Origin: an uncultured delta proteobacterium
GTDB lineage: Bacteria; Desulfobacterota; Desulfobacteria; Desulfobacterales; JAHEIW01
Length of the DNA stretch: 64,000 nt
NCBI GenBank assembly: GCA_963706575.1
Contig: CAVPNL010000006.1
Span: 352,001-416,000, forward strand
Direction: 5' to 3'
Of this stretch, positions 1 to 64,000 are shown piece after piece. The notes under the pieces were generated by a model. It did not search any database and had not been told where the DNA came from. It saw only the letters and a program-made list of their open reading frames with translations. Every line of letters starts with the position of its first letter. Position 1 is the stretch's first letter. The position numbers and the translations under genes are program-made.

Positions 1-8
1 TCCAGACG

Positions 9-113
9 GGAATGTTGGAATGCTGGAATAATGGAATATTACATGAAAAGTGACCAAATCCTTTTTGGGGATGTTCTTTTCTTATCCCATCATTCCAAAA
101 TTCCATTATTCCA
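9..113. repeat. Inverted array of ~8-nt GGAAT(A/G)NT units
   Basis: ggaatgttggaatgctggaataatggaatatt (9-40) mirrored by cccatcattccaaaattccattattcca (~86-113). Confidence 0.6.
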
Positions 114-265
114 AACCAAGACAGCTTGCCCGTCGGTGCCGGGCCGGGCAACAGCTTGCTCAGCGGGCAGGTGCAAAACCCCGCTGAGCAGGAACAGCCC
201 GTTATACGGCGACAGGGCCCGCAGCGCTGCAGGTCCAGCGGACAGGCGGGCAGACCGAATCAATT

Positions 266-1483
266 TTATTGACCGCGGGCCTCCATAATTTCCTTGCAGG
301 AAGGCATGACCTCCGCTCCCCGCAAGGTAACGATATCTGTGGCAATGGCAAAACCCATCTCGGGCGATATCTTGGTTACACCAAAATTCATTGGCAGAAT
401 GGCCTGGTGATCGCAGGCGCGCATTTCGATCCTGCCCACCGGGCTTTGAATCTGTAAGCCTTCGAGGGCATCAATAAATTTTTCCGTATTCAGGGAACCG
501 GCTTTTTTGTAAGCCTCGGCAATGAATAGGGCCGTGATATAGGCCTGAAAGGCAGGAAACCCGGGCGGATGCCCGTAAGCCTTTTTAAAGGCATTGACAA
601 AACGTTTGTTGGCCGAAAGCTCCGGATAATAAAAATTATAATCGATGGTTCCCATAACCCCTTCGGGTGCATGAATGCCCAATGGGTTTAAGACCGCATG
701 ATCGGTGGCGCTGTGAATATAGATGGCGACTTTGTCAGTCATTCCGGTGGCCTTGATGGCTTTCATAATATTGGTCATGCTGCGGCCGCCGGTGGCAAAG
801 ATCACCGCATCCGGTTTGGCGGCCAAAATGGATGTAATGTAGGGACTCAGATCGGGCTCGCCCGGTTTCCACCAGGATTTACCGATCAGCTGCACCTCGG
901 GTTTGTTTTCCTTGAGGTTTCTCCAGGCCGCATCCGCAATCGCATGGCCGTATTCATAATCATCTCCGGCAATCCAATATTTGACGTAGGGTTTGGTGGA
1001 AAGCGCCACCCCGCCGGATTTACCGGCCATGGCCGTATTTTCGCCGGCAGAGAACACGTAGCGGTGACCTTTTTTGCCGGTGATATTTTCACTTTTTGAG
1101 ATCCAGGCAATAAACGGTACCTTTTCTCTCTTGGCTACCGCTTCGGAAACGGCCAGTGCTGCTCCGCTGTTAATCGTGCCGACCAGAATATCGACATCTT
1201 CCCGTAATACCAGTTCTTTGGCGAAATTCAGCGCCAGATCCACCTTAAACTTCGTATCGCGGGTGGTAAACTCAATCTTTTTGCCCAAAACCCCCTTTGC
1301 ATTTATTTCTTCCAGGGCCAGCTTAAAACCATTGAGGGCATCCTTTCCAAAAACTGCCGCAGGACCGCTATAGCAATCAATTACCCCCACTTTGATGTTC
1401 TTTGCCGCGGCATGTACCGGCATCAGAATAAGGGAGATGGTAAACAGGCCCACCAGCATTGCGATAAAGGCATTTTTTTTCAT
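266..1483 (-). CDS. Branched-chain amino acid-type ABC transporter substrate-binding protein (LivK-like)
   Basis: Signal peptide; IKVGVIDCYSGPAA, EINAKGVLGKKIE, DDYEYG motifs; start reassigned to ATG 1483 behind a GGAGG RBS. Confidence 0.85.
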   Translation of the reverse strand: MKKNAFIAMLVGLFTISLILMPVHAAAKNIKVGVIDCYSGPAAVFGKDALNGFKLALEEINAKGVLGKKIEFTTRDTKFKVDLALNFAKELVLREDVDILVGTINSGAALAVSEAVAKREKVPFIAWISKSENITGKKGHRYVFSAGENTAMAGKSGGVALSTKPYVKYWIAGDDYEYGHAIADAAWRNLKENKPEVQLIGKSWWKPGEPDLSPYITSILAAKPDAVIFATGGRSMTNIMKAIKATGMTDKVAIYIHSATDHAVLNPLGIHAPEGVMGTIDYNFYYPELSANKRFVNAFKKAYGHPPGFPAFQAYITALFIAEAYKKAGSLNTEKFIDALEGLQIQSPVGRIEMRACDHQAILPMNFGVTKISPEMGFAIATDIVTLRGAEVMPSCKEIMEARGQ

Positions 1484-1803
1484 TTTGACCCTCCTTCCAC
1501 TTATGGGTTGAGCGTTAACAGATATATCGGTTTCGTATATTGCTGAAATATTTATCCCTTTCAAGGTTGGACTGAATATGATTCATTTTCTATTCTGATA
1601 TTCTTTCCTATATAGGATACGGATTGAAGTCAAGACTTATTCATTTGGGCGAATACTTCTGAATCTGTCTCTCTTTCTGCAGGAGGGTTATCATAAAATT
1701 TAGTTCTTTTCCTATCTTGACCTAAATAAGCGCATCATGTATTAAAAAAGATTGCATTGATCGATATCTAAAATTCGGCAGTTGCCGAGAGGAATGATGC
1801 AAA

Positions 1804-2889
1804 ATGGAGTATCAGCTTGAGCTTATCAATGTCTCCAAACTATTCGGAGATGTAAGAGCGGTTGATAACGTCTCTTTGCGAATCCAGCACGGAGAGTTTC
1901 TCACACTCCTGGGTCCGAGCGGATCCGGCAAGACCACCACCTTGAATATGATCGCCGGTTTTGAGATTCCTTCCAGGGGCGATATCCTGCTGGAGGATGA
2001 TGATATCACCACGGTTGCGCCGAATAATCGCGGCATCGGCATGGTCTTTCAAAACTATGCGCTCTTCCCCCACATGACCGTATCTGACAATATTGCCTTT
2101 CCGTTAAAGATGCGCAAAATCCCCGGCAACAAAATTCGTCAATCGATTAAGGAAGCACTGGAACTGGTCAAACTTCCCGGATTTGAAGAACGCTATCCTC
2201 ACCAGCTAAGTGGCGGACAGCAGCAGCGGATTGCGTTGGCCCGTGCGCTTGTCTTTGAACCGAAAATTCTGCTGATGGATGAGCCGCTGGGTGCGCTGGA
2301 CAAGAAACTTCGCGACCATATGCGGCTGGAGATTAAACATCTGCATGAGTCGCTAAATATCACCGTGATCTATGTTACCCACGATCAGGAAGAAGCCCTG
2401 ACCATGTCGGATCGTATCGCCATTATGAACGAAGGTAAAATCATTCAGCTGGACATACCGGTGGAGTTGTACGAGTCCCCGGCAAGTCTTTTCGTTGCCG
2501 ACTTCATTGGTGAATCTAATTTTTTAAAGGGATGTGTGACTGAAACCGCCGATGATAAAACTGCCGTTGAGACCGCCGATGGTCTAAAAGTTTGGGTCAA
2601 GAAATTCAACCAGGCGAATCCCGGCGAAGAAGTTTCGGTCGCCATCCGACCGGAAAAAATTCAAATACTTGCTGGAAATGCGGATGATTCGAGTGATATC
2701 ATTAACCGTTTTACGGGTAGAATTGAAGAGATTATTTACGTCGGTGAAGCCAGAATTTATCGGATCAGTCTGGCTGCGGAGACAATTGTCGATGTAAAAG
2801 TGCAAAGCGGACCCAGTGCACAAAACTTCAAGATCGGAGGTGATATTAACCTTGGTTGGCGAACTCGCCACGGCCTTGCTTTGAAGTAA
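1804..2889 (+). CDS. potA: Polyamine/opine-type ABC transporter ATP-binding protein
   Basis: Walker A GPSGSGKT, LSGGQQQR signature, DEPLGALD, C-terminal TOBE-like region. Confidence 0.85.
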   Translation: MEYQLELINVSKLFGDVRAVDNVSLRIQHGEFLTLLGPSGSGKTTTLNMIAGFEIPSRGDILLEDDDITTVAPNNRGIGMVFQNYALFPHMTVSDNIAFPLKMRKIPGNKIRQSIKEALELVKLPGFEERYPHQLSGGQQQRIALARALVFEPKILLMDEPLGALDKKLRDHMRLEIKHLHESLNITVIYVTHDQEEALTMSDRIAIMNEGKIIQLDIPVELYESPASLFVADFIGESNFLKGCVTETADDKTAVETADGLKVWVKKFNQANPGEEVSVAIRPEKIQILAGNADDSSDIINRFTGRIEEIIYVGEARIYRISLAAETIVDVKVQSGPSAQNFKIGGDINLGWRTRHGLALK

Positions 2890-2930
2890 GGCAAATCCTG
2901 CCATAAATCAAACAGACAAGGAGGTGTGGA

Positions 2931-4028
2931 ATGAAAAAGAAAAAGGAAACTCAAAACCACAAAGGCATGACCCGCCGTGAATTTATTGTTACCACCGGCG
3001 CGGCGACGGGCGCAGCTTTGGTAACGGCGTCCGTGGGACCATTTGTGCACACCACCATGGCCAAGGGCGGTACCCTGAAAGTCTGCTCCTACGGCGGTTC
3101 CTATCAAGAATCACAACGGAAAGCGCTCATCCAGCCTTTTGCCGACAAATTCGGCGTGAAAATCATTGAAGAATCCGGTCCGGACATTGCCAAAGTTAAA
3201 GCGCAGGTAGACAATAAATCCTATGAATGGGATGTGGTGGATCTGGAAACCCGTCATATTGCCCGCGGCGAACTGGAAAACTTGCTAGAGCCCATTGATA
3301 CCAATGTCGTTAACCTCGACGGAATCGACAAAAAGGCCATCCGCAAGGCCGCCATCGGCAATATTTTCTGGACCACTTCTTTGGCATACAACAAGAAAGC
3401 ACTCGGTGGTAAGAAACCCTGCGCCAGCTGGGCTGATTTCTGGGATGTGAAGAATTTCCCCGGACCCAGAGCACTTCAAGATCAGGCAGCGTTTAATCTG
3501 GAGTTTGCCCTGCTGGCCGATGGCGTGCCCAAGAACAAGATCTATCCGATTGATGTCCCCAGAGCCTTCAAAAAAATGGATGAGATCAGAGATCACATCG
3601 CCGTCTGGTGGAAGAGCGGCGCCGAGCAAATCCAACTGCTGACCAGTGCCGAAGCGCATTACGCATCCGCCTGGAACGGCCGCGTCAACGTTGCCCAGGG
3701 TAAGGGGGTGCCTTTAGAGATTGTATGGGAGGGGGGCATCCTCGATCTGGATTGGTGGGCCATCCCCAGGGGGAACCCGAATAAAGATCTTGCCATGAAG
3801 TTCATCGATTTTGCCATAAAAGCAGAGCGACAGGGTGAGCAGATGCAGAAATACATTGCCTATGGTCCGACCAACCTCGGTGCTTTCAAATACATCACCG
3901 CTGAGCGGGCCAAGGACTTGCCGTCTTATCCGGAAAACCTCAAAAAACAGTTTGTGCAGGATGCAGACTACTGGGGTCCGAATCTGGCGCCGTTGACGGA
4001 GCAGTGGAAGACCTGGATCATTTCTTAG
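2931..4028 (+). CDS. potD: PotD/PotF-family substrate-binding protein with Tat signal
   Basis: TRREFI twin-arginine motif; SYGG, SWADFWD..FPG.R, AWNGR motifs. Confidence 0.8.
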   Translation: MKKKKETQNHKGMTRREFIVTTGAATGAALVTASVGPFVHTTMAKGGTLKVCSYGGSYQESQRKALIQPFADKFGVKIIEESGPDIAKVKAQVDNKSYEWDVVDLETRHIARGELENLLEPIDTNVVNLDGIDKKAIRKAAIGNIFWTTSLAYNKKALGGKKPCASWADFWDVKNFPGPRALQDQAAFNLEFALLADGVPKNKIYPIDVPRAFKKMDEIRDHIAVWWKSGAEQIQLLTSAEAHYASAWNGRVNVAQGKGVPLEIVWEGGILDLDWWAIPRGNPNKDLAMKFIDFAIKAERQGEQMQKYIAYGPTNLGAFKYITAERAKDLPSYPENLKKQFVQDADYWGPNLAPLTEQWKTWIIS

Positions 4029-4069
4029 AATCGGATTGGTTTTAATGCCGCATTGAACGGTTCAATCCA

Positions 4070-4098
4070 GCCGGGGGAGGCATCCTGCTTCCCCCGGC
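4070..4098 (+). terminator. Intercistronic GC-rich stem-loop after the binding-protein gene
   Basis: gccgggggaggca-tcc-tgcttcccccggc; no U-tract, so possibly an mRNA-stabilising hairpin. Confidence 0.5.
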
Positions 4099-4190
4099 CA
4101 AACCCTGATCGAAATTTTGCATGAAAATGGAAGCCTCCGACTTGTCCGCCTCTGGAGGACTCGTGCAAAATTTAGATATGGTATCATAAA

Positions 4191-5081
4191 TTGGAAGCAG
4201 CCACCCATATCAAGCCGGATAAAGAAGCTTCTGCCAGCCTCTGGCAGCAGCGGGGTTTCAGGCAATTTATGCTGGTGGTTCCGGCCTTGCTGGCGCTTTT
4301 TATGCTTTTTGTCTACCCAATTTCAAGTGTCCTGCTGCGAAGTCTTTTTAGCCCGGATTTTACGCTGGAGCACTATCTCTATTTTTTTAAAACGCCCCTG
4401 TATTCGCGAGTTTTGTGGATTACATTTCAAATTAGCATTTTATCCACCTTATCCGCTCTGATCGTTGGGTATCCCATTGCCTATGTGCTGCGTCGCGCCA
4501 GACCCGGCATTCGCAATTTTTTCTTACTGGCGATAACCCTCTCCTTTATGATCAGCCTTTTGGTGCGCAATTATTCCTGGATAATCGTCTTGCAGCGCAG
4601 CGGTGTGATCAACACGGTGTTCACCTACTTCGGGCTGATCGACACGCCTGTTAAGCTTCTGCATAACAAATTGGGCGTGATGGTCGGTATGACGCATATA
4701 TTCGTGCCCTACATTGTATTTCCAATTTACAGTGTCATGATGGGAATTGATTTAAACCTCGAGAAGGCTGCCCGCAACCTAGGCGCGACGCGATGGCAGA
4801 CATTCTGGCGGGTGTCATTTCCCCTCAGCCTGCCCGGCATCGGTGCCGGTGCCCTGCTGGTCTTTATTATGGCGCTGGGCTTTTTCATTACGCCGGCGCT
4901 ATTGGGTGGGCGCAAAGAGCAGATGCTTTCCAACTTAATTCAGATTCAGATTGTTGACCTGCTGAACTGGCCGTTTGCTTCGGCCATGTCGGTCATCCTG
5001 TTGATCGCAACGCTGATTGTTTTTTCGATTTACAACCGATATTTAGGAGTGGAACGCCTGTGGGGAGGGGTAAAAACATGA
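4191..5081 (+). CDS. potB: ABC transporter permease (PotB-like)
   Basis: Multiple TM helices; EAA loop LEKAARNLGA; GFFITPALLGG. Confidence 0.85.
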   Translation: MEAATHIKPDKEASASLWQQRGFRQFMLVVPALLALFMLFVYPISSVLLRSLFSPDFTLEHYLYFFKTPLYSRVLWITFQISILSTLSALIVGYPIAYVLRRARPGIRNFFLLAITLSFMISLLVRNYSWIIVLQRSGVINTVFTYFGLIDTPVKLLHNKLGVMVGMTHIFVPYIVFPIYSVMMGIDLNLEKAARNLGATRWQTFWRVSFPLSLPGIGAGALLVFIMALGFFITPALLGGRKEQMLSNLIQIQIVDLLNWPFASAMSVILLIATLIVFSIYNRYLGVERLWGGVKT

Positions 5082-5911
5082 GCAAACGGTCGCGTAAAAG
5101 GGCGGCACGCTTCGACCCGCTGCACATTGGCTGGCCGCTTTGGATTGTTTCGGGATCGGCGATTTTGTTTCTCATCGCTCCGGTATTGTTGCTGATACCC
5201 ATGTCCCTGGGCTCGGCTGAAATTATCGAATTTCCGCCCAGCAAAATCGGTTTTGATCAATATCACAAATTTTTCAACCATCCGGCCTGGCAAAGCGCCG
5301 TTTTGAATTCTTTGCAGGTATCGGCCATGACAGCCGTGTTTTCTACTTTTCTCGGGGTCCTGGCCTCACTGGGGCTGGTCTGGGGCCGCTTCAAGGGCAA
5401 AGGCCTCATCAACGCTTTTATCATTTCGCCGATGATTGTCCCCCTGATTGTCATGGCATTGGCTTTTTACATTAGCCTGGCCAAATTCGGGCTGCTGGGG
5501 ACCAAGCTGGGACTCGTGCTGGCATACACACCATTAACCTTGCCCTTTACGGTTTTGCCTATCTCTGCCACGCTGCGCGGATTTGATCGCAGTCTCGAAC
5601 ATGCTGCCCGCATATTAGGCGCCAATCGATTCCAGACGTTTACGAAAGTCACCTTTCCGATCATCAGGCCCGGGGTTTTGACCGGGGCCATCTTTGCTTT
5701 TATGATTGCCTTTGATGAAGTCGTTATTGCCCTGTTTATTTGCGGTTCAACTGCGGTAACCCTTCCCAAAAAGATGTGGGATGTCATCCGCTATGAGATC
5801 GAACCCATGCTGCCGGCCATATCCACGCTGCTTTTTCTTCTGGCAACCCTGATTCTGGTGCTTGTTGGTTTTCTACAGCAGCGCCTTGCCCGACGCATGA
5901 CCGCTGGCTGA
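5078..5911 (+). CDS. potC: ABC transporter permease (PotC-like)
   Basis: EAA loop LEHAARILGA; AFDEVVIALF; ATG 5078 overlaps the potB stop (ATGA). Confidence 0.85.
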   Translation: MSKRSRKRAARFDPLHIGWPLWIVSGSAILFLIAPVLLLIPMSLGSAEIIEFPPSKIGFDQYHKFFNHPAWQSAVLNSLQVSAMTAVFSTFLGVLASLGLVWGRFKGKGLINAFIISPMIVPLIVMALAFYISLAKFGLLGTKLGLVLAYTPLTLPFTVLPISATLRGFDRSLEHAARILGANRFQTFTKVTFPIIRPGVLTGAIFAFMIAFDEVVIALFICGSTAVTLPKKMWDVIRYEIEPMLPAISTLLFLLATLILVLVGFLQQRLARRMTAG

Positions 5912-5985
5912 GCTGCCCCGCTTTTCGACAGTTGTGCTGAATTACCACCCAGGGGAAACCACTTCTAAATAGACTGAGGGAAATC

Positions 5986-6639
5986 ATGTTTCCGAAATTT
6001 TCTATATCGGCCAAATACCAGGAACGGTATCCGGGTGTCGGCTTTGGGCTGACACTGATAACCGGCTGTCAAAATCATGAGAATCCGCCAGGGTTTGATC
6101 AGCATAAGCGCAAACGGCTGCGCAAGATGAGAAAGCGCGAAACCCTGGCCGAGATTAGCGCACGGATCGGCACCTATGCCGATTTCTTTCAAAGTTTCGG
6201 CTTTGAGTGTCCGCTAACCCAGCATCTGAAGCGAACGATTAACAGCGGTTTTCCGCGTTATGATCTGATCGTGGATGCGCACTTCATGGCTGAAATGTGT
6301 GCCGGGATTCTGGTGGCGGTGACGGATTATGATCGTTTTGACGGCAATCTGACCTTGGATACTACCGTTGAGGGAGAAGTTTGTGCGGGCATGGGTGGTC
6401 GCGAGTTTATTACCAAAGAAGATGAGATTGTGCTGCGGGATGAAAAAGAAATTGTCTGTGTTTTGTGCCAGGGGGCGGACGAAAAGACCCGGGCACACGA
6501 GGATACGAGTAATGTTCTTTTTTATGCCTATGCGGTTCCCGGCATTGACAGCCAATACTTAAAAGACGGGCTGACGGTTGCAGCCGAAACCATGGCTGAA
6601 TTCGGCGGGGGCAAGGTTGAAGGAATAGAGGTTTATTAA
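5986..6639 (+). CDS. Stand-alone B3/4 domain protein (PheRS beta editing-domain homologue)
   Basis: Pattern FPRYDLIVD...DYDRFDGNLTL...EIVLRDEKEIV...KT typical of B3/4 proteins. Confidence 0.7.
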   Translation: MFPKFSISAKYQERYPGVGFGLTLITGCQNHENPPGFDQHKRKRLRKMRKRETLAEISARIGTYADFFQSFGFECPLTQHLKRTINSGFPRYDLIVDAHFMAEMCAGILVAVTDYDRFDGNLTLDTTVEGEVCAGMGGREFITKEDEIVLRDEKEIVCVLCQGADEKTRAHEDTSNVLFYAYAVPGIDSQYLKDGLTVAAETMAEFGGGKVEGIEVY

Positions 6640-6684
6640 TCGGTTATGCGCTTAATGGGAATATTTGTTCTTTTCGTTGCATTT

Positions 6685-6773
6685 TTTCACCACGAAGGAC
6701 ACGAAGCTCACAAAGGGAATTAAAAGTAATAATCTGATTGCTTTACTTTTTGTTCTTCGTGATCTTCGTGGTT
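6685..6773. repeat. CACRRAG 9-mer inverted-array element, copy 1
   Basis: accacgaaggacacgaagctcacaaag ... tttgttcttcgtgatcttcgtggtt; related copies at 36951 and 54186. Confidence 0.75.
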
Positions 6774-6838
6774 GCTGTCAGTTTATTTGTGGCACCTTCT
6801 GCTTGTGGAGTTCTCAGCTGATTTCAACTTGCCGGTTT

Positions 6839-7375
6839 TTAGGATTCGATTCGCTCCTCAAATTTTTCCAATGCTTCCCGCAGCAACTGGCGAATGAACA
6901 CCTCCTTATCTCTGATAACAAGTTTCTGGTAGGCCTCATGTCCCGGATGGGACGATGCCAGCCCCGGCGGGTTGTCTTTGAATCGGTGGCGCATTTGCTC
7001 GTAGGTCTGGACCATTGAGATCATCGTGAAGTTCTGGCAGGGCAGGGATTCAAGCCATTCCAGGCGGCGCATCATTTCAAACCGCATCTGATCGGCCAAA
7101 AACAGGTGGATATCCACCACCCGCATCTGCTGCTCACTGGCCAGATAGTTGAACTTGGTGGCCGGCCCGAAGTCCAGAACCCCCATTATCATTTCATAAT
7201 ACGCCATCGAGCTGTCTTCGCCGGGCTGGGCCAGAAAATAAAGTGTCTTGTCGGTTAGATCCGTCAGGCAGGTGTTTGCATCGTAGGCTTCGCCGAAACG
7301 TTTCTGCCAGGGGCCGAAGGCCCGCTGTTCAACTACTTTGGTGCGATAATGATGAAGGTCAACGACTTTTGTCAT
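6839..7375 (-). CDS. Hypothetical protein
   Basis: 178-aa ORF, protein-like composition, fills the gap; no motif recognised. Confidence 0.7.
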   Translation of the reverse strand: MTKVVDLHHYRTKVVEQRAFGPWQKRFGEAYDANTCLTDLTDKTLYFLAQPGEDSSMAYYEMIMGVLDFGPATKFNYLASEQQMRVVDIHLFLADQMRFEMMRRLEWLESLPCQNFTMISMVQTYEQMRHRFKDNPPGLASSHPGHEAYQKLVIRDKEVFIRQLLREALEKFEERIES

Positions 7376-7466
7376 GGTTGAGAAGTATAAAGAAATGCGA
7401 ATTCGGTGTCAATCTAAGTTGATCGGTTGTTGTGTAATGCGAAGCTAATTAACCGAAATTTGAGCT

Positions 7467-10400
7467 TTATTTTTTTTTAATGAGCTGTTCGAAAATATTC
7501 TGGACCCCTTTCTCAAGGGATTTTTGGAGAGCCTGTTCCGCCAGGCCGGCGGTGGCCTTTTGCATGCTGCTTTCGTCAATATCCGGGTTTTTCGAGTTAC
7601 CGCGGATGGGGACATCGATGGTGACGCCTTCAAGAAACCGGTAGGCTTTATCTCCAACCAGTTTGGGGGTAATCGGCAATTTGGCGATATAATCAAGACT
7701 TTTATCAAAACCCACCGAACCGCGCAGCTCGATGGGATAGCCGTCGATTTCAAACCGGATGGGAGAGGTCTCAATCCGTCCGTTGCGGGCCACAAAATCT
7801 ATATCCAGATCCCCAAAATCCATTTCATTTCCGCGAACCCCGATCAAAGCCAGCAGCCCTGAAAGCAGGTTGGTGGAATTTATTCGAACTCCCTTTAAGC
7901 GCAAAGTACCGGCAAATGAGGTTTTATCCCGGTCCTTTTTATCCAGTGCCCAATTGAAATGCTGCATATACAGATCAACGTGTCCTTGAGCCTGGAGCGA
8001 ACCCTGGAAAACCGGATGAATTTTAGACATTAAACCTTCGGCCATGGCGTCGGTGATTTCAACATCTTTTAGGATGGTTGAATCCGGTGGCAGGGTTAGC
8101 ATATAGGGTTCTTTTTTCAGATCGATTTTAGGCTCCAGATTCAACTGGCCGCCGTTGGCGGTTGCTGCCAATTTGGCGACGGCGGATTCATTGGCAACGC
8201 GTAATGGAATTTCGGTGGCGGAGATATCCAGACCGAAGGCGTCAATGGAATCTGCGCGAATGGCCCCGTTAAAGTCTGTCTGTTTGAGTGCATCCGTCCA
8301 GCGAGTTCTGCCGGAGACCATTTTGAGTTTAAAGGGATTGTCGCCTTTGCCCGTTATGGTGATCTGGGGGCCGGCAATTTTCTGAAGGTAAGGGGACAGC
8401 ATCTTCAAATCTAAATTGATGTTGCCGCTGGCATCCAGCTTTTTTTCGTTACCGGTCTGATCCAGATTTCCGGTCGCCGAAAGGGACAAGGGGGTGGAGT
8501 TTAGCTGGATGTTTTCGATCGTAAGCGCCTTTCCGTCCGGGCTGCGTTTTAATTTCGCCTGCAGCTTGACGTGATCCTCGGAAATCGGGGGCAGGGTATC
8601 AGAGGTTAACTTGAAAGGAGAAAGATCGGCATCGACGTTTAAAAACTGGGCATTCGGAGATGAAAAGTCCAAATCGAGATCAAATGTTCCTTTACCTGCA
8701 ATTTGGGTTTTTTCCGGCAATTGGATGAAATCACCGTAGGACTGGATCAGTTTAGCCAGGTCAAGCTGGGCCTTTGCCCTTGCTTTCATGTCTTTTTGGA
8801 GGTCCGACCAATCGTTGATCGTTAATTCAGGTATGGTGATCGTGCCCGCTGAGCCGTCGATGTCAATGGGAGCAAACCGGGCGGATTTCGTTTCGAAATT
8901 GAGCTTTCCTTTGGTTTCCAGAGTCAAACGGTCATCGTGCAGTGTTTTTTGTCCGTCGTGATAACGAAAATTATGGGTAGCGACCCGCGTGCTGTTTAGC
9001 ACCAGAAGCTGTGCGTCCATTGATCCGCTGGATTGAATATGAGCGGTTCCCGCCAGACGGGTGTTATGGGGAAGTTTTTTAAAATTTCGCAGCAGGTCTG
9101 AAATCTGCTGCAAATTAAAGTTGCCGTCGATTGATAAATTGTCGGCCGTGGGCAGACTTCCCGCGGGATTTAACTGAAAACGGGTGGCGCTGAATTTTCC
9201 CCGGGCCATCGATGACTGAATGGTTAACTTTGGCTGTTGAAATTGACTGACGGTTAAACCTTCGCCTTTGTGGACCGTGGCGCTGAAATCGGCTTTGACA
9301 TCCTGCTTCGGAAGAATGGGCGCCCCGTTGCGGTTCAAAGCCAGATTACGAATATCCAAATTTACGGCTGCAGCGCCTATATTGGGCGCGGTTTCATTGA
9401 CCTGAAGCTTGGCAAACAGTTTGCCGGAACCGTCCCATTCGCTGACATCGAGAAATTTTTTTAATTCTCTAAGCGCTGCCGCCATGTCCGCTGAAAGCGT
9501 GACCCGCATGTTGCTGAAATCTCCACTGTCCGTCTCCATTCAGAAAGGAGGAGCGCAGCGATAAGGTGTCTATGCGGATTCCCTGAGAGCTTCTCTCGCC
9601 GCGGGCTTTTACTGATATTGGCTGATTCCAGGCAACGGGTTTGCCTTTGCTGAGGCCCTTTAATTGATCGATGCGAGCGCTGCTTTCAAATGCGGTGACG
9701 TCCTCTGTCGATTTGACGTTGGCAGACAGTGTGAGTTTGCCCTCAGACAGTGTCAGGTCTTGGCGCAGCTTTAAGGTGCCGGGCAGCTGAGAAAAAACTT
9801 CGGCCAGGCTGATAGCGGCCGAACCCTGTAATTGATTTTGGCCCCGGCCGGAAAACTGTCCCCGGACGGTTCCATTCGCCAGAGAGGATTGTAACTTCAG
9901 TTGGTTTAGCGACAGGACATCCTGGCTTATGGTGGCGTCTATTTCGGTGGTGATACCCTTAATCCGGGGATGATCCGCACCCAGCGGCCCGCCCCAGAGC
10001 TCCAGCCGGTTCAAGGACAATTTTCCTTTGATGTCCAAGGCCTTCGCCGCGCTGCCCTGTAAGGCAAGATCGACGTTTAAACGTCCTTTGCCTGATGGAA
10101 AATTACCCCGGGAAGCCATTATCGCCAGTATATCTTCAAGCTCCCAGTTGGTGATTTTCAAGCGGGCATCGGATTGAATTGCCTTCAGGTCAAGGGGATT
10201 GTTCGCAGAAAGGGTCAGGTTGCCTTCGCCGGACAAGGTACCGACGGTGTCGCCCGATGTCAGGAAAACCTGGTAGGCGATGGGTTTTTCGATGTCGGAT
10301 ATATCCAGAAAAAGATCCAGGTCTTTGACCACTGTTTTTTCACTACCGGCCGTGTTTACGGTACGGATGGCGCCGTCGGTAATTTTGAGCAGCCCTGAAA

Positions 10401-10809
10401 AGGTCGGAAAAACGCCGGATTGGGGGGGAGCCGTTTTTTCAGATACATCAGATGGCTGTTTATCCGGGAGATAAAAAGCCACTTGCGGCTTAACGACTTC
10501 AATTCCTCCCAGATTGCCGGTATCGGCCAGCAATTGAAACAGTCCGCGATATCCTTTCAGCTCGGCGACTTCAATGAAAAGGTTTTCCTGTCGATGGTCG
10601 TAGATGATGCCTTTGGCTTCAATACCGCTGAACCATTTAAACGTCCATTCTGCGACCTGTAGCTGTCCGGGTAAATGCCGGTTGACGCTTTCCAGTATGT
10701 GCGGCTTCAGCAGGTTGCTGGATAAGATTGCAGGCAAAAACACCAGTCCGATAAAAATCACGAAAAACAACGAAATCCCCGTCCAAAGCAACACCGGTTT
10801 TGTTTTCAT
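7467..10809 (-). pseudogene. AsmA-family protein split by a single-base frameshift (or sequencing error)
   Basis: ORFs 9469-10809 and 7467-9539 overlap in different frames; N-terminal TM anchor and beta-rich repeats; AsmA-like C-terminus (GSVGFDKSLDY...VPIRG...P); span is 3n+1. Confidence 0.75.
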
Positions 10810-11294
10810 TTTGCTCCCTCAGAGATCACTTGCTCAGATCTTCGTCCTTTCAAATACTATTTTTTTTGTCTGAGTTTCGGAATTTTAACCGCGCAACCGG
10901 CCAATGTGAAACCGGCACCCAGATAAAAGACGCTTCATTTAACAGATCATTACGGATTCTGCTAATAGATAGGATGTACCCGTACCATTAGCAAGATAAT
11001 ACATAACGCTGATAATCAAAATCGAAGCTTTTTCTAACCAGGTGCATCTTGGCCGATATGTTAAACCTGATTATGCGGTCAGCTGTGATACACTTGATCA
11101 TGGGCATGGCGATTGACGAATGCAGCTAAAAAATGCCGGTGCCTATTGGCGTTTGTCATTTGATGATTAATGTATGCTCTATCCGGATGACAATTTTCAC
11201 CGGAATTTTAAGCGCGCCTGAGGCTTTCATTTTCTCATTAACTTGAATGCGAGGTTCAGGTAAATGGGTATGTTGATCGATAAATGCCGTAAGG

Positions 11295-12497
11295 ATGAAT
11301 ATGGTTTGGTTTTTTCTCATATTTTTTGCCATTTCCGGTCTGCTGGCAACTTACATCACCTGGCGACTTTTTAGCAAAGCTGCCTTGCGGCGCCGCTGGA
11401 AGATTTTGATTGCACTGGGGATCGTTGTGGCAATGTTTACGCCCGTTTTGACGATTATGCTGCACCGATCCGGATTCGACAACCTGGGCCTCCATCTCCT
11501 CACCTGGGCCGGCTATCTGGCGGTGGGTTTTTTGAGTTTTGTATTTTCCTATTTGGTTATTCGAGATCTGGTGTGGGCGCCGCTTGCCGGGTTTAAGATG
11601 ATTCAGGCGCGGATATCGAAAGCGGCCCCAAACGCTGCAGGATCCCGCCAAATCGACAACCCTTCTCGCAGGGGATTTCTTGTAAACTCAGTAAATTATG
11701 GGGTTGTGGCGGCCGCGGCCCTTTCTACCGGATACGGTATTGCAGAAGCCAAACAGACGCCCCAGGTGAAACACGTGCCGATAAAAATCGACCATTTGCC
11801 GCCGGAACTGGAAGGTTTCAGAATCGTCCAAATCACCGACATCCACGTTAACCCCACTTTTCGACGCGCTGCTGTGGAAGACATCGTGGGTGTGGTGAAC
11901 ACGCTCGATGCCGATATTGTTGTCTTAACCGGCGACCTGGTGGACGGCTCGGTTGCTCAGCTGGGATTTGACGTGGCGCCTTTGAAGCAGATTAACTCGG
12001 TTTCGGGGAATTTTTTTGTTACCGGAAATCACGAATATTATTCCGGTGTGATCGAATGGATCGAAGAAGTCAAGCGCCTGGGCTTCACCGTGCTGTTGAA
12101 TGAACATCAGGTTATTTCCCGCGGCCAGGCCAGAATGGCGCTGGCCGGCGTGACCGACTATCGCGGTGGTAATTTTTTGACCAGTCACCGCTCGGATCCG
12201 CAAAAAGCTTTAAATGGCGCGCCGCCGGCAGACGTTAAAATCCTTTTAGCGCACCAGCCCAAAAATATTTTTGATGCCGCCAAAGCCGGATACGACCTGC
12301 AGATTTCGGGCCATACCCACGGCGGCCAGTTTTTCCCATGGAATTTGCTGGTGGGCTTTGCCCAGCCGTATGTATCCGGTTTGCACACCCACCAAAATAC
12401 CCGGATTTATGTCAGTCGGGGTACCGGTTACTGGGGCCCGCCGTTGCGTGTGGGCTCTCCCTCCGAAATCACCTTAATCAACCTGACTGCCGGCTAG
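11295..12497 (+). CDS. Membrane-anchored metallophosphoesterase (YkuE/YaeI-like)
   Basis: TDIH, TGDLVD, GNHEYY, LAHQP, SGHTHGGQ motifs after N-terminal TM helices. Confidence 0.9.
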   Translation: MNMVWFFLIFFAISGLLATYITWRLFSKAALRRRWKILIALGIVVAMFTPVLTIMLHRSGFDNLGLHLLTWAGYLAVGFLSFVFSYLVIRDLVWAPLAGFKMIQARISKAAPNAAGSRQIDNPSRRGFLVNSVNYGVVAAAALSTGYGIAEAKQTPQVKHVPIKIDHLPPELEGFRIVQITDIHVNPTFRRAAVEDIVGVVNTLDADIVVLTGDLVDGSVAQLGFDVAPLKQINSVSGNFFVTGNHEYYSGVIEWIEEVKRLGFTVLLNEHQVISRGQARMALAGVTDYRGGNFLTSHRSDPQKALNGAPPADVKILLAHQPKNIFDAAKAGYDLQISGHTHGGQFFPWNLLVGFAQPYVSGLHTHQNTRIYVSRGTGYWGPPLRVGSPSEITLINLTAG

Positions 12498-12527
12498 GAC
12501 CCAGCGGCATCGACACCACAACCGCAC

Positions 12528-12986
12528 TTAATTATCCGCTTCGCCCTTCGGTGGTCGGACGACATACACCGAACAGGGAGCATCGCGGATAACCTGTGCA
12601 GTTATATTTTTTTTGAAAAAACGGATCCAACCCTTGCGGTCCCGGGAAGCGATCACGATAACATCCACGCCGAACTGTCTGGCCTTTTCAACGATCACCC
12701 GATAAACGGGAATTCCAGTCACCTGAATTTCTTCGACTGGGATTGAATTTTTTAACGCCATGGGAATCACTTTGGTCAGATCAGCGCGCTCTTTTTTCAT
12801 GAGGTGTTTCTGGACGTCTTCTAAAGATCCGGCCACGATCCGGCCGTGAAGCGGAAATGGCGCTTTGACATGGAGCACATAGAGCCGGGCATTATGTGTT
12901 TGGGCCAGAGATGCCGCGTATCTGGCGGCATACAGCGAGGATTCTGTAAAATCCACCGGGACCATGATATTTTGGATAGGGGTCAT
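12528..12986 (-). CDS. Universal stress protein
   Basis: IMVPVDFTESS, LYVLHV, VIRDAPCSVYVV. Confidence 0.85.
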   Translation of the reverse strand: MTPIQNIMVPVDFTESSLYAARYAASLAQTHNARLYVLHVKAPFPLHGRIVAGSLEDVQKHLMKKERADLTKVIPMALKNSIPVEEIQVTGIPVYRVIVEKARQFGVDVIVIASRDRKGWIRFFKKNITAQVIRDAPCSVYVVRPPKGEADN

Positions 12987-13004
12987 CCCATTCTTTTTTA
13001 ATTG

Positions 13005-13165
13005 ACGATTTGAGTCTTAGGTGTCAATTGGTTAATGGTTATTAGAATTCAATGACAAGCTTATCTTATGTTCCTATAATGGTTGAGATATCAAATTAGA
13101 TATCATTCCTTTTAACGAATAACGAAAAAACGATAACACCCAATTGGATTTTAACTCAATCGGGG
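13005..13165. repeat. GTTATT/AATAAC heptamer inverted-array element, degenerate copy
   Basis: caattggttaatggttatt ... taacgaataacgaaaaaacgataacacccaattg, with flanking ttttaactcaatcg shared with the 29524 element. Confidence 0.5.
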
Positions 13166-13189
13166 TTTTACCGGAAGGTATGATCCGTC

Positions 13190-13975
13190 ATGGACAAAGA
13201 AGACATCAAGAATCTGGCCAAGAACAAAAATTTTATCTCCGGAATTTACAATTATTGTGATCGCTGGTGTGAGCGCTGTCCGTTCACATCTCGCTGCATG
13301 AATTTCGCAATGACCCGGGAGTATTCGGACGATCCTGAAGCCAGTGATATAACCAATGAAAAGTTTTGGCAAAGCCTTTCTGAAATTTTTGAAGTGACGC
13401 GGGAAATGCTGGAAGAATCCGCCGAGGAGATGGGGATAGACCTTGATTCCATCGATTTTGAGGAAACATCCCGGGACGAAGGCGTCAAAGACAAAATAGT
13501 TAAAAACCATGCGTGCTGCCGGGCCGCAGAAAAATATTATGAAATGGTGGACGAATTTTTTGAATCTGAATATATCCCTTCACTGCATCTCGTTGATAAA
13601 TCGGACGGAGGGAATGCACCCAAATTGAAGAAAATCGATATGCTGGATGGGCCGGTCACCCTCGATGAACTGGTAGAAATTATTTACTGGTATCATCATT
13701 TTATTTACGTCAAGCTGATGCGATCTGTTCGAGGCATTCTGGGAGATACATCAGAGATATTGGAAGAATTTCCGAAAGATTCAGATGGCTCTGCCAAAGT
13801 GGCGTTGATTGCCATTGACCGTTCCATGGCGGCCTGGGGACATATGCACAACTATTTTTCTTCTCATCGGGATCAAATTCTCTCGATAATTAAGCACCTT
13901 GACGGTCTTCGCCAAAGGGTGGAGATCGTATTTCCGGAAGCGCGGGATTTTGTTCGCCCCGGATTCGATGAATAA
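13190..13975 (+). CDS. Hypothetical protein with an N-terminal Cys cluster
   Basis: YNYCDRWCERCPFTSRC; otherwise helical and acidic. Confidence 0.75.
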   Translation: MDKEDIKNLAKNKNFISGIYNYCDRWCERCPFTSRCMNFAMTREYSDDPEASDITNEKFWQSLSEIFEVTREMLEESAEEMGIDLDSIDFEETSRDEGVKDKIVKNHACCRAAEKYYEMVDEFFESEYIPSLHLVDKSDGGNAPKLKKIDMLDGPVTLDELVEIIYWYHHFIYVKLMRSVRGILGDTSEILEEFPKDSDGSAKVALIAIDRSMAAWGHMHNYFSSHRDQILSIIKHLDGLRQRVEIVFPEARDFVRPGFDE

Positions 13976-14438
13976 ATTACAGGTCTATACTTGATTCAGC
14001 GATTGTAATGCCAGCTTGCTTGCCTCCGTGCGACTTGCCCCTTATACCGCAATTCCGTAACTGGGAACATTATTATGGCAAGCGGTTTAACCTCGCGGTA
14101 AACATTTCTTTCTGCCAAACAAGAAGTACAAAAAGTGTTAAATTTAGCTGCCAGTTCATCTTTACGTCTTCATTTTTAAACACTCAAAAAAGTATAAAAT
14201 AATGATGCCACCCTTTTTTTTGAAAAAAGATAGACAAAATCGATATGCGGCATTATTTTACTCTAATTTGTTTTGTCTTCGGTTTTCTAATCGTTCTAAT
14301 AATTTCAAAAGTAGACAAAAAATTACATTGCTAATGAACCTTGAAGAAGACTTTCCTTGTTTGGGTTCTTAGGATTTAAAATACCAACTTTTATATAATG
14401 CTTGAGCGATACATACATTTAGTGAAGGAGGTGCAGTT

Positions 14439-15527
14439 ATGAACTTTAAAATAACAGTTTTACCAATGGCGATCGGAATTTTGTTGGTCGGATTATTTGC
14501 CAGCACGCTTCCAGCTGCCGAGATTATCACGGAAACAGATATTGTCGAAAAAGTAGTTCAGAAAGAAGATTTTATACGGACAGCAGACAACTTTATCATT
14601 CTATTCGATTCTTCCAGCTCGATGAAAGAAATTCTTAACAAGAGCACCAGAGAAACAAAATATGATGCCGTCAGAAATATCCTTGAAGAGCGGCAAAAGG
14701 TGCTGCCGGATCTGGGTTACAATGCCGGGTTATACCTCTATACACCCTTTCAAGAGGTCTACCCCATGGGGCCCTATGATCCAGCAAAGTTTGCCGCTGC
14801 CATTGACAGCCTGCCGGCAGAGCCCAAAGGACGAACCCCTTTACCGACCGGAATTCGTGAAATGGGGCCGTTATTGGAAAAGCTGTCCGGTAAAACCGCC
14901 GTGTTCATCTTTAGTGATGGCACTTTCGACCAATTGACGGATTTCAAACTGCCGGAGGATTACACCCGGGAATTTGCCGAACAGCATAATGTTTGTTTCT
15001 ACATGATCAGCAGCGCCACGAAATGGTACGCTGAAAAGCGCTTAGCCGATATGGCAGAGGCCAACGCCTGCTCGCGGGTTATTCCCATAGAGGCATTTAT
15101 CAACAATCCGGAGTACATGGCCGGAGCGTTGTATACGGTCAAGGCATCTGCGTTCGTGGAAACGACCACCGAGGCAAGAATTGCCGGCCTCAAAGCGCAG
15201 GATGGTAATTTTGATTTCAATAAATCCGATATCCGTTCGGAGTTTCAAAGTGAACTGGATGAGGTTGGAACATTTTTGCAGAATCACCCGGATGCTTATG
15301 TTATGCTGGTCGGATACACCGACAGTATCGGAAGCGAAGAATACAATCTGGATCTGTCCCTTCGCAGAGCCAACAGTGCCGCAAATTATTTAACATCCAA
15401 CCACAATATTGATCGGGACCGCATCGTGGTGAACTATTACGGCGAAGCCAATCCGATTGCGAGCAACGATACGGAGGAAGGCCGGTCACAAAACCGGCGC
15501 GTTGAAGTTGCAGTGGGTGGCTTATAA
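14439..15527 (+). CDS. vWA-domain/OmpA-family peptidoglycan-binding protein
   Basis: Signal peptide; MIDAS DSSSSM and FSDG; OmpA C-terminus GYTDSIG...NLDLSLRRA...NRRVE; GGAGG RBS. Confidence 0.9.
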   Translation: MNFKITVLPMAIGILLVGLFASTLPAAEIITETDIVEKVVQKEDFIRTADNFIILFDSSSSMKEILNKSTRETKYDAVRNILEERQKVLPDLGYNAGLYLYTPFQEVYPMGPYDPAKFAAAIDSLPAEPKGRTPLPTGIREMGPLLEKLSGKTAVFIFSDGTFDQLTDFKLPEDYTREFAEQHNVCFYMISSATKWYAEKRLADMAEANACSRVIPIEAFINNPEYMAGALYTVKASAFVETTTEARIAGLKAQDGNFDFNKSDIRSEFQSELDEVGTFLQNHPDAYVMLVGYTDSIGSEEYNLDLSLRRANSAANYLTSNHNIDRDRIVVNYYGEANPIASNDTEEGRSQNRRVEVAVGGL

Positions 15528-15545
15528 TAGAACAAAATAATCAGC

Positions 15546-15581
15546 CAGGGGAGAGGACTTCGCTGTCCTCCCCCTGTTTTT
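15546..15581 (+). terminator. Rho-independent terminator
   Basis: caggggagaggac-ttcgct-gtcctccccctg followed by ttttt. Confidence 0.7.
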
Positions 15582-15675
15582 AAAACGTTTGATTTCACCC
15601 CCCAGTCTTTGCCCATCCTTTCACCTCCAGTTATCCGTCCATTTAATATGTGCGACGGGTGATGCTGTTGACGCG

Positions 15676-16029
15676 TCAATCATTCTTTTCGTTACGCTTT
15701 CCCGGCATCACGAAACAAGCGTCATCCAAACGGTTGCAGATATAGGCATTGATGATTTTTTCAAGCTCGCCCGCAATACCGCTAACTAAAGCAATGTTCT
15801 TGCCGGCCAGAAATCTGCACATGACGTCACTGACGCCGGCGCAGATAATTTTGCGAATTCCCCAGCGGGCCATCACCTCAATACGTTCGTGGATGGACAT
15901 TTTTTCAAGGGTCAGCTCCTGTCTGCGGATTTCCTGGCCCTTTTCAATGTCAACGACCACCATACGGTGACATGAGTCCAAAACAGGAGAAACGCGCGAT
16001 TCAAATACCGGAATAGCCACTCTTTCCAT
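15676..16029 (-). CDS. NifB/NifX-family (dinitrogenase FeMo-cofactor-binding fold) protein
   Basis: RVAIPVFESRVSPVLD...IICAGVS...GIAGE pattern, 117 aa. Confidence 0.8.
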   Translation of the reverse strand: MERVAIPVFESRVSPVLDSCHRMVVVDIEKGQEIRRQELTLEKMSIHERIEVMARWGIRKIICAGVSDVMCRFLAGKNIALVSGIAGELEKIINAYICNRLDDACFVMPGKRNEKND

Positions 16030-16994
16030 TATTCAGTTTCAAACGCGTGATGTTCGTGATCCTCACAACCGCAGGTGGATGCGAGTTCAGATTTTAAATC
16101 AGCATGTGCAAGGTCCCACCAGAGGGAATTGATGACAACTTGCGGAAGTTCGTCTGCCGCAACGTGGTCGCAAGCCGAATGCGAGCATGCGTGTTCAAAA
16201 ACGATCTTTTCTTCGGGATCCAAATGCGCGCGCCAGTTCATATCGACCAGGTCCCCGGTATCGGTTGCGTTTGAAAACAGCACGCTTGTTGAGTACTGCT
16301 GAGTTTCATCGCTAACCCAACTCTCCGAGGTTTGATGGGTATCGACAATACATTCAAACCCCGGAGATCGGGTTGCGCCGATAAATGCGGGTGACTGTTT
16401 TGAATAAAACGCATACAGGCTGATCAAGCGGTCAAACAGGGGATAGCCGATCTGCCAGGCGGGTATATTGCGAATGACGCTTTTTCCATGGGCATCATTC
16501 AGACCATTTCGTTGACCGGTTTTTACGGTTATCATCGACCACTTCAGGAAATCGAGACTGTCAAATGTAAGCATCGCAACGGTTTCGGCAGCATTTAACA
16601 TAAACGATAGGCTGCCAACCGTAAAAAATGTCTCGGGTACACGCTGCCTGGCTTCCAGCCGGGGGGTATGGGTGTGGTCGAACAGTTCACCGGTGACCAT
16701 TTCCCGTTCCTGGGGGGAAAAGGAATCAAACACACTGGCTGTGACATAGGGATAGCATTTGACCACAAACTGTCCCACATTCAGGGTTTGGTCTGTGGCT
16801 GCGGTGGTTCCGCCCTCCTCAAAGACCAGAGCATAAACCCCCGGAGCACCGTCAATCCAGATATACCACTCCGGTCGGTCGCCCCAGACCTGGCTGACAC
16901 CCGTAAGGTCGAGCATTTTTTGGACCTGCTCAACCCAGGAAGCGCTAATCAACATGCTTTCAACCTTATTGCGAAAAAAGCTGTCAAAATCCAT
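16029..16994 (-). CDS. Hypothetical protein with a Cys/His-rich C-terminus
   Basis: Start MDFDSFF overlaps the upstream gene end; tail HACSHSACDH...CGCEDHEHH; stop overlaps the next ATG. Confidence 0.7.
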   Translation of the reverse strand: MDFDSFFRNKVESMLISASWVEQVQKMLDLTGVSQVWGDRPEWYIWIDGAPGVYALVFEEGGTTAATDQTLNVGQFVVKCYPYVTASVFDSFSPQEREMVTGELFDHTHTPRLEARQRVPETFFTVGSLSFMLNAAETVAMLTFDSLDFLKWSMITVKTGQRNGLNDAHGKSVIRNIPAWQIGYPLFDRLISLYAFYSKQSPAFIGATRSPGFECIVDTHQTSESWVSDETQQYSTSVLFSNATDTGDLVDMNWRAHLDPEEKIVFEHACSHSACDHVAADELPQVVINSLWWDLAHADLKSELASTCGCEDHEHHAFETE

Positions 16995-17268
16995 ACGCTT
17001 CACCACCGTGCTTTTTGAAAAGCTCCTTGACGATTTCGTTTTTTTCGCGCCCTTCGGTTTCGATGCCGTGCTGCCGGGCGGTTTCCAATAAAAGATCATC
17101 CGGATAGGCAAGGGTTAGCGCATAACTGGAATCGTAAGTTTCAAAATAACGGTCAAAAGCGCTTTCCTGCTCAACTTCCTGCACGCCTTCCTGGAAACCG
17201 GAAACAATTTCTCCCACCTGGCGCAGCCAACCGCGCCTGAAAAAAAAACGTTTGTTTTGATCAACCAT
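16984..17268 (-). CDS. Small hypothetical protein
   Basis: GGAG RBS before MVDQNKRFFF; tightly packed between its neighbours. Confidence 0.7.
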   Translation of the reverse strand: MVDQNKRFFFRRGWLRQVGEIVSGFQEGVQEVEQESAFDRYFETYDSSYALTLAYPDDLLLETARQHGIETEGREKNEIVKELFKKHGGEAYGF

Positions 17269-17269
17269 T

Positions 17270-18496
17270 TTAATCTCCATGCTTTCTCAAGGGCCAACCT
17301 TCGAAAAAGTCACTCTGAATCATGATGATACTCAAAAACAACAGGATCCAAACCAGCGGTGTATCTCCTGGTTGAGCGACACCGGGCACTTTGGCCAGGA
17401 AAAATGTGGCCAGGGGCGAATAATAGAAAGCATAAAACAATAGCCCGCCGGCGATGGCGATAGCGGTGCGAATGATCGCACGGGCCCAGATATTGGCCAT
17501 ATTGGGAAAATTGCCAAAATAATTCTCGAGAATAAATGCGGCCAAAATGAAAAAGCCGGCCATTTCACCGGCATGGATAAACCGAAAATCGGGCCCATCG
17601 GTGTATTGACCGCCCATAAACGGTTCATCCCAGACCACGGTAAAGATTTTCAACAGGATCCACATCATAATTAATCCCATGATGAGCGTGGCCGCAAAGG
17701 TGACAATCCCTTTGGCGAAGGTGCCTTCGCCGTTCTTGTTCATCAGCTTCCAGGGATTGCCTTCCCAGAGCTTATCCGAGGCCACAATCCAGAATAAAGA
17801 AGACAGCACCAGCCCCAGTCCGACAAAAGCACTGCCGGTCTCACAAAATCCTTCCCACCAGGGTGACACGCCGGCTTTGGATTGGGCCGGATAGAATAAA
17901 TGACACACATGGGGATGGAATAAGATGATGTAAATGAGGCTGGCAAAAAACAGAATGGCAAACAGACGCGACCACGCCAGAGCGCCGCGCCCCACATTTT
18001 GCCAGGGCCAGCTCCCAAAGCCCAGATTCCAAAAGAGCGCGATCCACAGAAAGGCGGTAAAGAAATAGACAATTGCCGTCGAGGCGTTTTCACGCGCTAC
18101 GAACGGCTCGGCCCCGATGCCCCCCGATGCGACAATGGACTGGGGGCTGAAATAGGCGACGCCCAGTTTTCCGATAAAATACCAGAATATCACATAATGG
18201 ATAAACAGCATCAGAATGAAGGCCACCACGGTCAACAAAATACCACGGCCGACCCGGTTGCCGCCAGCCGAGGGTTCCGTAAAAGGAAAATAGCCGGCAA
18301 CATTGGCGATCAGCACAATCGACGATACCAGCACCACCAGCAAGGCAAAACCATACATGGGGGTGTAAAGCTTCATGACCGTGTTCGGATTCATAAATAT
18401 GTACCACAAAAACCATACAATCCCGAACACCACCACAAAATTAATGAGCCCAAATGGATAATTAAATTTTTTCTCTGCGTTTATTGCGGTATTCAT
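17270..18496 (-). CDS. Polytopic membrane protein, putative transporter
   Basis: About 10 hydrophobic helices with a recurring aromatic-Pro motif; AGGTGA RBS before MNTAIN. Confidence 0.75.
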   Translation of the reverse strand: MNTAINAEKKFNYPFGLINFVVVFGIVWFLWYIFMNPNTVMKLYTPMYGFALLVVLVSSIVLIANVAGYFPFTEPSAGGNRVGRGILLTVVAFILMLFIHYVIFWYFIGKLGVAYFSPQSIVASGGIGAEPFVARENASTAIVYFFTAFLWIALFWNLGFGSWPWQNVGRGALAWSRLFAILFFASLIYIILFHPHVCHLFYPAQSKAGVSPWWEGFCETGSAFVGLGLVLSSLFWIVASDKLWEGNPWKLMNKNGEGTFAKGIVTFAATLIMGLIMMWILLKIFTVVWDEPFMGGQYTDGPDFRFIHAGEMAGFFILAAFILENYFGNFPNMANIWARAIIRTAIAIAGGLLFYAFYYSPLATFFLAKVPGVAQPGDTPLVWILLFLSIIMIQSDFFEGWPLRKHGD

Positions 18497-18592
18497 ATGA
18501 TCACCTATGAATTGTGTTGATGGTAATGAAGAGAAAAGAAACCGCAGTGCCATGCTCCTTTTCTCTTCGCTTCATACGGTGCATGGGATCGT

Positions 18593-19699
18593 TTAAAAGA
18601 CTATATGATCTCCGTTGGTCAGAAAGGCGTTGCTGGCCGTGGCGACGGTAGAGGTTCGCTTGTATTCCTTATATTTATCCGTGCCTTTAACCACCGGCAC
18701 ACCGGCGGCGGCGGCCTTCTCGGCCCATATCCAACCGGTGCAGTGATTGCATGCCAGCTTCTTAATCTTGAATGACTTGACGCCTTTGATGATATCATCG
18801 AATTTGGGCTCCCAGGTTTCAAACAGGGTAATGTGCAGACCGCCATAGCAGCCGTAGGGCTCGTAGCCTTTAAAGTTTTTGCGCGCATATGAGAACAGGG
18901 AAAGGATGCCCGGATGGCAGCATCCGGTGACCGTCACGATTCCTTTATCCTTGACATTGAAATACAAAACATTCTCTCCGCGCACCCGCAACAAAATGGG
19001 GACATCAAACATTCTTGTCGCTACACCGGGCATCAGGCGATAAATGCCCTCGCCTTTTTCACCGGCCGGGTCGCAAAGCACCAATTTGCCCGTATGAGGA
19101 TAATCATTTTTGGCAACGTGTATCATTTCCCCGGTATCTTTGTCCTTGGCTTTGTGGTGAGCCTTTTCTTTTAAAAGCGCCATGTCTTCAGGGTAATAGG
19201 TTTTGGGCGCGTACATGGTGATATCCTGTTTGTGCTTGAGGGTTGATTCGATGCCCCATGTATGGTCCAGATGCCAATGAGAGAGGACAAATGTTTCAAT
19301 TTCGCCTTTTTTGAGCATATTGGCGATATCGTTTTTTTCTTCAAAGATATAGTCCATCCAATCGTTGCTCCATCCGGAGTCCATCAAAATCTTGCGCTCG
19401 TTGCCCTCCAGGGTCGTTACCGTAATCAAGGCCGCATAGCCGCCCGTATTGTCAACGTCCCATGGGATGGTATACTGGTTGGTCATGGCACCGCCGTAAT
19501 CCATCATGTTTTTTTTGAGGATGTCATTATTAAACCAGCTGGTCTCGGACAGGACATCGATGCGTACGCTTTTGATTTCACCGATATCGACTTTTTTAGC
19601 GGCATGCGCCTTACGCGGCAGCATGAAATTGGCCGCACTGCCCACCGAGGCCGCAGCGCCGGTGGCGGCAATTGATTTTAAAAAGGTTCTTCGTTTCAT
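18593..19699 (-). CDS. Tat-exported metallo-beta-lactamase-fold hydrolase (COG1237-like)
   Basis: MKRRTFLK...AHA Tat signal; MDSG, SHWHLDH, TGCCHPG, GGLH, CNHCTG motifs; AGGAGG RBS. Confidence 0.85.
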   Translation of the reverse strand: MKRRTFLKSIAATGAAASVGSAANFMLPRKAHAAKKVDIGEIKSVRIDVLSETSWFNNDILKKNMMDYGGAMTNQYTIPWDVDNTGGYAALITVTTLEGNERKILMDSGWSNDWMDYIFEEKNDIANMLKKGEIETFVLSHWHLDHTWGIESTLKHKQDITMYAPKTYYPEDMALLKEKAHHKAKDKDTGEMIHVAKNDYPHTGKLVLCDPAGEKGEGIYRLMPGVATRMFDVPILLRVRGENVLYFNVKDKGIVTVTGCCHPGILSLFSYARKNFKGYEPYGCYGGLHITLFETWEPKFDDIIKGVKSFKIKKLACNHCTGWIWAEKAAAAGVPVVKGTDKYKEYKRTSTVATASNAFLTNGDHIVF

Positions 19700-19742
19700 T
19701 CGTGCTCCTCCTTATGGTTGGATAATTTAAAGAACAGACCGT

Positions 19743-20093
19743 TTAACCGGCTTCCCTTTCAAGTCCTTTGCGCAGATCGTAGAGCAAGTCGATGATCAGC
19801 TCGCTCTCTTCCATGGAGATGTCCAAACCGTAGCCGTGCATCACATTGACCACCAGATGCCAGTCGTCGCGGGTTCGTCCCGGTTGTTCCGGATTGGCGA
19901 CCGAGTCATGGCAACCCGTGCATTTTTGCTGATAAACTTTGTAAGCTTTGATTCGATCCATGCTTTTGGATTTGGCCTTTTCTCCGGCCACCACGCTCGG
20001 GCTCTGAATAACGAGCAGCACGCCCATTGCGCAGATCAAACAAACGGTCAGCAACCAAAAACGTTTAGATGTGAATAACTTTTTGTTAAGCAA
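19743..20093 (-). CDS. Small monoheme c-type cytochrome
   Basis: Signal peptide; single CTGCH; distal Met candidate in WHLVVNVMH. Confidence 0.8.
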   Translation of the reverse strand: MLNKKLFTSKRFWLLTVCLICAMGVLLVIQSPSVVAGEKAKSKSMDRIKAYKVYQQKCTGCHDSVANPEQPGRTRDDWHLVVNVMHGYGLDISMEESELIIDLLYDLRKGLEREAG

Positions 20094-20224
20094 CCTGAGC
20101 CCCCTTTCTGCTAAATGGTTGGCAATAATGCAGGTGATTCGAACATGGCACCGAGATAAACGCAGTAAACGCGAAAAATCCCCTTTTTTCCGAACCCCCC
20201 ACCTCTTTTTGCGACCTTATTGTG

Positions 20225-20240
20225 GCAATAACCATGCCAG
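20225..20240 (-). promoter_or_regulatory. Sigma-54 (-24/-12) promoter of the cytochrome c/MBL operon
   Basis: Minus strand CTGGCAT-GGTTA-TTGC, matching TGGCAY-N5-TTGC. Confidence 0.85.
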
Positions 20241-20313
20241 CAATCAGGCAAGGCAGTAAGTCGCTAATTTTATAGGAGATACGCACTTTCCCGTAATAAT
20301 TTAGATTGACATA

Positions 20314-20383
20314 TGGAACAAAATGCCCTATGAGGGAACAAAACGAATCCATTCTATAAGAATTAAGGGAACAATTCTCACCC
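20314..20383. promoter_or_regulatory. Three candidate 17-bp activator binding sites (UAS)
   Basis: TGGAACAAAATGCCCTA (20314), GGGAACAAAACGAATCC (20334), GGGAACAATTCTCACCC (20367), 75-145 bp upstream of the sigma-54 promoter. Confidence 0.55.
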
Positions 20384-20411
20384 TCTTTATGTTTTAAAAA
20401 GGAGTGCGGAA

Positions 20412-21758
20412 ATGGATACCCCCGGCCCCTCCAGGCATACGGATTACCAATCCATCCTGAACAGCATCACCGACGGTGTGCTCACCGTTGATCGTGATAT
20501 GATTATCACTTCTTTTAATCGGGCAGCCGAGAAAATCACTCAGGTGAAGCAGGCAGAGGCGATCGGCCGGCATTGCTTTGAAGTCATGCGGGCGGATGTC
20601 TGCGAGTCCGGCTGCCCGATCCAAAAAACGTTTAAGACCGGAAAGCCATGCCGAAACATACCCGTTTTTATCGTGCGTGCCGACAATAAACGCATTCCTA
20701 TCAGCGTAACGACCGGTATTGTGCGGGATGATAAAGGGAGTTTGATCGGGGGCGTGGAAACATTTCGCGATTTATCAGAGCTGAATAAACTTCGCCGCGA
20801 AATTTATAAAAAGCACTCGTTCGAAGATATTGTCAGCAAAAATCATAAGATGCTGCAGTTATTTGCAATTCTGCCGCAGGTGGCCGAGAGCCACAGCACA
20901 CTCCTGATTGAGGGGGCCAGCGGTACCGGAAAAGAGTTGTTTGCCAGAGCCATTCACAATAACAGCCCGAGGCGCGAGGAACCCTTTATGGCAGTAAATT
21001 GCGGCGCATTGCCGGATACGCTGATCGAATCGGAGCTTTTCGGTTACCAGGCCGGTGCATTCACAGATGCCAAACATAATAAACCGGGTCGCTTTGCTCT
21101 GGTCCAAAATGGAACGATTTTTTTGGACGAAATCGGCGATATTTCAACTGCCATGCAGATGCGTCTGCTGCGAGTTTTGGAAAACCGCACGTTTTCGCCT
21201 CTGGGTGCTACGGCGACGTTGCGGATGAAAGCCCGGGTGATCGTCGCCACCCATCGGAATCTTAAAGAAATGATCGGCGAAGGCCAATTTCGTGAAGATT
21301 TGTATTTCCGGATCAATGTTGTACGTTTGTGGTTACCACCGCTGATCGAACGCAAAGAAGATATTCCGCTGCTGGTGGATCACTTCATCGAGCGCTTTAA
21401 CACCATAACCGGCAAACAAATTGTCGGAATATCTCAGGATGCCCTGGCGGCTTTGACGCTTTATGATTGGCCGGGTAACGTGCGCGAGTTGGAAAATGCC
21501 ATCGAACATGCATTTGTTTTGTGCCTCAACGGTATGATTCGCCTGGAACATCTGCCCGAACAGATCCAACCCCGGAGAGAGCCGCTCTACGTGCCTATCG
21601 AAACATCACTCAAGGCCATCGAAAAGCAAGCCATCATTCGTGCATTGACCAAAAACAACTGGCGCAAAATGGCCACCGCCCGTGAGCTGGAGATTGATAA
21701 AAATACCTTGCGCCGCAAAATCCAGCGCTACGACATCCGGATGCCAACTCACCCTTAG
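20412..21758 (+). CDS. PAS-domain sigma-54-dependent activator (OrpR-like)
   Basis: PAS with CFEVMRADVCESGC (Cx8Cx3C); GASGTGKE, GAFTDA, FLDEIG, WPGNVRELEN; Fis-type HTH. Confidence 0.9.
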   Translation: MDTPGPSRHTDYQSILNSITDGVLTVDRDMIITSFNRAAEKITQVKQAEAIGRHCFEVMRADVCESGCPIQKTFKTGKPCRNIPVFIVRADNKRIPISVTTGIVRDDKGSLIGGVETFRDLSELNKLRREIYKKHSFEDIVSKNHKMLQLFAILPQVAESHSTLLIEGASGTGKELFARAIHNNSPRREEPFMAVNCGALPDTLIESELFGYQAGAFTDAKHNKPGRFALVQNGTIFLDEIGDISTAMQMRLLRVLENRTFSPLGATATLRMKARVIVATHRNLKEMIGEGQFREDLYFRINVVRLWLPPLIERKEDIPLLVDHFIERFNTITGKQIVGISQDALAALTLYDWPGNVRELENAIEHAFVLCLNGMIRLEHLPEQIQPRREPLYVPIETSLKAIEKQAIIRALTKNNWRKMATARELEIDKNTLRRKIQRYDIRMPTHP

Positions 21759-21825
21759 TGTGAAAGCGCGATGCCGGCCACCTAATTTTCTTACTTCTAC
21801 TTTTCTCGAATTGATATAAAGAACT

Positions 21826-23361
21826 TTATTTGATTTGCCTGCCGCGGTCCAGGCTGCGGTACTGGATGGCTTCGGAGATGTGCGCGGTGCTGATGTCGTC
21901 AATTTTTTCCAGGTCGGCAATGGTGCGGGCAATCTTTAAAATACGGTTGTAGGCCCTGGCCGAAAGCCCCAGTTTGTCGATGGCCGATTCCAGCAGGCGG
22001 CAGGAAGCATCATCGACGCTGCAGTGTTTTTTGATGTGGCGGCTGCTCATGCGGGCGTTACAGAAGATTTTAGTGCGGGACAATCGTTGGGCCTGAATTT
22101 TGCGGGCGGCGGCCACCCGGCGGCGGATGGTTTCTGAGGCCTCGGCCGCGTGATCTTGCATCAGGTCCTTATAGGGTACCGCCGGAACCTCCACATGCAT
22201 GTCGATGCGGTCTAAAAGCGGACCGGAAATTTTCGAGCGGTAGCGGTGGATCTGCTGTTGAGTGCAGCGGCATTCGTGTTTGGGGTCTGATAAATAGCCG
22301 CAGGGACAGGGGTTCATGGCGGCCACCAGCATAAAGCTGGCGGGATATGTCAGGCTGGACCTGGCCCGGGAGATGGTCACGTTTAGGTCCTCAATGGGCT
22401 GACGCAACACCTCCAGGACGTGTTTTTTAAACTCCGGCATTTCATCTAAAAACAGGACGCCGTTGTGAGCCAGACTGACCTCGCCGGGTCTGGGAATATG
22501 GCCGCCGCCGATCAAACCGGCATCTGAGATGGTGTGATGGGGCGAACGAAAGGGCCGGGTGGTCACCAGTGCCTGGTTCCTGGGCAACAACCCGACGACG
22601 CTGAATATTTTGGTGGTTTCCAACGCTTCATCAAAGGAAATCGGGGGCAGGATAGTGGGCAGCCGTTTGGCGAGCATGGTTTTTCCGGAGCCGGGGGGGC
22701 CGATCATCAGCAGGTTATGACCGCCGGCGGCTGCGATTTCGAGCGCGCGCTTGGCATGTTCCTGGCCCATGACTTCGGCATAATCAATGGCATAGTGACT
22801 GTCGGTTTCGAATAAATTGGTGATATCGGTCCGCTCGGGCGCGATCTGGCTGAACCCTCTTAAAAATCCGACAATCTCAGAAAGCGTTTTTGCCGGTAAA
22901 ACGGCAATGTCTTGAACCACCGCGGCTTCCTGTCTGTTTTCAAAGGGCACCATTATCGCTGAATAACCGGCTGCTTTTGCCGCCAGGGCCATCGGCAAAG
23001 ACCCTTTAACCGGCTTGATGCGGCCGTCTAACGAAAGTTCACCCAATATCAAATAGCGCGAAAGCTGCTCCTGGGGGATAATGCCGGTAGCGGCCAGAAT
23101 GCCCAGCGCGATCGGAAGGTCAAAACCGGTTCCTTCTTTTTTGATATCGGCCGGCGCCAGATTAACCGTAATCCGGTCGGCCGGAAACCGATAGCCTGAG
23201 TTGTTAATGGCCGATTTAACCCGTTCTTTGCTTTCTTTGACAGCGGCTTCCGGCAGACCAACCGTGGTAAAGGTGGGTAGGCCGGAGGTGATGTCCACTT
23301 CCACTTCAACCGGGTAGGCATCGATTCCCATGACGGCACTGCTGAGGACTTTGGCCAGCAA
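21826..23361 (-). CDS. comM: YifB/ComM Mg-chelatase-like AAA+ ATPase
   Basis: [43 protein letters not shown] start behind AAGGAG. Confidence 0.92.
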
Positions 23362-23683
23362 GGTCTTCTCCTTGGCTGAGGGTGGCCGGATAAACGGAAG
23401 ATTCGCCGCAGACTGCTGACATCTATAGCAAATTCCTATGTTGCCGACAATCATTTTGTGTCGAAAATTTCCTTCGCCAAGAGATTCCTTCAGGCCCAAA
23501 CCCTGTCGGGCCCGGGGCATGCCTGCCGCTAATCACCAAAATTACTTGCTATTAAAAAAGATTTCAGCTATTTAATAAATCGAAAATGTGTAAACGGAGT
23601 GACCTATAGGTGCCGATTGAAATGTCACGCTGCATTTCCAACGCTCATTTTAGGTGAAATTAAATTAGCGGTCCCTTTATCAC

Positions 23684-24259
23684 ATGATTTCGTTATTAAA
23701 ACGAGCCACATTCTTCGTCATTCTGCTGTTGAGCTTACTTTCCGTTGTGCCCCATGCCGGTTTTGCCCAAAATGCGATTCTGACCAACATCACAGTTTCC
23801 AACACCCGTGATGACCTGCTGCTTTATCTGAATCTTGAGGGTGCCTTCAGGGAAGAGATGAAAAATGCCATTTTAAGCGGTGTGCCTTCAACTTTTTCCT
23901 TTTTTGCTAAATTGAATCGCACACGAAATTTTTGGTTTGATCGGGCGATTGCCGATATCGAGGTAACGCACACAATTATTTACGATAATCTGAAAAAAGA
24001 GTTCACGGTCAAACGTTCCTGGAAAGAGAATAATCCCGAAGTCACTAAGTCATTTAAAGAGGCCAAAAAATGGATGACTGAAATTAATAGCTTAAAACTT
24101 ATTCCATTAAACAGGCTGGAAAAAGGTGAACAATACCAACTCAGAGTTAAGGCTGAAGTTAGCAAAAAGACCCTCCCCTTCTATCTGCATTACATCTTGT
24201 TTTTTGTATCTTTATGGGATTTTGAAACGGATTGGTATGCCATCGATTTTATCTATTAA
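23684..24259 (+). CDS. DUF4390-family exported protein
   Basis: Signal peptide, C-terminal WDFETDW, position upstream of ntrY-ntrX. Confidence 0.75.
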   Translation: MISLLKRATFFVILLLSLLSVVPHAGFAQNAILTNITVSNTRDDLLLYLNLEGAFREEMKNAILSGVPSTFSFFAKLNRTRNFWFDRAIADIEVTHTIIYDNLKKEFTVKRSWKENNPEVTKSFKEAKKWMTEINSLKLIPLNRLEKGEQYQLRVKAEVSKKTLPFYLHYILFFVSLWDFETDWYAIDFIY

Positions 24260-24294
24260 TGACAGCCTATTGGTAATCAACCCACCACGGTGCT

Positions 24295-26526
24295 ATGAAA
24301 CGACCCAGATTTAAAAGAAAGTCTTCGCTTTCGATAAAAGAACGCAAACGTCGCAAACGCGAATTTTTTCTCATTTTGATCATTATGTTTGTGGTTGCCC
24401 TTTTGACCTTTATCGAAAGCAGGATCATCCATTTCGGCGCCGATATTGCCGTATCCAACACGGTTTTAATGTTCATCCTGATCAACATCAATTTACTGCT
24501 GCTGGTATTGATGATTTATCTTGTTTTCCGGAATCTGGTAAAACTCATTTATGATCGCAGGCGCAATGTGCTGGGTGCCAAAATTCGGACTAAACTGGTC
24601 ATTGCCTTTGTCTCGTTGACGCTTTTACCCACCATCGTCTTATTTTTTTTCGCGCTAAATTTCATTACCACCAGTATTGAGTTCTGGTTCGATGTGCCGG
24701 TCGAGCAAGCACTTGAAAATTCATTATGGGTCGGCGGGCGCCTATACAGTCGTACAGAGGAAAACAACAAATTCTTCCTTGAAAGAATCTCTTATCAGCT
24801 AAAAGCCAAGAATTTATTGGATCCAAAAAATCCCAAAGCGCTTTCCCATTATATTCGAATTGTGCAAAGAGAATTTAACCTTGACGCTGTTGAGGTGTAT
24901 GCAGCCAACGCTGAGCGTCTGACCTTTGCTCTGGCGCCCAAACTTGAAAACGAATATTTTGGGATTATTTCGGCCGAGGATTTTCAAAAAGACATGCCGG
25001 CAGAAGGGATTCGATCCATTTCGCAGACCATTCCATCCGGTGAGTTTGTCAAAACCATCTCAACGGTTCCGTTTGCGGTGCAACCCGATGAGGCGGCCGG
25101 TTTTGTGGTTGCCACCATGTTGATTCCACCGGATCTTTCAGAAAATCTGCAGTTTATCCGACGCGGATTCGCCGAATACCAGCAAATAAAACTGCTGAAA
25201 AAGCCGATCCAGATAACCTATTATATATCGCTGTCGATTGTGGCGTTGCTGGTTTTATTTTGTGCGGTGTGGTTTGGATTTTATATGGCCAGATCAATCA
25301 GCCTTCCGATTAAGGAGTTGGCTGAAGGAACCCGTCGGGTCGCCGATGGTGAGCTCAACTATATCATTGATCCGGTGGCTGATGATGAATTCGGAAGCCT
25401 GGTAAAATCCTTCAACCAGATGACCCAGGACATTCGTACCAGCCGGGGGCAACTGGAGCTTTCCGCCCGGATGCTGCGCAAGCAGAATATTGAAATTGAA
25501 GAAAAACGACAGTTCATGGAAGTCGTATTAAAAAGTGTTTCCGCCGGTGTCGTAACCCTGGATGCCAAAGGCATCATTTCGACTATGAACAAATCCGCTG
25601 AAAAGATGCTGAATCTTAAATCCGAACAAATCCTGAATAAAAGCTATAAAAATTTACTAAATAGCCCGTTTTTGGAATTGGCCAATGAAATTATGGACAA
25701 CTTGTCTCTTTCGAGCGGAGACACGATTGAATTACCGCTAAAACTCACTATTGAAGGCAGACCCAGAAGCTTTCTTATTTTTGTAAACGCACTGAAGGAC
25801 GATGCCGGGCGACACATGGGAACCCTGATGGTATTTGACGATCTGACCGAATTGGAAAAAGGTCAGCGTATGGCGGCCTGGCGTGAAGTCGCACGGCGAA
25901 TCGCCCATGAGGTTAAAAACCCCTTGACACCGATAGCCCTTTCAGCACAACGACTCAAACGAAAATATGCTCAATTTGTAGATGATACGATATTTGAGGA
26001 GTGTACCGAGACCATCATCAGCCAGGTGGAGTTGATTCGCAATCTGGTGAATGAATTTTCCTCTTTTGCACGTTTTCCCAGCGCGAATCCGGTTCCCTGC
26101 CATCTGATGCCTATTATTGAAGAAACCATCGCGCTTTATCGAGAAGGGCACCCGAGCGTCAATTTTAAGATAAACAACACCAGTGACATTCCCATCCTAA
26201 ATCTTGATCGGCAGCAGATGAAGCAGGCGTTAATTAACCTGATTGACAATGCGATTAGTGCGATTAAAGGCTCTGGCAATATTACGATTGGTGTGGCCTA
26301 TGACCCGATTTTAAAAAAGGTTCGAATGGAAGTTGCCGATGACGGCCAGGGCATTTCAAATGAAGACAAGACTCGATTGTTTCAACCCAATTTTTCCACC
26401 AAAAAGGCGGGAATGGGTCTGGGCCTGACGATAGTAAACACCATCATTGCCGATCACAACGGGATGATTAATGTTCAGGATAACACGCCCCGGGGCGCAA
26501 AATTCGTTATCGAGCTGCCGGTGTAA
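24295..26526 (+). CDS. ntrY: NtrY-like HAMP/PAS sensor histidine kinase
   Basis: AAWREVARRIAHEVKNPLTPI H-box; TM, HAMP, PAS and HATPase domains. Confidence 0.88.
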   Translation: MKRPRFKRKSSLSIKERKRRKREFFLILIIMFVVALLTFIESRIIHFGADIAVSNTVLMFILININLLLLVLMIYLVFRNLVKLIYDRRRNVLGAKIRTKLVIAFVSLTLLPTIVLFFFALNFITTSIEFWFDVPVEQALENSLWVGGRLYSRTEENNKFFLERISYQLKAKNLLDPKNPKALSHYIRIVQREFNLDAVEVYAANAERLTFALAPKLENEYFGIISAEDFQKDMPAEGIRSISQTIPSGEFVKTISTVPFAVQPDEAAGFVVATMLIPPDLSENLQFIRRGFAEYQQIKLLKKPIQITYYISLSIVALLVLFCAVWFGFYMARSISLPIKELAEGTRRVADGELNYIIDPVADDEFGSLVKSFNQMTQDIRTSRGQLELSARMLRKQNIEIEEKRQFMEVVLKSVSAGVVTLDAKGIISTMNKSAEKMLNLKSEQILNKSYKNLLNSPFLELANEIMDNLSLSSGDTIELPLKLTIEGRPRSFLIFVNALKDDAGRHMGTLMVFDDLTELEKGQRMAAWREVARRIAHEVKNPLTPIALSAQRLKRKYAQFVDDTIFEECTETIISQVELIRNLVNEFSSFARFPSANPVPCHLMPIIEETIALYREGHPSVNFKINNTSDIPILNLDRQQMKQALINLIDNAISAIKGSGNITIGVAYDPILKKVRMEVADDGQGISNEDKTRLFQPNFSTKKAGMGLGLTIVNTIIADHNGMINVQDNTPRGAKFVIELPV

Positions 26527-26528
26527 CC

Positions 26529-26615
26529 GCGCATAGTGCATAGCGCAGAGCGCAAAGCGTAAACGATTCGGGGTTGGGATTTTTAACGCTATGCGCCATG
26601 CTCTATGCGCTTTGC
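26529..26615. repeat. GCATAG-type heptamer inverted array
   Basis: gcgcatagtgcatagcgcagagcgcaaagcgt ... acgctatgcgccatgctctatgcgctttgc. Confidence 0.7.
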
Positions 26616-26691
26616 CCAGGCTTAAAACCTGCTGCCTGGTGGACCCAACCCATTGAGTTAAATCTTAATAAAAGAGTGGGAGTAAGGACTT

Positions 26692-28050
26692 ATGTTACCA
26701 TCCGTGTTAATCGTTGATGATGAACAGTCGATCGTTCAATCTTTAAGTGGCTTGCTTTCCGATGAAGGTTTTGAGGTTTCAACCGCCGTCAACGGTTATG
26801 AGGCTTTAAAAGTTATTGATTCTGAATCACCGGATGTGGTTTTGCTAGATATCTGGATGCCGGGGATTGATGGGATTGAAACGTTGAAGGAAATCAAAAA
26901 GTACAATCCCCACATCCAGGTCATCATTATTACCGGCCACGGAACGATCGAAACAGCAGTTAAAGCAACCAAACTGGGGGCTTTTGATCTGGTTGAAAAG
27001 CCGCTTTCGATCGACAAGATTATTTTGGCAATCAACAATGCCTTAAATTTCAGACGCCTTGAAGAAGAAAACAAATATCTTCGCACCAAGACTCTGGAGA
27101 AACATTCAATTGACGGAGATTCCGAAAGGACAAAGGAATTAAGAAGGAATATTGAAGTCGCGGCTCCCACGGATACCTGGATACTGATTAGCGGAGAAAA
27201 TGGTACCGGTAAAGAACTGGTGGCCCGCACCATCCATCGGCTCAGCCCCAGAGCCGAACAGCCGCTGATTGATGTCAGTTGCGCGGCGATCAGCGACGAG
27301 TTCATGGAAAGTGAAATGTTCGGCCATGAAAAAGGCGCATTTGCAGGTGCCACTGCAAAAAAAGTTGGGAAATTTGAGCTGGCCAATAACGGCACCATAT
27401 TTCTGGATGAAATCGGGGATATGAGCTTGAGCTCTCAGGCAAAAATATTGCGGGTGTTGCAGGAACAAACAATCCAGCGGGTTGGCGGAAGCCGACCGAT
27501 CAGTTTTAATGCCAGAGTAATCGCTACAACCAATAAACATCTGGAAAAAGAAATAGAAAAGAAAACATTCAGAGAAGACCTTTTTTATCGTCTAAATGTG
27601 ATTCCCATCCAGGTTCCACCGTTAAGAGATCGTATCGAAGATCTACCATTACTGGTCGAGGCTTTTTTAGAAGAGTTTGCTGTTCAAAATCGAAGTAAAC
27701 GCAAATTGATGAGTCCGGCTGCCATAAGCATATTGAGCAATTATGCCTGGCCGGGAAATGTTAGGGAATTACGCAATCTTGTCGAACGGCTGGCTATCAT
27801 TGTCGCGAAAGATGCTATTGACCCTGAGGATATACCGGAGTCCTATCGGCCCGGCGGTTTAAGCAACCGCTCCCGCGCGGTTTCGGCGCCCTTTATGAAA
27901 TTAGATAATTTTAAAGAAGCCCGCAGAGCGTTTGAAAAAGAATTTATAAAAATAAAGCTGATACAAAACGAAAACAATATTACCAAAACCGCCAAGACTA
28001 TGAAAGTGGGGAGGAGTTATCTGCACAAAAAAATCAAGAGCCTTAGTTAG
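26692..28050 (+). CDS. ntrX: NtrX-like response regulator (REC-AAA+-HTH)
   Basis: LLDIWMPGIDG, GENGTGKE, GAFAGA variant, WPGNVRELRN. Confidence 0.85.
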   Translation: MLPSVLIVDDEQSIVQSLSGLLSDEGFEVSTAVNGYEALKVIDSESPDVVLLDIWMPGIDGIETLKEIKKYNPHIQVIIITGHGTIETAVKATKLGAFDLVEKPLSIDKIILAINNALNFRRLEEENKYLRTKTLEKHSIDGDSERTKELRRNIEVAAPTDTWILISGENGTGKELVARTIHRLSPRAEQPLIDVSCAAISDEFMESEMFGHEKGAFAGATAKKVGKFELANNGTIFLDEIGDMSLSSQAKILRVLQEQTIQRVGGSRPISFNARVIATTNKHLEKEIEKKTFREDLFYRLNVIPIQVPPLRDRIEDLPLLVEAFLEEFAVQNRSKRKLMSPAAISILSNYAWPGNVRELRNLVERLAIIVAKDAIDPEDIPESYRPGGLSNRSRAVSAPFMKLDNFKEARRAFEKEFIKIKLIQNENNITKTAKTMKVGRSYLHKKIKSLS

Positions 28051-28052
28051 TA

Positions 28053-28198
28053 AGGTGTCAGGTGTCGGGTTTCAGGTCTTTGCCGCGTGGTACGGCTGCA
28101 GCCGGGCCGGCGGGTGTCAGTGCTTTGGCCGATGGTTTCATTGTTGAGCATCTGAACTTGCGATGTTTCAGCTTGATCAATGCTGACACCCGAAACCT
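28053..28198. repeat. GGTGTCA-type heptamer inverted array
   Basis: aggtgtcaggtgtcgggtttcagg ... ctgacacccgaaacct. Confidence 0.65.
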
Positions 28199-28253
28199 AA
28201 AATAAAACCGCGTTTATAAATTGGGAACTTGCCATTTTAATACCGATTAAATT

Positions 28254-28814
28254 ATGACCATACGGATTATTGGCGGGGAGTTGAAGGGTCGAAAACTGGT
28301 AACCGTGCGCGGCTTAAAAACGCGGCCGACGGCTGATCGGGTACGTGAATCCATTTTTAATATTCTCGGAAATAGCGTTCGGGGTGCACGGGTTCTGGAT
28401 CTGTATGCGGGAACCGGGGCGATGGGTATCGAAGCCTTAAGCCGGGGTGCTGAATCCGCTTTATTTGCAGACGATCATAAAGCCGCATTGACAGCCTTAG
28501 AAAAAAATATAAAAATGTGTTCACTGCAGAGCAGGACCAACACGATCAAATGGAACATATTCAACAATTTAAATGTCATCCGCTCATACAGACCCGCCTT
28601 CAATCTTGTTTTTTTAGATCCTCCCTACAATAAAAATATGATCCAGCCGACCTTGTCAAATCTTGATACGAGTCGATGCCTGGAAAACAATTCCCGGTTG
28701 GCACTCGAACACTCGCCATTGGAGCCGATCCCAGAAACACAGCCCGCATTCAAAATTTCCGACCAGCGGAGGTACGGAAAAACGCTTGTCTCTTTTTTGA
28801 TTTATATGGTATGA
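28254..28814 (+). CDS. rsmD: 16S rRNA (guanine966-N2)-methyltransferase
   Basis: RIIGG, RPTADRVRESIFN, LDLYAGTG, FLDPPY, RRYG. Confidence 0.93.
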   Translation: MTIRIIGGELKGRKLVTVRGLKTRPTADRVRESIFNILGNSVRGARVLDLYAGTGAMGIEALSRGAESALFADDHKAALTALEKNIKMCSLQSRTNTIKWNIFNNLNVIRSYRPAFNLVFLDPPYNKNMIQPTLSNLDTSRCLENNSRLALEHSPLEPIPETQPAFKISDQRRYGKTLVSFLIYMV

Positions 28815-28844
28815 ATCCAAAATATCAATAGGTTGCATTATTAT

Positions 28845-28956
28845 ATGAATCCATCTCAAAAATAGGATTTTGGTTCAAGATTGCGGCGGGGCCGAGCTTT
28901 CTAGCGGGGCACCAACAAAAATATTGGGCCAAAAGACATTTTTGAGATGGGTTCAT
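28845..28956. mobile_element. MITE-like element family B, short copy
   Basis: TIRs atgaatccatctcaaaaa / tttttgagatgggttcat; reverse-complement match to 59967-60160. Confidence 0.75.
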
Positions 28957-29018
28957 CTTATCTGTTTTGAAGGGATCATTTGTCGTTCCAACACCAACCA
29001 GCAAAGGATTGAGCGAAT

Positions 29019-29519
29019 ATGCCAAAAGTCGCTATTTACCCCGGTTCTTTTGACCCGGTTACCAACGGTCATATTGATATTGTTGAAAGAGGGCTAAAAT
29101 TATTTGATAAGCTTATTGTTTCGATCCTGTATAATCCGAAGAAAGAATATCTTTTTCCCCTCGAAGAACGACTGGAAATGCTCAAAGATTGCTTGAAGAA
29201 GTTTAAAGGCGTTGAAATCGACAGCTTTGACGGCCTTTTAGTGGACTATGCCGCCAGCCGCAAAGCCCATGCGATCCTTCGGGGACTACGCGCGATGTCT
29301 GATTTTGAATATGAATTCCAGATGGCGCTAATGAATCGGCGGTTAAATCGCGAGGTCCAGACGGTGTTTCTGATGACCGGATTGCGCTGGATATTCACGA
29401 GTTCTTCGATCATAAAAGAGGCCATTCAATTCGGAGGCAATATCGACGGTATGGTTCCGAAGTTGGTTCTAGAAAAGCTGAAACGGAAATATGCCCTTGC
29501 GCCTGAAACTCAGCGTTAA
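29019..29519 (+). CDS. coaD: Phosphopantetheine adenylyltransferase
   Basis: YPGSFDPVTNGH, RGLRAMSDFEYE. Confidence 0.97.
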   Translation: MPKVAIYPGSFDPVTNGHIDIVERGLKLFDKLIVSILYNPKKEYLFPLEERLEMLKDCLKKFKGVEIDSFDGLLVDYAASRKAHAILRGLRAMSDFEYEFQMALMNRRLNREVQTVFLMTGLRWIFTSSSIIKEAIQFGGNIDGMVPKLVLEKLKRKYALAPETQR

Positions 29520-29523
29520 GCAG

Positions 29524-29680
29524 GGCCTCGATTGAGTTTTAACTCAATCGAGGCGTTAATTGTTATTCGTTATTCGAATCTGATAATTGATGATAAATCA
29601 AAACAGTATTTTTTACTCCTATACAAATAACCAATAACAAATAACGAATAACTCGGATTGAGCGCTTAGCGCTCAACCGG
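29524..29680. repeat. Hairpin-flanked GTTATTC/GAATAAC heptamer inverted array
   Basis: gcctcgattgag-tttta-actcaatcgaggc hairpin, gttattcgttattcg ... aataaccaataacaaataacgaataac, then gattgagcgcttagcgctcaacc. Confidence 0.65.
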
Positions 29681-29688
29681 ACGATCTG

Positions 29689-30606
29689 ATGGATCTCTGG
29701 CAGCTAAATATTTTCTGCAAGGTTATCGAGCTTAAAAGTTTTTCAAAAGCAGGGAAAGCTATTCGCCTCTCCCAACCCACCATCAGCAGCCACATTAAAG
29801 ATCTGGAAGACCATTTTGACTGTCGGCTGATTGATCGTCTGTCCAAAAAAGCCATTCCCACCAAAGCCGGCGAGTTGTTGTATGGCTATGCAAAAAGAAT
29901 ACTGGCCCTGCGTGATGAAACCGAAACCGCTTTGGCGGAGTACAATGGAAAAATACGGGGGCGCCTTGTTATCGGCGGCAGTACGATACCCGGGACATAT
30001 TTGATGCCGCAACTGATCGGTGATTTTAAAAAAAAGTATCCGGATGTCATCGTCTCTCTAGTTATCGGGGATACGGATCATATTATTGAAAGCATTTTAA
30101 ACGGGAATTTGGAGCTTGGAATTGTCGGCGCGAAAGCAGAGACCCAAAAGATCATTCAAAAGAAATTAATCGAAGATGAGATGCGCCTGATCGTACCGGC
30201 GGATCATCGTTGGGCCGGTGAAGAGCGCGTGTCTTTAAAACGGCTTGTTTCAGAGCCATTCATTATCCGGGAACGCGGATCCGGAACTTTGAAATCACTG
30301 CACCAAAGCCTCATTGAATTAGGGCACAGCATTGAAGATCTAAAGGTTATCGCTGAATTGGGAAGCACCCAGGCAATTTGTCAGGGGATTAAAACCGGCG
30401 CCGGTGTATCGATTATTTCGACACTGGCCGTTGCCGAGGATCTTCAGGCGGGCAAATTCAGTGCACTTGAAGTAGATGGTCTGGACCTTAAGCGCAATTT
30501 TTACCTTACGCAACACCGATATCGCAGCCCCTCACCGTTGTCCGAGGCTTTTGTCAGATTCCTCGAAGAAAAGCTGGAAACAAATGAGCTAAAGTGCCTA
30601 AAGTGA
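29689..30606 (+). CDS. LysR-family regulator (CysL/selenium-metabolism-associated type)
   Basis: SFSKAG...LSQPTISSHIKDLE HTH; STIPG, RERGSGT. Confidence 0.88.
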   Translation: MDLWQLNIFCKVIELKSFSKAGKAIRLSQPTISSHIKDLEDHFDCRLIDRLSKKAIPTKAGELLYGYAKRILALRDETETALAEYNGKIRGRLVIGGSTIPGTYLMPQLIGDFKKKYPDVIVSLVIGDTDHIIESILNGNLELGIVGAKAETQKIIQKKLIEDEMRLIVPADHRWAGEERVSLKRLVSEPFIIRERGSGTLKSLHQSLIELGHSIEDLKVIAELGSTQAICQGIKTGAGVSIISTLAVAEDLQAGKFSALEVDGLDLKRNFYLTQHRYRSPSPLSEAFVRFLEEKLETNELKCLK

Positions 30607-30714
30607 GCTAAAGTGCCTAAAGTTAAGGAATTCTATCATCTTAATATATAAGATGGAGCGCAGCGACACCAAAAACTTTAGTCACTTCCAACTTTAGTTC
30701 ACTTTAGTCACTTT
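30583..30714. repeat. CTAAAGTG inverted-array element, copy 1
   Basis: Tandem gagctaaagt/gcctaaagt units mirrored by actttagtc units; reverse complement aligns with 50635-50763. Confidence 0.8.
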
Positions 30715-31666
30715 CTTTAACCCTGGCCAACCGTTCAATAATCAACACAGCAATAAACCCGCTGATTGCCAGAACCAGCGCCAGTAATACCTCAGCGCTC
30801 ATTTTTTCCGGAATTATGTTGGCACCCCAGATGACATGGGATTTTCCCCGAACGATTTTGGTTTCAAGTATTTCCTTCCACGGCCAGATTTTTGGCATGG
30901 AGCCAACCATCAGGCCGGTGAGAAATGCCATCGTGAGCTGGCGGAAATTTGTTAGTAAAAAATTGAGCAGCCGGGAAAAACTGAGCAGGCCGATCAGGCA
31001 TCCCAGGCAGAATATGATAATGATCATCAGGTTCTGGGGTAAAAAAGGATTTTTTAAAGTGGCGGTGATAAACTCGTATTTGCCTAAAATCAGCAATATA
31101 AACGCACCGCTGATGCCGGGCAGGATCATGGCGCAAATGGCGATGATTCCACACAGTAAAATAAACCAGAGCGCTTCTGGAGTGGTCACCGGCATTAAGT
31201 TTACAATGAAAGCGGCAACAACGGTTCCGACAACCAGGCTGATGCCGGTGCGGGGCTCCCAGGTTGCCACCTGCCGGCTAACGACCAATATGGATGCCGC
31301 AATAAGGCCAAAGAAAAGGCTCCAGGTAAATACCGGATAGTGATTCAGCAGAAAATTCATCAGTCGCGCCAGACTGATGATGGCGATACCGATTCCGACA
31401 AAAAGGGAAAGCAAAAAACGAATGTGAACGCCTGCCAGGGCGCCCTTCAGGTCAAAGGCGAGTGCTTTTTTAACCATTGTGGCGTCGATTGATTTCAGGG
31501 CGCCAATCAGATCTTCATAAATTCCGGTGATCAACGCAATCGTGCCGCCGGAAACACCGGGGATCACATCGGCTGATCCCATGCACAGCCCTTTTAGCGA
31601 TAAGAGCCCGGCTTTTTTGACAGAAGCCGGCCCCGGGCTGGCAAAAAACGCTTCTTTCCAGGTCAA
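30704..31666 (-). CDS. DUF368 membrane protein (undecaprenyl-phosphate translocase family)
   Basis: MGSADVIPGVSGGTIA and AMILPGISGAFILLILG repeats. Confidence 0.9.
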   Translation of the reverse strand: MTWKEAFFASPGPASVKKAGLLSLKGLCMGSADVIPGVSGGTIALITGIYEDLIGALKSIDATMVKKALAFDLKGALAGVHIRFLLSLFVGIGIAIISLARLMNFLLNHYPVFTWSLFFGLIAASILVVSRQVATWEPRTGISLVVGTVVAAFIVNLMPVTTPEALWFILLCGIIAICAMILPGISGAFILLILGKYEFITATLKNPFLPQNLMIIIIFCLGCLIGLLSFSRLLNFLLTNFRQLTMAFLTGLMVGSMPKIWPWKEILETKIVRGKSHVIWGANIIPEKMSAEVLLALVLAISGFIAVLIIERLARVKESD

Positions 31667-31719
31667 TTGTTTTTTGTCCTCCTTGAGCCCAAATCGGATA
31701 GAAATTCAACTTAGGGGCT

Positions 31720-32382
31720 TTATCTGTTTTCTTTCCAGCCGTGTGCCCCGATGAGTTTAACAAAGCGGCATCCTCCCAGGCTGGATTTATGGATACCCGC
31801 TTTATCCTTTGTAAACTTTATAAGATCCTGGGAGTACTGATTACCTACCGGCACCACAAGGCGTCCCCCTTCCGCCAGTTGTTTCAATAGCTTTTCAGGA
31901 ACCTCAGGAGCTCCTGCCGTCACAATAATAGCGTCAAATGGGCTTTCATCTTGCCACCCTGCAGTGCCGTCGCTGCAACGCATGACAACGTTGTGATAAT
32001 ACAGTCTGTCCAGCAGATTGCGGGCCTGTATATACAACGGACGGATTCTTTCAATAGTGTATACGCGATATGCGATTTCGGCCAAAACAGCTGCCTGGTA
32101 TCCTGAGCCAGTTCCGATTTCTAGAACCCGGTCATCTTCGCTAAGTTCCAGGGCCTGAGTCATTTCGGCAACGATATAGGGCTGGGAAATGGTTTGTTGT
32201 TCGCCAATGGGCAGCGGGTAATCCCCATAGGCCTGGTCTCTTAAAGCTTCACTGACAAACAAATGCCGGGGAACCACATGAAGTGCCTGCAAAACTTTAG
32301 GGTCTGTTATTCCACGAGATTCGATCTGGTGCTTGACCATCTCCTCCCGTTGGCGTGTGTATTTTATGGCTTCCTTGTTCAT
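31720..32382 (-). CDS. pcm: Protein-L-isoaspartate O-methyltransferase
   Basis: VPRHLFV, QTISQPYIV, VLEIGTGSGYQ, PFDAIIVTA. Confidence 0.95.
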   Translation of the reverse strand: MNKEAIKYTRQREEMVKHQIESRGITDPKVLQALHVVPRHLFVSEALRDQAYGDYPLPIGEQQTISQPYIVAEMTQALELSEDDRVLEIGTGSGYQAAVLAEIAYRVYTIERIRPLYIQARNLLDRLYYHNVVMRCSDGTAGWQDESPFDAIIVTAGAPEVPEKLLKQLAEGGRLVVPVGNQYSQDLIKFTKDKAGIHKSSLGGCRFVKLIGAHGWKENR

Positions 32383-32613
32383 GCCTGCTTTTCTACCAAC
32401 TCGGCCGGTTCAGGTCAAGATTATCCAGGGGCAGCTTTGATGATTTTTCTCTTTATCGCCAAATACAGGGCGGTTTTGACCGGTCCGGTACATTTTCGCT
32501 TCTAAGAAAAAGGCCTTGATCCTTTGATAAAATATTACAATAATCAAACTTATAAACCAAAAAGCAGATAATTTGACGAAGCGGGGATAGGTATTAAATG
32601 TCAGGCTACCGGG

Positions 32614-33201
32614 TCAGATTTTATAAATCACACGATTTTCGGTGATGATGATATCGACATGCTTGTCGTGAGATTCGATGGGGACCTGTGGGACGATTTG
32701 GGCTTCAAAGGCAAGGGCAACCTTACGGGTGGTGATGGCGAGTCTGGGTAGGAGCCGGTCATAATACCCTTTTCCGGAACCGATTCTGCCGCCTTTTTCA
32801 TCCAGGGCCACTGCCGGAATAATGGCAATGTCAATCTTATCGGTCGGAACGTCCTTGCAGCTGGATTCGTCCGGCTGCAAAATATCACGCGGACCCGGAA
32901 GCAGATCTTTTTCAAGATCATCGACTTTTTTCAGCTTCATTTCGAAATTTTCGGTTCTATAGGCCGGCAGGACAACGATTTTATTGTAAACATAGGCACG
33001 CTTGAGGATGTTTTCGGTTAGAACTTCATGCTCATTATTTACATATAAAAGGGTTATTTTTGATTCCAGGAAATTGGCAAAATCAAAGAGTCTGTTTTCA
33101 ATCGCTTTTGTTTTTTCAGCGATTTCTTTAGCCGATAGTCCGGCAAGTTTTTTGGCGATTTCCTCACGAATCTGGCTTTTGGCGATTTGGATTTCCTCCA
33201 T
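32614..33201 (-). CDS. ygfA: 5-formyltetrahydrofolate cyclo-ligase
   Basis: GGRIGSGKGYYDRLL, ESHDKHVDIIITE; GGAG RBS before MEEIQ. Confidence 0.9.
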   Translation of the reverse strand: MEEIQIAKSQIREEIAKKLAGLSAKEIAEKTKAIENRLFDFANFLESKITLLYVNNEHEVLTENILKRAYVYNKIVVLPAYRTENFEMKLKKVDDLEKDLLPGPRDILQPDESSCKDVPTDKIDIAIIPAVALDEKGGRIGSGKGYYDRLLPRLAITTRKVALAFEAQIVPQVPIESHDKHVDIIITENRVIYKI

Positions 33202-33382
33202 ATGACGACTCCAATGTACGATATTAAATATAATAAGGATAAAAAATGTCGGCAGTGCTAATCGCCAATAATCATTGACTATACCGCCCTGCCATGCTAA
33301 TTGCGCCAGTATTCGATTCTGGCGCCGACCCGTATGGTCGGAATTTTTAGCACCGTTAGAACCTTTTATTATAAGGAAAAAA

Positions 33383-34654
33383 ATGCTGGAAATCAAGTTT
33401 GTTAGACAAAATTTGGAAACTATTCAAAAGGCTCTGGAGGCGCGCGGCCAATCAGCCGATCTGGATGCCTTTAAAACGTGCGACGATAAGCGTCGCGCCA
33501 TATTGCAAGAACTCGAAGCCTTAAGGCATCAGCGTAATGTGGTTTCCGACCAGATTGCGGAAATGAAAAAGGCCGGTAACAATACTGATACCGTTGTCGC
33601 CAAAATGCGTAAGGTGTCATCAAATATTAAAGTGCTGGATAAAGAACTGACCGAAATCCTGGGGACATTCGACCAAATTTTACTGGGATTGCCAAACATC
33701 CCCCATGCGTCTGTGCCGCTGGGCAAGGATGAAACCGATAACCCCGTTATTAAAACGGTAGGTGATCCGCCGAATTTTGATTTTGAACCCAAACCACACT
33801 GGGATGTCGGCGCAACACTTGGCATCCTGGATTTTGAACGCGCGGCTAAAATTGCCGGGGCCCGCTTTCCGCTTTACTTCGGCGCCGGCGCCAGATTGGA
33901 AAGAGCGCTGATCAATTTTATGCTCGATATTCACACCCAGGCCCATGGATATACGGAAATACTGCCGCCCTTTATGGTTAACCGGCAGAGCATGACCCAT
34001 ACCGGACAGTTGCCCAAATTTGAAGAAGACCTTTTTAAGCTAGAGGGTTGGGATTATTTTCTGGTTCCCACTGCTGAGGTTCCGGTGACCAATATTCATC
34101 AGGATGAGGTCCTGGATGAAGCGCAGTTGCCGATTTACTATACCGCGTATACACCCTGCTTTAGATCCGAAGCCGGATCATACGGCAAAGACACCCGTGG
34201 GCTCATTCGCCAGCATCAATTTAACAAAGTTGAGCTGGTCAAATTCACCACCCCGCAAACCTCTTATGACGAACTTGAATCGCTGCTCGACAATGCCGAG
34301 ACCATATTAAGGAAACTTGAACTTCCATACCAGGTCATTGAGCTGTGTAGCGGCGACCTGGGATTTTCAGCCGCAAAAACCTATGATATCGAAGTCTGGA
34401 TGCCGGCTCAGGGGGTTTACCGCGAAATTTCATCCTGCAGCAATTTTGAAAATTTTCAAGCGCGGCGCGGCAATATCCGCTTTAAGAAAAAAGGCAAAAA
34501 AGGCACCGAGCATGTGCATACGCTCAACGGTTCCGGGCTGGCGGTGGGTCGGTGCGTGGCGGCAATCCTTGAAAATTTCCAGCAGGCCGATGGCAGTGTC
34601 CTTATCCCCGATGCCTTGCAAACTTATATGGGTGGACTGGAAAAAATAAAGTAA
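33383..34654 (+). CDS. serS: Serine--tRNA ligase
   Basis: [46 protein letters not shown]. Confidence 0.98.
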
Positions 34655-36156
34655 TGAAGCTGGATGATTTTCCCAAAGAGATTCGAGCTGCAATCCTACC
34701 CCGGCATGCCGGTCGACTGATTTATCGCTGTCTGGGCTGTAGCCGGGAATTCGGGATTGAGGAGCTTATGTACGTTTGCCCGGACTGCGGCCAGGTCCTT
34801 TTACTCCATGATTTGAATTTTAAGCAGTTGAGCCGGATACCGGGCACTCAGTGGCGGCGCATATTCGATTACCGCAAGCTGTTAAACATTCCGGCTCTGA
34901 AGGGTATCTATCGGTATCATGAGTTCATCGGTCCCGTCATACCGCTGGATGCTGCCGTTTATCTGGGTGAAGGCCATACCCCGGTGGTTGAGGCCAATGC
35001 GCTTTTGCAGGAAAAGGTGGGGCTGCGGTTTTATTTTAAGAATGACGGTCAGAACCCCAGTGCCTCTTTTAAAGATCGCGGCATGGCCAGCGCCCTGAGC
35101 TATATCAACATGATGGTGCGCGACGGTAAGGTTTCCGACGTGCTGGCTGTCTGTGCTTCGACCGGAGATACATCGGCTTCCGCCGCAATGTACGCATCTT
35201 ATTTAACGCCCCATATCAAATCCGCAGTGCTGCTGCCCCATAAAAAAGTTACCCCCCAGCAGCTTTCGCAGCCGCTCGGCAGTGGTGCGACCGTTTTTGA
35301 AATTCCCGGCGTTTTTGATGATTGCATGAAGGTGGTCGAGGCGCTGTCGGAAAATTACAATGTCGTGCTTTTAAATTCAAAAAATGCCTGGCGGATTTTG
35401 GGTCAGGAATCATACTGTTATGAAATTGCCCAGGAGTTTGAATATGAGGTGTCGAACATGGTGGTGGTGGTGCCGATTGGCAATGCCGGCAATATTACCG
35501 CCCTAATGAGCGGTTTTATAAAATTTATGGACGCCGGTGTAATCGACGGTCTCCCTAAAATTTTGGGGGTGCAATCCGAACACGCCAATCCTGTATACCG
35601 ATATTATCTGGAGCCGGACCGCAATAAACGCAAATTTATGCCGGTGACCGTAAAACCCAGCGTGGCCCAGGCGGCGATGATCGGCAACCCGGTCTCCATG
35701 CCCCGCGTGATTCATCTGGTGGAAAGATATAATCAGCTGGCCGGCGGGCAGCGGGTTTTCTTTGTTGAGGTCAGCGAACAGGACATCATGGATTGGGAAA
35801 TCATTGCCAACCGCAACGGGCACATCGCCTGCACCCACGGGGGAGAATCACTGGCCGGACTGGTTGAGGCCATTCGCCGCGGTGTTATAGACAAAAATGA
35901 CACCGCCGTCGTTAAATCGACCGCCCATGCGCTCAAATTTAGCGGATTTCAGGAGATGTATTTTGCGCAGCAGTTCCCGCCGGAGTTTAACATTAAGCCT
36001 GAACCGGAACTGATCAATAGGCCTGCATATATTCATCCGAAAGATCTTAAACGCGTACCAGCGCCCGGCAAACCCTTAAACGAAAAGGATTTTAAAATCT
36101 TTATCCGTCGAGTGTCCGAAGAAATTGCGGGTCTTTTGGATCTAAAAAAACGTTAA
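34654..36156 (+). CDS. thrC: Threonine synthase
   Basis: NPSASFKDRG PLP-lysine motif, ASTGDTS, PIGNAGN; N-terminal CxxC/CxxC. Confidence 0.92.
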   Translation: MKLDDFPKEIRAAILPRHAGRLIYRCLGCSREFGIEELMYVCPDCGQVLLLHDLNFKQLSRIPGTQWRRIFDYRKLLNIPALKGIYRYHEFIGPVIPLDAAVYLGEGHTPVVEANALLQEKVGLRFYFKNDGQNPSASFKDRGMASALSYINMMVRDGKVSDVLAVCASTGDTSASAAMYASYLTPHIKSAVLLPHKKVTPQQLSQPLGSGATVFEIPGVFDDCMKVVEALSENYNVVLLNSKNAWRILGQESYCYEIAQEFEYEVSNMVVVVPIGNAGNITALMSGFIKFMDAGVIDGLPKILGVQSEHANPVYRYYLEPDRNKRKFMPVTVKPSVAQAAMIGNPVSMPRVIHLVERYNQLAGGQRVFFVEVSEQDIMDWEIIANRNGHIACTHGGESLAGLVEAIRRGVIDKNDTAVVKSTAHALKFSGFQEMYFAQQFPPEFNIKPEPELINRPAYIHPKDLKRVPAPGKPLNEKDFKIFIRRVSEEIAGLLDLKKR

Positions 36157-36171
36157 GTGAGGTAAATAATA

Positions 36172-36939
36172 ATGAAACGAAATATTTTAATCTGGATCGG
36201 ATGTACCGTTTTGATGATGGCCTTGGCATCCTGTGTGTCGCAAAATCAGGAGACTAAAGAAAAGGAAGCAAATGCTTACCGGCGAGTAGGCGAAGCTTAT
36301 CTGCAGCAGGGAAATTTTCCGGCCGCCATGAAGGAGCTTAAAAAGGCTGAAGCGAAAATCCCGGATGACCACCTGCTGCAATATGATCTGGGGCTTGTGT
36401 ACTTCCGTCTCGGAAAATTTGACGAGGCCATTGATCACTACAACAGGGCCCTGAAGCTGAGCCCAAATTATGGACCGGCGATGAACGGTCTGGGAAATGC
36501 TTATGCCGGAAAAGAAGATTGGGGTCAGGCAATCTTATATTATAAAAAAGTAATAGAAGACGTTCTCTATGCCACGCCCCATATTGCCTACTCGAATCTG
36601 GGCAATGCCTATTACTACAAGGGCGACCTGGAACGCTCGGAAAAATATTATCTAGCGGCGTTAGATGCCAAGCCTGATTTTATCGCCGCCCTTGCGGGTC
36701 TCTCTGAAACCTATATTGCCACGGGCCGCATACCCGAGGCGGTTGGAAAATTGGAAAAAGCGGTTCGAATAGCCCCGGATTCTGCTGTGCTGCATTTTCA
36801 ACTGGGCAGAGCCTATCAGCTGGCACTGGAGTTTGAAAAGGCCTATCGTTCATATCAGCAGGTCGTTCGGCTGGCTCCGGATTCTGCGCTGGCCGACCAG
36901 GCCGAGAAGGCGGGCAGGGAAGTCAAGAAGCTGTTTTAG
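36172..36939 (+). CDS. TPR lipoprotein, PilF/Tgl-like secretin pilotin
   Basis: Lipobox LASC, tandem TPRs, YATPHIAYSNLG; convergent on pilQ. Confidence 0.75.
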   Translation: MKRNILIWIGCTVLMMALASCVSQNQETKEKEANAYRRVGEAYLQQGNFPAAMKELKKAEAKIPDDHLLQYDLGLVYFRLGKFDEAIDHYNRALKLSPNYGPAMNGLGNAYAGKEDWGQAILYYKKVIEDVLYATPHIAYSNLGNAYYYKGDLERSEKYYLAALDAKPDFIAALAGLSETYIATGRIPEAVGKLEKAVRIAPDSAVLHFQLGRAYQLALEFEKAYRSYQQVVRLAPDSALADQAEKAGREVKKLF

Positions 36940-36950
36940 GCATTTTTGTT

Positions 36951-37062
36951 TTTACCACAGAGGGCACAGAGAACACAGAGATTAAATACTTTTCGTGGAG
37001 AAGATTTTAAAATTAATTCCTTTTATTTTTCTCTGTGCGCTCTGCGATCTCTGTGGTGAAAA
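36951..37062. repeat. CACRRAG 9-mer inverted-array element, copy 2
   Basis: accacagagggcacagagaacacagag ... ctctgtgcgctctgcgatctctgtggtg. Confidence 0.75.
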
Positions 37063-37080
37063 AAGTCGTTTGATTTTGGC

Positions 37081-37136
37081 AAAAAAAATGCGAATCCGGT
37101 ATTGGGTTTTACCAAACGTGGATCCGCATTTTTTTT
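37081..37136. terminator. Candidate bidirectional terminator
   Basis: A8-tgcg.atcc...ttgg/ccaa...ggat.cgca-T8 between convergent genes. Confidence 0.6.
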
Positions 37137-37191
37137 GGGTGCTATCTTCTGGGTTGCCGAACCGGTGTTGCCGGTGCCGGTTTATTATGAT

Positions 37192-39978
37192 TTAGGACAG
37201 GCTTTTTTGTTCCAGCTGAACGATGCTCGGGGTCAGAAAGATCAATAATTCATTTTTGTCATCGGTTTCCTTCTGATATTTAAACAGCCAGCCCAGGACG
37301 CCCAATTTGCGTAATCCCGGTACGCCCCTTTCTCCCCAGTTAACGGTGGATTTTAAGATGCCGCCAATCACAATCGTGTCGCCGTCATCCACTATGATCT
37401 CGGTATTGGCCTCGTTGGTCGATAAGGCAGGTCCAACGTCTGTCTGCCGGAAAATATCATTCTTGGTGAGGTAGATCTTCACTGAAATCCGATTATCCGG
37501 GGTTACGGTCGGGGTGACCTCGAGCAACAGATCGACATCCCTAAATTTCGTGGTCTCCCTACCGGAAGAATCTCGCTCGACATAAGGTACTTCAAAGCCC
37601 TGCTTTATCTTGGCTTTTTTGTTGTCCAGGGTGACAACTTTGGGTGAGGATATGATGTTGGTTTTGCCTTCGATTTCGGCGGAGGACAGCAGAGCATCAA
37701 GGACGAACGAGGTGCCACTGGTTTTTGTAAGGCTGGTAAAAAATACACCGGTTGGGTTCGCGTCGGCGGGAATCGTATCGGTTAAAAACCTGGTGGGTCC
37801 GAATTCCCAGCTGCTTGTGTAGGGAATATCAAATGTGCCGAGTTCTGCCACTATGTTGACGCCGATTTCTCTTGTAAAATTGGTGTTGGCCTCAACAACA
37901 CGGGCCTCGATAATGACCTGGGGCGTAACCATATCGATCTTTTGCACAATTTGCTTGGCCTGTTGAATTTTTACGGCCGTATCCGTGATGATGACCTGGT
38001 TGTTGCGGGTATCCACATTGGCCTTGCCGCGGCCCTCGGTCAGGATGGCCTGCACATGCGGCAGCACCTCGGTGGTGGCATTGGAATAGCTTATCGGTAG
38101 GTATTCGGTATACAGCGGCTCGAGCGCTACGGCCTGCTGTTGAGCCTGCTCGGACGCTTTTAACTGGGCCTGTATGAGTTTTTCTTCCTGGGCCAGCGTG
38201 GCCAGGGTGGCAATCCGGATGACATCGCCTTTTCTGGTCATGCCAAGCTGGTTCATTTTCAACACCAGGTCCAGGACCTGGTCCCAGGGAGCCGGTTTTT
38301 CAAGGGTGAGGGTGACCTTGCCGGTGACATTTTTGTCGATCGCAAAATTTTTACCGCTGATTTCTCGCAGGATGCGAAAGACGTTTCTGATATCGGTATC
38401 AAAGAAATCAAGGGCGATTTTTTCCCCGGTGTATTCTTTTCCCTGCATCTGGGCCGCCAAACGCTCTTCAGCGGTTTGGGCTTCGGCTGCTTTTTGAACC
38501 GGCAACTTGTCCCCCGCCTTTTCCGCCGGCGCTTGGGCCCGGGCGATTTTGTCTTTTTCGGCTTTCTCCGCAGGCGCTACAGCCGCCTCGGCCAGAACTT
38601 TTTTCCACTCCGGCAGATCGGCATCTTCGTACGGCTTCGGAGGGATGGAAGAAGCCGCAAAGTTGACCCGCAACTCAGTGTCATCTTGTTTGATGGTATA
38701 GGCAACCGCTTCACGCAGTTCGATAGTGAACAGCGAATCGCCTTTCATTTCGGCAGTCTGGATCGGCGTTACCCGGTCCACCGCGCTTTCAAAGCGGGTG
38801 GTGATCAGGGCCCGCTTGCGATATTCGGGCAGGCTGGTATTAAACAGCTTCAGTTGCAGCCGCTTGGCAGCCACTTTTTTAAGATCATATTTGATCGCAA
38901 CCGTGGTGCCGATGATCAGTGATGATTTGCCGGCTTCCTCACTTGAAAAATCAATGCGATTCACCCAGGCCGGCTTTCCCGATACAGCCACGGTGGTCTT
39001 AGCGGGTGTGGTTTTCGGTGCTTGTTTTGCGGCTGCCGCGGGTTTGGAAGGTTTTTGCGCCACCGTCTCTTTTTCTTTTTCGCTGACGGCTGCCTTGGGA
39101 CTTTGCTGCGTAGGTGTTTGCGGCACTTTGCCGATATGAATCATCAACCCGTTGGCCGTGGGTGAAGCCGAATATTTTGCCAGAGACGCTTTGGAAGTAT
39201 CGAGCACCAGCCGAACTTTTTGCGGATAACCAAAATGGCGAACCTGGTTGACCCAAGGAGATTTAACCGCCAGGCGCTGCTCTTTTTTAAACGGGCTTTT
39301 AAGCTTGAACATGTCAATTACAATGCGGGGCTGATTGCCGTCTATGGTAAAGGATTTATAATCTTTGATGGCCCCATCGGCCTTAACATTGACGACCACG
39401 TTGTCTTTTAATGGTGTGGCCGTAACCGATTTTAATTGACTGGCGGCCGGAAGATCTTTTACAGACGGCTGCGGTGCAGGTTGAGGTTCAGGTAATTTTT
39501 TTACCACCGGCGCCGGGGGTGCGGCTGCGCTGGCAGCGGCTTTTGGAAATGACACCTGCAGTCCTGAATCCTGAGGATTGAGGTCATAGGGCGCATCGGC
39601 TTTCATTGCAATGAAAATGCGCGAGGTGGTCGATTCGCCTTCGACAAGTTCGGTAGCTTTTACCGAACCGATGATTTCATTTTGCGGCGGCGTCGCTACG
39701 GTCTCATCGGTGGCCAGGGAGGTTTGCGGGAAATGAAACAGCACACCCATGGGAAACACCTGTTTAATCGCCGTATAGGTTAACGTTTGGTTTCCATCGA
39801 TGGTGACAATCACCGAATCAGCGGTCACCTCGGTGCTAATGCCGGTAATGCGCTTGGCCCCCGCGGCTTTTCCATCGGCAGCCTTGTTGGAGGCGCATCC
39901 GCCAAACCATGCCATTACTGCAAACAGCAAAATGATCAGTAAGAAAAATCTTCGTCGAATGGTAAGTGGATTCATCAT
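37192..39978 (-). CDS. pilQ: Type IV pilus secretin, downstream copy
   Basis: Lipobox-like FGGC, AMIN-like domains, YTGEKIALDF, PQVIIEARVVE, GDTIVIGGI, ELLIFLTP. Confidence 0.93.
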   Translation of the reverse strand: MMNPLTIRRRFFLLIILLFAVMAWFGGCASNKAADGKAAGAKRITGISTEVTADSVIVTIDGNQTLTYTAIKQVFPMGVLFHFPQTSLATDETVATPPQNEIIGSVKATELVEGESTTSRIFIAMKADAPYDLNPQDSGLQVSFPKAAASAAAPPAPVVKKLPEPQPAPQPSVKDLPAASQLKSVTATPLKDNVVVNVKADGAIKDYKSFTIDGNQPRIVIDMFKLKSPFKKEQRLAVKSPWVNQVRHFGYPQKVRLVLDTSKASLAKYSASPTANGLMIHIGKVPQTPTQQSPKAAVSEKEKETVAQKPSKPAAAAKQAPKTTPAKTTVAVSGKPAWVNRIDFSSEEAGKSSLIIGTTVAIKYDLKKVAAKRLQLKLFNTSLPEYRKRALITTRFESAVDRVTPIQTAEMKGDSLFTIELREAVAYTIKQDDTELRVNFAASSIPPKPYEDADLPEWKKVLAEAAVAPAEKAEKDKIARAQAPAEKAGDKLPVQKAAEAQTAEERLAAQMQGKEYTGEKIALDFFDTDIRNVFRILREISGKNFAIDKNVTGKVTLTLEKPAPWDQVLDLVLKMNQLGMTRKGDVIRIATLATLAQEEKLIQAQLKASEQAQQQAVALEPLYTEYLPISYSNATTEVLPHVQAILTEGRGKANVDTRNNQVIITDTAVKIQQAKQIVQKIDMVTPQVIIEARVVEANTNFTREIGVNIVAELGTFDIPYTSSWEFGPTRFLTDTIPADANPTGVFFTSLTKTSGTSFVLDALLSSAEIEGKTNIISSPKVVTLDNKKAKIKQGFEVPYVERDSSGRETTKFRDVDLLLEVTPTVTPDNRISVKIYLTKNDIFRQTDVGPALSTNEANTEIIVDDGDTIVIGGILKSTVNWGERGVPGLRKLGVLGWLFKYQKETDDKNELLIFLTPSIVQLEQKSLS

Positions 39979-42845
39979 TTTTATTAATTCTCCAGGAGGC
40001 TTCAGGGAAGCCGCACTTGGTTCCAGGCGTAACGGTTACTACAGACGTTTTTGTTCCAGCTGAATGATCTGGGGGGTCAGAAAGATCAGCAATTCTTTTT
40101 TCTCATCGGTGTCCCTCGCATTTTTAAACAGCCAGCCCAGGACGCCCAATTTGCGTAATCCCGGAGTGCCCCTTTCAGTCCAGGCAAGGGTGGATTTTAA
40201 GATGCCGCCAATCACAATCGTATCGCCGTCATCCACTAAGATCTCGGTATTGGCCTCGTTGGTAGCCAGGGCCGGTGGAACGATATCCGGGTCCACCAGG
40301 TCATTTTTGGTAACCAAAATCGACATCCTAATGCGGTTGTCCGGGCTGACCGTCGGGGTGACCTCGAGCAGCAAATCTACATCTTTAAATTTTATCGTGG
40401 CGTTACCGGAGTCATCGCGCTCCAGATAGGGTATTTCAAAACCCTGCATTATCTTGGCCTTTTTGTTGTTCAGGGTGACAACTCGGGGCGAGGATATGAT
40501 GTTGATTTTGTCTTCGACTTCTTCGGCGGTCAGCCAAGCTTCCGTAATTTGGAACCTGGTTCCGCTGGTTTTAAAGAGGTTAAATTGAATTGCGCCGGCT
40601 GGGGTCGCACCGGCGGGTCTGTTCGAAGTGATAAATTGGGTGGGACCGGCTTTCCAGCTGCTCGTGTAGGGAACATCAATTGGGCCGTGATCCAACCCGC
40701 CGCCGAACCCTATATACCCCCAGTCGAAGCCGATTTCTCTTGTAAAACTGGTGTTGGCTTCAATAACGCGGGCCTCGATAATGACCTGGGGCGTAACTTT
40801 ATCGATCTTTTGCACAATCTGCTTGGCCTGTTGAATTTTTACGGCCGTATCCGTGATGATGACCTGGTTGTTGCGGGTATCCACATTGGCCTTGCCGCGG
40901 CCCTCGGTCAGGATGGCCTGCACATGCGGCAGCACCTCGGTGGTGGCATTGGAATAGCTTATCGGTAGGTATTCGGTATACAGCGGCTCGAGCGCTACGG
41001 CCTGCTTTTGAGCCTGCTCGGACGCTTTTAACTGGGCCTGTATGAGTTTTTCTTCCTGGGCCAGCGTGGCCAGGGTGGCAATCCGGATGATATCGCCTTC
41101 CATGGTCATGCCAAGCTGGTTCATTTTCAACACCAGGTCCAGGACCTGGTCCCAGGGCACCGGTGTTTCGAAATTCAGGGTGACCTTGCCGCTGACATTT
41201 TTGTCGATCGCAAAACTCTTACCGCTGATTTCTCTCAGGAGACGGAAGAGATTTCTGATATCGGTATCGTAAAAATCAAAAGCGATTTTTTCCCCGGTGT
41301 ATTCTTTTCCCTGCATCTGGGCCGCCAAACGCTCTTCAGCGGTTTGGGCTTCGGCTGCTTTTTGAACCGGCAACTTGTCCCCCGCCTTTTCCGCCGGCGC
41401 TTGGGCCCGGGCGATTTTGTCTTTTTCGGCTTTCTCCGCAGGCGCTACAGCCGCCTCGGCCAGAACTTTTTTCCACTCCGGCAGATCGGCATCTTCGTAC
41501 GGCTTCGGAGGGATGGAAGAAGCCGCAAAGTTGACCCGCAACTCAGTGTCATCTTGTTTGATGGTATAGGCAACCGCTTCACGCAGTTCGATAGTGAACA
41601 GCGAATCGCCTTTCATTTCGGCAGTCTGGATCGGCGTTACCCGGTCCACCGCGCTTTCAAAGCGGGTGGTGATCAGGGCCCGCTTGCGATATTCGGGCAG
41701 GCTGGTATTAAACAGCTTCAGTTGCAGCCGCTTGGCAGCCACTTTTTTAAGATCATATTTGATCGCAACCGTGGTGCCGATGATCAGTGATGATTTGCCG
41801 GCTTCCTCACTTGAAAAATCAATGCGATTCACCCAGGCCGGCTTTCCCGATACAGCCACGGTGGTCTTAGCGGGTGTGGTTTTCGGTGCTTGTTTTGCGG
41901 CTGCCGCGGGTTTGGAAGGTTTTTGCGCCACCGTCTCTTTTTCTTTTTCGCTGACGGCTGCCTTGGGACTTTGCTGCGTAGGTGTTTGCGGCACTTTGCC
42001 GATATGAATCATCAACCCGTTGGCCGTGGGTGAAGCCGAATATTTTGCCAGAGACGCTTTGGAAGTATCGAGCACCAGCCGAACTTTTTGCGGATAACCA
42101 AAATGGCGAACCTGGTTGACCCAAGGAGATTTAACCGCCAGGCGCTGCTCTTTTTTAAACGGGCTTTTAAGCTTGAACATGTCAATTACAATGCGGGGCT
42201 GATTGCCGTCTATGGTAAAGGATTTATAATCTTTGATGGCCCCATCGGCCTTAACATTGACGACCACGTTGTCTTTTAATGGTGTGGCCGTAACCGATTT
42301 TAATTGACTGGCGGCCGGAAGATCTTTTACAGACGGCTGCGGTGCAGGTTGAGGTTCAGGTAATTTTTTTACCACCGGCGCCGGGGGTGCGGCTGCGCTG
42401 GCAGCGGCTTTTGGAAATGACACCTGCAGTCCTGAATCCTGAGGATTGAGGTCATAGGGCGCATCGGCTTTCATTGCAATGAAAATGCGCGAGGTGGTCG
42501 ATTCGCCTTCGACAAGTTCGGTAGCTTTTACCGAACCGATGATTTCATTTTGCGGCGGCGTCGCTACGGTCTCATCGGTGGCCAGGGAGGTTTGCGGGAA
42601 ATGAAACAGCACACCCATGGGAAACACCTGTTTAATCGCCGTATAGGTTAACGTTTGGTTTCCATCGATGGTGACAATCACCGAATCAGCGGTCACCTCG
42701 GTGCTAATGCCGGTAATGCGCTTGGCCCCCGCGGCTTTTCCATCGGCAGCCTTGTTGGAGGCGCATCCGCCAAACCATGCCATTACTGCAAACAGCAAAA
42801 TGATCAGTAAGAAAAATCTTCGTCGAATGGTAAGTGGATTCATCA
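38414..42845. repeat. Direct repeat of 1564 bp (38414-39977 and 41282-42845), offset 2868
   Basis: No differences found by eye; the ORF track gives identical translations of both copies in several frames. Confidence 0.9.
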
Positions 42846-42846
42846 C
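40039..42846 (-). CDS. pilQ: Type IV pilus secretin, upstream copy
   Basis: Same motifs as the downstream copy; directly follows pilP; GTG start. Confidence 0.93.
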   Translation of the reverse strand: MMNPLTIRRRFFLLIILLFAVMAWFGGCASNKAADGKAAGAKRITGISTEVTADSVIVTIDGNQTLTYTAIKQVFPMGVLFHFPQTSLATDETVATPPQNEIIGSVKATELVEGESTTSRIFIAMKADAPYDLNPQDSGLQVSFPKAAASAAAPPAPVVKKLPEPQPAPQPSVKDLPAASQLKSVTATPLKDNVVVNVKADGAIKDYKSFTIDGNQPRIVIDMFKLKSPFKKEQRLAVKSPWVNQVRHFGYPQKVRLVLDTSKASLAKYSASPTANGLMIHIGKVPQTPTQQSPKAAVSEKEKETVAQKPSKPAAAAKQAPKTTPAKTTVAVSGKPAWVNRIDFSSEEAGKSSLIIGTTVAIKYDLKKVAAKRLQLKLFNTSLPEYRKRALITTRFESAVDRVTPIQTAEMKGDSLFTIELREAVAYTIKQDDTELRVNFAASSIPPKPYEDADLPEWKKVLAEAAVAPAEKAEKDKIARAQAPAEKAGDKLPVQKAAEAQTAEERLAAQMQGKEYTGEKIAFDFYDTDIRNLFRLLREISGKSFAIDKNVSGKVTLNFETPVPWDQVLDLVLKMNQLGMTMEGDIIRIATLATLAQEEKLIQAQLKASEQAQKQAVALEPLYTEYLPISYSNATTEVLPHVQAILTEGRGKANVDTRNNQVIITDTAVKIQQAKQIVQKIDKVTPQVIIEARVIEANTSFTREIGFDWGYIGFGGGLDHGPIDVPYTSSWKAGPTQFITSNRPAGATPAGAIQFNLFKTSGTRFQITEAWLTAEEVEDKINIISSPRVVTLNNKKAKIMQGFEIPYLERDDSGNATIKFKDVDLLLEVTPTVSPDNRIRMSILVTKNDLVDPDIVPPALATNEANTEILVDDGDTIVIGGILKSTLAWTERGTPGLRKLGVLGWLFKNARDTDEKKELLIFLTPQIIQLEQKRL

Positions 42847-42847
42847 C

Positions 42848-43672
42848 TTAAAATTCTCCAGGAGGCTTCGGAAGTTTTATTTCTTTGTTTCTAAGGGAAA
42901 CATTGCCGAGAACATCCTCAATTTCTTCTGCGACAACAACTTTATCTTTTTCGATTTTGACGACTTTACCAGCGTTGGTACCCACATAAGTGCCGTTTTT
43001 GATCACATAGCCCTTGCCACTGGATTCCTCGACGAGGGCCCGGTTGCCGCTCGAAGCCACAATAATCCCTACCAGTTTAAGCTGGCTGAGATCAATTCTT
43101 TCCAGGGGCGTCCGGGGTACTCGCTTTTTGCGCTTTTTCTTGACCAGGGCAACGCTCGGCTTGTCCCTGAACAGGGGTTCGAAGGGGTCGATTTTGTCTT
43201 TGGGGTTATAAATCGGCCGCTCCTGTGGTGAAGATTTGGCAATTGCCGTTTGTGCTGTGGATGGCGTTGCCGGCTTGTCGGATGCGGTTTTATCGCCGAC
43301 CGTGCGGGGTTTCGCTGCCCGGGTGACGGAAATATCGGATTTGGGATTTAGCGGTGGTTTGGGTTTGGTCGTTTTTCCGGTCTTCACCGCAGGCGGTGCT
43401 GATTTTTTTGCCAGCACCGGCGTTTGGGAAGCGGGCGTCTGCTCGCCGGGACCCGACGGTTTGGCTGCCGGTTCAGATTTAGGCAGGGGTTGGGACCTTT
43501 TGACGGTTTGCGCCTTCGGCGCAGGGGCCTTTTGATCCGTTCGTTCACGGATCTTTTTGCGCACGACCTTTGGGGTTGCCGGCTCGCTGGCCGGCTGGTC
43601 ACATCCCAGCAGAACAATAAAAAAACAAATCAAACATGCCAAGTTACAGATGATAATCAAATTTTTTTTCAT
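42848..43672 (-). CDS. pilP: Type IV pilus lipoprotein PilP
   Basis: LLGC lipobox, long P/A/K linker, DPFEP, TPLERIDLSQLKLVGI. Confidence 0.9.
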   Translation of the reverse strand: MKKNLIIICNLACLICFFIVLLGCDQPASEPATPKVVRKKIRERTDQKAPAPKAQTVKRSQPLPKSEPAAKPSGPGEQTPASQTPVLAKKSAPPAVKTGKTTKPKPPLNPKSDISVTRAAKPRTVGDKTASDKPATPSTAQTAIAKSSPQERPIYNPKDKIDPFEPLFRDKPSVALVKKKRKKRVPRTPLERIDLSQLKLVGIIVASSGNRALVEESSGKGYVIKNGTYVGTNAGKVVKIEKDKVVVAEEIEDVLGNVSLRNKEIKLPKPPGEF

Positions 43673-43726
43673 GATGTTTCAGCTAATTTTTGAGAAGGAT
43701 GTTAATTTGTTAGTCGGGTTTTTACA

Positions 43727-44353
43727 TCACTTCTTCTTTTTCTTCTTTTTCTTTTCTGGGGGAGCGGGCTCCACAAATTTGTAAGTTACGGCTGTGCATG
43801 ACGTATTGAGATCCATACTATCTTTATCCCGGCCCATTTCAATATTTTTGATGTTGACGATTCGGGATAGGCGGGCGACTTTATCAAAGAAAATGGCCAG
43901 ATCGTGATAGCCCCCTTTGACCTTCATGGCCACAGGGATTTCAGCGTAAAATTCCTTTCTGACCTCTGACTTGGGTTCAAATAACAAAAATTCCAGACCG
44001 ACATCCTGGCCGGATCTTGAGATACTGGTTAAAAGGGAGGGAATCTCCTCTTTTTCCGGCAGTGCTCGCATCGCAGTTTTAAACTGCATCTCGGCTTCCT
44101 GCATCTTTTTCTGAAATTTTTCCAAATCCGCCGCATTTTTCTTGGCCACAACTAATTTTTGTTCAAGCTCTTTCAGCCGGCTATTGAGGCTGCTGATTTG
44201 TTCTAATTTCGGCTTATATAGAAGAAATACAAAAATGGCGATAAGCGCGATGAAGACACCTGAGAAAATCAGGATCCTTTGGACTTTGGACAATTCTTCA
44301 ATCTTGGCGAAAAAGGAGTCAACGCCTTTAGCAGTACCGATATTTGAATTCAT
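43727..44353 (-). CDS. pilO: Type IV pilus protein PilO
   Basis: LPEKEEIPSLL, FYAEIPV, GGYHDLAIFFDKVARLSRIV. Confidence 0.93.
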   Translation of the reverse strand: MNSNIGTAKGVDSFFAKIEELSKVQRILIFSGVFIALIAIFVFLLYKPKLEQISSLNSRLKELEQKLVVAKKNAADLEKFQKKMQEAEMQFKTAMRALPEKEEIPSLLTSISRSGQDVGLEFLLFEPKSEVRKEFYAEIPVAMKVKGGYHDLAIFFDKVARLSRIVNIKNIEMGRDKDSMDLNTSCTAVTYKFVEPAPPEKKKKKKKK

Positions 44354-44949
44354 TATGCTTTGACCTTCTTAGACTTGTTTTTCTTTGGGGGTTGTTCCGG
44401 TTGTTGCGGTGGTACTTTGGTGCAAACGATATCAAAGCTTTTCAGATTGGAGCTCTCAACTTTTTGGCGTTTTACGGATTTAAGCATTACATTGCTAAAC
44501 AGACCGCTATCTTGAAGTCGAACCATAAAATCCGCCACAGTTTTTTCGTCCAGGGCAATGCCGCTAATGTTTATCGTGTTGTCAGACAACGACAAAGAGG
44601 TAAACCACATCCGCTTGGACACCAGCACCTGTGTCATGGTATCCATTAAAATTACCGGCGCATAACGGTCCGATTCCAGCTGTGCGATGACCGTCATTTT
44701 TTTCCGGAGAATTTCAAGGTTATTTTTGATGCGGGCAATTTCTTTATTTATTTCATTGTATTTTGTTAGCTCGTTGTTGGTCGTTTCAATCCTTTTATTT
44801 AGTTTTCCGATTTTAGAATTCAGACTGAAATTATAGTAAAACAAGACCAGTAACACCAAAACCAATGAAAGCAAGAACAGTGACACCTGACGGCGTACGT
44901 TTTCTTTTTTGCGTTCTGTTCGAAAAGGAAGCAGGTTAATTCGTATCAT
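44353..44949 (-). CDS. pilN: Type IV pilus protein PilN
   Basis: MIRINLLP, TM helix, coiled coil. Confidence 0.93.
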   Translation of the reverse strand: MIRINLLPFRTERKKENVRRQVSLFLLSLVLVLLVLFYYNFSLNSKIGKLNKRIETTNNELTKYNEINKEIARIKNNLEILRKKMTVIAQLESDRYAPVILMDTMTQVLVSKRMWFTSLSLSDNTINISGIALDEKTVADFMVRLQDSGLFSNVMLKSVKRQKVESSNLKSFDIVCTKVPPQQPEQPPKKNKSKKVKA

Positions 44950-46001
44950 TTGTCATTCACTTTTCTCATTGCCAGCCCCGTCGTGATTGCTGCCTGGGGG
45001 CCAATCTGTTTGATAAATTCCGGATCATTGCGACTGTCATCAACATAGATATTTCTAAACGGATTAATGGTTTCAACTTCGGCAGATGCTTCCACTGCCA
45101 GTAATTCACGAAATTCGGTGATATTGGCGCCGCCACCGCTCAAAATGATGCGTTTTATCTGATCATCCGGATAAGTGGAATAAAAGAAATCCAGGGCGCG
45201 CCGAATTTCAGTGCACCAGTCGGCAACCACTGATGAAAAGATTCCTTTTAAATCTTCGGCAGACAGGCGGTCCGAACCCTGACCGAATTTAAGCTGTTCA
45301 GCCTCGTCATTTGAGCAGTCTATCAATGAAATGATTTTTTGGTTGATCTGCATGCAGCCCAGAGAAACGTCACGCATAAATACGGAGTTGTTGCCTTTGA
45401 GGATATTCAATGATGTTTTACTGGCACCGATATCGATCAGGGCAACATTGACACCCTCAGTGTCGTAATTGGCCTCAAAAGTATTTTGCAGGGCAAATGC
45501 CTCTACATCCACGATACAGGGATTAAGACCGGCTAGACTTGCCAGATTGATATAATCATTGACCATTTCTTTTTTTGCGGCCACCAGAAACACATCCATC
45601 TGATTCGCATTGGTTTCGTTTTGTCCTAAAATTTGAAAATCAAGATTGACATCACTGATGTCAAACGGAATATATTGTTCCGCTTCGAAATGAATGGTTT
45701 CTTGAAGTTGCTCTTCGTCCATGGTCTGGACAGCAATTTTTTTGACAATTACCGAGTAGCCGCCGATGGATATGGCAACGTTGCGCTCACTAATATTGTA
45801 AGCTTTAAAAAGCTGACGAATTGAATCGGCGACCGACTCCGGATCGTTGATGGTTCCATCTTCGATGGCGCCGTGGGGAATTTCAGTCATGCCGAATCGT
45901 TTTAGCTCGCGGCCACGTTTGGACTCTGAGATTTCAGCTGCTTTTAGCGTCTTGGATCCAATGTCCAGGCCGACCAGCGTTTCCTTTTTACCAAATATCA
46001 T
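44946..46001 (-). CDS. pilM: Type IV pilus protein PilM
   Basis: VGLDIGS, EAEQYIPF, LIDIGA, LSGGGA. Confidence 0.95.
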   Translation of the reverse strand: MIFGKKETLVGLDIGSKTLKAAEISESKRGRELKRFGMTEIPHGAIEDGTINDPESVADSIRQLFKAYNISERNVAISIGGYSVIVKKIAVQTMDEEQLQETIHFEAEQYIPFDISDVNLDFQILGQNETNANQMDVFLVAAKKEMVNDYINLASLAGLNPCIVDVEAFALQNTFEANYDTEGVNVALIDIGASKTSLNILKGNNSVFMRDVSLGCMQINQKIISLIDCSNDEAEQLKFGQGSDRLSAEDLKGIFSSVVADWCTEIRRALDFFYSTYPDDQIKRIILSGGGANITEFRELLAVEASAEVETINPFRNIYVDDSRNDPEFIKQIGPQAAITTGLAMRKVNDK

Positions 46002-46009
46002 GAGTGCTC

Positions 46010-46210
46010 TTAGTCCTTAAATATTTTATCTTTTTCGGTTAATTTCAGGCCCAGCGCCAAAAGAATTTTGCGTTTGGTTTCCATCCGACACGGCATGCCC
46101 TTTTCTATACGGGCGATCGTAATGGGTGAAACACGAGCTTCTCTGGCGAGTTCTGCTTTGCTCATTAATAATGACTCTCTGGTTTCTTTTACACGATTGT
46201 TGCTGGCCAT
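46010..46210 (-). CDS. Small XRE-family HTH protein heading the pilM operon
   Basis: MSKAELAREARVSPITIARIEKG. Confidence 0.85.
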   Translation of the reverse strand: MASNNRVKETRESLLMSKAELAREARVSPITIARIEKGMPCRMETKRKILLALGLKLTEKDKIFKD

Positions 46211-46552
46211 GGGTCAGGGTTTTCCTATGTTGGAATACAGGTTTTAATTGCTGCGATAGTCATCTAAATCGGATTCAATGATAAATTGACAGTAATTATA
46301 TAAATTTTTACACAAAATTATATTAGAGTCAAGGTAATTATATGTAAATTATATATAATTACAATTAGTTACTCTATATTGTGGCATAATTTATTTTAAT
46401 TACAATATCTGGTAGTGGAATCCGTTAAAGATAGTCTGAAAATGCTAGAGAATTTGCTGCGCTTTCTTTAACCCTTTTTTCTGACCCACATTCCTCCTTT
46501 TATGCTGTTTTAGTTTAACATGGGATTGTGTTCCATGTTGCAATCAGTTCGA

Positions 46553-46568
46553 TGCAAGTATTGCGCCA
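46553..46568 (-). promoter_or_regulatory. Candidate sigma-54 promoter facing the HTH-pilMNOPQQ operon
   Basis: Minus strand TGGCGC-AATAC-TTGCA (GG-N10-GC). Confidence 0.55.
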
Positions 46569-46809
46569 ATACATATAGATAAATAGACCGATCGCAAATA
46601 TATTTATTATCTTATAAATATAGTAACTTATATAAACTGCTGGGAGGTACCTCACAAAAGGAGTGTCCAGGGTGGGTGGTTTTTTGACACTGCAGGGAAA
46701 AATTTTACCCATTCAGCGTCAATTTTTTGTAAAACGGCGTGAAATAATTTATAACTTAATTGAAAAAAGCTTTAACTTGACTTTAAAAATTAGTATTCTG
46801 ATTCAAACA

Positions 46810-48270
46810 ATGGATTCCAAACTGACAGAAGATAAAATCAAGCCGTTTCGCCTCGTCAAGTATTTTGCGTATGCCGGACTGGTCGTCATTTTCCTGGTGA
46901 CCCTCATTCTTTCGGTACTCAATACGCACTGGGTTAAATCCATGCAGCGCAAGAAAAGCGAGGACTACGCCCATGTGATGATCGAAAATTTGAACCATCA
47001 AATTTTTTTACAATTTATTATACCGGTGGGATTGATGTTCAATAAAATCCAATTGAGCAATCGGAAGCAGTTTGAACGTATGGACAATGTTGTGCGCAAC
47101 ACGATGCATAGCTTTAAGGCTGAAACCGTCAATATTTACAGCCTGGACAATGAGGTTTCTTATAGTTTTGATCAATATCTGATCGGCCGCAAAAATTACG
47201 GTGGTACGGGATATTTACAGGCAAAGTCGGGCAATTGGAATTCTAGGCTGGTTCAAAGAGGAAATTTCTTGCAGATTCTAATGGGTTTTCCCAAAGAGGT
47301 TCGCCTGATCACTTTTGCGCCCCTGCGATGGGAACCGCAGCTGGGGAAAATAACGGGACCGGTTCTGGGTGTTGTGGAAATTGTGCAGGATATATCTGAA
47401 GATTATAAAATCATTTTTCAGATTCAGATTCTGGTAATCATCACCTGTACCGTGCTGATGGGGGCGCTTTTTGCAGTACTGGTGTTTGTCGTTAAAAGGG
47501 GCGAAGGCATTATTCAAAAGCGCGCAATGGAGAGGCTACGGCTCAAAGAGCGTCTGGCTCATGCGGAGCGCCTTTCATCGCTGGGCGAAATGGCTGCCGG
47601 TATTTCCCATGAGATCCGAAATCCTCTGGGCATTATTCGAAGTTCAGCCGAACTATTGAAGAAAAAAATTGCCGAAATCGATCCGCAAAACACCTTTCCC
47701 GATATTATTGTCGAGGAAGCGAGCCGCTTAAACAGGATCATTACGGATTTTATCAATTACGCAAAACCCAGGAGTCCCAATATAGCCCTTTGCCGGGTGG
47801 AAGAAGTTGTTGATAAGAACATTACCTTCCTTGAAGTTCAGAATAAAGAGCAGGGTTATGTGATTAAAAAAAATTTTCAAAATCATCTGCCGGAGATTAT
47901 GGCCGATTCAGCAATGCTGTATCAGTCGTTTCTAAATATTCTGATAAACGCCATGCAGTCGATGCCCGATGGCGGCAGAATCCTGGTTGAGATTAGTTCC
48001 AACGATCGTTGGATAACCGTGCACTTTGATGATGAAGGTCAGGGGATTCCATCCGAAAATCTGGATAAAATCTGGGATCCATTTTTTACAACCAAGGAGC
48101 AAGGTACGGGCCTCGGATTGGGAATTGTAAAAAACGTTGTTGAATCCCACGGCGGCAGTATCCAAATTGTCAATCGACCCGTTCGCGGAACACGGGTGAC
48201 CATCGAATTGCCGATTAAACCGAAAACCAATGGTAAAGATGAGGATAGTGCGGAGACCGCGGCTGTTTAG
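46810..48270 (+). CDS. Two-component sensor histidine kinase
   Basis: Two TM helices; GISHEIRNPL, PFFTTK, GTGLGL; start taken at MDSKL. Confidence 0.9.
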   Translation: MDSKLTEDKIKPFRLVKYFAYAGLVVIFLVTLILSVLNTHWVKSMQRKKSEDYAHVMIENLNHQIFLQFIIPVGLMFNKIQLSNRKQFERMDNVVRNTMHSFKAETVNIYSLDNEVSYSFDQYLIGRKNYGGTGYLQAKSGNWNSRLVQRGNFLQILMGFPKEVRLITFAPLRWEPQLGKITGPVLGVVEIVQDISEDYKIIFQIQILVIITCTVLMGALFAVLVFVVKRGEGIIQKRAMERLRLKERLAHAERLSSLGEMAAGISHEIRNPLGIIRSSAELLKKKIAEIDPQNTFPDIIVEEASRLNRIITDFINYAKPRSPNIALCRVEEVVDKNITFLEVQNKEQGYVIKKNFQNHLPEIMADSAMLYQSFLNILINAMQSMPDGGRILVEISSNDRWITVHFDDEGQGIPSENLDKIWDPFFTTKEQGTGLGLGIVKNVVESHGGSIQIVNRPVRGTRVTIELPIKPKTNGKDEDSAETAAV

Positions 48271-48422
48271 AAGTGGCTTCAAAACCCCATCTAAGGCTCA
48301 ATGGCTGCGTTATCCCGCAAATTGAAATACTCACGTACTTACGTGTACGCTCGGAAACACGAATTTCAATTCGCGGGACGCCTTGCCCTTGAACCTGATC
48401 TGAAGTTTTGAAACCACTTCTA
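48268..48422. mobile_element. MITE-like element family A, long copy
   Basis: TIRs tagaagtggcttcaaaac / gttttgaaaccacttcta; reverse-complement match to 59272-59362. Confidence 0.8.
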
Positions 48423-48507
48423 GTGAATTAAAGATGGACCCCGCGCCCATATGTAATCAATAAATTGGGTAAACTTTTAATACATGAATAGATAGAGCTA
48501 AATCACC

Positions 48508-49881
48508 ATGGAAACAATTCTCATTGTGGATGACGAAAAAAATTATCTGACCATTTTAAGCGCACTGCTGGAAGATGAGGGCTTTGAAGTCTTGACAGCC
48601 CCAGGTGGATCCGAAGCGCTTGAAGTTCACAAATCATCTGATCTGGATCTCATTCTTACCGATATGAAGATGCCCAAGATGGACGGCATTGAATTGCTTG
48701 AGAATATTAAAGAAAACGATCCGGATCTGCCGGTTATCATGATGACGGCTCACGGTACAGTGGATAAAGCCGTCGAGGCCATGCAAAAAGGGGCCTACAC
48801 CTATGTCTTGAAACCCTTCGACAATGAACGATTGATTATTTATGTAAAAAAGGCCACCTCCATGTATCAGGTGGTCAAAGAAAACCGGCGCTTACGTGAT
48901 GCGGTGGAATCTCAATATCGTTTCGGCAACATTATCGGCAAAAGCAAAAAGATGCGGGATATCTTTGATACCATTCAGAAAGTCGCTCCCTCCGGTGCCA
49001 CGGTTTTAATTGAAGGCGAAAGCGGCACGGGCAAAGAGCTGGTTGCCCGGTCGATTCATTTTAACGGTCCCAGACGCGAAAAACCTTTTGTGGCCGTAAA
49101 CTGTTCAGCCCTTGCGGAAAATTTGCTGGAAAGCGAACTTTTCGGTCATGAGAAAGGTGCATTTACCGGTGCAGTGGCGACAAAGAAGGGCCGTTTTGAA
49201 TTGGCTGACTGCGGAACGCTTTTTTTAGATGAAATCGGAGAATTGTCGCCGAATTTGCAGGTTAAGCTGCTGCGGGTACTTCAGGAAAAAGTATTCGAAC
49301 GGGTGGGGGGGGTCAGAACCATATCGGTGGATATCCGTATTCTTGCCGCGACCAACAAAAATTTGCAGCAAGAAATGCAGGATGGCCGATTCCGTGAGGA
49401 CCTTTATTACCGGTTAAATGTCGTTCATATTGTTTTGCCGCCCCTGAAGGAGCGTCAGGAAGATATTCGCCTTTTGGTGAACCATTTTATTAAAAAATAT
49501 GCTTCCGAACGCCAATCCGCGGCCCCGGTTACCGGCGTCGACCAGGAAGTGGATCGACTTTTTTATGACTACAATTGGCCGGGGAATATCCGTGAACTGG
49601 AAAATGTAATCGAGCGGGTGATGATCCTTTGCCCGGGCGAGATCATGCGGGTGTCGGATCTTCCCAAGGGATTTAAGGATAATGTATACAACACATTACA
49701 CCTTGAGGGCATACCGGCGGACGCTAAGCTTTACGATACCCTGGCTATGATTGAAAAATCCTTGATTGAACGGGCTTTGAAAATGTCCAATAATGTCCAA
49801 TCCCACGCTGCGGCTCTGCTGGGGATTGGTAAAAGCGGCCTGAATCAGAAAATAAAAAAATATAATCTGGAAGTAGGCTAA
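48508..49881 (+). CDS. Sigma-54-dependent response regulator (NtrC/PilR family)
   Basis: REC domain, [27 protein letters not shown]. Confidence 0.92.
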
Positions 49882-49918
49882 TAAAATAAACGCTATCTTT
49901 GTATCTTGATGATGCGGT

Positions 49919-50614
49919 TTATTCTTTTAATGCGCTTAATTCTTCTTCTACCATGTCAAAATAGATGGAGTCCGGATGGTTGTTCAGAATCTCCTGAAGC
50001 GTTTTTTGACTTTTTGCGGCCTCTCCCAATTTTTCATACATCAAACCCAGGTTAAAAAGGGCTTCCTCACGAATGGACGAATCTGGTGCTGATGCGGCTT
50101 TTTCAAAATAAGCGGTAGCATTTTGTCCATCTTCAACACTCTGATAGGCATGCCCCAGATTGCTTAAAATCATATTATAGACGAATTTATCATCTTTAAA
50201 GTCGTTGAGCGACTGTTTATAAAGCGCGATGGCCTTCTCATACTGCCGGGCATCGTAGCTGATATTGGCATAAATAACCCGGGCCAGTTTGCCACCGGCG
50301 TTGCCGCCATATTTTTTTATAATGCTTTGAAATGCTTCCGATACCTGGCTGTAGGCCGCAGTCTCCGACGAGGTCGTTATCAGCGTGTCGTATTTCGATT
50401 GGGTTTGCCCCAATAGGGTAAACGCTTTTGTTTCTGCGCGTTGTGCGAAAAACCGGTACCCAAAGAAGATTAGAGCAACTGCCACAATCGTGTATAGCAG
50501 GTAGGAAATCTGTTTTTGATACCCGGTAACAAAGGTAATCGCTTTACCGGTAAAAGTTATAAATTCATCCGGTTCTTTTAACAGTTGCTTCCGGGTTTTT
50601 TTCTTTGTTGCCAT
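49919..50614 (-). CDS. Membrane-anchored TPR protein (YfgM-like)
   Basis: LKEPDEF N-terminus, one TM helix, TPR repeats. Confidence 0.75.
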   Translation of the reverse strand: MATKKKTRKQLLKEPDEFITFTGKAITFVTGYQKQISYLLYTIVAVALIFFGYRFFAQRAETKAFTLLGQTQSKYDTLITTSSETAAYSQVSEAFQSIIKKYGGNAGGKLARVIYANISYDARQYEKAIALYKQSLNDFKDDKFVYNMILSNLGHAYQSVEDGQNATAYFEKAASAPDSSIREEALFNLGLMYEKLGEAAKSQKTLQEILNNHPDSIYFDMVEEELSALKE

Positions 50615-50634
50615 TTAACCTCCCTGCTCAATAT

Positions 50635-50763
50635 AAGTGACTAAAGTGAGCTAAAGTTGGAAGTGCCTAAAGTTAAGGTATCGCTTTGCTCTATCTTTTT
50701 TTATAAATGATAGAATGCCTCAACTTTAGGCATTTTAGCTCACTTTAGTCACTTTAGCGCACT
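50635..50763. repeat. CTAAAGTG inverted-array element, copy 2
   Basis: aagtgactaaagtgagctaaagttggaagtgcctaaagttaagg ... aactttaggcattttagctcactttagtcactttagcgcact. Confidence 0.8.
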
Positions 50764-50819
50764 AATTCGTATTGTTAAAAATGCGATCTATAGCATTTTG
50801 CTGCTAATTTTCAAATACT

Positions 50820-51818
50820 TTATTTGATCAGCTTCCGGATTCTTTCCCAGCCCGCATCGGGAATATTGGCGCCCACCACCTGACACACCTCATATCCACA
50901 GGCTGAGCCCAATTCGCCGCACTGTTCAAGCGCATACCCGTTGACAAGTCCGTAAAGAAAGCCTGCGGCCCATAAATCGCCGGCTCCGGTGGTATCGATA
51001 ATCGGCGCTCCGGTTTTGGGTTGGATCGGTACAATTTGATCACCGCGGGAGATGAAGCTCCCCCGCTGCCCGACTTTAAGAACGGCGATTTCTACATCTG
51101 CTGCCAGGGCCTGAATGGCATGGGTCTCGGATTTGTGTCCGGTATAGGCCAGCGCTTCGTCTTCATTGGCGATAAGGATGTCGACATAAGATTCCACCAT
51201 ATGCTGCAATTGCTTGTGAGATTCTTTAACCACATTAAAACTGGCGAGATCCAGAGACACCCTTGCGCCTGCGCTTTTGGCTGTTTTAAGAACTTTTAAA
51301 ATTAATTCCGGATTGAACAGCAGGTAACCCTCGATATGAACAATGGCTGCATTTGTAAAATAATCATGCACGATATCTTGCGGTTTTGTTTCAGCCGATG
51401 CGCCTAAAAAGGTAAACATGGATCGTTGGGCATCGGGTGTAATGATTGAAAGAACCCGACCCGTGGGCGAGTCTGAACGCAAAAGCGCCGGTTCGACATT
51501 TTGGCGTTTTAAATCATTCTCAAAAAATTCACCCATTGTCCCGGTTCCGCATTTACCGACAAAACGGGCCGCCCCGCCGAGTTTGCCCACCCCGACAACG
51601 GTATTGCAGGCTGATCCTCCGGGAACGAGCGAGGGTGGCTGCGATGAAAGCAAAAGGGTTTCGTCAATGAATTCTTTGTTTACATAAGTCATCCCACCTT
51701 TTACGGCACCGGTTTTACTTAAAAAAGCCTCGTCTTCATGGGCCAGGATATCAATCAAGGCTGAACCCACACCGACGATTAATTTTTTGTCTTTATATCG
51801 GTCGCGAAAGCGGTGCAC
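50820..51818 (-). CDS. PfkB-family carbohydrate/adenosine kinase
   Basis: PGGSACNT, ANEDEA, DTTGAGDLWAAGF. Confidence 0.9.
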   Translation of the reverse strand: MHRFRDRYKDKKLIVGVGSALIDILAHEDEAFLSKTGAVKGGMTYVNKEFIDETLLLSSQPPSLVPGGSACNTVVGVGKLGGAARFVGKCGTGTMGEFFENDLKRQNVEPALLRSDSPTGRVLSIITPDAQRSMFTFLGASAETKPQDIVHDYFTNAAIVHIEGYLLFNPELILKVLKTAKSAGARVSLDLASFNVVKESHKQLQHMVESYVDILIANEDEALAYTGHKSETHAIQALAADVEIAVLKVGQRGSFISRGDQIVPIQPKTGAPIIDTTGAGDLWAAGFLYGLVNGYALEQCGELGSACGYEVCQVVGANIPDAGWERIRKLIK

Positions 51819-51971
51819 TGTTGGTCAACTTATTAGCGGTTAAAAGAATATTTAAAATTCTCATATTGGGTTAGGGCCAAGCCTTAAACTGGCTTTGCCA
51901 TCCATCTGTTGCATTGCGGCGATGACAGCAACAGGTTTAAGCTGCGCCGTCCGGCGAAATGGGCCCACCGG

Positions 51972-52403
51972 CTACCAGATCAGTGACTTATGAATCCAGC
52001 CTTTATCACCGTCAACATGTTCAATGTGAATCCAGCCGTTCTTGCGTTCAAGGACTTTAAAAGGGATTCCTTTTGGAACGGTGAAAATAATTTCATTGCT
52101 CGTTCCGGCTCCGGAGCGGATATTGCACGCGTCATTTTTAGTAATCACCGCCGAAATTTTGCTCACCATCGACTGATGCACCCATCCCTTGTCGCCTTCA
52201 AAATCCTCAAAATGATACCATTCACCTGATTTTTCAATGATCCGAATTGGAAAATATTTTTCTACTTTCCATAAAACATTGTGGTTGGTTCCCGGGCCGG
52301 ATCGAATATTTGCGACAGGAGCCGACACCGCCAAACGCTCAGCACTTGCGGTTGCGGCCAACAACATAATTAGCAGAAAAATGATGATCGATCGAACTTT
52401 CAT
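51972..52403 (-). CDS. Exported tandem bacterial SH3-domain protein
   Basis: Two NIRSG.GT...GDKGW.H repeats after a signal peptide. Confidence 0.88.
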   Translation of the reverse strand: MKVRSIIIFLLIMLLAATASAERLAVSAPVANIRSGPGTNHNVLWKVEKYFPIRIIEKSGEWYHFEDFEGDKGWVHQSMVSKISAVITKNDACNIRSGAGTSNEIIFTVPKGIPFKVLERKNGWIHIEHVDGDKGWIHKSLIW

Positions 52404-52433
52404 TACAATCTGATTCCCTCCTCGTCGATACGG

Positions 52434-53072
52434 TTAAGGTTCGGAAAAAAATTTTATTTCGGGCAACTGTACGCAGGTCAGGCGGTTTCCGTATACGGCT
52501 CCCGTGTCGATCCCGATTTTATTTGTCTGCACCAGCGGTTCTTTAAATGGCGTATGGCCGAATATGACGCGTTTGCTAAAATCAAAATCAGAGAATATGA
52601 ATTCATCACGAATCCAAAGCAGATCGATCGTTTTCTGTGATTCAAGGGGAACTTTTTTGCGCAGACCGGCATGCACAAAGATATAATCATCGGTCTGATA
52701 ATAAAGGTGCAAAGATTTAAAAAATTCTAAGTGCGCGGGCGGTACGGGATACTCACCTGGATTGTTCGGGCGGTTCAGATACGCATCCAGGGTCCCCTGG
52801 CCGCCATTTAGCAGGTAGGTAAATCGGTCACTGCCATCCAGGTAATTTTCCAGCATATCTTCGTGATTACCCTTTAAGAATATGGTGGCCGGCAATCTTT
52901 TCTTCAAATCAATCAGGTAATCCACCACCTCAAGGGAGCTCGATCCACGATCGATATAATCCCCGATGAAAATTAATTGGTCCCGCTTGAAATTTATCGG
53001 GATTTTGTCCATAAGTGCACAAAGTTTATCAAAGCACCCATGAATGTCTCCAATCACAAAGATTTTTTGCAT
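52434..53072 (-). CDS. Ser/Thr phosphatase-family metallophosphoesterase
   Basis: GDIHG, GDYIDRG, GNHE, FGHTP, IDTGA. Confidence 0.9.
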   Translation of the reverse strand: MQKIFVIGDIHGCFDKLCALMDKIPINFKRDQLIFIGDYIDRGSSSLEVVDYLIDLKKRLPATIFLKGNHEDMLENYLDGSDRFTYLLNGGQGTLDAYLNRPNNPGEYPVPPAHLEFFKSLHLYYQTDDYIFVHAGLRKKVPLESQKTIDLLWIRDEFIFSDFDFSKRVIFGHTPFKEPLVQTNKIGIDTGAVYGNRLTCVQLPEIKFFSEP

Positions 53073-53192
53073 GGGATACCCGTTATCGTTTCAATTTTCC
53101 AGTATTCCAGTATCTCATCACCACGGCAAATTATCAAGCCTCGAGAAGTTGTATCTCCCTTAAGTTTGTTTTGGAGACTTTAAGACGCCAAA

Positions 53193-54128
53193 TTACCTTA
53201 ACACAAAGGTACGCCGGGGCCGGTCGAGACGTGTGATGCCTTCTTTTTTTGCCGCCTGCAATGCGTTGCGGTAATCAGTCGGCGAAAGAAAGGTATTTAA
53301 ACCGCGTATTTCGGCGGCGCGTCCACATGGGCGGTACTGGGACATAATGTTGACGTAACTGCGGATTGAAATCTCTCTGGCAATATACCGCATAATTTTA
53401 CGGGTGTCCGCCATTCCGTCTGGCAAGACGAGGTGGCGAATTAACAGACCTTGCCGGGCAACACCGGCATCGTCGATGATCAGGTCGCCCACCTGGCGGT
53501 GCATTTCTTTCAGGGCTTTGCAGGCAACTTCCGCATAATCCGCAGCCTGACAGGCGCTTTCGGCAACATCCGGGTCCCAGAATTTGAAGTCCGGCATGTA
53601 AATATCAAACACACCCTCCAGTAACCGGAGTGTTGAGGGCAAATCGTAACCGCCGGAATTGTAAACCAGGGGCACGCTGAGTCCTTGTGGAATGGCGATT
53701 TCAAGGGCAGCCAGGATTTGAGGAATCACATGTGACGGTGTGACAAAGTTGATATTATGACATTCCTGCTGCTGCAAAGCGAGCATCATTGCCGCCAGTT
53801 CCTCGTTTGAAACTTTTTGGCCGCAGCTTTCATGGCTGATATCAAAGTTCTGGCAAAACAAACACAGCAGATTGCAGTGCGTAAAAAATATGGTGCCGGA
53901 GCCATGTTTGCCCACCAACGGTGCTTCCTCACCGAAATGGGGGCTGTAGCTGGAAACCCAGGCCCGCTTGGCGGTTTTGCATACGCCGGTTTCACCGGAT
54001 AGCCGGTCAACCCTGCATTGACGCGGGCAAAGCTTACAAGGACTGAGAAGATTGTGCGCAGTTTTTATCTTTTTCCGCAACAGCCCTTTTTCAAAGGTTT
54101 TGATATATGCGGGTTCAAACGGTTCCAT
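53193..54128 (-). CDS. PflX-like radical SAM protein
   Basis: CKLCPRQC, HFGEE, CNLLCLFCQN, YMPDFKF, RHLVLP, MSQYRP. Confidence 0.9.
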   Translation of the reverse strand: MEPFEPAYIKTFEKGLLRKKIKTAHNLLSPCKLCPRQCRVDRLSGETGVCKTAKRAWVSSYSPHFGEEAPLVGKHGSGTIFFTHCNLLCLFCQNFDISHESCGQKVSNEELAAMMLALQQQECHNINFVTPSHVIPQILAALEIAIPQGLSVPLVYNSGGYDLPSTLRLLEGVFDIYMPDFKFWDPDVAESACQAADYAEVACKALKEMHRQVGDLIIDDAGVARQGLLIRHLVLPDGMADTRKIMRYIAREISIRSYVNIMSQYRPCGRAAEIRGLNTFLSPTDYRNALQAAKKEGITRLDRPRRTFVLR

Positions 54129-54185
54129 TTTGTAAGATGGTGCACCTTCCAGATAAATAGGCTCGCTCGAAATATGGTCAAACGT

Positions 54186-54270
54186 TTTTCACCACAAAGG
54201 CACGAAGCGCACAAAGGGAAAATTAATCAAAACCACCCGATTTCTTTGTGAACTTTGTGCCTTTGTGGTT
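54186..54270. repeat. CACRRAG 9-mer inverted-array element, copy 3
   Basis: accacaaaggcacgaagcgcacaaag ... ctttgtgaactttgtgcctttgtggtt. Confidence 0.75.
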
Positions 54271-54307
54271 CGTTCTCTGCTTAAAACCGACTCGTTCAGG
54301 TTCGGAT

Positions 54308-55003
54308 TTATTGGTTCTTTTTTGTATGTTTGAAGGGTTCGACCAGAATTTTCTCGGCAAAGCCCCGGCCAAGGACATAGCGTTTATAATCCGCTGCTAT
54401 GGCCAGCTGGCCCTGACTGTTGTTTGATATGACTTCAATTTCATCCCCGAGCCGCAATCCCATCGACAATAATCGCATCCGGGCGTTAGGGCCTCCGTTA
54501 AAATCCCTGAGCACTAGCCGTTCTCCCGGTTTGGCCATGGTCAAGGTCAACAGTTGAATGCGATCTTTAAGGCATTCCTCGCAGATGCCGTAGATTTCCA
54601 TTTTATGCTGCAGCATGTGGAAGCCTTTTGTTGCTGCAATTTTGATTTGCAGTTCTTCCAGACGATCCTCCTCGAACTCAATGATTTTTCTGCATTTGGT
54701 GCAAATCATATGGTCGTGATGCTGGCCCAGATGGCGATGTTCATAACGAAGGGCGCCATTGTCAAATCGGCTTTTTTGGGCGAAGCCGAAACGGCACATC
54801 AGTTTCATTGTCTCACGCACAAATTCTGAATCAAGGCTCCAGCCGTTTTGTCCAAGAAGCCCAACCATTTCATCTATGGTCACATGCTTTTCGGTCTGTA
54901 AAAAGACTTCGAGAACCTTGAATCGATCTTCGAAGCGATCGATTTGTTCCTGCTTGAAAAGCTTTTTGAACTGTTCTTTTTCCTGAATATGAAGTTGTTT
55001 CAT
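54308..55003 (-). CDS. Fur-family regulator fused to a C-terminal FeoA domain
   Basis: HHDHMICTKC...YGICEEC, then RLLSMGLRLGDEIEV...LGRGFAEKILV. Confidence 0.88.
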   Translation of the reverse strand: MKQLHIQEKEQFKKLFKQEQIDRFEDRFKVLEVFLQTEKHVTIDEMVGLLGQNGWSLDSEFVRETMKLMCRFGFAQKSRFDNGALRYEHRHLGQHHDHMICTKCRKIIEFEEDRLEELQIKIAATKGFHMLQHKMEIYGICEECLKDRIQLLTLTMAKPGERLVLRDFNGGPNARMRLLSMGLRLGDEIEVISNNSQGQLAIAADYKRYVLGRGFAEKILVEPFKHTKKNQ

Positions 55004-55176
55004 CTGCATTTCCTGTTCGGGCAACGGTTCCTGGCAATGAATGTTCTAATTGGAGAAATACGTGATGGTCCTGGCGATCTTCTCGGGGGGTCGTTAATAC
55101 AGCGATTGGCCTGAAGCGCTTGATTCATAATTAGGCAGGGATCAGTTAAACTAGGCTGCCAGGAAAGGCTTTGAAA

Positions 55177-55422
55177 TTAACCTTCATGTCCCGGTATTTC
55201 ATAGGTGGTGCAACTGCCGCCGGGGCAGTTGCGAGTTTGTGCACTGACGCCATCACTTTTCCCTGAGTCGCTGCCCATGCTGTGACAGGAAGCGCTTAGG
55301 ACCCGTTCAAATTCATCAGAGTTGCAGTGAGGGCATTTGAGCTCCACCTCTTCCTCTTTTTTCATAACCAGTATCTCAAAGCAGTCATTGCATTTTAAGC
55401 ATCTAAATTCATATAGTGGCAT
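55177..55422 (-). CDS. FmdB-family zinc-ribbon protein
   Basis: MPLYEFRCLKC...CPHC. Confidence 0.88.
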   Translation of the reverse strand: MPLYEFRCLKCNDCFEILVMKKEEEVELKCPHCNSDEFERVLSASCHSMGSDSGKSDGVSAQTRNCPGGSCTTYEIPGHEG

Positions 55423-55729
55423 GGGTTTTCCTTTTGTTTTTCTATTTCTAACGCCATAATATGCTTATCTTGGAAAGATTGTCAAGGTGCTCTGAGTCAT
55501 ATTGTGTTTGATTTTAGGGGGGTTACGGAACGATAGTCCGCGCCTATATCCTTAACGTCGGTGGTTATGAACCGAATCGATATTCAAAAATTTTTTCAGA
55601 ACCTTTAAAGGCATGCATTAGGGCAGGATCGGCCGCAATTCGACTGCTTTCAATTGGTATTTTCAGAAAAAAAGGTGACATGGATGCTGTTTGATCTTAA
55701 ATTTAGAAAAGCTTAAATTGAGGTTCGTC

Positions 55730-56908
55730 ATGCACCCATCAGGCAATTCATCTTATAATGTTGTGTGGTTAAAAAACCTTGCTGAAGTAGACCGGAATCA
55801 ATGGGATGCGCTTGCGGAGCCTTTATCCACGCCCTTTTTGGAATGGGAGTGGCTTCACCAGATGGAGATCTCCAAAAGCACCGGCGCTGAAACCGGGTGG
55901 CTGCCTCACCATTTGACGGTTTGGTCTCATGACCAATTGGTTGCGGCCGCCCCTTTATACATCAAGCAACATAGCGCGGGAGAGTTCGTGTTTGATAATA
56001 TCTGGGCGGACGTGGCCGATCGTCTAAAAATTTCTTACTACCCTAAACTTGTCGGCATGAGCCCGTTTACCCCGATGGTCGGATATCGATTTTTAATGGC
56101 AACCGGAGAGAATGAGGAGGCATTGACCCGTTACATGGTTAATGAAATTGAGCAATTCTGCCGGCACCACCGAATTTCCGGCTGCAGCTTTCTTTTCGTT
56201 GATCCCCAATGGCGCCGGCTGATGATTAACTGCGGATTCATCAGCTGGTTGCATCAAAGCTTTACCTGGCAAAACGAAAACTACCAGTCCTTTGAAGACT
56301 ATCTGGCGGTCTTTAATTCCAATCAGCGGCACAACATCAAACGGGAGCGCCGATCCATTGCGGGAAATGGCATCACCCTTAAAATATATGAAGGAGATCA
56401 AATTCCGACGGCCTATTTTTCACTGATATATCCATTTTACGAACGCACCAACGATAAGTTCGGTCCCTGGGGTTGCAAGTATCTTAAGCCTAGTTTCTTT
56501 AAAAGATTGGCGGACTGTTATCGGCATCGATTGGTTTTTGTGGCTGCTTTGGAAGAGGCAAATCCGGATTCGCCGCTGGGTCTTTCACTTTTAGTCCGCA
56601 AGCGGGACCGGTTGTTCGGCAGGTATTGGGGCTGTTCAAAAGAAATTAAAAACTTGCATTTTAATGCGTGTTATTACAGCCCGATTGAATGGGCAATTGT
56701 CAACGGTATTAATCAGTTTGATCCGGGTATGGGCGGGTATCATAAAATTCGGCGCGGTTTTACGGCTGTCGACAACTTCAGCCTGCACCGATTTTTTGAT
56801 CAGCGCCTTGAGCAACTCATGAATGCCCATATTGAAGAGATCAACCGCCTCGAGCGGGAACATATTGATGAATTGAATGCAGCGCTTCCCTTTGCCCATA
56901 ACGCCTAA
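55730..56908 (+). CDS. FemAB-like GNAT-fold protein (DUF482)
   Basis: YIKQHSAGEFVFD..WA, YYPKL...PFTP, GRYWG, LHFNACYY, HKIRRGF. Confidence 0.88.
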   Translation: MHPSGNSSYNVVWLKNLAEVDRNQWDALAEPLSTPFLEWEWLHQMEISKSTGAETGWLPHHLTVWSHDQLVAAAPLYIKQHSAGEFVFDNIWADVADRLKISYYPKLVGMSPFTPMVGYRFLMATGENEEALTRYMVNEIEQFCRHHRISGCSFLFVDPQWRRLMINCGFISWLHQSFTWQNENYQSFEDYLAVFNSNQRHNIKRERRSIAGNGITLKIYEGDQIPTAYFSLIYPFYERTNDKFGPWGCKYLKPSFFKRLADCYRHRLVFVAALEEANPDSPLGLSLLVRKRDRLFGRYWGCSKEIKNLHFNACYYSPIEWAIVNGINQFDPGMGGYHKIRRGFTAVDNFSLHRFFDQRLEQLMNAHIEEINRLEREHIDELNAALPFAHNA

Positions 56909-56933
56909 TTGAGCAAAAATGCTCAATTAGGCG
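56902..56933. terminator. Perfect 14-bp stem between convergent genes
   Basis: cgcctaattgagca ... tgctcaattaggcg. Confidence 0.6.
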
Positions 56934-56936
56934 CTA

Positions 56937-57329
56937 TTACTTGATTCGCTTGGCCACAAACTCATGAAACTGCTCGGAGATTTCCTTTTTCCAGACCCCG
57001 ATATGACCGGTTCGCACTGAAACTTCAGTCCATTCTGGATCGATGATGCGAACGTTTATCGTCATAGGCGTCTTATCGAACCGCTGGGATTCGATCGTTG
57101 TCTGGGCACCATCGGTCTTCTCTTCCAGAACAGGCTGCTTCATATCCTCTAAGATGCCTTTGCACACCTCGTAGGTTGTTTGGTAATTTGCCTGATAGGT
57201 TCGGCTCAATTGACCGTTAACATAAGCAAAGGTTCCTGCTCCGGCGCCGGCGCCAACGACAATGGCAATACATCCGGTTGATACCCACAAATACACCAGG
57301 ACAATGATTAAATATAGCCTTTTTAGCAT
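56937..57329 (-). CDS. DUF3568-family lipoprotein
   Basis: TGC lipobox, VGAGAGAGTFAYVNGQL. Confidence 0.75.
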   Translation of the reverse strand: MLKRLYLIIVLVYLWVSTGCIAIVVGAGAGAGTFAYVNGQLSRTYQANYQTTYEVCKGILEDMKQPVLEEKTDGAQTTIESQRFDKTPMTINVRIIDPEWTEVSVRTGHIGVWKKEISEQFHEFVAKRIK

Positions 57330-57653
57330 ATCCTGCCTCTTTCGATTCGTTAAAATTAAGGTCTAAACTGTTGGTCTCTCAGGCGATGTTGCATCACATG
57401 GCAGATTCCACCAGTGTTAAATTGAATTTCGTTCGGCTTGCTGAGAAATAGATCAATTTTAGGTTCAAAGTAACATGTTGGTATTCGGTGTCAAGAAACA
57501 ATTGAGACGGCTTTGGAAAGACAACTGTTTTCAAAAATCTGCCCGCAGCGGGGCGGATTATATTGACACCTGGAAATGAACTGCTTAACTTTGCAAAAAT
57601 TACAATGAGCCGATCAGGGCTCTTATTTTTACACAGCGGAGCTGGGAGGCATA

Positions 57654-58616
57654 ATGCAAAAAAAACTGATTCCCCAAATGACGACCTTTGGCAAATGGAG
57701 TGTGGTCATATTGCTGGCCTTTATTTTAATCTGGCCGTTGACGGTTGGTATTTATTGGGGCTTGTATAAAGGGTATACCACAATCGATGCGACGCGCTTC
57801 CCATGGTTCAGTTCAAATATGCATTCCATACTCGATCAAACCAAGCCGAATTCAGCCGAAACCAAAAAAGGAATGGCGCTCAGTGCCGCACTCAGCAATC
57901 GGCTGGAGGAAGAGATGGGCTCGACATTTGGCTGGTCGGTCAATGATTTGATTGTTTCCCCCACACGCTGGCTCGACAACCGCGCCAATCGGCAGCGGGG
58001 TGTTATTTTTGCGACCCGAATGCTGATCAACTTTTTTTCCACCAATCTGGCCAAGTATGGAACGGTCGATAAAGAAAATAACCTTTTAAAAGAGGCCCGC
58101 GAAAAATATTTTGCCTTTAGCGAAGATAGCTGGTGGTTCCCATCCACTGAAAGTCAATATCGTAAAGGCATTGCCTTGATGCGCAAATACGAAGACGAAT
58201 TGGCTGCCGGTAACGGGGTTTATAACATGCGCTCGGATGATATGTACAACATGCTCACCTTTATCATCGGCAAACAGCTTCTTGACCAGCCCCTTGGTCT
58301 TCTGGTGCAGCCCGAAAATGAAGTGGCGTATACCGAGTTGGATGACCGCATTTATTATACCCAGGGGGTTATCCTGGTGCTGCGGGATTTTATTCGGACT
58401 TTCGTTGATCTTTACCCGGTGATAAAAGAAAAGGGTGGAGAAGAAAATATCAAGATTGCTATGCGGGAGATGGAGCTGATTTGCACCTTTGATCCGCTGA
58501 TTGTTCTAAGAGGAGATCATGATTCCGTTACTGCCGACCACCGCGGGAAGATGGCCAGATACCTGATCTCATTCAGAGAACGAATAAACGATCTGGCGCA
58601 GTCGATTCGAAGATAA
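57654..58616 (+). CDS. DUF2333-family protein
   Basis: WLDNRANRQRGV, WWFPSTESQYRKG, DDRIYYTQG; N-terminal TM helix. Confidence 0.75.
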   Translation: MQKKLIPQMTTFGKWSVVILLAFILIWPLTVGIYWGLYKGYTTIDATRFPWFSSNMHSILDQTKPNSAETKKGMALSAALSNRLEEEMGSTFGWSVNDLIVSPTRWLDNRANRQRGVIFATRMLINFFSTNLAKYGTVDKENNLLKEAREKYFAFSEDSWWFPSTESQYRKGIALMRKYEDELAAGNGVYNMRSDDMYNMLTFIIGKQLLDQPLGLLVQPENEVAYTELDDRIYYTQGVILVLRDFIRTFVDLYPVIKEKGGEENIKIAMREMELICTFDPLIVLRGDHDSVTADHRGKMARYLISFRERINDLAQSIRR

Positions 58617-58621
58617 CACTG

Positions 58622-58890
58622 GAAGCTATCTCAAAAATAGCGGTTTATCTTCGAAGACAGAGAAAAAAAGTTCCAAAGGTGCTCTAAAATTAGAAGTGCC
58701 TAAAATGAGCTAAAATGCCTAAAGTTAAGGTTTCGCTAGCGCTCCATCTATTATTATAAATAAGATAGAATTTTTCAATTTTAGGCATTTTAGATCATTT
58801 TTAATTTTAGATCATTTGTTGTTATAAGCACTTTTTATAGGTGTAGAACTTTGTACGAGGACGTTAGATGCGTTTTTGAGATAGGTTCTA
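58622..58890. mobile_element. Family-B-type TIR pair enclosing CTAAAGTG element copy 3 (58676-58817)
   Basis: gaagctatctcaaaaa ... tttttgagataggttcta flanking aagtgcctaaaatgagctaaaatgcctaaagttaagg...ttttaggcattttagatcattt. Confidence 0.65.
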
Positions 58891-59184
58891 GTAATATTTT
58901 ATGCCGACGCCATAATAAAAATATGAAGCCTTTTCAGGTAACTTTTGGCACCACATAACCTTCGCGCGATAAACATCATGGCCGGCAGAATACGGTGAGT
59001 TTTCAATGCCAACGAAAATGTCGGAACCTATTTTGGGTGCAAAGTCTGATTCGAAATACATTCCGCTTCGGCTGTAATTGTACATCCTACCTTCGTGATA
59101 ATGACCAGCAGGATAATTTTCGATCATAACGGTTGCTTCATGTCTAAATCGAGGTGTATCTCTATTCTCAGGATTCGAGTCCAT
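58888..59184 (-). CDS. Single-domain PilZ protein
   Basis: RDTPR (RxxxR) and NYSRSG (D/NxSxxG). Confidence 0.85.
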   Translation of the reverse strand: MDSNPENRDTPRFRHEATVMIENYPAGHYHEGRMYNYSRSGMYFESDFAPKIGSDIFVGIENSPYSAGHDVYRAKVMWCQKLPEKASYFYYGVGIKYY

Positions 59185-59271
59185 CTGACACCTTCCGATA
59201 GCAATGTTTCTGTGATTCTCAGACTTTTTGATCAGAAGCCGCCGGCAAAGAGAATTTGCCGATAATTCGCC

Positions 59272-59362
59272 TAGAAGTGGTTTCAGAACCTCAGATCAGG
59301 TTTCCCGCTTAGCGGGGCAACGCTGCCATTGGGCCTTAGATGGGGTTTTGAAACCACTTCTA
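59272..59362. mobile_element. MITE-like element family A, short inverted copy
   Basis: tagaagtggtttcagaac ... gttttgaaaccacttcta; arms match 48268-48422. Confidence 0.8.
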
Positions 59363-59966
59363 ATCTTTTCAGTCGAATGCCTAAAAGCCGATGTAAACCA
59401 TGAATGATACGACAATTAACAGGGCGCTTACTAATGCAATGAGTAAAGAAATCAGACTTTCTTGCATACACAGGGTTCTCCGGCTTGAGGTTATCGTTTT
59501 GCGAAATCAATCGCTCATATTGCTTAGCATAAACCGTGCCGGATGAATTGCTTGCCAATAATATATAATAATAATGAATAGATATTTAGGATGCGGCTTT
59601 GAATCTTAATGGTTGAAGCATACGGTTTGTGGAAAAATTTCCTCAAGAATTGGGCAATCCTTTTCCTAAAACCATACCATATCTAGTAGTTAGATTGGGA
59701 TTTGCACCTAGCAAAACGCGATCCTTATATGGCCTGCGGCTGTACAAGATTGGAATTAGTAAGAAAGGCAGGTGCTGTCGGAACGTTGATTCCCAATGGA
59801 CGAGGGTGATTCATTACGAATCACCCTCTGAGCATTGGGTGACAGTGTGTTAACACACTGTTATTTTTTTTATCGGCATTTGCTCAACAAACTTTACCCC
59901 TGAATTTTGCCCCGCCTCGCGGGATGAAGCATCTAATTTTATGACACCAGGTGCTCCTCATGAAAA

Positions 59967-60160
59967 TAGAACCTATCTCAAAAATGTCTTTTGGCCCAAT
60001 ATCTTTGTTGGTGCCTCGCTTTAAATCCTCAACATACAACAGTATGCCTGCGGTTTACGACCCACAAAGAGAATTTAATCAGGCGGGAAGTCCAGCAATG
60101 CTGGAAAGCTCGGCCCCGCCGCGATCTTGAACCAAAATCCTATTTTTGAGATGGCTTCTA
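59967..60160. mobile_element. MITE-like element family B, long copy
   Basis: tagaacctatctcaaaaa ... tttttgagatggcttcta; arms match 28845-28956. Confidence 0.8.
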
Positions 60161-60220
60161 GATGAGAATCTTTTTGTTATTTAATTACAGCAGGCTCGTG
60201 CAAAATTCAGGTTAGCGGTG

Positions 60221-61916
60221 TTACCATTCGATCCTTCCGGGAACGAAGATGTAATTTTCCACCGGTTGCTCGCTGAGCCTAGCGCTCGGCTCTTTTTGCG
60301 GTACTATTGTCAGGACAATTTTTTCGATATTCTGCAGAAATTTTTTTTTCTTTACTGTTTGAGGCACTAAAGGTTAAATGGGCGCCCCACATATCTTCAG
60401 TTAACAAATCCATTTCATGTTCGAATCGGTGTGACCCCGTTTTATCTTTGATGGAAAGCCTTATATCCGTTATCCTATTTTTGTTTTGCTCCAGCTGCAA
60501 TAAAGCCCTTTCATCAAGATAGATATGCACTCTATTTTCTTTTTCAAAGATTTGTTGGTACTTCAAATTCAACTGCACCGGTGGCTTGCCGCTGGGTTTT
60601 GATACAAAATAGTTGCTTTGATTGAAATATTTGAACTTGATGTTTTCCAGGCGCTTGATGCGGGCATTGGTTGCATTTTTTACAGGATGATCCAGGCGCA
60701 TGTCCGGATGCAATTTTTCGGTCAATTCGCCAAACTGCAGCTTTTTAATCAAGGATATGAACGCCCGGCGTTCTTTTTTATGAATGTCAAAATAGAGTGC
60801 GACCATCGAATCGGCTTGCTGAACATAATTCAGCTGATAGTCTAACAGCGAATGGGGCGTGCAAGATTCGTTGGTAATTGTCAGATTTAATGCGCCGGAA
60901 ATTCCGCCACCGGCAGGACCGGCCAGAACACCGGCCATGGTAGTCAACATTTTTACGGCATCGGCGGATTCTTCATCTTCCAGGCAGCTGTAATATTTTT
61001 TCAAACTGTGCCTTTGTTCGATGTGAGCGATTGCATAAACCAGAAGCGCTTCAAGTTCGTCGTCGTTATCGAGTGAATCAAAAAGGGCGGTGGAGATGAT
61101 AATTTCACCGGCCGGAAGCGAAAAAGCATTTATTGTAGGGCTTTCGGCCAAATAAAAGGCATAATCATATCCCAGAACTTCAGTAGGCCAGTTTTCAAGT
61201 ATTTTTTCCCCAAGCGCTGACAGATGTGTCTGCTTTTCGGAGTTCTTTCCAATGAAATCGTAATCGCGGAGTCGCATGGCCCACTCTTTGGCAATAGCCT
61301 TTTCCACCGCCAATTCAGGCAGGAATAACATTTTTTTAAAACAGAACGCGCTGGGTCGATAGCCCTGCTTTTCAGCCTCTTCGAGTTTCATCCTGGCCGC
61401 ATGGCTCGGATCAGAAAAATGATTACAGGACCACAGGTGGTAAAGCTTGCTTGCAGGATCCAAGATGACATTCTGATGATTTTCATCACCTAAACTCTCG
61501 AGCAAAATTTTTTGAATATCTTGATCGGTTGTTTGCTTGAGGAGATTTGCGTTAAATGAAAATTTAACGGTTCCGGTTCCCAGGATATGATGGGATAGCT
61601 CGAGGGTGATCTCCGATTCTTCGATGGTGACATCGATGATTCTGGCAGTCAGTTTTTTACTCTGGAAAAATATCTTGCTGATCGTTTTTTCATAAAAATA
61701 TTCGATTCCCCGGAATCTTCCAAATCCGAAATTTAATTTGTTTAGCTGGGGCATTATCACCAGTTCTTTGTTCAAAACATGGCTTTTAAATTGGTCTTTT
61801 GATTTTTTGTCAAAAAAGACATCCGCCCCATCCTTGCTGAATGCCGATGAGCTCCAGGTGGCGGTCAAAATGATTACAAAAAACCAAGGGTAAAATTTTT
61901 GATATATGCTTTGCAC
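60221..61916 (-). CDS. Exported protein with an Ada-like metal-binding module and a degenerate M48-peptidase domain; +1 frameshift near the 3' end
   Basis: SKLYHLWSC...EAEKQGYRPSAFC; INAFSLPAGEI...DELEALLVYAIAH; the ORF as given ends at 60279, and removing one A from the A9 run extends it to TAA at 60221. Confidence 0.65.
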
Positions 61917-61955
61917 AATTTCAACTCCTGTTTCTAATAAGAAGACCGTGATGCT

Positions 61956-62462
61956 TTAGATAGCCAGCTCAATGCCTTCTTTTTTAAATCGATTATTGAC
62001 CTTTTTTTTAATCAAAGGGGTAAGGGATTTCCACCAATCTTGTGCCAGCAACATGCTCTCCTGAAGAATGAGCGGCCAGACCTTGATTGTTTTCTGGCCT
62101 AATTCTGTCTGATAAAATTTCAGTAACGCCTTTATTTCCTTATGATTGAAGTGTTTGGCATATATCGGAACAACCATATCGAGGAAACCGCCCTTGGTGG
62201 TCATATGTTCATCGACAACTTTGTTTATCTCCTCACTCAGGATTCGATACGTTTTAGCCGGCAAATCCGGCCGTGAAGCCTTGATCGTCTGGCTAAATTG
62301 ACGAATGAAGAAATCTGAAGTTTGCCTGGTTACGTCAGGCGGCCCTGTAATCCGTATCAGTTTTTCAATATCGGCTCTTTTGGCCGGGTTTATCCGATCG
62401 GCGACCGCCGGCGTAACCAGCAAACAAAATGTCATGGCCCATGCCATCAGGATTTTTATCAT
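61956..62462 (-). CDS. DUF2059-family exported protein
   Basis: IYAKHFNHKEIKALLKFYQTELGQK motif; signal peptide. Confidence 0.85.
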   Translation of the reverse strand: MIKILMAWAMTFCLLVTPAVADRINPAKRADIEKLIRITGPPDVTRQTSDFFIRQFSQTIKASRPDLPAKTYRILSEEINKVVDEHMTTKGGFLDMVVPIYAKHFNHKEIKALLKFYQTELGQKTIKVWPLILQESMLLAQDWWKSLTPLIKKKVNNRFKKEGIELAI

Positions 62463-62506
62463 AAATGCGCTCCCTTGCGGTATCGCCGGTTTGTATCCCG
62501 GCGAGG

Positions 62507-64000
62507 CTATTGGTTCAATATCTCGCGAGCATGCGCTAAAGTGGTCTGGGTAATTTTTTCACCGCCTAACATTCTGGCGATTTCTTGATAGCGGTCTTCT
62601 AAATCTAACAGGGTAATCGACGTTCGGGTTCTGCCGGCGGAAACTTTCTTGGAAATGCGGAAGTGCTGGCCGGCGAATTTTGCGATTTGAGGCAGGTGGG
62701 TAATACAGATCACCTGGTGACGATCGGCAAGATCAGCAAGTTTTTTGCCGACAACTTCGGCCACGCCGCCGCCGATACCGGCATCGACCTCATCAAAGAC
62801 CACTGTTTCGACCGAATCGGTTTTTGCCAGCAAGGCTTTTAAGGCCAGAATCACCCGTGAAAGCTCACCACCGGATGCAATGCTGGCCAGGGGTTTTAAA
62901 GCTTCTCCCACATTGGGGGCAATTAAAAATGTGGCCCGGTCGATGCCGCTTGCGGTGATTAGGTGGCTTTCGACCGTCAGATGTGGGTCGGTATTTTCAT
63001 CAGCCGGTGTGGTCTCCACCGCCACAGAAAAGTTGGTTTTTGACATCTTTAACGTGGCCAGCTTGGCAATCACCTTTTTGGCAAAACGGTCAGCTGCTTT
63101 TTTACGTTTATGGGATAATTTTAAGGCCAGATCTTTGAGTTCGGCGTGTAGCTGGTCGATATGGGTTTCGGCTTCGGCTATTTTTTCCGCTATATTTTCA
63201 ATGCCGCAAAGCTCATGCTCTATAGATCTGAGTTTTTCAAATACGGCATCCAATGACCCACCGTATTTGCGCTTGAGCTTGTTGAGGGTATCGAGTCTTT
63301 CTTCGACGGCTTCCAGCTGTTTCTCGTCTATTTGAATCGAATTCAGGTAGCTGCGCAATCCCTCAATCAAATCTTCGATCTGGTAGGCGGTATTCTGAAG
63401 GCTTTGCGTTTTTGAATTTAGCTGTGTGTCAATCCGGCTGATTTTGTCCAGATCTTTTTCGACCGCTACCAGTTTTTCCATGACGGAACCCGGTGCACTA
63501 TAAAGCGATTCGATACTGTTATATACCGTCTGATAAAGTTCTGCTGCGTTTTTTAATCGCACCCGTTGTTGCTCAAGATCCTGGTCTTCGCCCTGGACTG
63601 GATTGGTGGTCGTGATTTCTTTTTTTTGAAATTCCAGCAACTCCATGTGTTCCACCTGCCGTTCCTTGATGGTTTTCAATTCTCTTAATTTTTCGAGTTG
63701 CGGAAGCATTTTTTTAAAACAGATGCTGACGGCTTCTCGTAATGGAATCAGCCCACCATATTGGTCTAGAATAGACAGATGCTGTTCTTCTTTTAGCAGC
63801 AGCTGATGGGCATGTTGTCCGGAGATGCTGGCCAGATTTTCGGTGATGGTATTGAGCAACTGGATGGTGGCCATGCGTCCGTTAATGTACACTCTATTGG
63901 TGTCGTGGCGGGAAATAATGCGTCTGATCAGCAAACCTTCGGAAGGCTCATATCCGTGTGCGCTCATTATTTTGGCGACCCGGCTGGAAGCGGCAATTTC
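62507..64000 (-). CDS. recN: DNA repair protein RecN (5' end outside the window)
   Basis: ISGQH, ASGGELSRV, FDEVDAGIGG, ITHLPQIA, EIARMLGG. Confidence 0.96.
   Translation of the reverse strand, partial: EIAASSRVAKIMSAHGYEPSEGLLIRRIISRHDTNRVYINGRMATIQLLNTITENLASISGQHAHQLLLKEEQHLSILDQYGGLIPLREAVSICFKKMLPQLEKLRELKTIKERQVEHMELLEFQKKEITTTNPVQGEDQDLEQQRVRLKNAAELYQTVYNSIESLYSAPGSVMEKLVAVEKDLDKISRIDTQLNSKTQSLQNTAYQIEDLIEGLRSYLNSIQIDEKQLEAVEERLDTLNKLKRKYGGSLDAVFEKLRSIEHELCGIENIAEKIAEAETHIDQLHAELKDLALKLSHKRKKAADRFAKKVIAKLATLKMSKTNFSVAVETTPADENTDPHLTVESHLITASGIDRATFLIAPNVGEALKPLASIASGGELSRVILALKALLAKTDSVETVVFDEVDAGIGGGVAEVVGKKLADLADRHQVICITHLPQIAKFAGQHFRISKKVSAGRTRTSITLLDLEDRYQEIARMLGGEKITQTTLAHAREILNQ

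Follow-up and report, generated by a model that had tools for sequence, protein, structure and literature searches.

Genes and regulatory elements at the locus

The window, i.e., the whole 64,000-nucleotide stretch of DNA that was analysed, contains six genes encoded as minus-strand open reading frames and one divergent activator gene, all re-found at the positions given in the initial annotation. The features are listed below.

15676..16029, minus strand: NifX/Orp-like small protein, which co-travels with the OrpR-like activator
16029..16994, minus strand: 321-aa alpha/beta Cys/His protein with a C-terminal STCGC and His tail; core
16984..17268, minus strand: protein of 94 aa, free of hydrophobic segments, with (K/R)RxF near its N-terminus; near-core
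17270..18496, minus strand: 10-TM membrane protein, predicted to be a channel or permease and built from five helical-hairpin repeats; core
18593..19699, minus strand: MBL-fold metalloenzyme (COG1237/Tflp type) bearing a Tat signal, with four conserved Cys close to its metal motifs; core
19743..20093, minus strand: monoheme cytochrome c with CxxCH, a conserved Met, and an N-terminal hydrophobic segment
20225..20239, minus strand: sigma-54 (−24/−12) promoter, TGGCAT-N5-TTGC
20334..20350, unstranded: proximal 17-bp imperfect palindrome, predicted activator site, at about −111
20367..20383, unstranded: distal 17-bp imperfect palindrome, predicted activator site, at about −144 from the −24 element
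20412..21758, plus strand: OrpR-like sigma-54 activator (PAS-AAA+-HTH), assigned by Pfam and its C55/E57/C64/C68 motif

Three start codons are refined: the membrane protein begins at ATG 18496 (giving 408 aa, as in its nearest relatives), the 94-aa protein at ATG 17268, and the Cys/His protein at ATG 16994. Intergenic gaps are 43 bp between the cytochrome and MBL genes, 96 bp between the MBL and membrane protein genes, and 1 bp between the latter and the 94-aa gene, followed by overlaps of 11 and 1 bp. According to these distances, the last four genes were correctly described as overlapping or abutting. The scan for terminators and sigma-70 promoters gives output at chance level, and 5–6% of words are present in three sediment metatranscriptomes. 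Short contigs of relatives cover most of the genes, one of them bridging the junction of the cytochrome and MBL genes (19415–19988); strand and a single transcript are not readable from contigs.

The divergent activator has the PAS-AAA+-HTH architecture and Cx8Cx3C motif originally ascribed to it, with the acidic residue two positions after the first Cys. The Fe–S motif of OrpR in D. vulgaris is given as C52/C61/C65 plus D/E54 in PMC8359166. Of the 31 divergent activators, 30 carry the Cys motif and one is truncated at a contig end. Judging by its sequence, the activator is predicted to be an Fe–S redox sensor.

The near-consensus sigma-54 promoter is present as well. The match alone is not beyond chance (41 of 100 window shuffles contain one), and its position is conserved: a −24/−12-like site is aligned in 32/32 intergenic regions examined, and the strict pattern occurs upstream of 16/31 loci with a divergent activator versus 4/42 without. 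The proximal and distal boxes match the OrpR box at 12/17 and 11/17 positions, respectively. The pair lies 30–34 bp apart in 30 of the 32 intergenic regions and scores 43.5 at the locus, compared with 20.8 for the next best place in the genome. Motif, boxes, and sigma-54 site support the proposal that an OrpR-type regulatory module is reused here for a different cargo.

A conserved four-gene core with separable additions

Conservation was surveyed in 176 loci, of which the 99 with at least 3.5 kb on both flanks serve as the basis for counts. The membrane protein gene accompanies the MBL gene in 99/99 loci, the Cys/His gene in 95/99, and the 94-aa gene in 70/99, in several gene orders, and so the expected co-conservation in other genomes holds. 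Tree distances of MBL and membrane protein correlate with r = 0.88 (72 sequences), a value inflated by shared ancestry. The six genes thus fall into three layers, and the conserved unit comprises four genes, not six. The core of the initially described six-gene cluster stands; cytochrome c and the NifX-like protein are separable rather than fixed members, and the notion of one indivisible unit is rejected.

The motifs of the enzyme occur in ~650 stored genome stretches of a one-genome-per-species collection, and the gene set is carried by sulfate reducers, syntrophs, and other anaerobes, including one 1.6-Mb genome; Desulfosarcina widdelii (L052) is a cultured example. No further membrane gene was found in a 300-genome sample of the phylum of genome G301 (1/301). 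The Pfam scan of 92 flanking proteins reveals no recurrent catabolic partner. No description of the gene set as a characterised pathway, which the initial annotation had not recognised either, was found in the literature searched, which contained few subscription journals and not the original reports on Tflp, Tm1679, and 7dck.

Monoheme cytochrome c was correctly named, having haem residues C58-x2-C61-H62 and a conserved M85. Its gene is present in 37/99 loci, which form one subtree, and is absent from all 23 CobW loci. Within the order it is found in 12 of 201 genomes, in all 12 at ~1–2.5 kb from the membrane gene. The cytochrome is therefore a clade add-on, yet dedicated to the operon where present. 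To that extent the suggested pairing of an exported enzyme with an electron carrier is right; obligatory redox coupling through the cytochrome is not supported, since the gene is missing from 62/99 loci, including the top-ranked genome match (L039, 90% MBL identity).

The resemblance to NifX is genuine, though weak, with E 9e-4 for PF02579 (below cut-off) and E 8e-8 for the MrpORP C-terminus, which upholds the presence of such a protein in the operon. NifX-like genes lie near 26/99 loci. In the comparison with OrpR-like activators both genes occur in 23 cases, neither in 34, and discordant cases number 0. Because the gene travels with the activator, it is part of the regulatory cassette, and because it follows the regulator and not the enzyme, it is weak evidence for enzyme maturation; its role as the enzyme's own maturation factor is rejected. 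The small protein may instead serve the activator's sensor, and the operon, with its predicted binding site, would be a second type of OrpR target. Fe–S MinD-like orp ATPases, which would mark an orp gene cluster, are not found at the locus. Their reported absence is correct; the genome carries them elsewhere, on contig C11.

Regulators near other copies vary and include OrpR-type, GntR/FCD, Fur, and other proteins. GntR/FCD regulators lie near 16/99 loci, with weak best matches to NanR, LldR, and PdhR. OrpR-type control is one among several control types for the core.

Properties of the core proteins

Tat export of the MBL-fold enzyme, claimed initially, is confirmed at the level of the signal by TIGR01409 (19.7 bits, cut-off 16.7) and by an RRxFLK signal followed by a hydrophobic region. 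The motif RRxF[LIVM] is found in 66/72 MBL sequences, and in one clade 12 metagenome loci carry tatC immediately downstream. The best PDB relatives are 2p4z, 7dck, and 3h3e, of which 7dck, with the same Cys ligands, is presumably a phosphodiesterase. Twelve residues are invariant in 72/72 sequences (E52, D107, H141, H143, D145, H146, E242, C260, H262, H289, H319, and C320), and C261 and C317 are kept in 71/72. HxHxDH, the motif-4 Cys, GGxH, and HC after motif 5 place the enzyme in the COG1237/Tflp type. According to PMC7785958, Tflp is an iron-dependent oxidoreductase reported to hold an Fe–S centre under reducing conditions, and both Cys described for it occur in the MBL (C260 and C320). The genome also encodes a cytoplasmic-type paralogue, 23% identical to the MBL, on contig C15. 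Assignment as an antibiotic class B beta-lactamase is rejected, the curated models giving 24.2 bits against a cut-off of 100 and 16.8 against 200. In locus L028, a 3-hydroxybutyrate-dehydrogenase-like gene lies directly before the MBL gene.

As anticipated, the model of the membrane protein has 10 long helices (AF2 pLDDT 86.6). Its five internal repeats align with HH probability 70–93% in 6/15 pairs of segments, and repeat-pair scores reach 24–36 versus at most 13 for shuffled controls. No Pfam or NCBIfam family is found above cut-off, and the Atlas search returns unnamed clusters only. Foldseek and VIA-align give no clear fold match, which does not by itself show a new fold; the best neighbour, a designed barrel with 5 inner helices, is in the chance range for helical bundles (Z 7.7, rmsd 6.0, 213 aligned). 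For the AAT/APC amino acid transporter label that JGI gives some relatives, no permease model of Pfam or NCBIfam matches the protein, and comparison with the APC fold yields no significant structural match of any kind. Comparison with NrfD/PsrC or cytochrome b anchors gives non-significant rows only (8k9e_C, E 0.24, TM 0.13).

A sister clade of the membrane protein, ~23–28% identical, occurs without MBL. Genes for acyl-CoA synthetase, CoA-transferase, thiolase, dehydrogenase, or mutase lie within 4 kb in 11/15 of its loci, compared with a background of 15% for random positions in this genome; the binomial P of 7e-7 is overstated because the 15 loci include close kin. The MBL-bearing clade itself shows no such link, its figure of 8/95 loci being under that background. 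H308, E311, and R343 are common to both clades. H194, H196, Q205, and R305 are missing from the sister clade, in which E136 is not retained either; given these missing residues and the low identity, cargo may differ. Model, repeats, and sister-clade context support the early suggestion of a probable transporter, with the protein predicted to be a channel or permease.

MBL and the membrane protein are predicted to dock, with ipSAE 0.47 versus 0.00 for the best control. This is a weak pass: the mark is reached by 116/157 solved complexes and 2/215 mismatches, and values that reach it but stay at or below 0.60 belong to only 18 solved complexes and to both mismatches. Docking runs share at least 85% of contacts, with partner pLDDT of at least 82.

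Neither the Cys/His nor the 94-aa protein has a Pfam or NCBIfam family above cut-off. For the Cys/His model Foldseek and VIA-align find no clear match (best Z 4.7, weak helix-grip-like rows), which again does not show a new fold, and the Atlas search returns nothing. The [ST]CGC ending of the stand-alone form is seen in 105/112 full-length relatives. In distant relatives the domain forms the N-terminal part of a fusion with a COG0523 GTPase (CobW/CobW_C in 6/6 long forms scanned, GCVCC kept in 7/7), and CobW lies near MBL in 23/99 loci. The window's own protein has no P-loop G domain with CxCC and no Pfam match. A stand-alone CobW acting in trans is rejected as a requirement: genome G304 has the operon, with a best PF02492 match of E 3.5e-20. 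PMC11672702 describes COG0523 proteins as delivering metal to client enzymes, e.g., Fe nitrile hydratase, with few bacterial clients known; the MBL is a further candidate. These fusions suggest that the Cys/His protein acts as a metal-loading factor and is a better maturation candidate than the NifX-like protein. The dedicated metal maturation proposed initially is accordingly retained for the former and dropped for the latter. The 94-aa protein may be an export or assembly chaperone.

Proposed function and relation to known systems

An architecture in which the enzyme is matured, exported, and coupled to a membrane protein is probable. In the cytoplasm, the Cys/His protein would load metal, probably iron partly bound by Cys, into the MBL, which is predicted to leave folded through Tat, possibly escorted by the 94-aa protein, and then to dock on the 10-TM protein. 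The docked enzyme would cleave an outside compound, and the membrane protein would import the resulting small carboxylate. The OrpR-like activator and its NifX-like partner are a cassette acquired by some lineages, which likely limits expression to reducing conditions, under which an oxygen-sensitive metal centre would be protected; cytochrome c, as an optional partner, may keep that centre in its working oxidation state. The entire chain, in which the four core genes form a periplasmic enzyme–channel unit including hydrolysis and carboxylate uptake, is proposed tentatively, its probability falling short of even. A carboxylate is suggested by the sister-clade neighbours, the residues shared by both clades, the GntR/FCD regulators, and the gene before MBL in L028. 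The proposal is weakened by the cytochrome, as a dedicated one is unusual for a plain hydrolase, by the description of Tflp as an oxidoreductase, and by the lack of an acyl-CoA link and of a recurrent catabolic partner in the MBL-bearing clade.

The close rival, which is possible but rather doubtful, is a periplasmic redox enzyme: the MBL, with a Tflp-like iron or Fe–S centre on its four Cys, would oxidise or reduce a small substrate and hand electrons to cytochrome c or, in loci that lack it, to other carriers, with the membrane protein as anchor and route for substrate or product. The operon-bound cytochrome, the Cys shared with Tflp, and the two further conserved Cys are consistent with it, as are recurrent redox- or metal-type regulators (OrpR-like, Fur in 6/99 loci, Rrf2 near one clade), Orp ATPases directly after MBL in L240 and L246, iscS/iscU after the operon in L072, L074, and L076, and Rieske and cytochrome b genes after it in L117. 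However, the cytochrome is confined to one subtree, 7dck presumably hydrolyses phosphodiesters with the same ligands, and the sister clade of the membrane protein works without any MBL.

Metal or cofactor scavenging is unlikely. A TonB-imported chelate or cofactor would be cleaved in the periplasm, and the metal or fragment would cross the membrane protein, with its conserved H194, H196, E136, H308, and E311, to be received inside by the Cys/His–CobW protein. Besides the Fur and CobW neighbours, exbB lies within 7 kb in 14/99 loci of two separate clades, with exbD and tonB adjoining, and a TonB-dependent receptor is found ~5 kb away in L228. In contrast, a TonB gene beside the operon was not found in the window's own clade, no receptor recurs inside the operon, carboxylate-activating enzymes adjoin the sister clade, and metal starvation would be a poor fit for an activator that presumably acts at low redox potential. 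An extension of the Orp metal–sulfur cluster machinery, in which the Orp complex would have the MBL as its exported client or product, is very improbable: although the NifX-like subfamily, OrpR-like activators, CGGC proteins, and orp ATPases adjoin some copies and one orp-like cluster (L199) holds a COG1237-like MBL (22%), NifX-like genes are too sparse among the loci, whole clades are under other regulators, and this genome's orp ATPases are on another contig.

Electron uptake by the cytochrome, if the enzyme–channel unit is real, would make the unit a redox-coupled enzyme–channel, a kind not found described in the literature searched. New here are the fusion of the Cys/His domain with a COG0523 GTPase in 23 loci, the five membrane-protein repeats without clear fold match, the MBL-less sister clade beside acyl-CoA genes, and the weakly passing docking of enzyme and membrane protein. 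Pfam has no family for three of the four core proteins, two lack a clear structural match, and the membrane proteins are a candidate new carboxylate channel family of two clades. It is conceivable, though doubtful, that the membrane protein represents a transporter fold not described before, a pseudo-pentameric helical barrel made of a single chain, and would be its first member. In this clade the barrel would be capped by a Tat-exported Fe/Cys MBL that channels its product into the pore and owes its maturation to a new metallochaperone domain, whether or not a COG0523 GTPase takes part.

Short-chain fatty acid uptake operons include atoDAEB, with AtoE, and acs-actP. The sister clade resembles them in its permease position by CoA-transferase, thiolase, acyl-CoA synthetase, and DUF294 genes; it differs in its five-repeat 10-TM build and in that no sequence family or structural match to a known permease was found, and the window's clade has no CoA-gene context. 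With COG1237-type Tflp (2p4z), 7dck, and Tm1679 (3h3e), the MBL shares HxHxDH, the GCxH motif-4 Cys, GGxH, and HCTG with an extra Cys (PMC7785958), and it adds the Tat signal, two conserved Cys, a SETSWF motif, ~80 residues, and a fixed membrane partner. Like Fe nitrile hydratase and Nha3 (PMC11672702), the CobW loci place a CxCC G3E GTPase by a Cys-ligated metalloenzyme; unlike there, the GTPase follows a fused 300-residue domain without family or fold match, the window has this domain alone with a CGC/His tail, and the presumed client is exported. Finally, the orp operons of Desulfovibrio vulgaris Hildenborough, as described in PMC8359166 and PMC3897727, share the PAS-AAA+-HTH regulator with Cx8Cx3C and acidic +2 residue, the divergent sigma-54 promoter, the 17-bp palindromic boxes, and a NifX-like gene. 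In contrast to them, the cargo genes here encode an exported enzyme, a membrane protein, and helpers, with no orp ATPases at the locus, both boxes stand in tandem before one operon with a different consensus, and most core copies are under other regulators.

Operon layout and distribution

The initial annotation proposed a six-gene, redox-controlled periplasmic system. All six minus-strand genes (cytochrome c, Tat-signal MBL enzyme, ten-TM membrane protein, 94-aa protein, Cys/His protein, and NifX-like protein) and the divergent plus-strand OrpR-like sigma-54 activator exist at the positions it assigned, and the last four genes indeed abut or overlap, with a 1-bp gap followed by overlaps of 11 and 1 bp. 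Start codons of the membrane, 94-aa, and Cys/His proteins were refined using relatives (18496, 17268, and 16994, respectively). The downstream neighbours (11295-15527), which do not recur beside the operon at other loci, include a universal stress protein and the following genes.

11295-12497: metallophosphoesterase bound to the membrane, its interior carrying an RRGFL motif
13190-13975: Cys-rich unknown protein
14439-15527: vWA-OmpA protein

Across the best 80 genome loci of about 650 stretches holding MBL motifs, the order cytochrome-MBL-membrane protein-94-aa-Cys/His is kept in records of Desulfobacterales, Desulfomonilales, Syntrophales, Desulfarculaceae, Anaeromyxobacter, Rhodospirillaceae, and Nitrospirota. 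Counting only those of the 80 with enough flank for each gene, the core comprises the membrane gene (75/75), Cys/His (66/67), and 94-aa (61/70), with the cytochrome in 49/71, NifX-like in 27/65, and the divergent activator in 26/62. With distant genome loci and a further 80 from metagenomes included, the set grows to 176, of which 99 have 3.5 kb on each side (the other 77 were left out for short flanks; near-identical strains are counted). According to this set, the proposed unit stands as a co-conserved core (membrane gene 99, Cys/His 95, 94-aa 70) but not as six genes, since the cytochrome (37) and NifX-like gene (26) are often missing, and it resolves into three layers. CobW (a COG0523 GTPase), GntR, ExbB, and Fur accompany 23, 16, 14, and 6 loci, respectively. 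Although operon GC (49%) matches the genome (48%), the module is patchy, as a search of 4 genomes from the same genus, two of them 97% complete, did not recover the membrane gene. In G733, G914, and G916 and at L045 and L095, this gene is broken across two or more frames or gives a partial match only, perhaps through frameshift, assembly error, or decay.

Regulation

The activator has PAS-AAA+-HTH architecture with C55, C64, C68, and E57, whose OrpR counterparts are C52, C61, C65, and D/E54 (excerpt of PMC8359166). Taken alone, the sigma-54 match at 20225-20239 lacks significance (41 of 100 shuffles yield one). The strict pattern occurs, however, in 16/31 loci with a divergent activator versus 4/42 without, and a -24/-12-like site aligns in 32/32 intergenic regions when these are scored with a matrix built from the strict matches. 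Two recurring 17-bp palindromes lie about 112 and 145 bp upstream, spaced 30-34 bp in 30 of 32 regions; those in the window match the published OrpR box at 11-12 of 17 positions. With a matrix first seeded from the window and then rebuilt without it, the pair is the genome's best by a wide margin (43.5 vs 20.8 for the next). Because activator motif, conserved promoter site, and recurring palindromes agree, the OrpR-like control through a sigma-54 promoter suggested by the initial annotation is well supported.

Of 57 loci judgeable for both, 23 have the activator as well as the NifX-like gene, 34 have neither, and 0 are discordant (kin are not independent). Members of this NifX-like subfamily also neighbour OrpR-like activators elsewhere, both within orp-type clusters and alongside cargo of other kinds, and the pair joins the core at two or more places in the tree. 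The pair is therefore a mobile regulatory cassette. L179, L180, L183, and L188 carry such a divergent pair with other cargo, for example a multiheme cytochrome in L183.

In the same genome (G000), contig C11 holds a separate orp-like cluster (about 47.5-51.2 kb) with two Fe-S MinD-like ATPases and NifX-like genes. As no OrpR gene adjoins it and one box-like 17-mer lies upstream (13/17 to the new consensus), the window's activator might also control it. A second PAS activator with related Cys spacing (contig C15, 320258-321622) is unlinked to the MBL operon.

MBL enzyme and membrane protein

The closest solved relatives of the MBL enzyme are Tflp (2p4z), 7dck (presumably a phosphodiesterase), and Tm1679. 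Its predicted metal ligands, including both Cys described for Tflp, are invariant in 72/72 sequences. C261 and C317 are each retained in 71/72, with no sign of paired loss, since the exceptions fall in different sequences. A Tat signal is widespread (66/72), Tat being the route for folded, cofactor-loaded proteins, and one clade has its own tat genes immediately downstream. In this metagenome clade (L229-L231, L249, L251, L256, L262, L264, L266, L271-L273) the order is 94-aa-Cys/His-MBL-membrane protein-tat, and at several of these loci a signalling gene and exbB-exbD-tonB come next.

The membrane protein belongs to no Pfam or NCBIfam family, and nothing here supports calling it an "AAT family amino acid transporter", as JGI does for some relatives. 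Its model has ten long helices (pLDDT 86.6), with five repeats of segments ending in W/F-P; 6 of 15 repeat pairs align at 70-93%, well above column-shuffled controls. Its first-ranked structural neighbour is a designed barrel of five helices, at a Z short of conclusive. Folded together with MBL, it scores an ipSAE of 0.47 versus 0.00 for the best control, a weak pass, as this mark is reached by 116/157 solved complexes and 2/215 mismatches, with only 18 solved complexes and both mismatches at ≤0.60. Runs share at least 85% of contacts, and partner pLDDT is at least 82. The prediction is unlikely to reproduce a known complex, because no solved structure related to the membrane protein turned up. 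Even so, the models lend weak support to docking of MBL on it.

Proposed function and known systems

The tentatively preferred reading is that the MBL metalloenzyme would be matured, exported, and docked at the membrane, where it would release a small carboxylate for uptake. In the membrane protein's sister clade, which lacks MBL, 11 of 15 loci have acyl-CoA-type genes (acyl-CoA synthetases, CoA-transferases, thiolases, dehydrogenases, B12 mutases) within 4 kb, against 15% of random places in G000. By gene context, this clade is placed where a short-chain carboxylate permease would be, a position we take to be comparable to those of AtoE and ActP, and it may be an as yet undescribed family of short-chain fatty acid permeases. 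Its membrane proteins (L035-L038, L155-L160, L162-L166) have His-rich C-termini. However, the MBL clade shows acyl-CoA-type context in just 8/95 loci and has its own conserved residues (H194, H196, E136, Q205, R305), which count against transferring the function. The flanking genes include no catabolic gene that recurs and so points to the substrate. Isolated hints come from L028, where a 3-hydroxybutyrate-dehydrogenase-like gene lies ahead of MBL, from L026, which has a LarA-like gene, and from the surroundings of L282, with genes for lactate utilisation and TRAP transport.

Nearly as likely as carboxylate release is a redox enzyme working with the cytochrome. For Tflp, an Fe-S centre is reported in the reduced state (excerpt of PMC7785958). 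Across the 201 genomes from this order, the cytochrome has 12 copies, and every one adjoins the membrane gene; the cytochrome is restricted to one subtree and never occurs together with the CobW form.

As for metal supply, the Cys/His protein matches no family, and no fold clearly, though its model is confident (pLDDT 87.3). Its domain also occurs in proteins of 600-650 residues, where it makes up the N-terminal half and a COG0523 GTPase with intact GCVCC the C-terminal one. Stand-alone forms end in [ST]CGC in 105/112 and have three or more His in 64/112, a tail presumably resembling the HypB nickel motif. Because client enzymes receive their metal from COG0523 proteins (excerpt of PMC11672702), the simplest role would be loading metal into MBL; alternatively, the protein may receive imported metal. 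Metal or cofactor scavenging by the whole system is improbable. At L030, L034, L261, and L276, exbBD-tonB follows the CobW fusion without a receptor gene. Contig C6 of G000 (684-707 kb) has three COG0523-like GTPase genes within about 23 kb, none fused to the Cys/His domain, among corrinoid/methyltransferase-like genes. The 94-aa protein, with a twin-arginine-like motif at its start and no hydrophobic stretch, may be an escort or decoy in export. The remaining reading of the whole system, an Orp extension, is highly improbable.

The literature search found no description of the MBL-membrane protein-Cys/His-94-aa set, in line with the initial view that the combination is not a characterised pathway, though subscription papers or supplements may hold one. 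The set may represent a new class of enzyme-capped channel, though this is less likely than not. The general plan, in which a cofactor enzyme is exported and has a permease and a maturation system of its own, is already known; the parts that make it up here are not.
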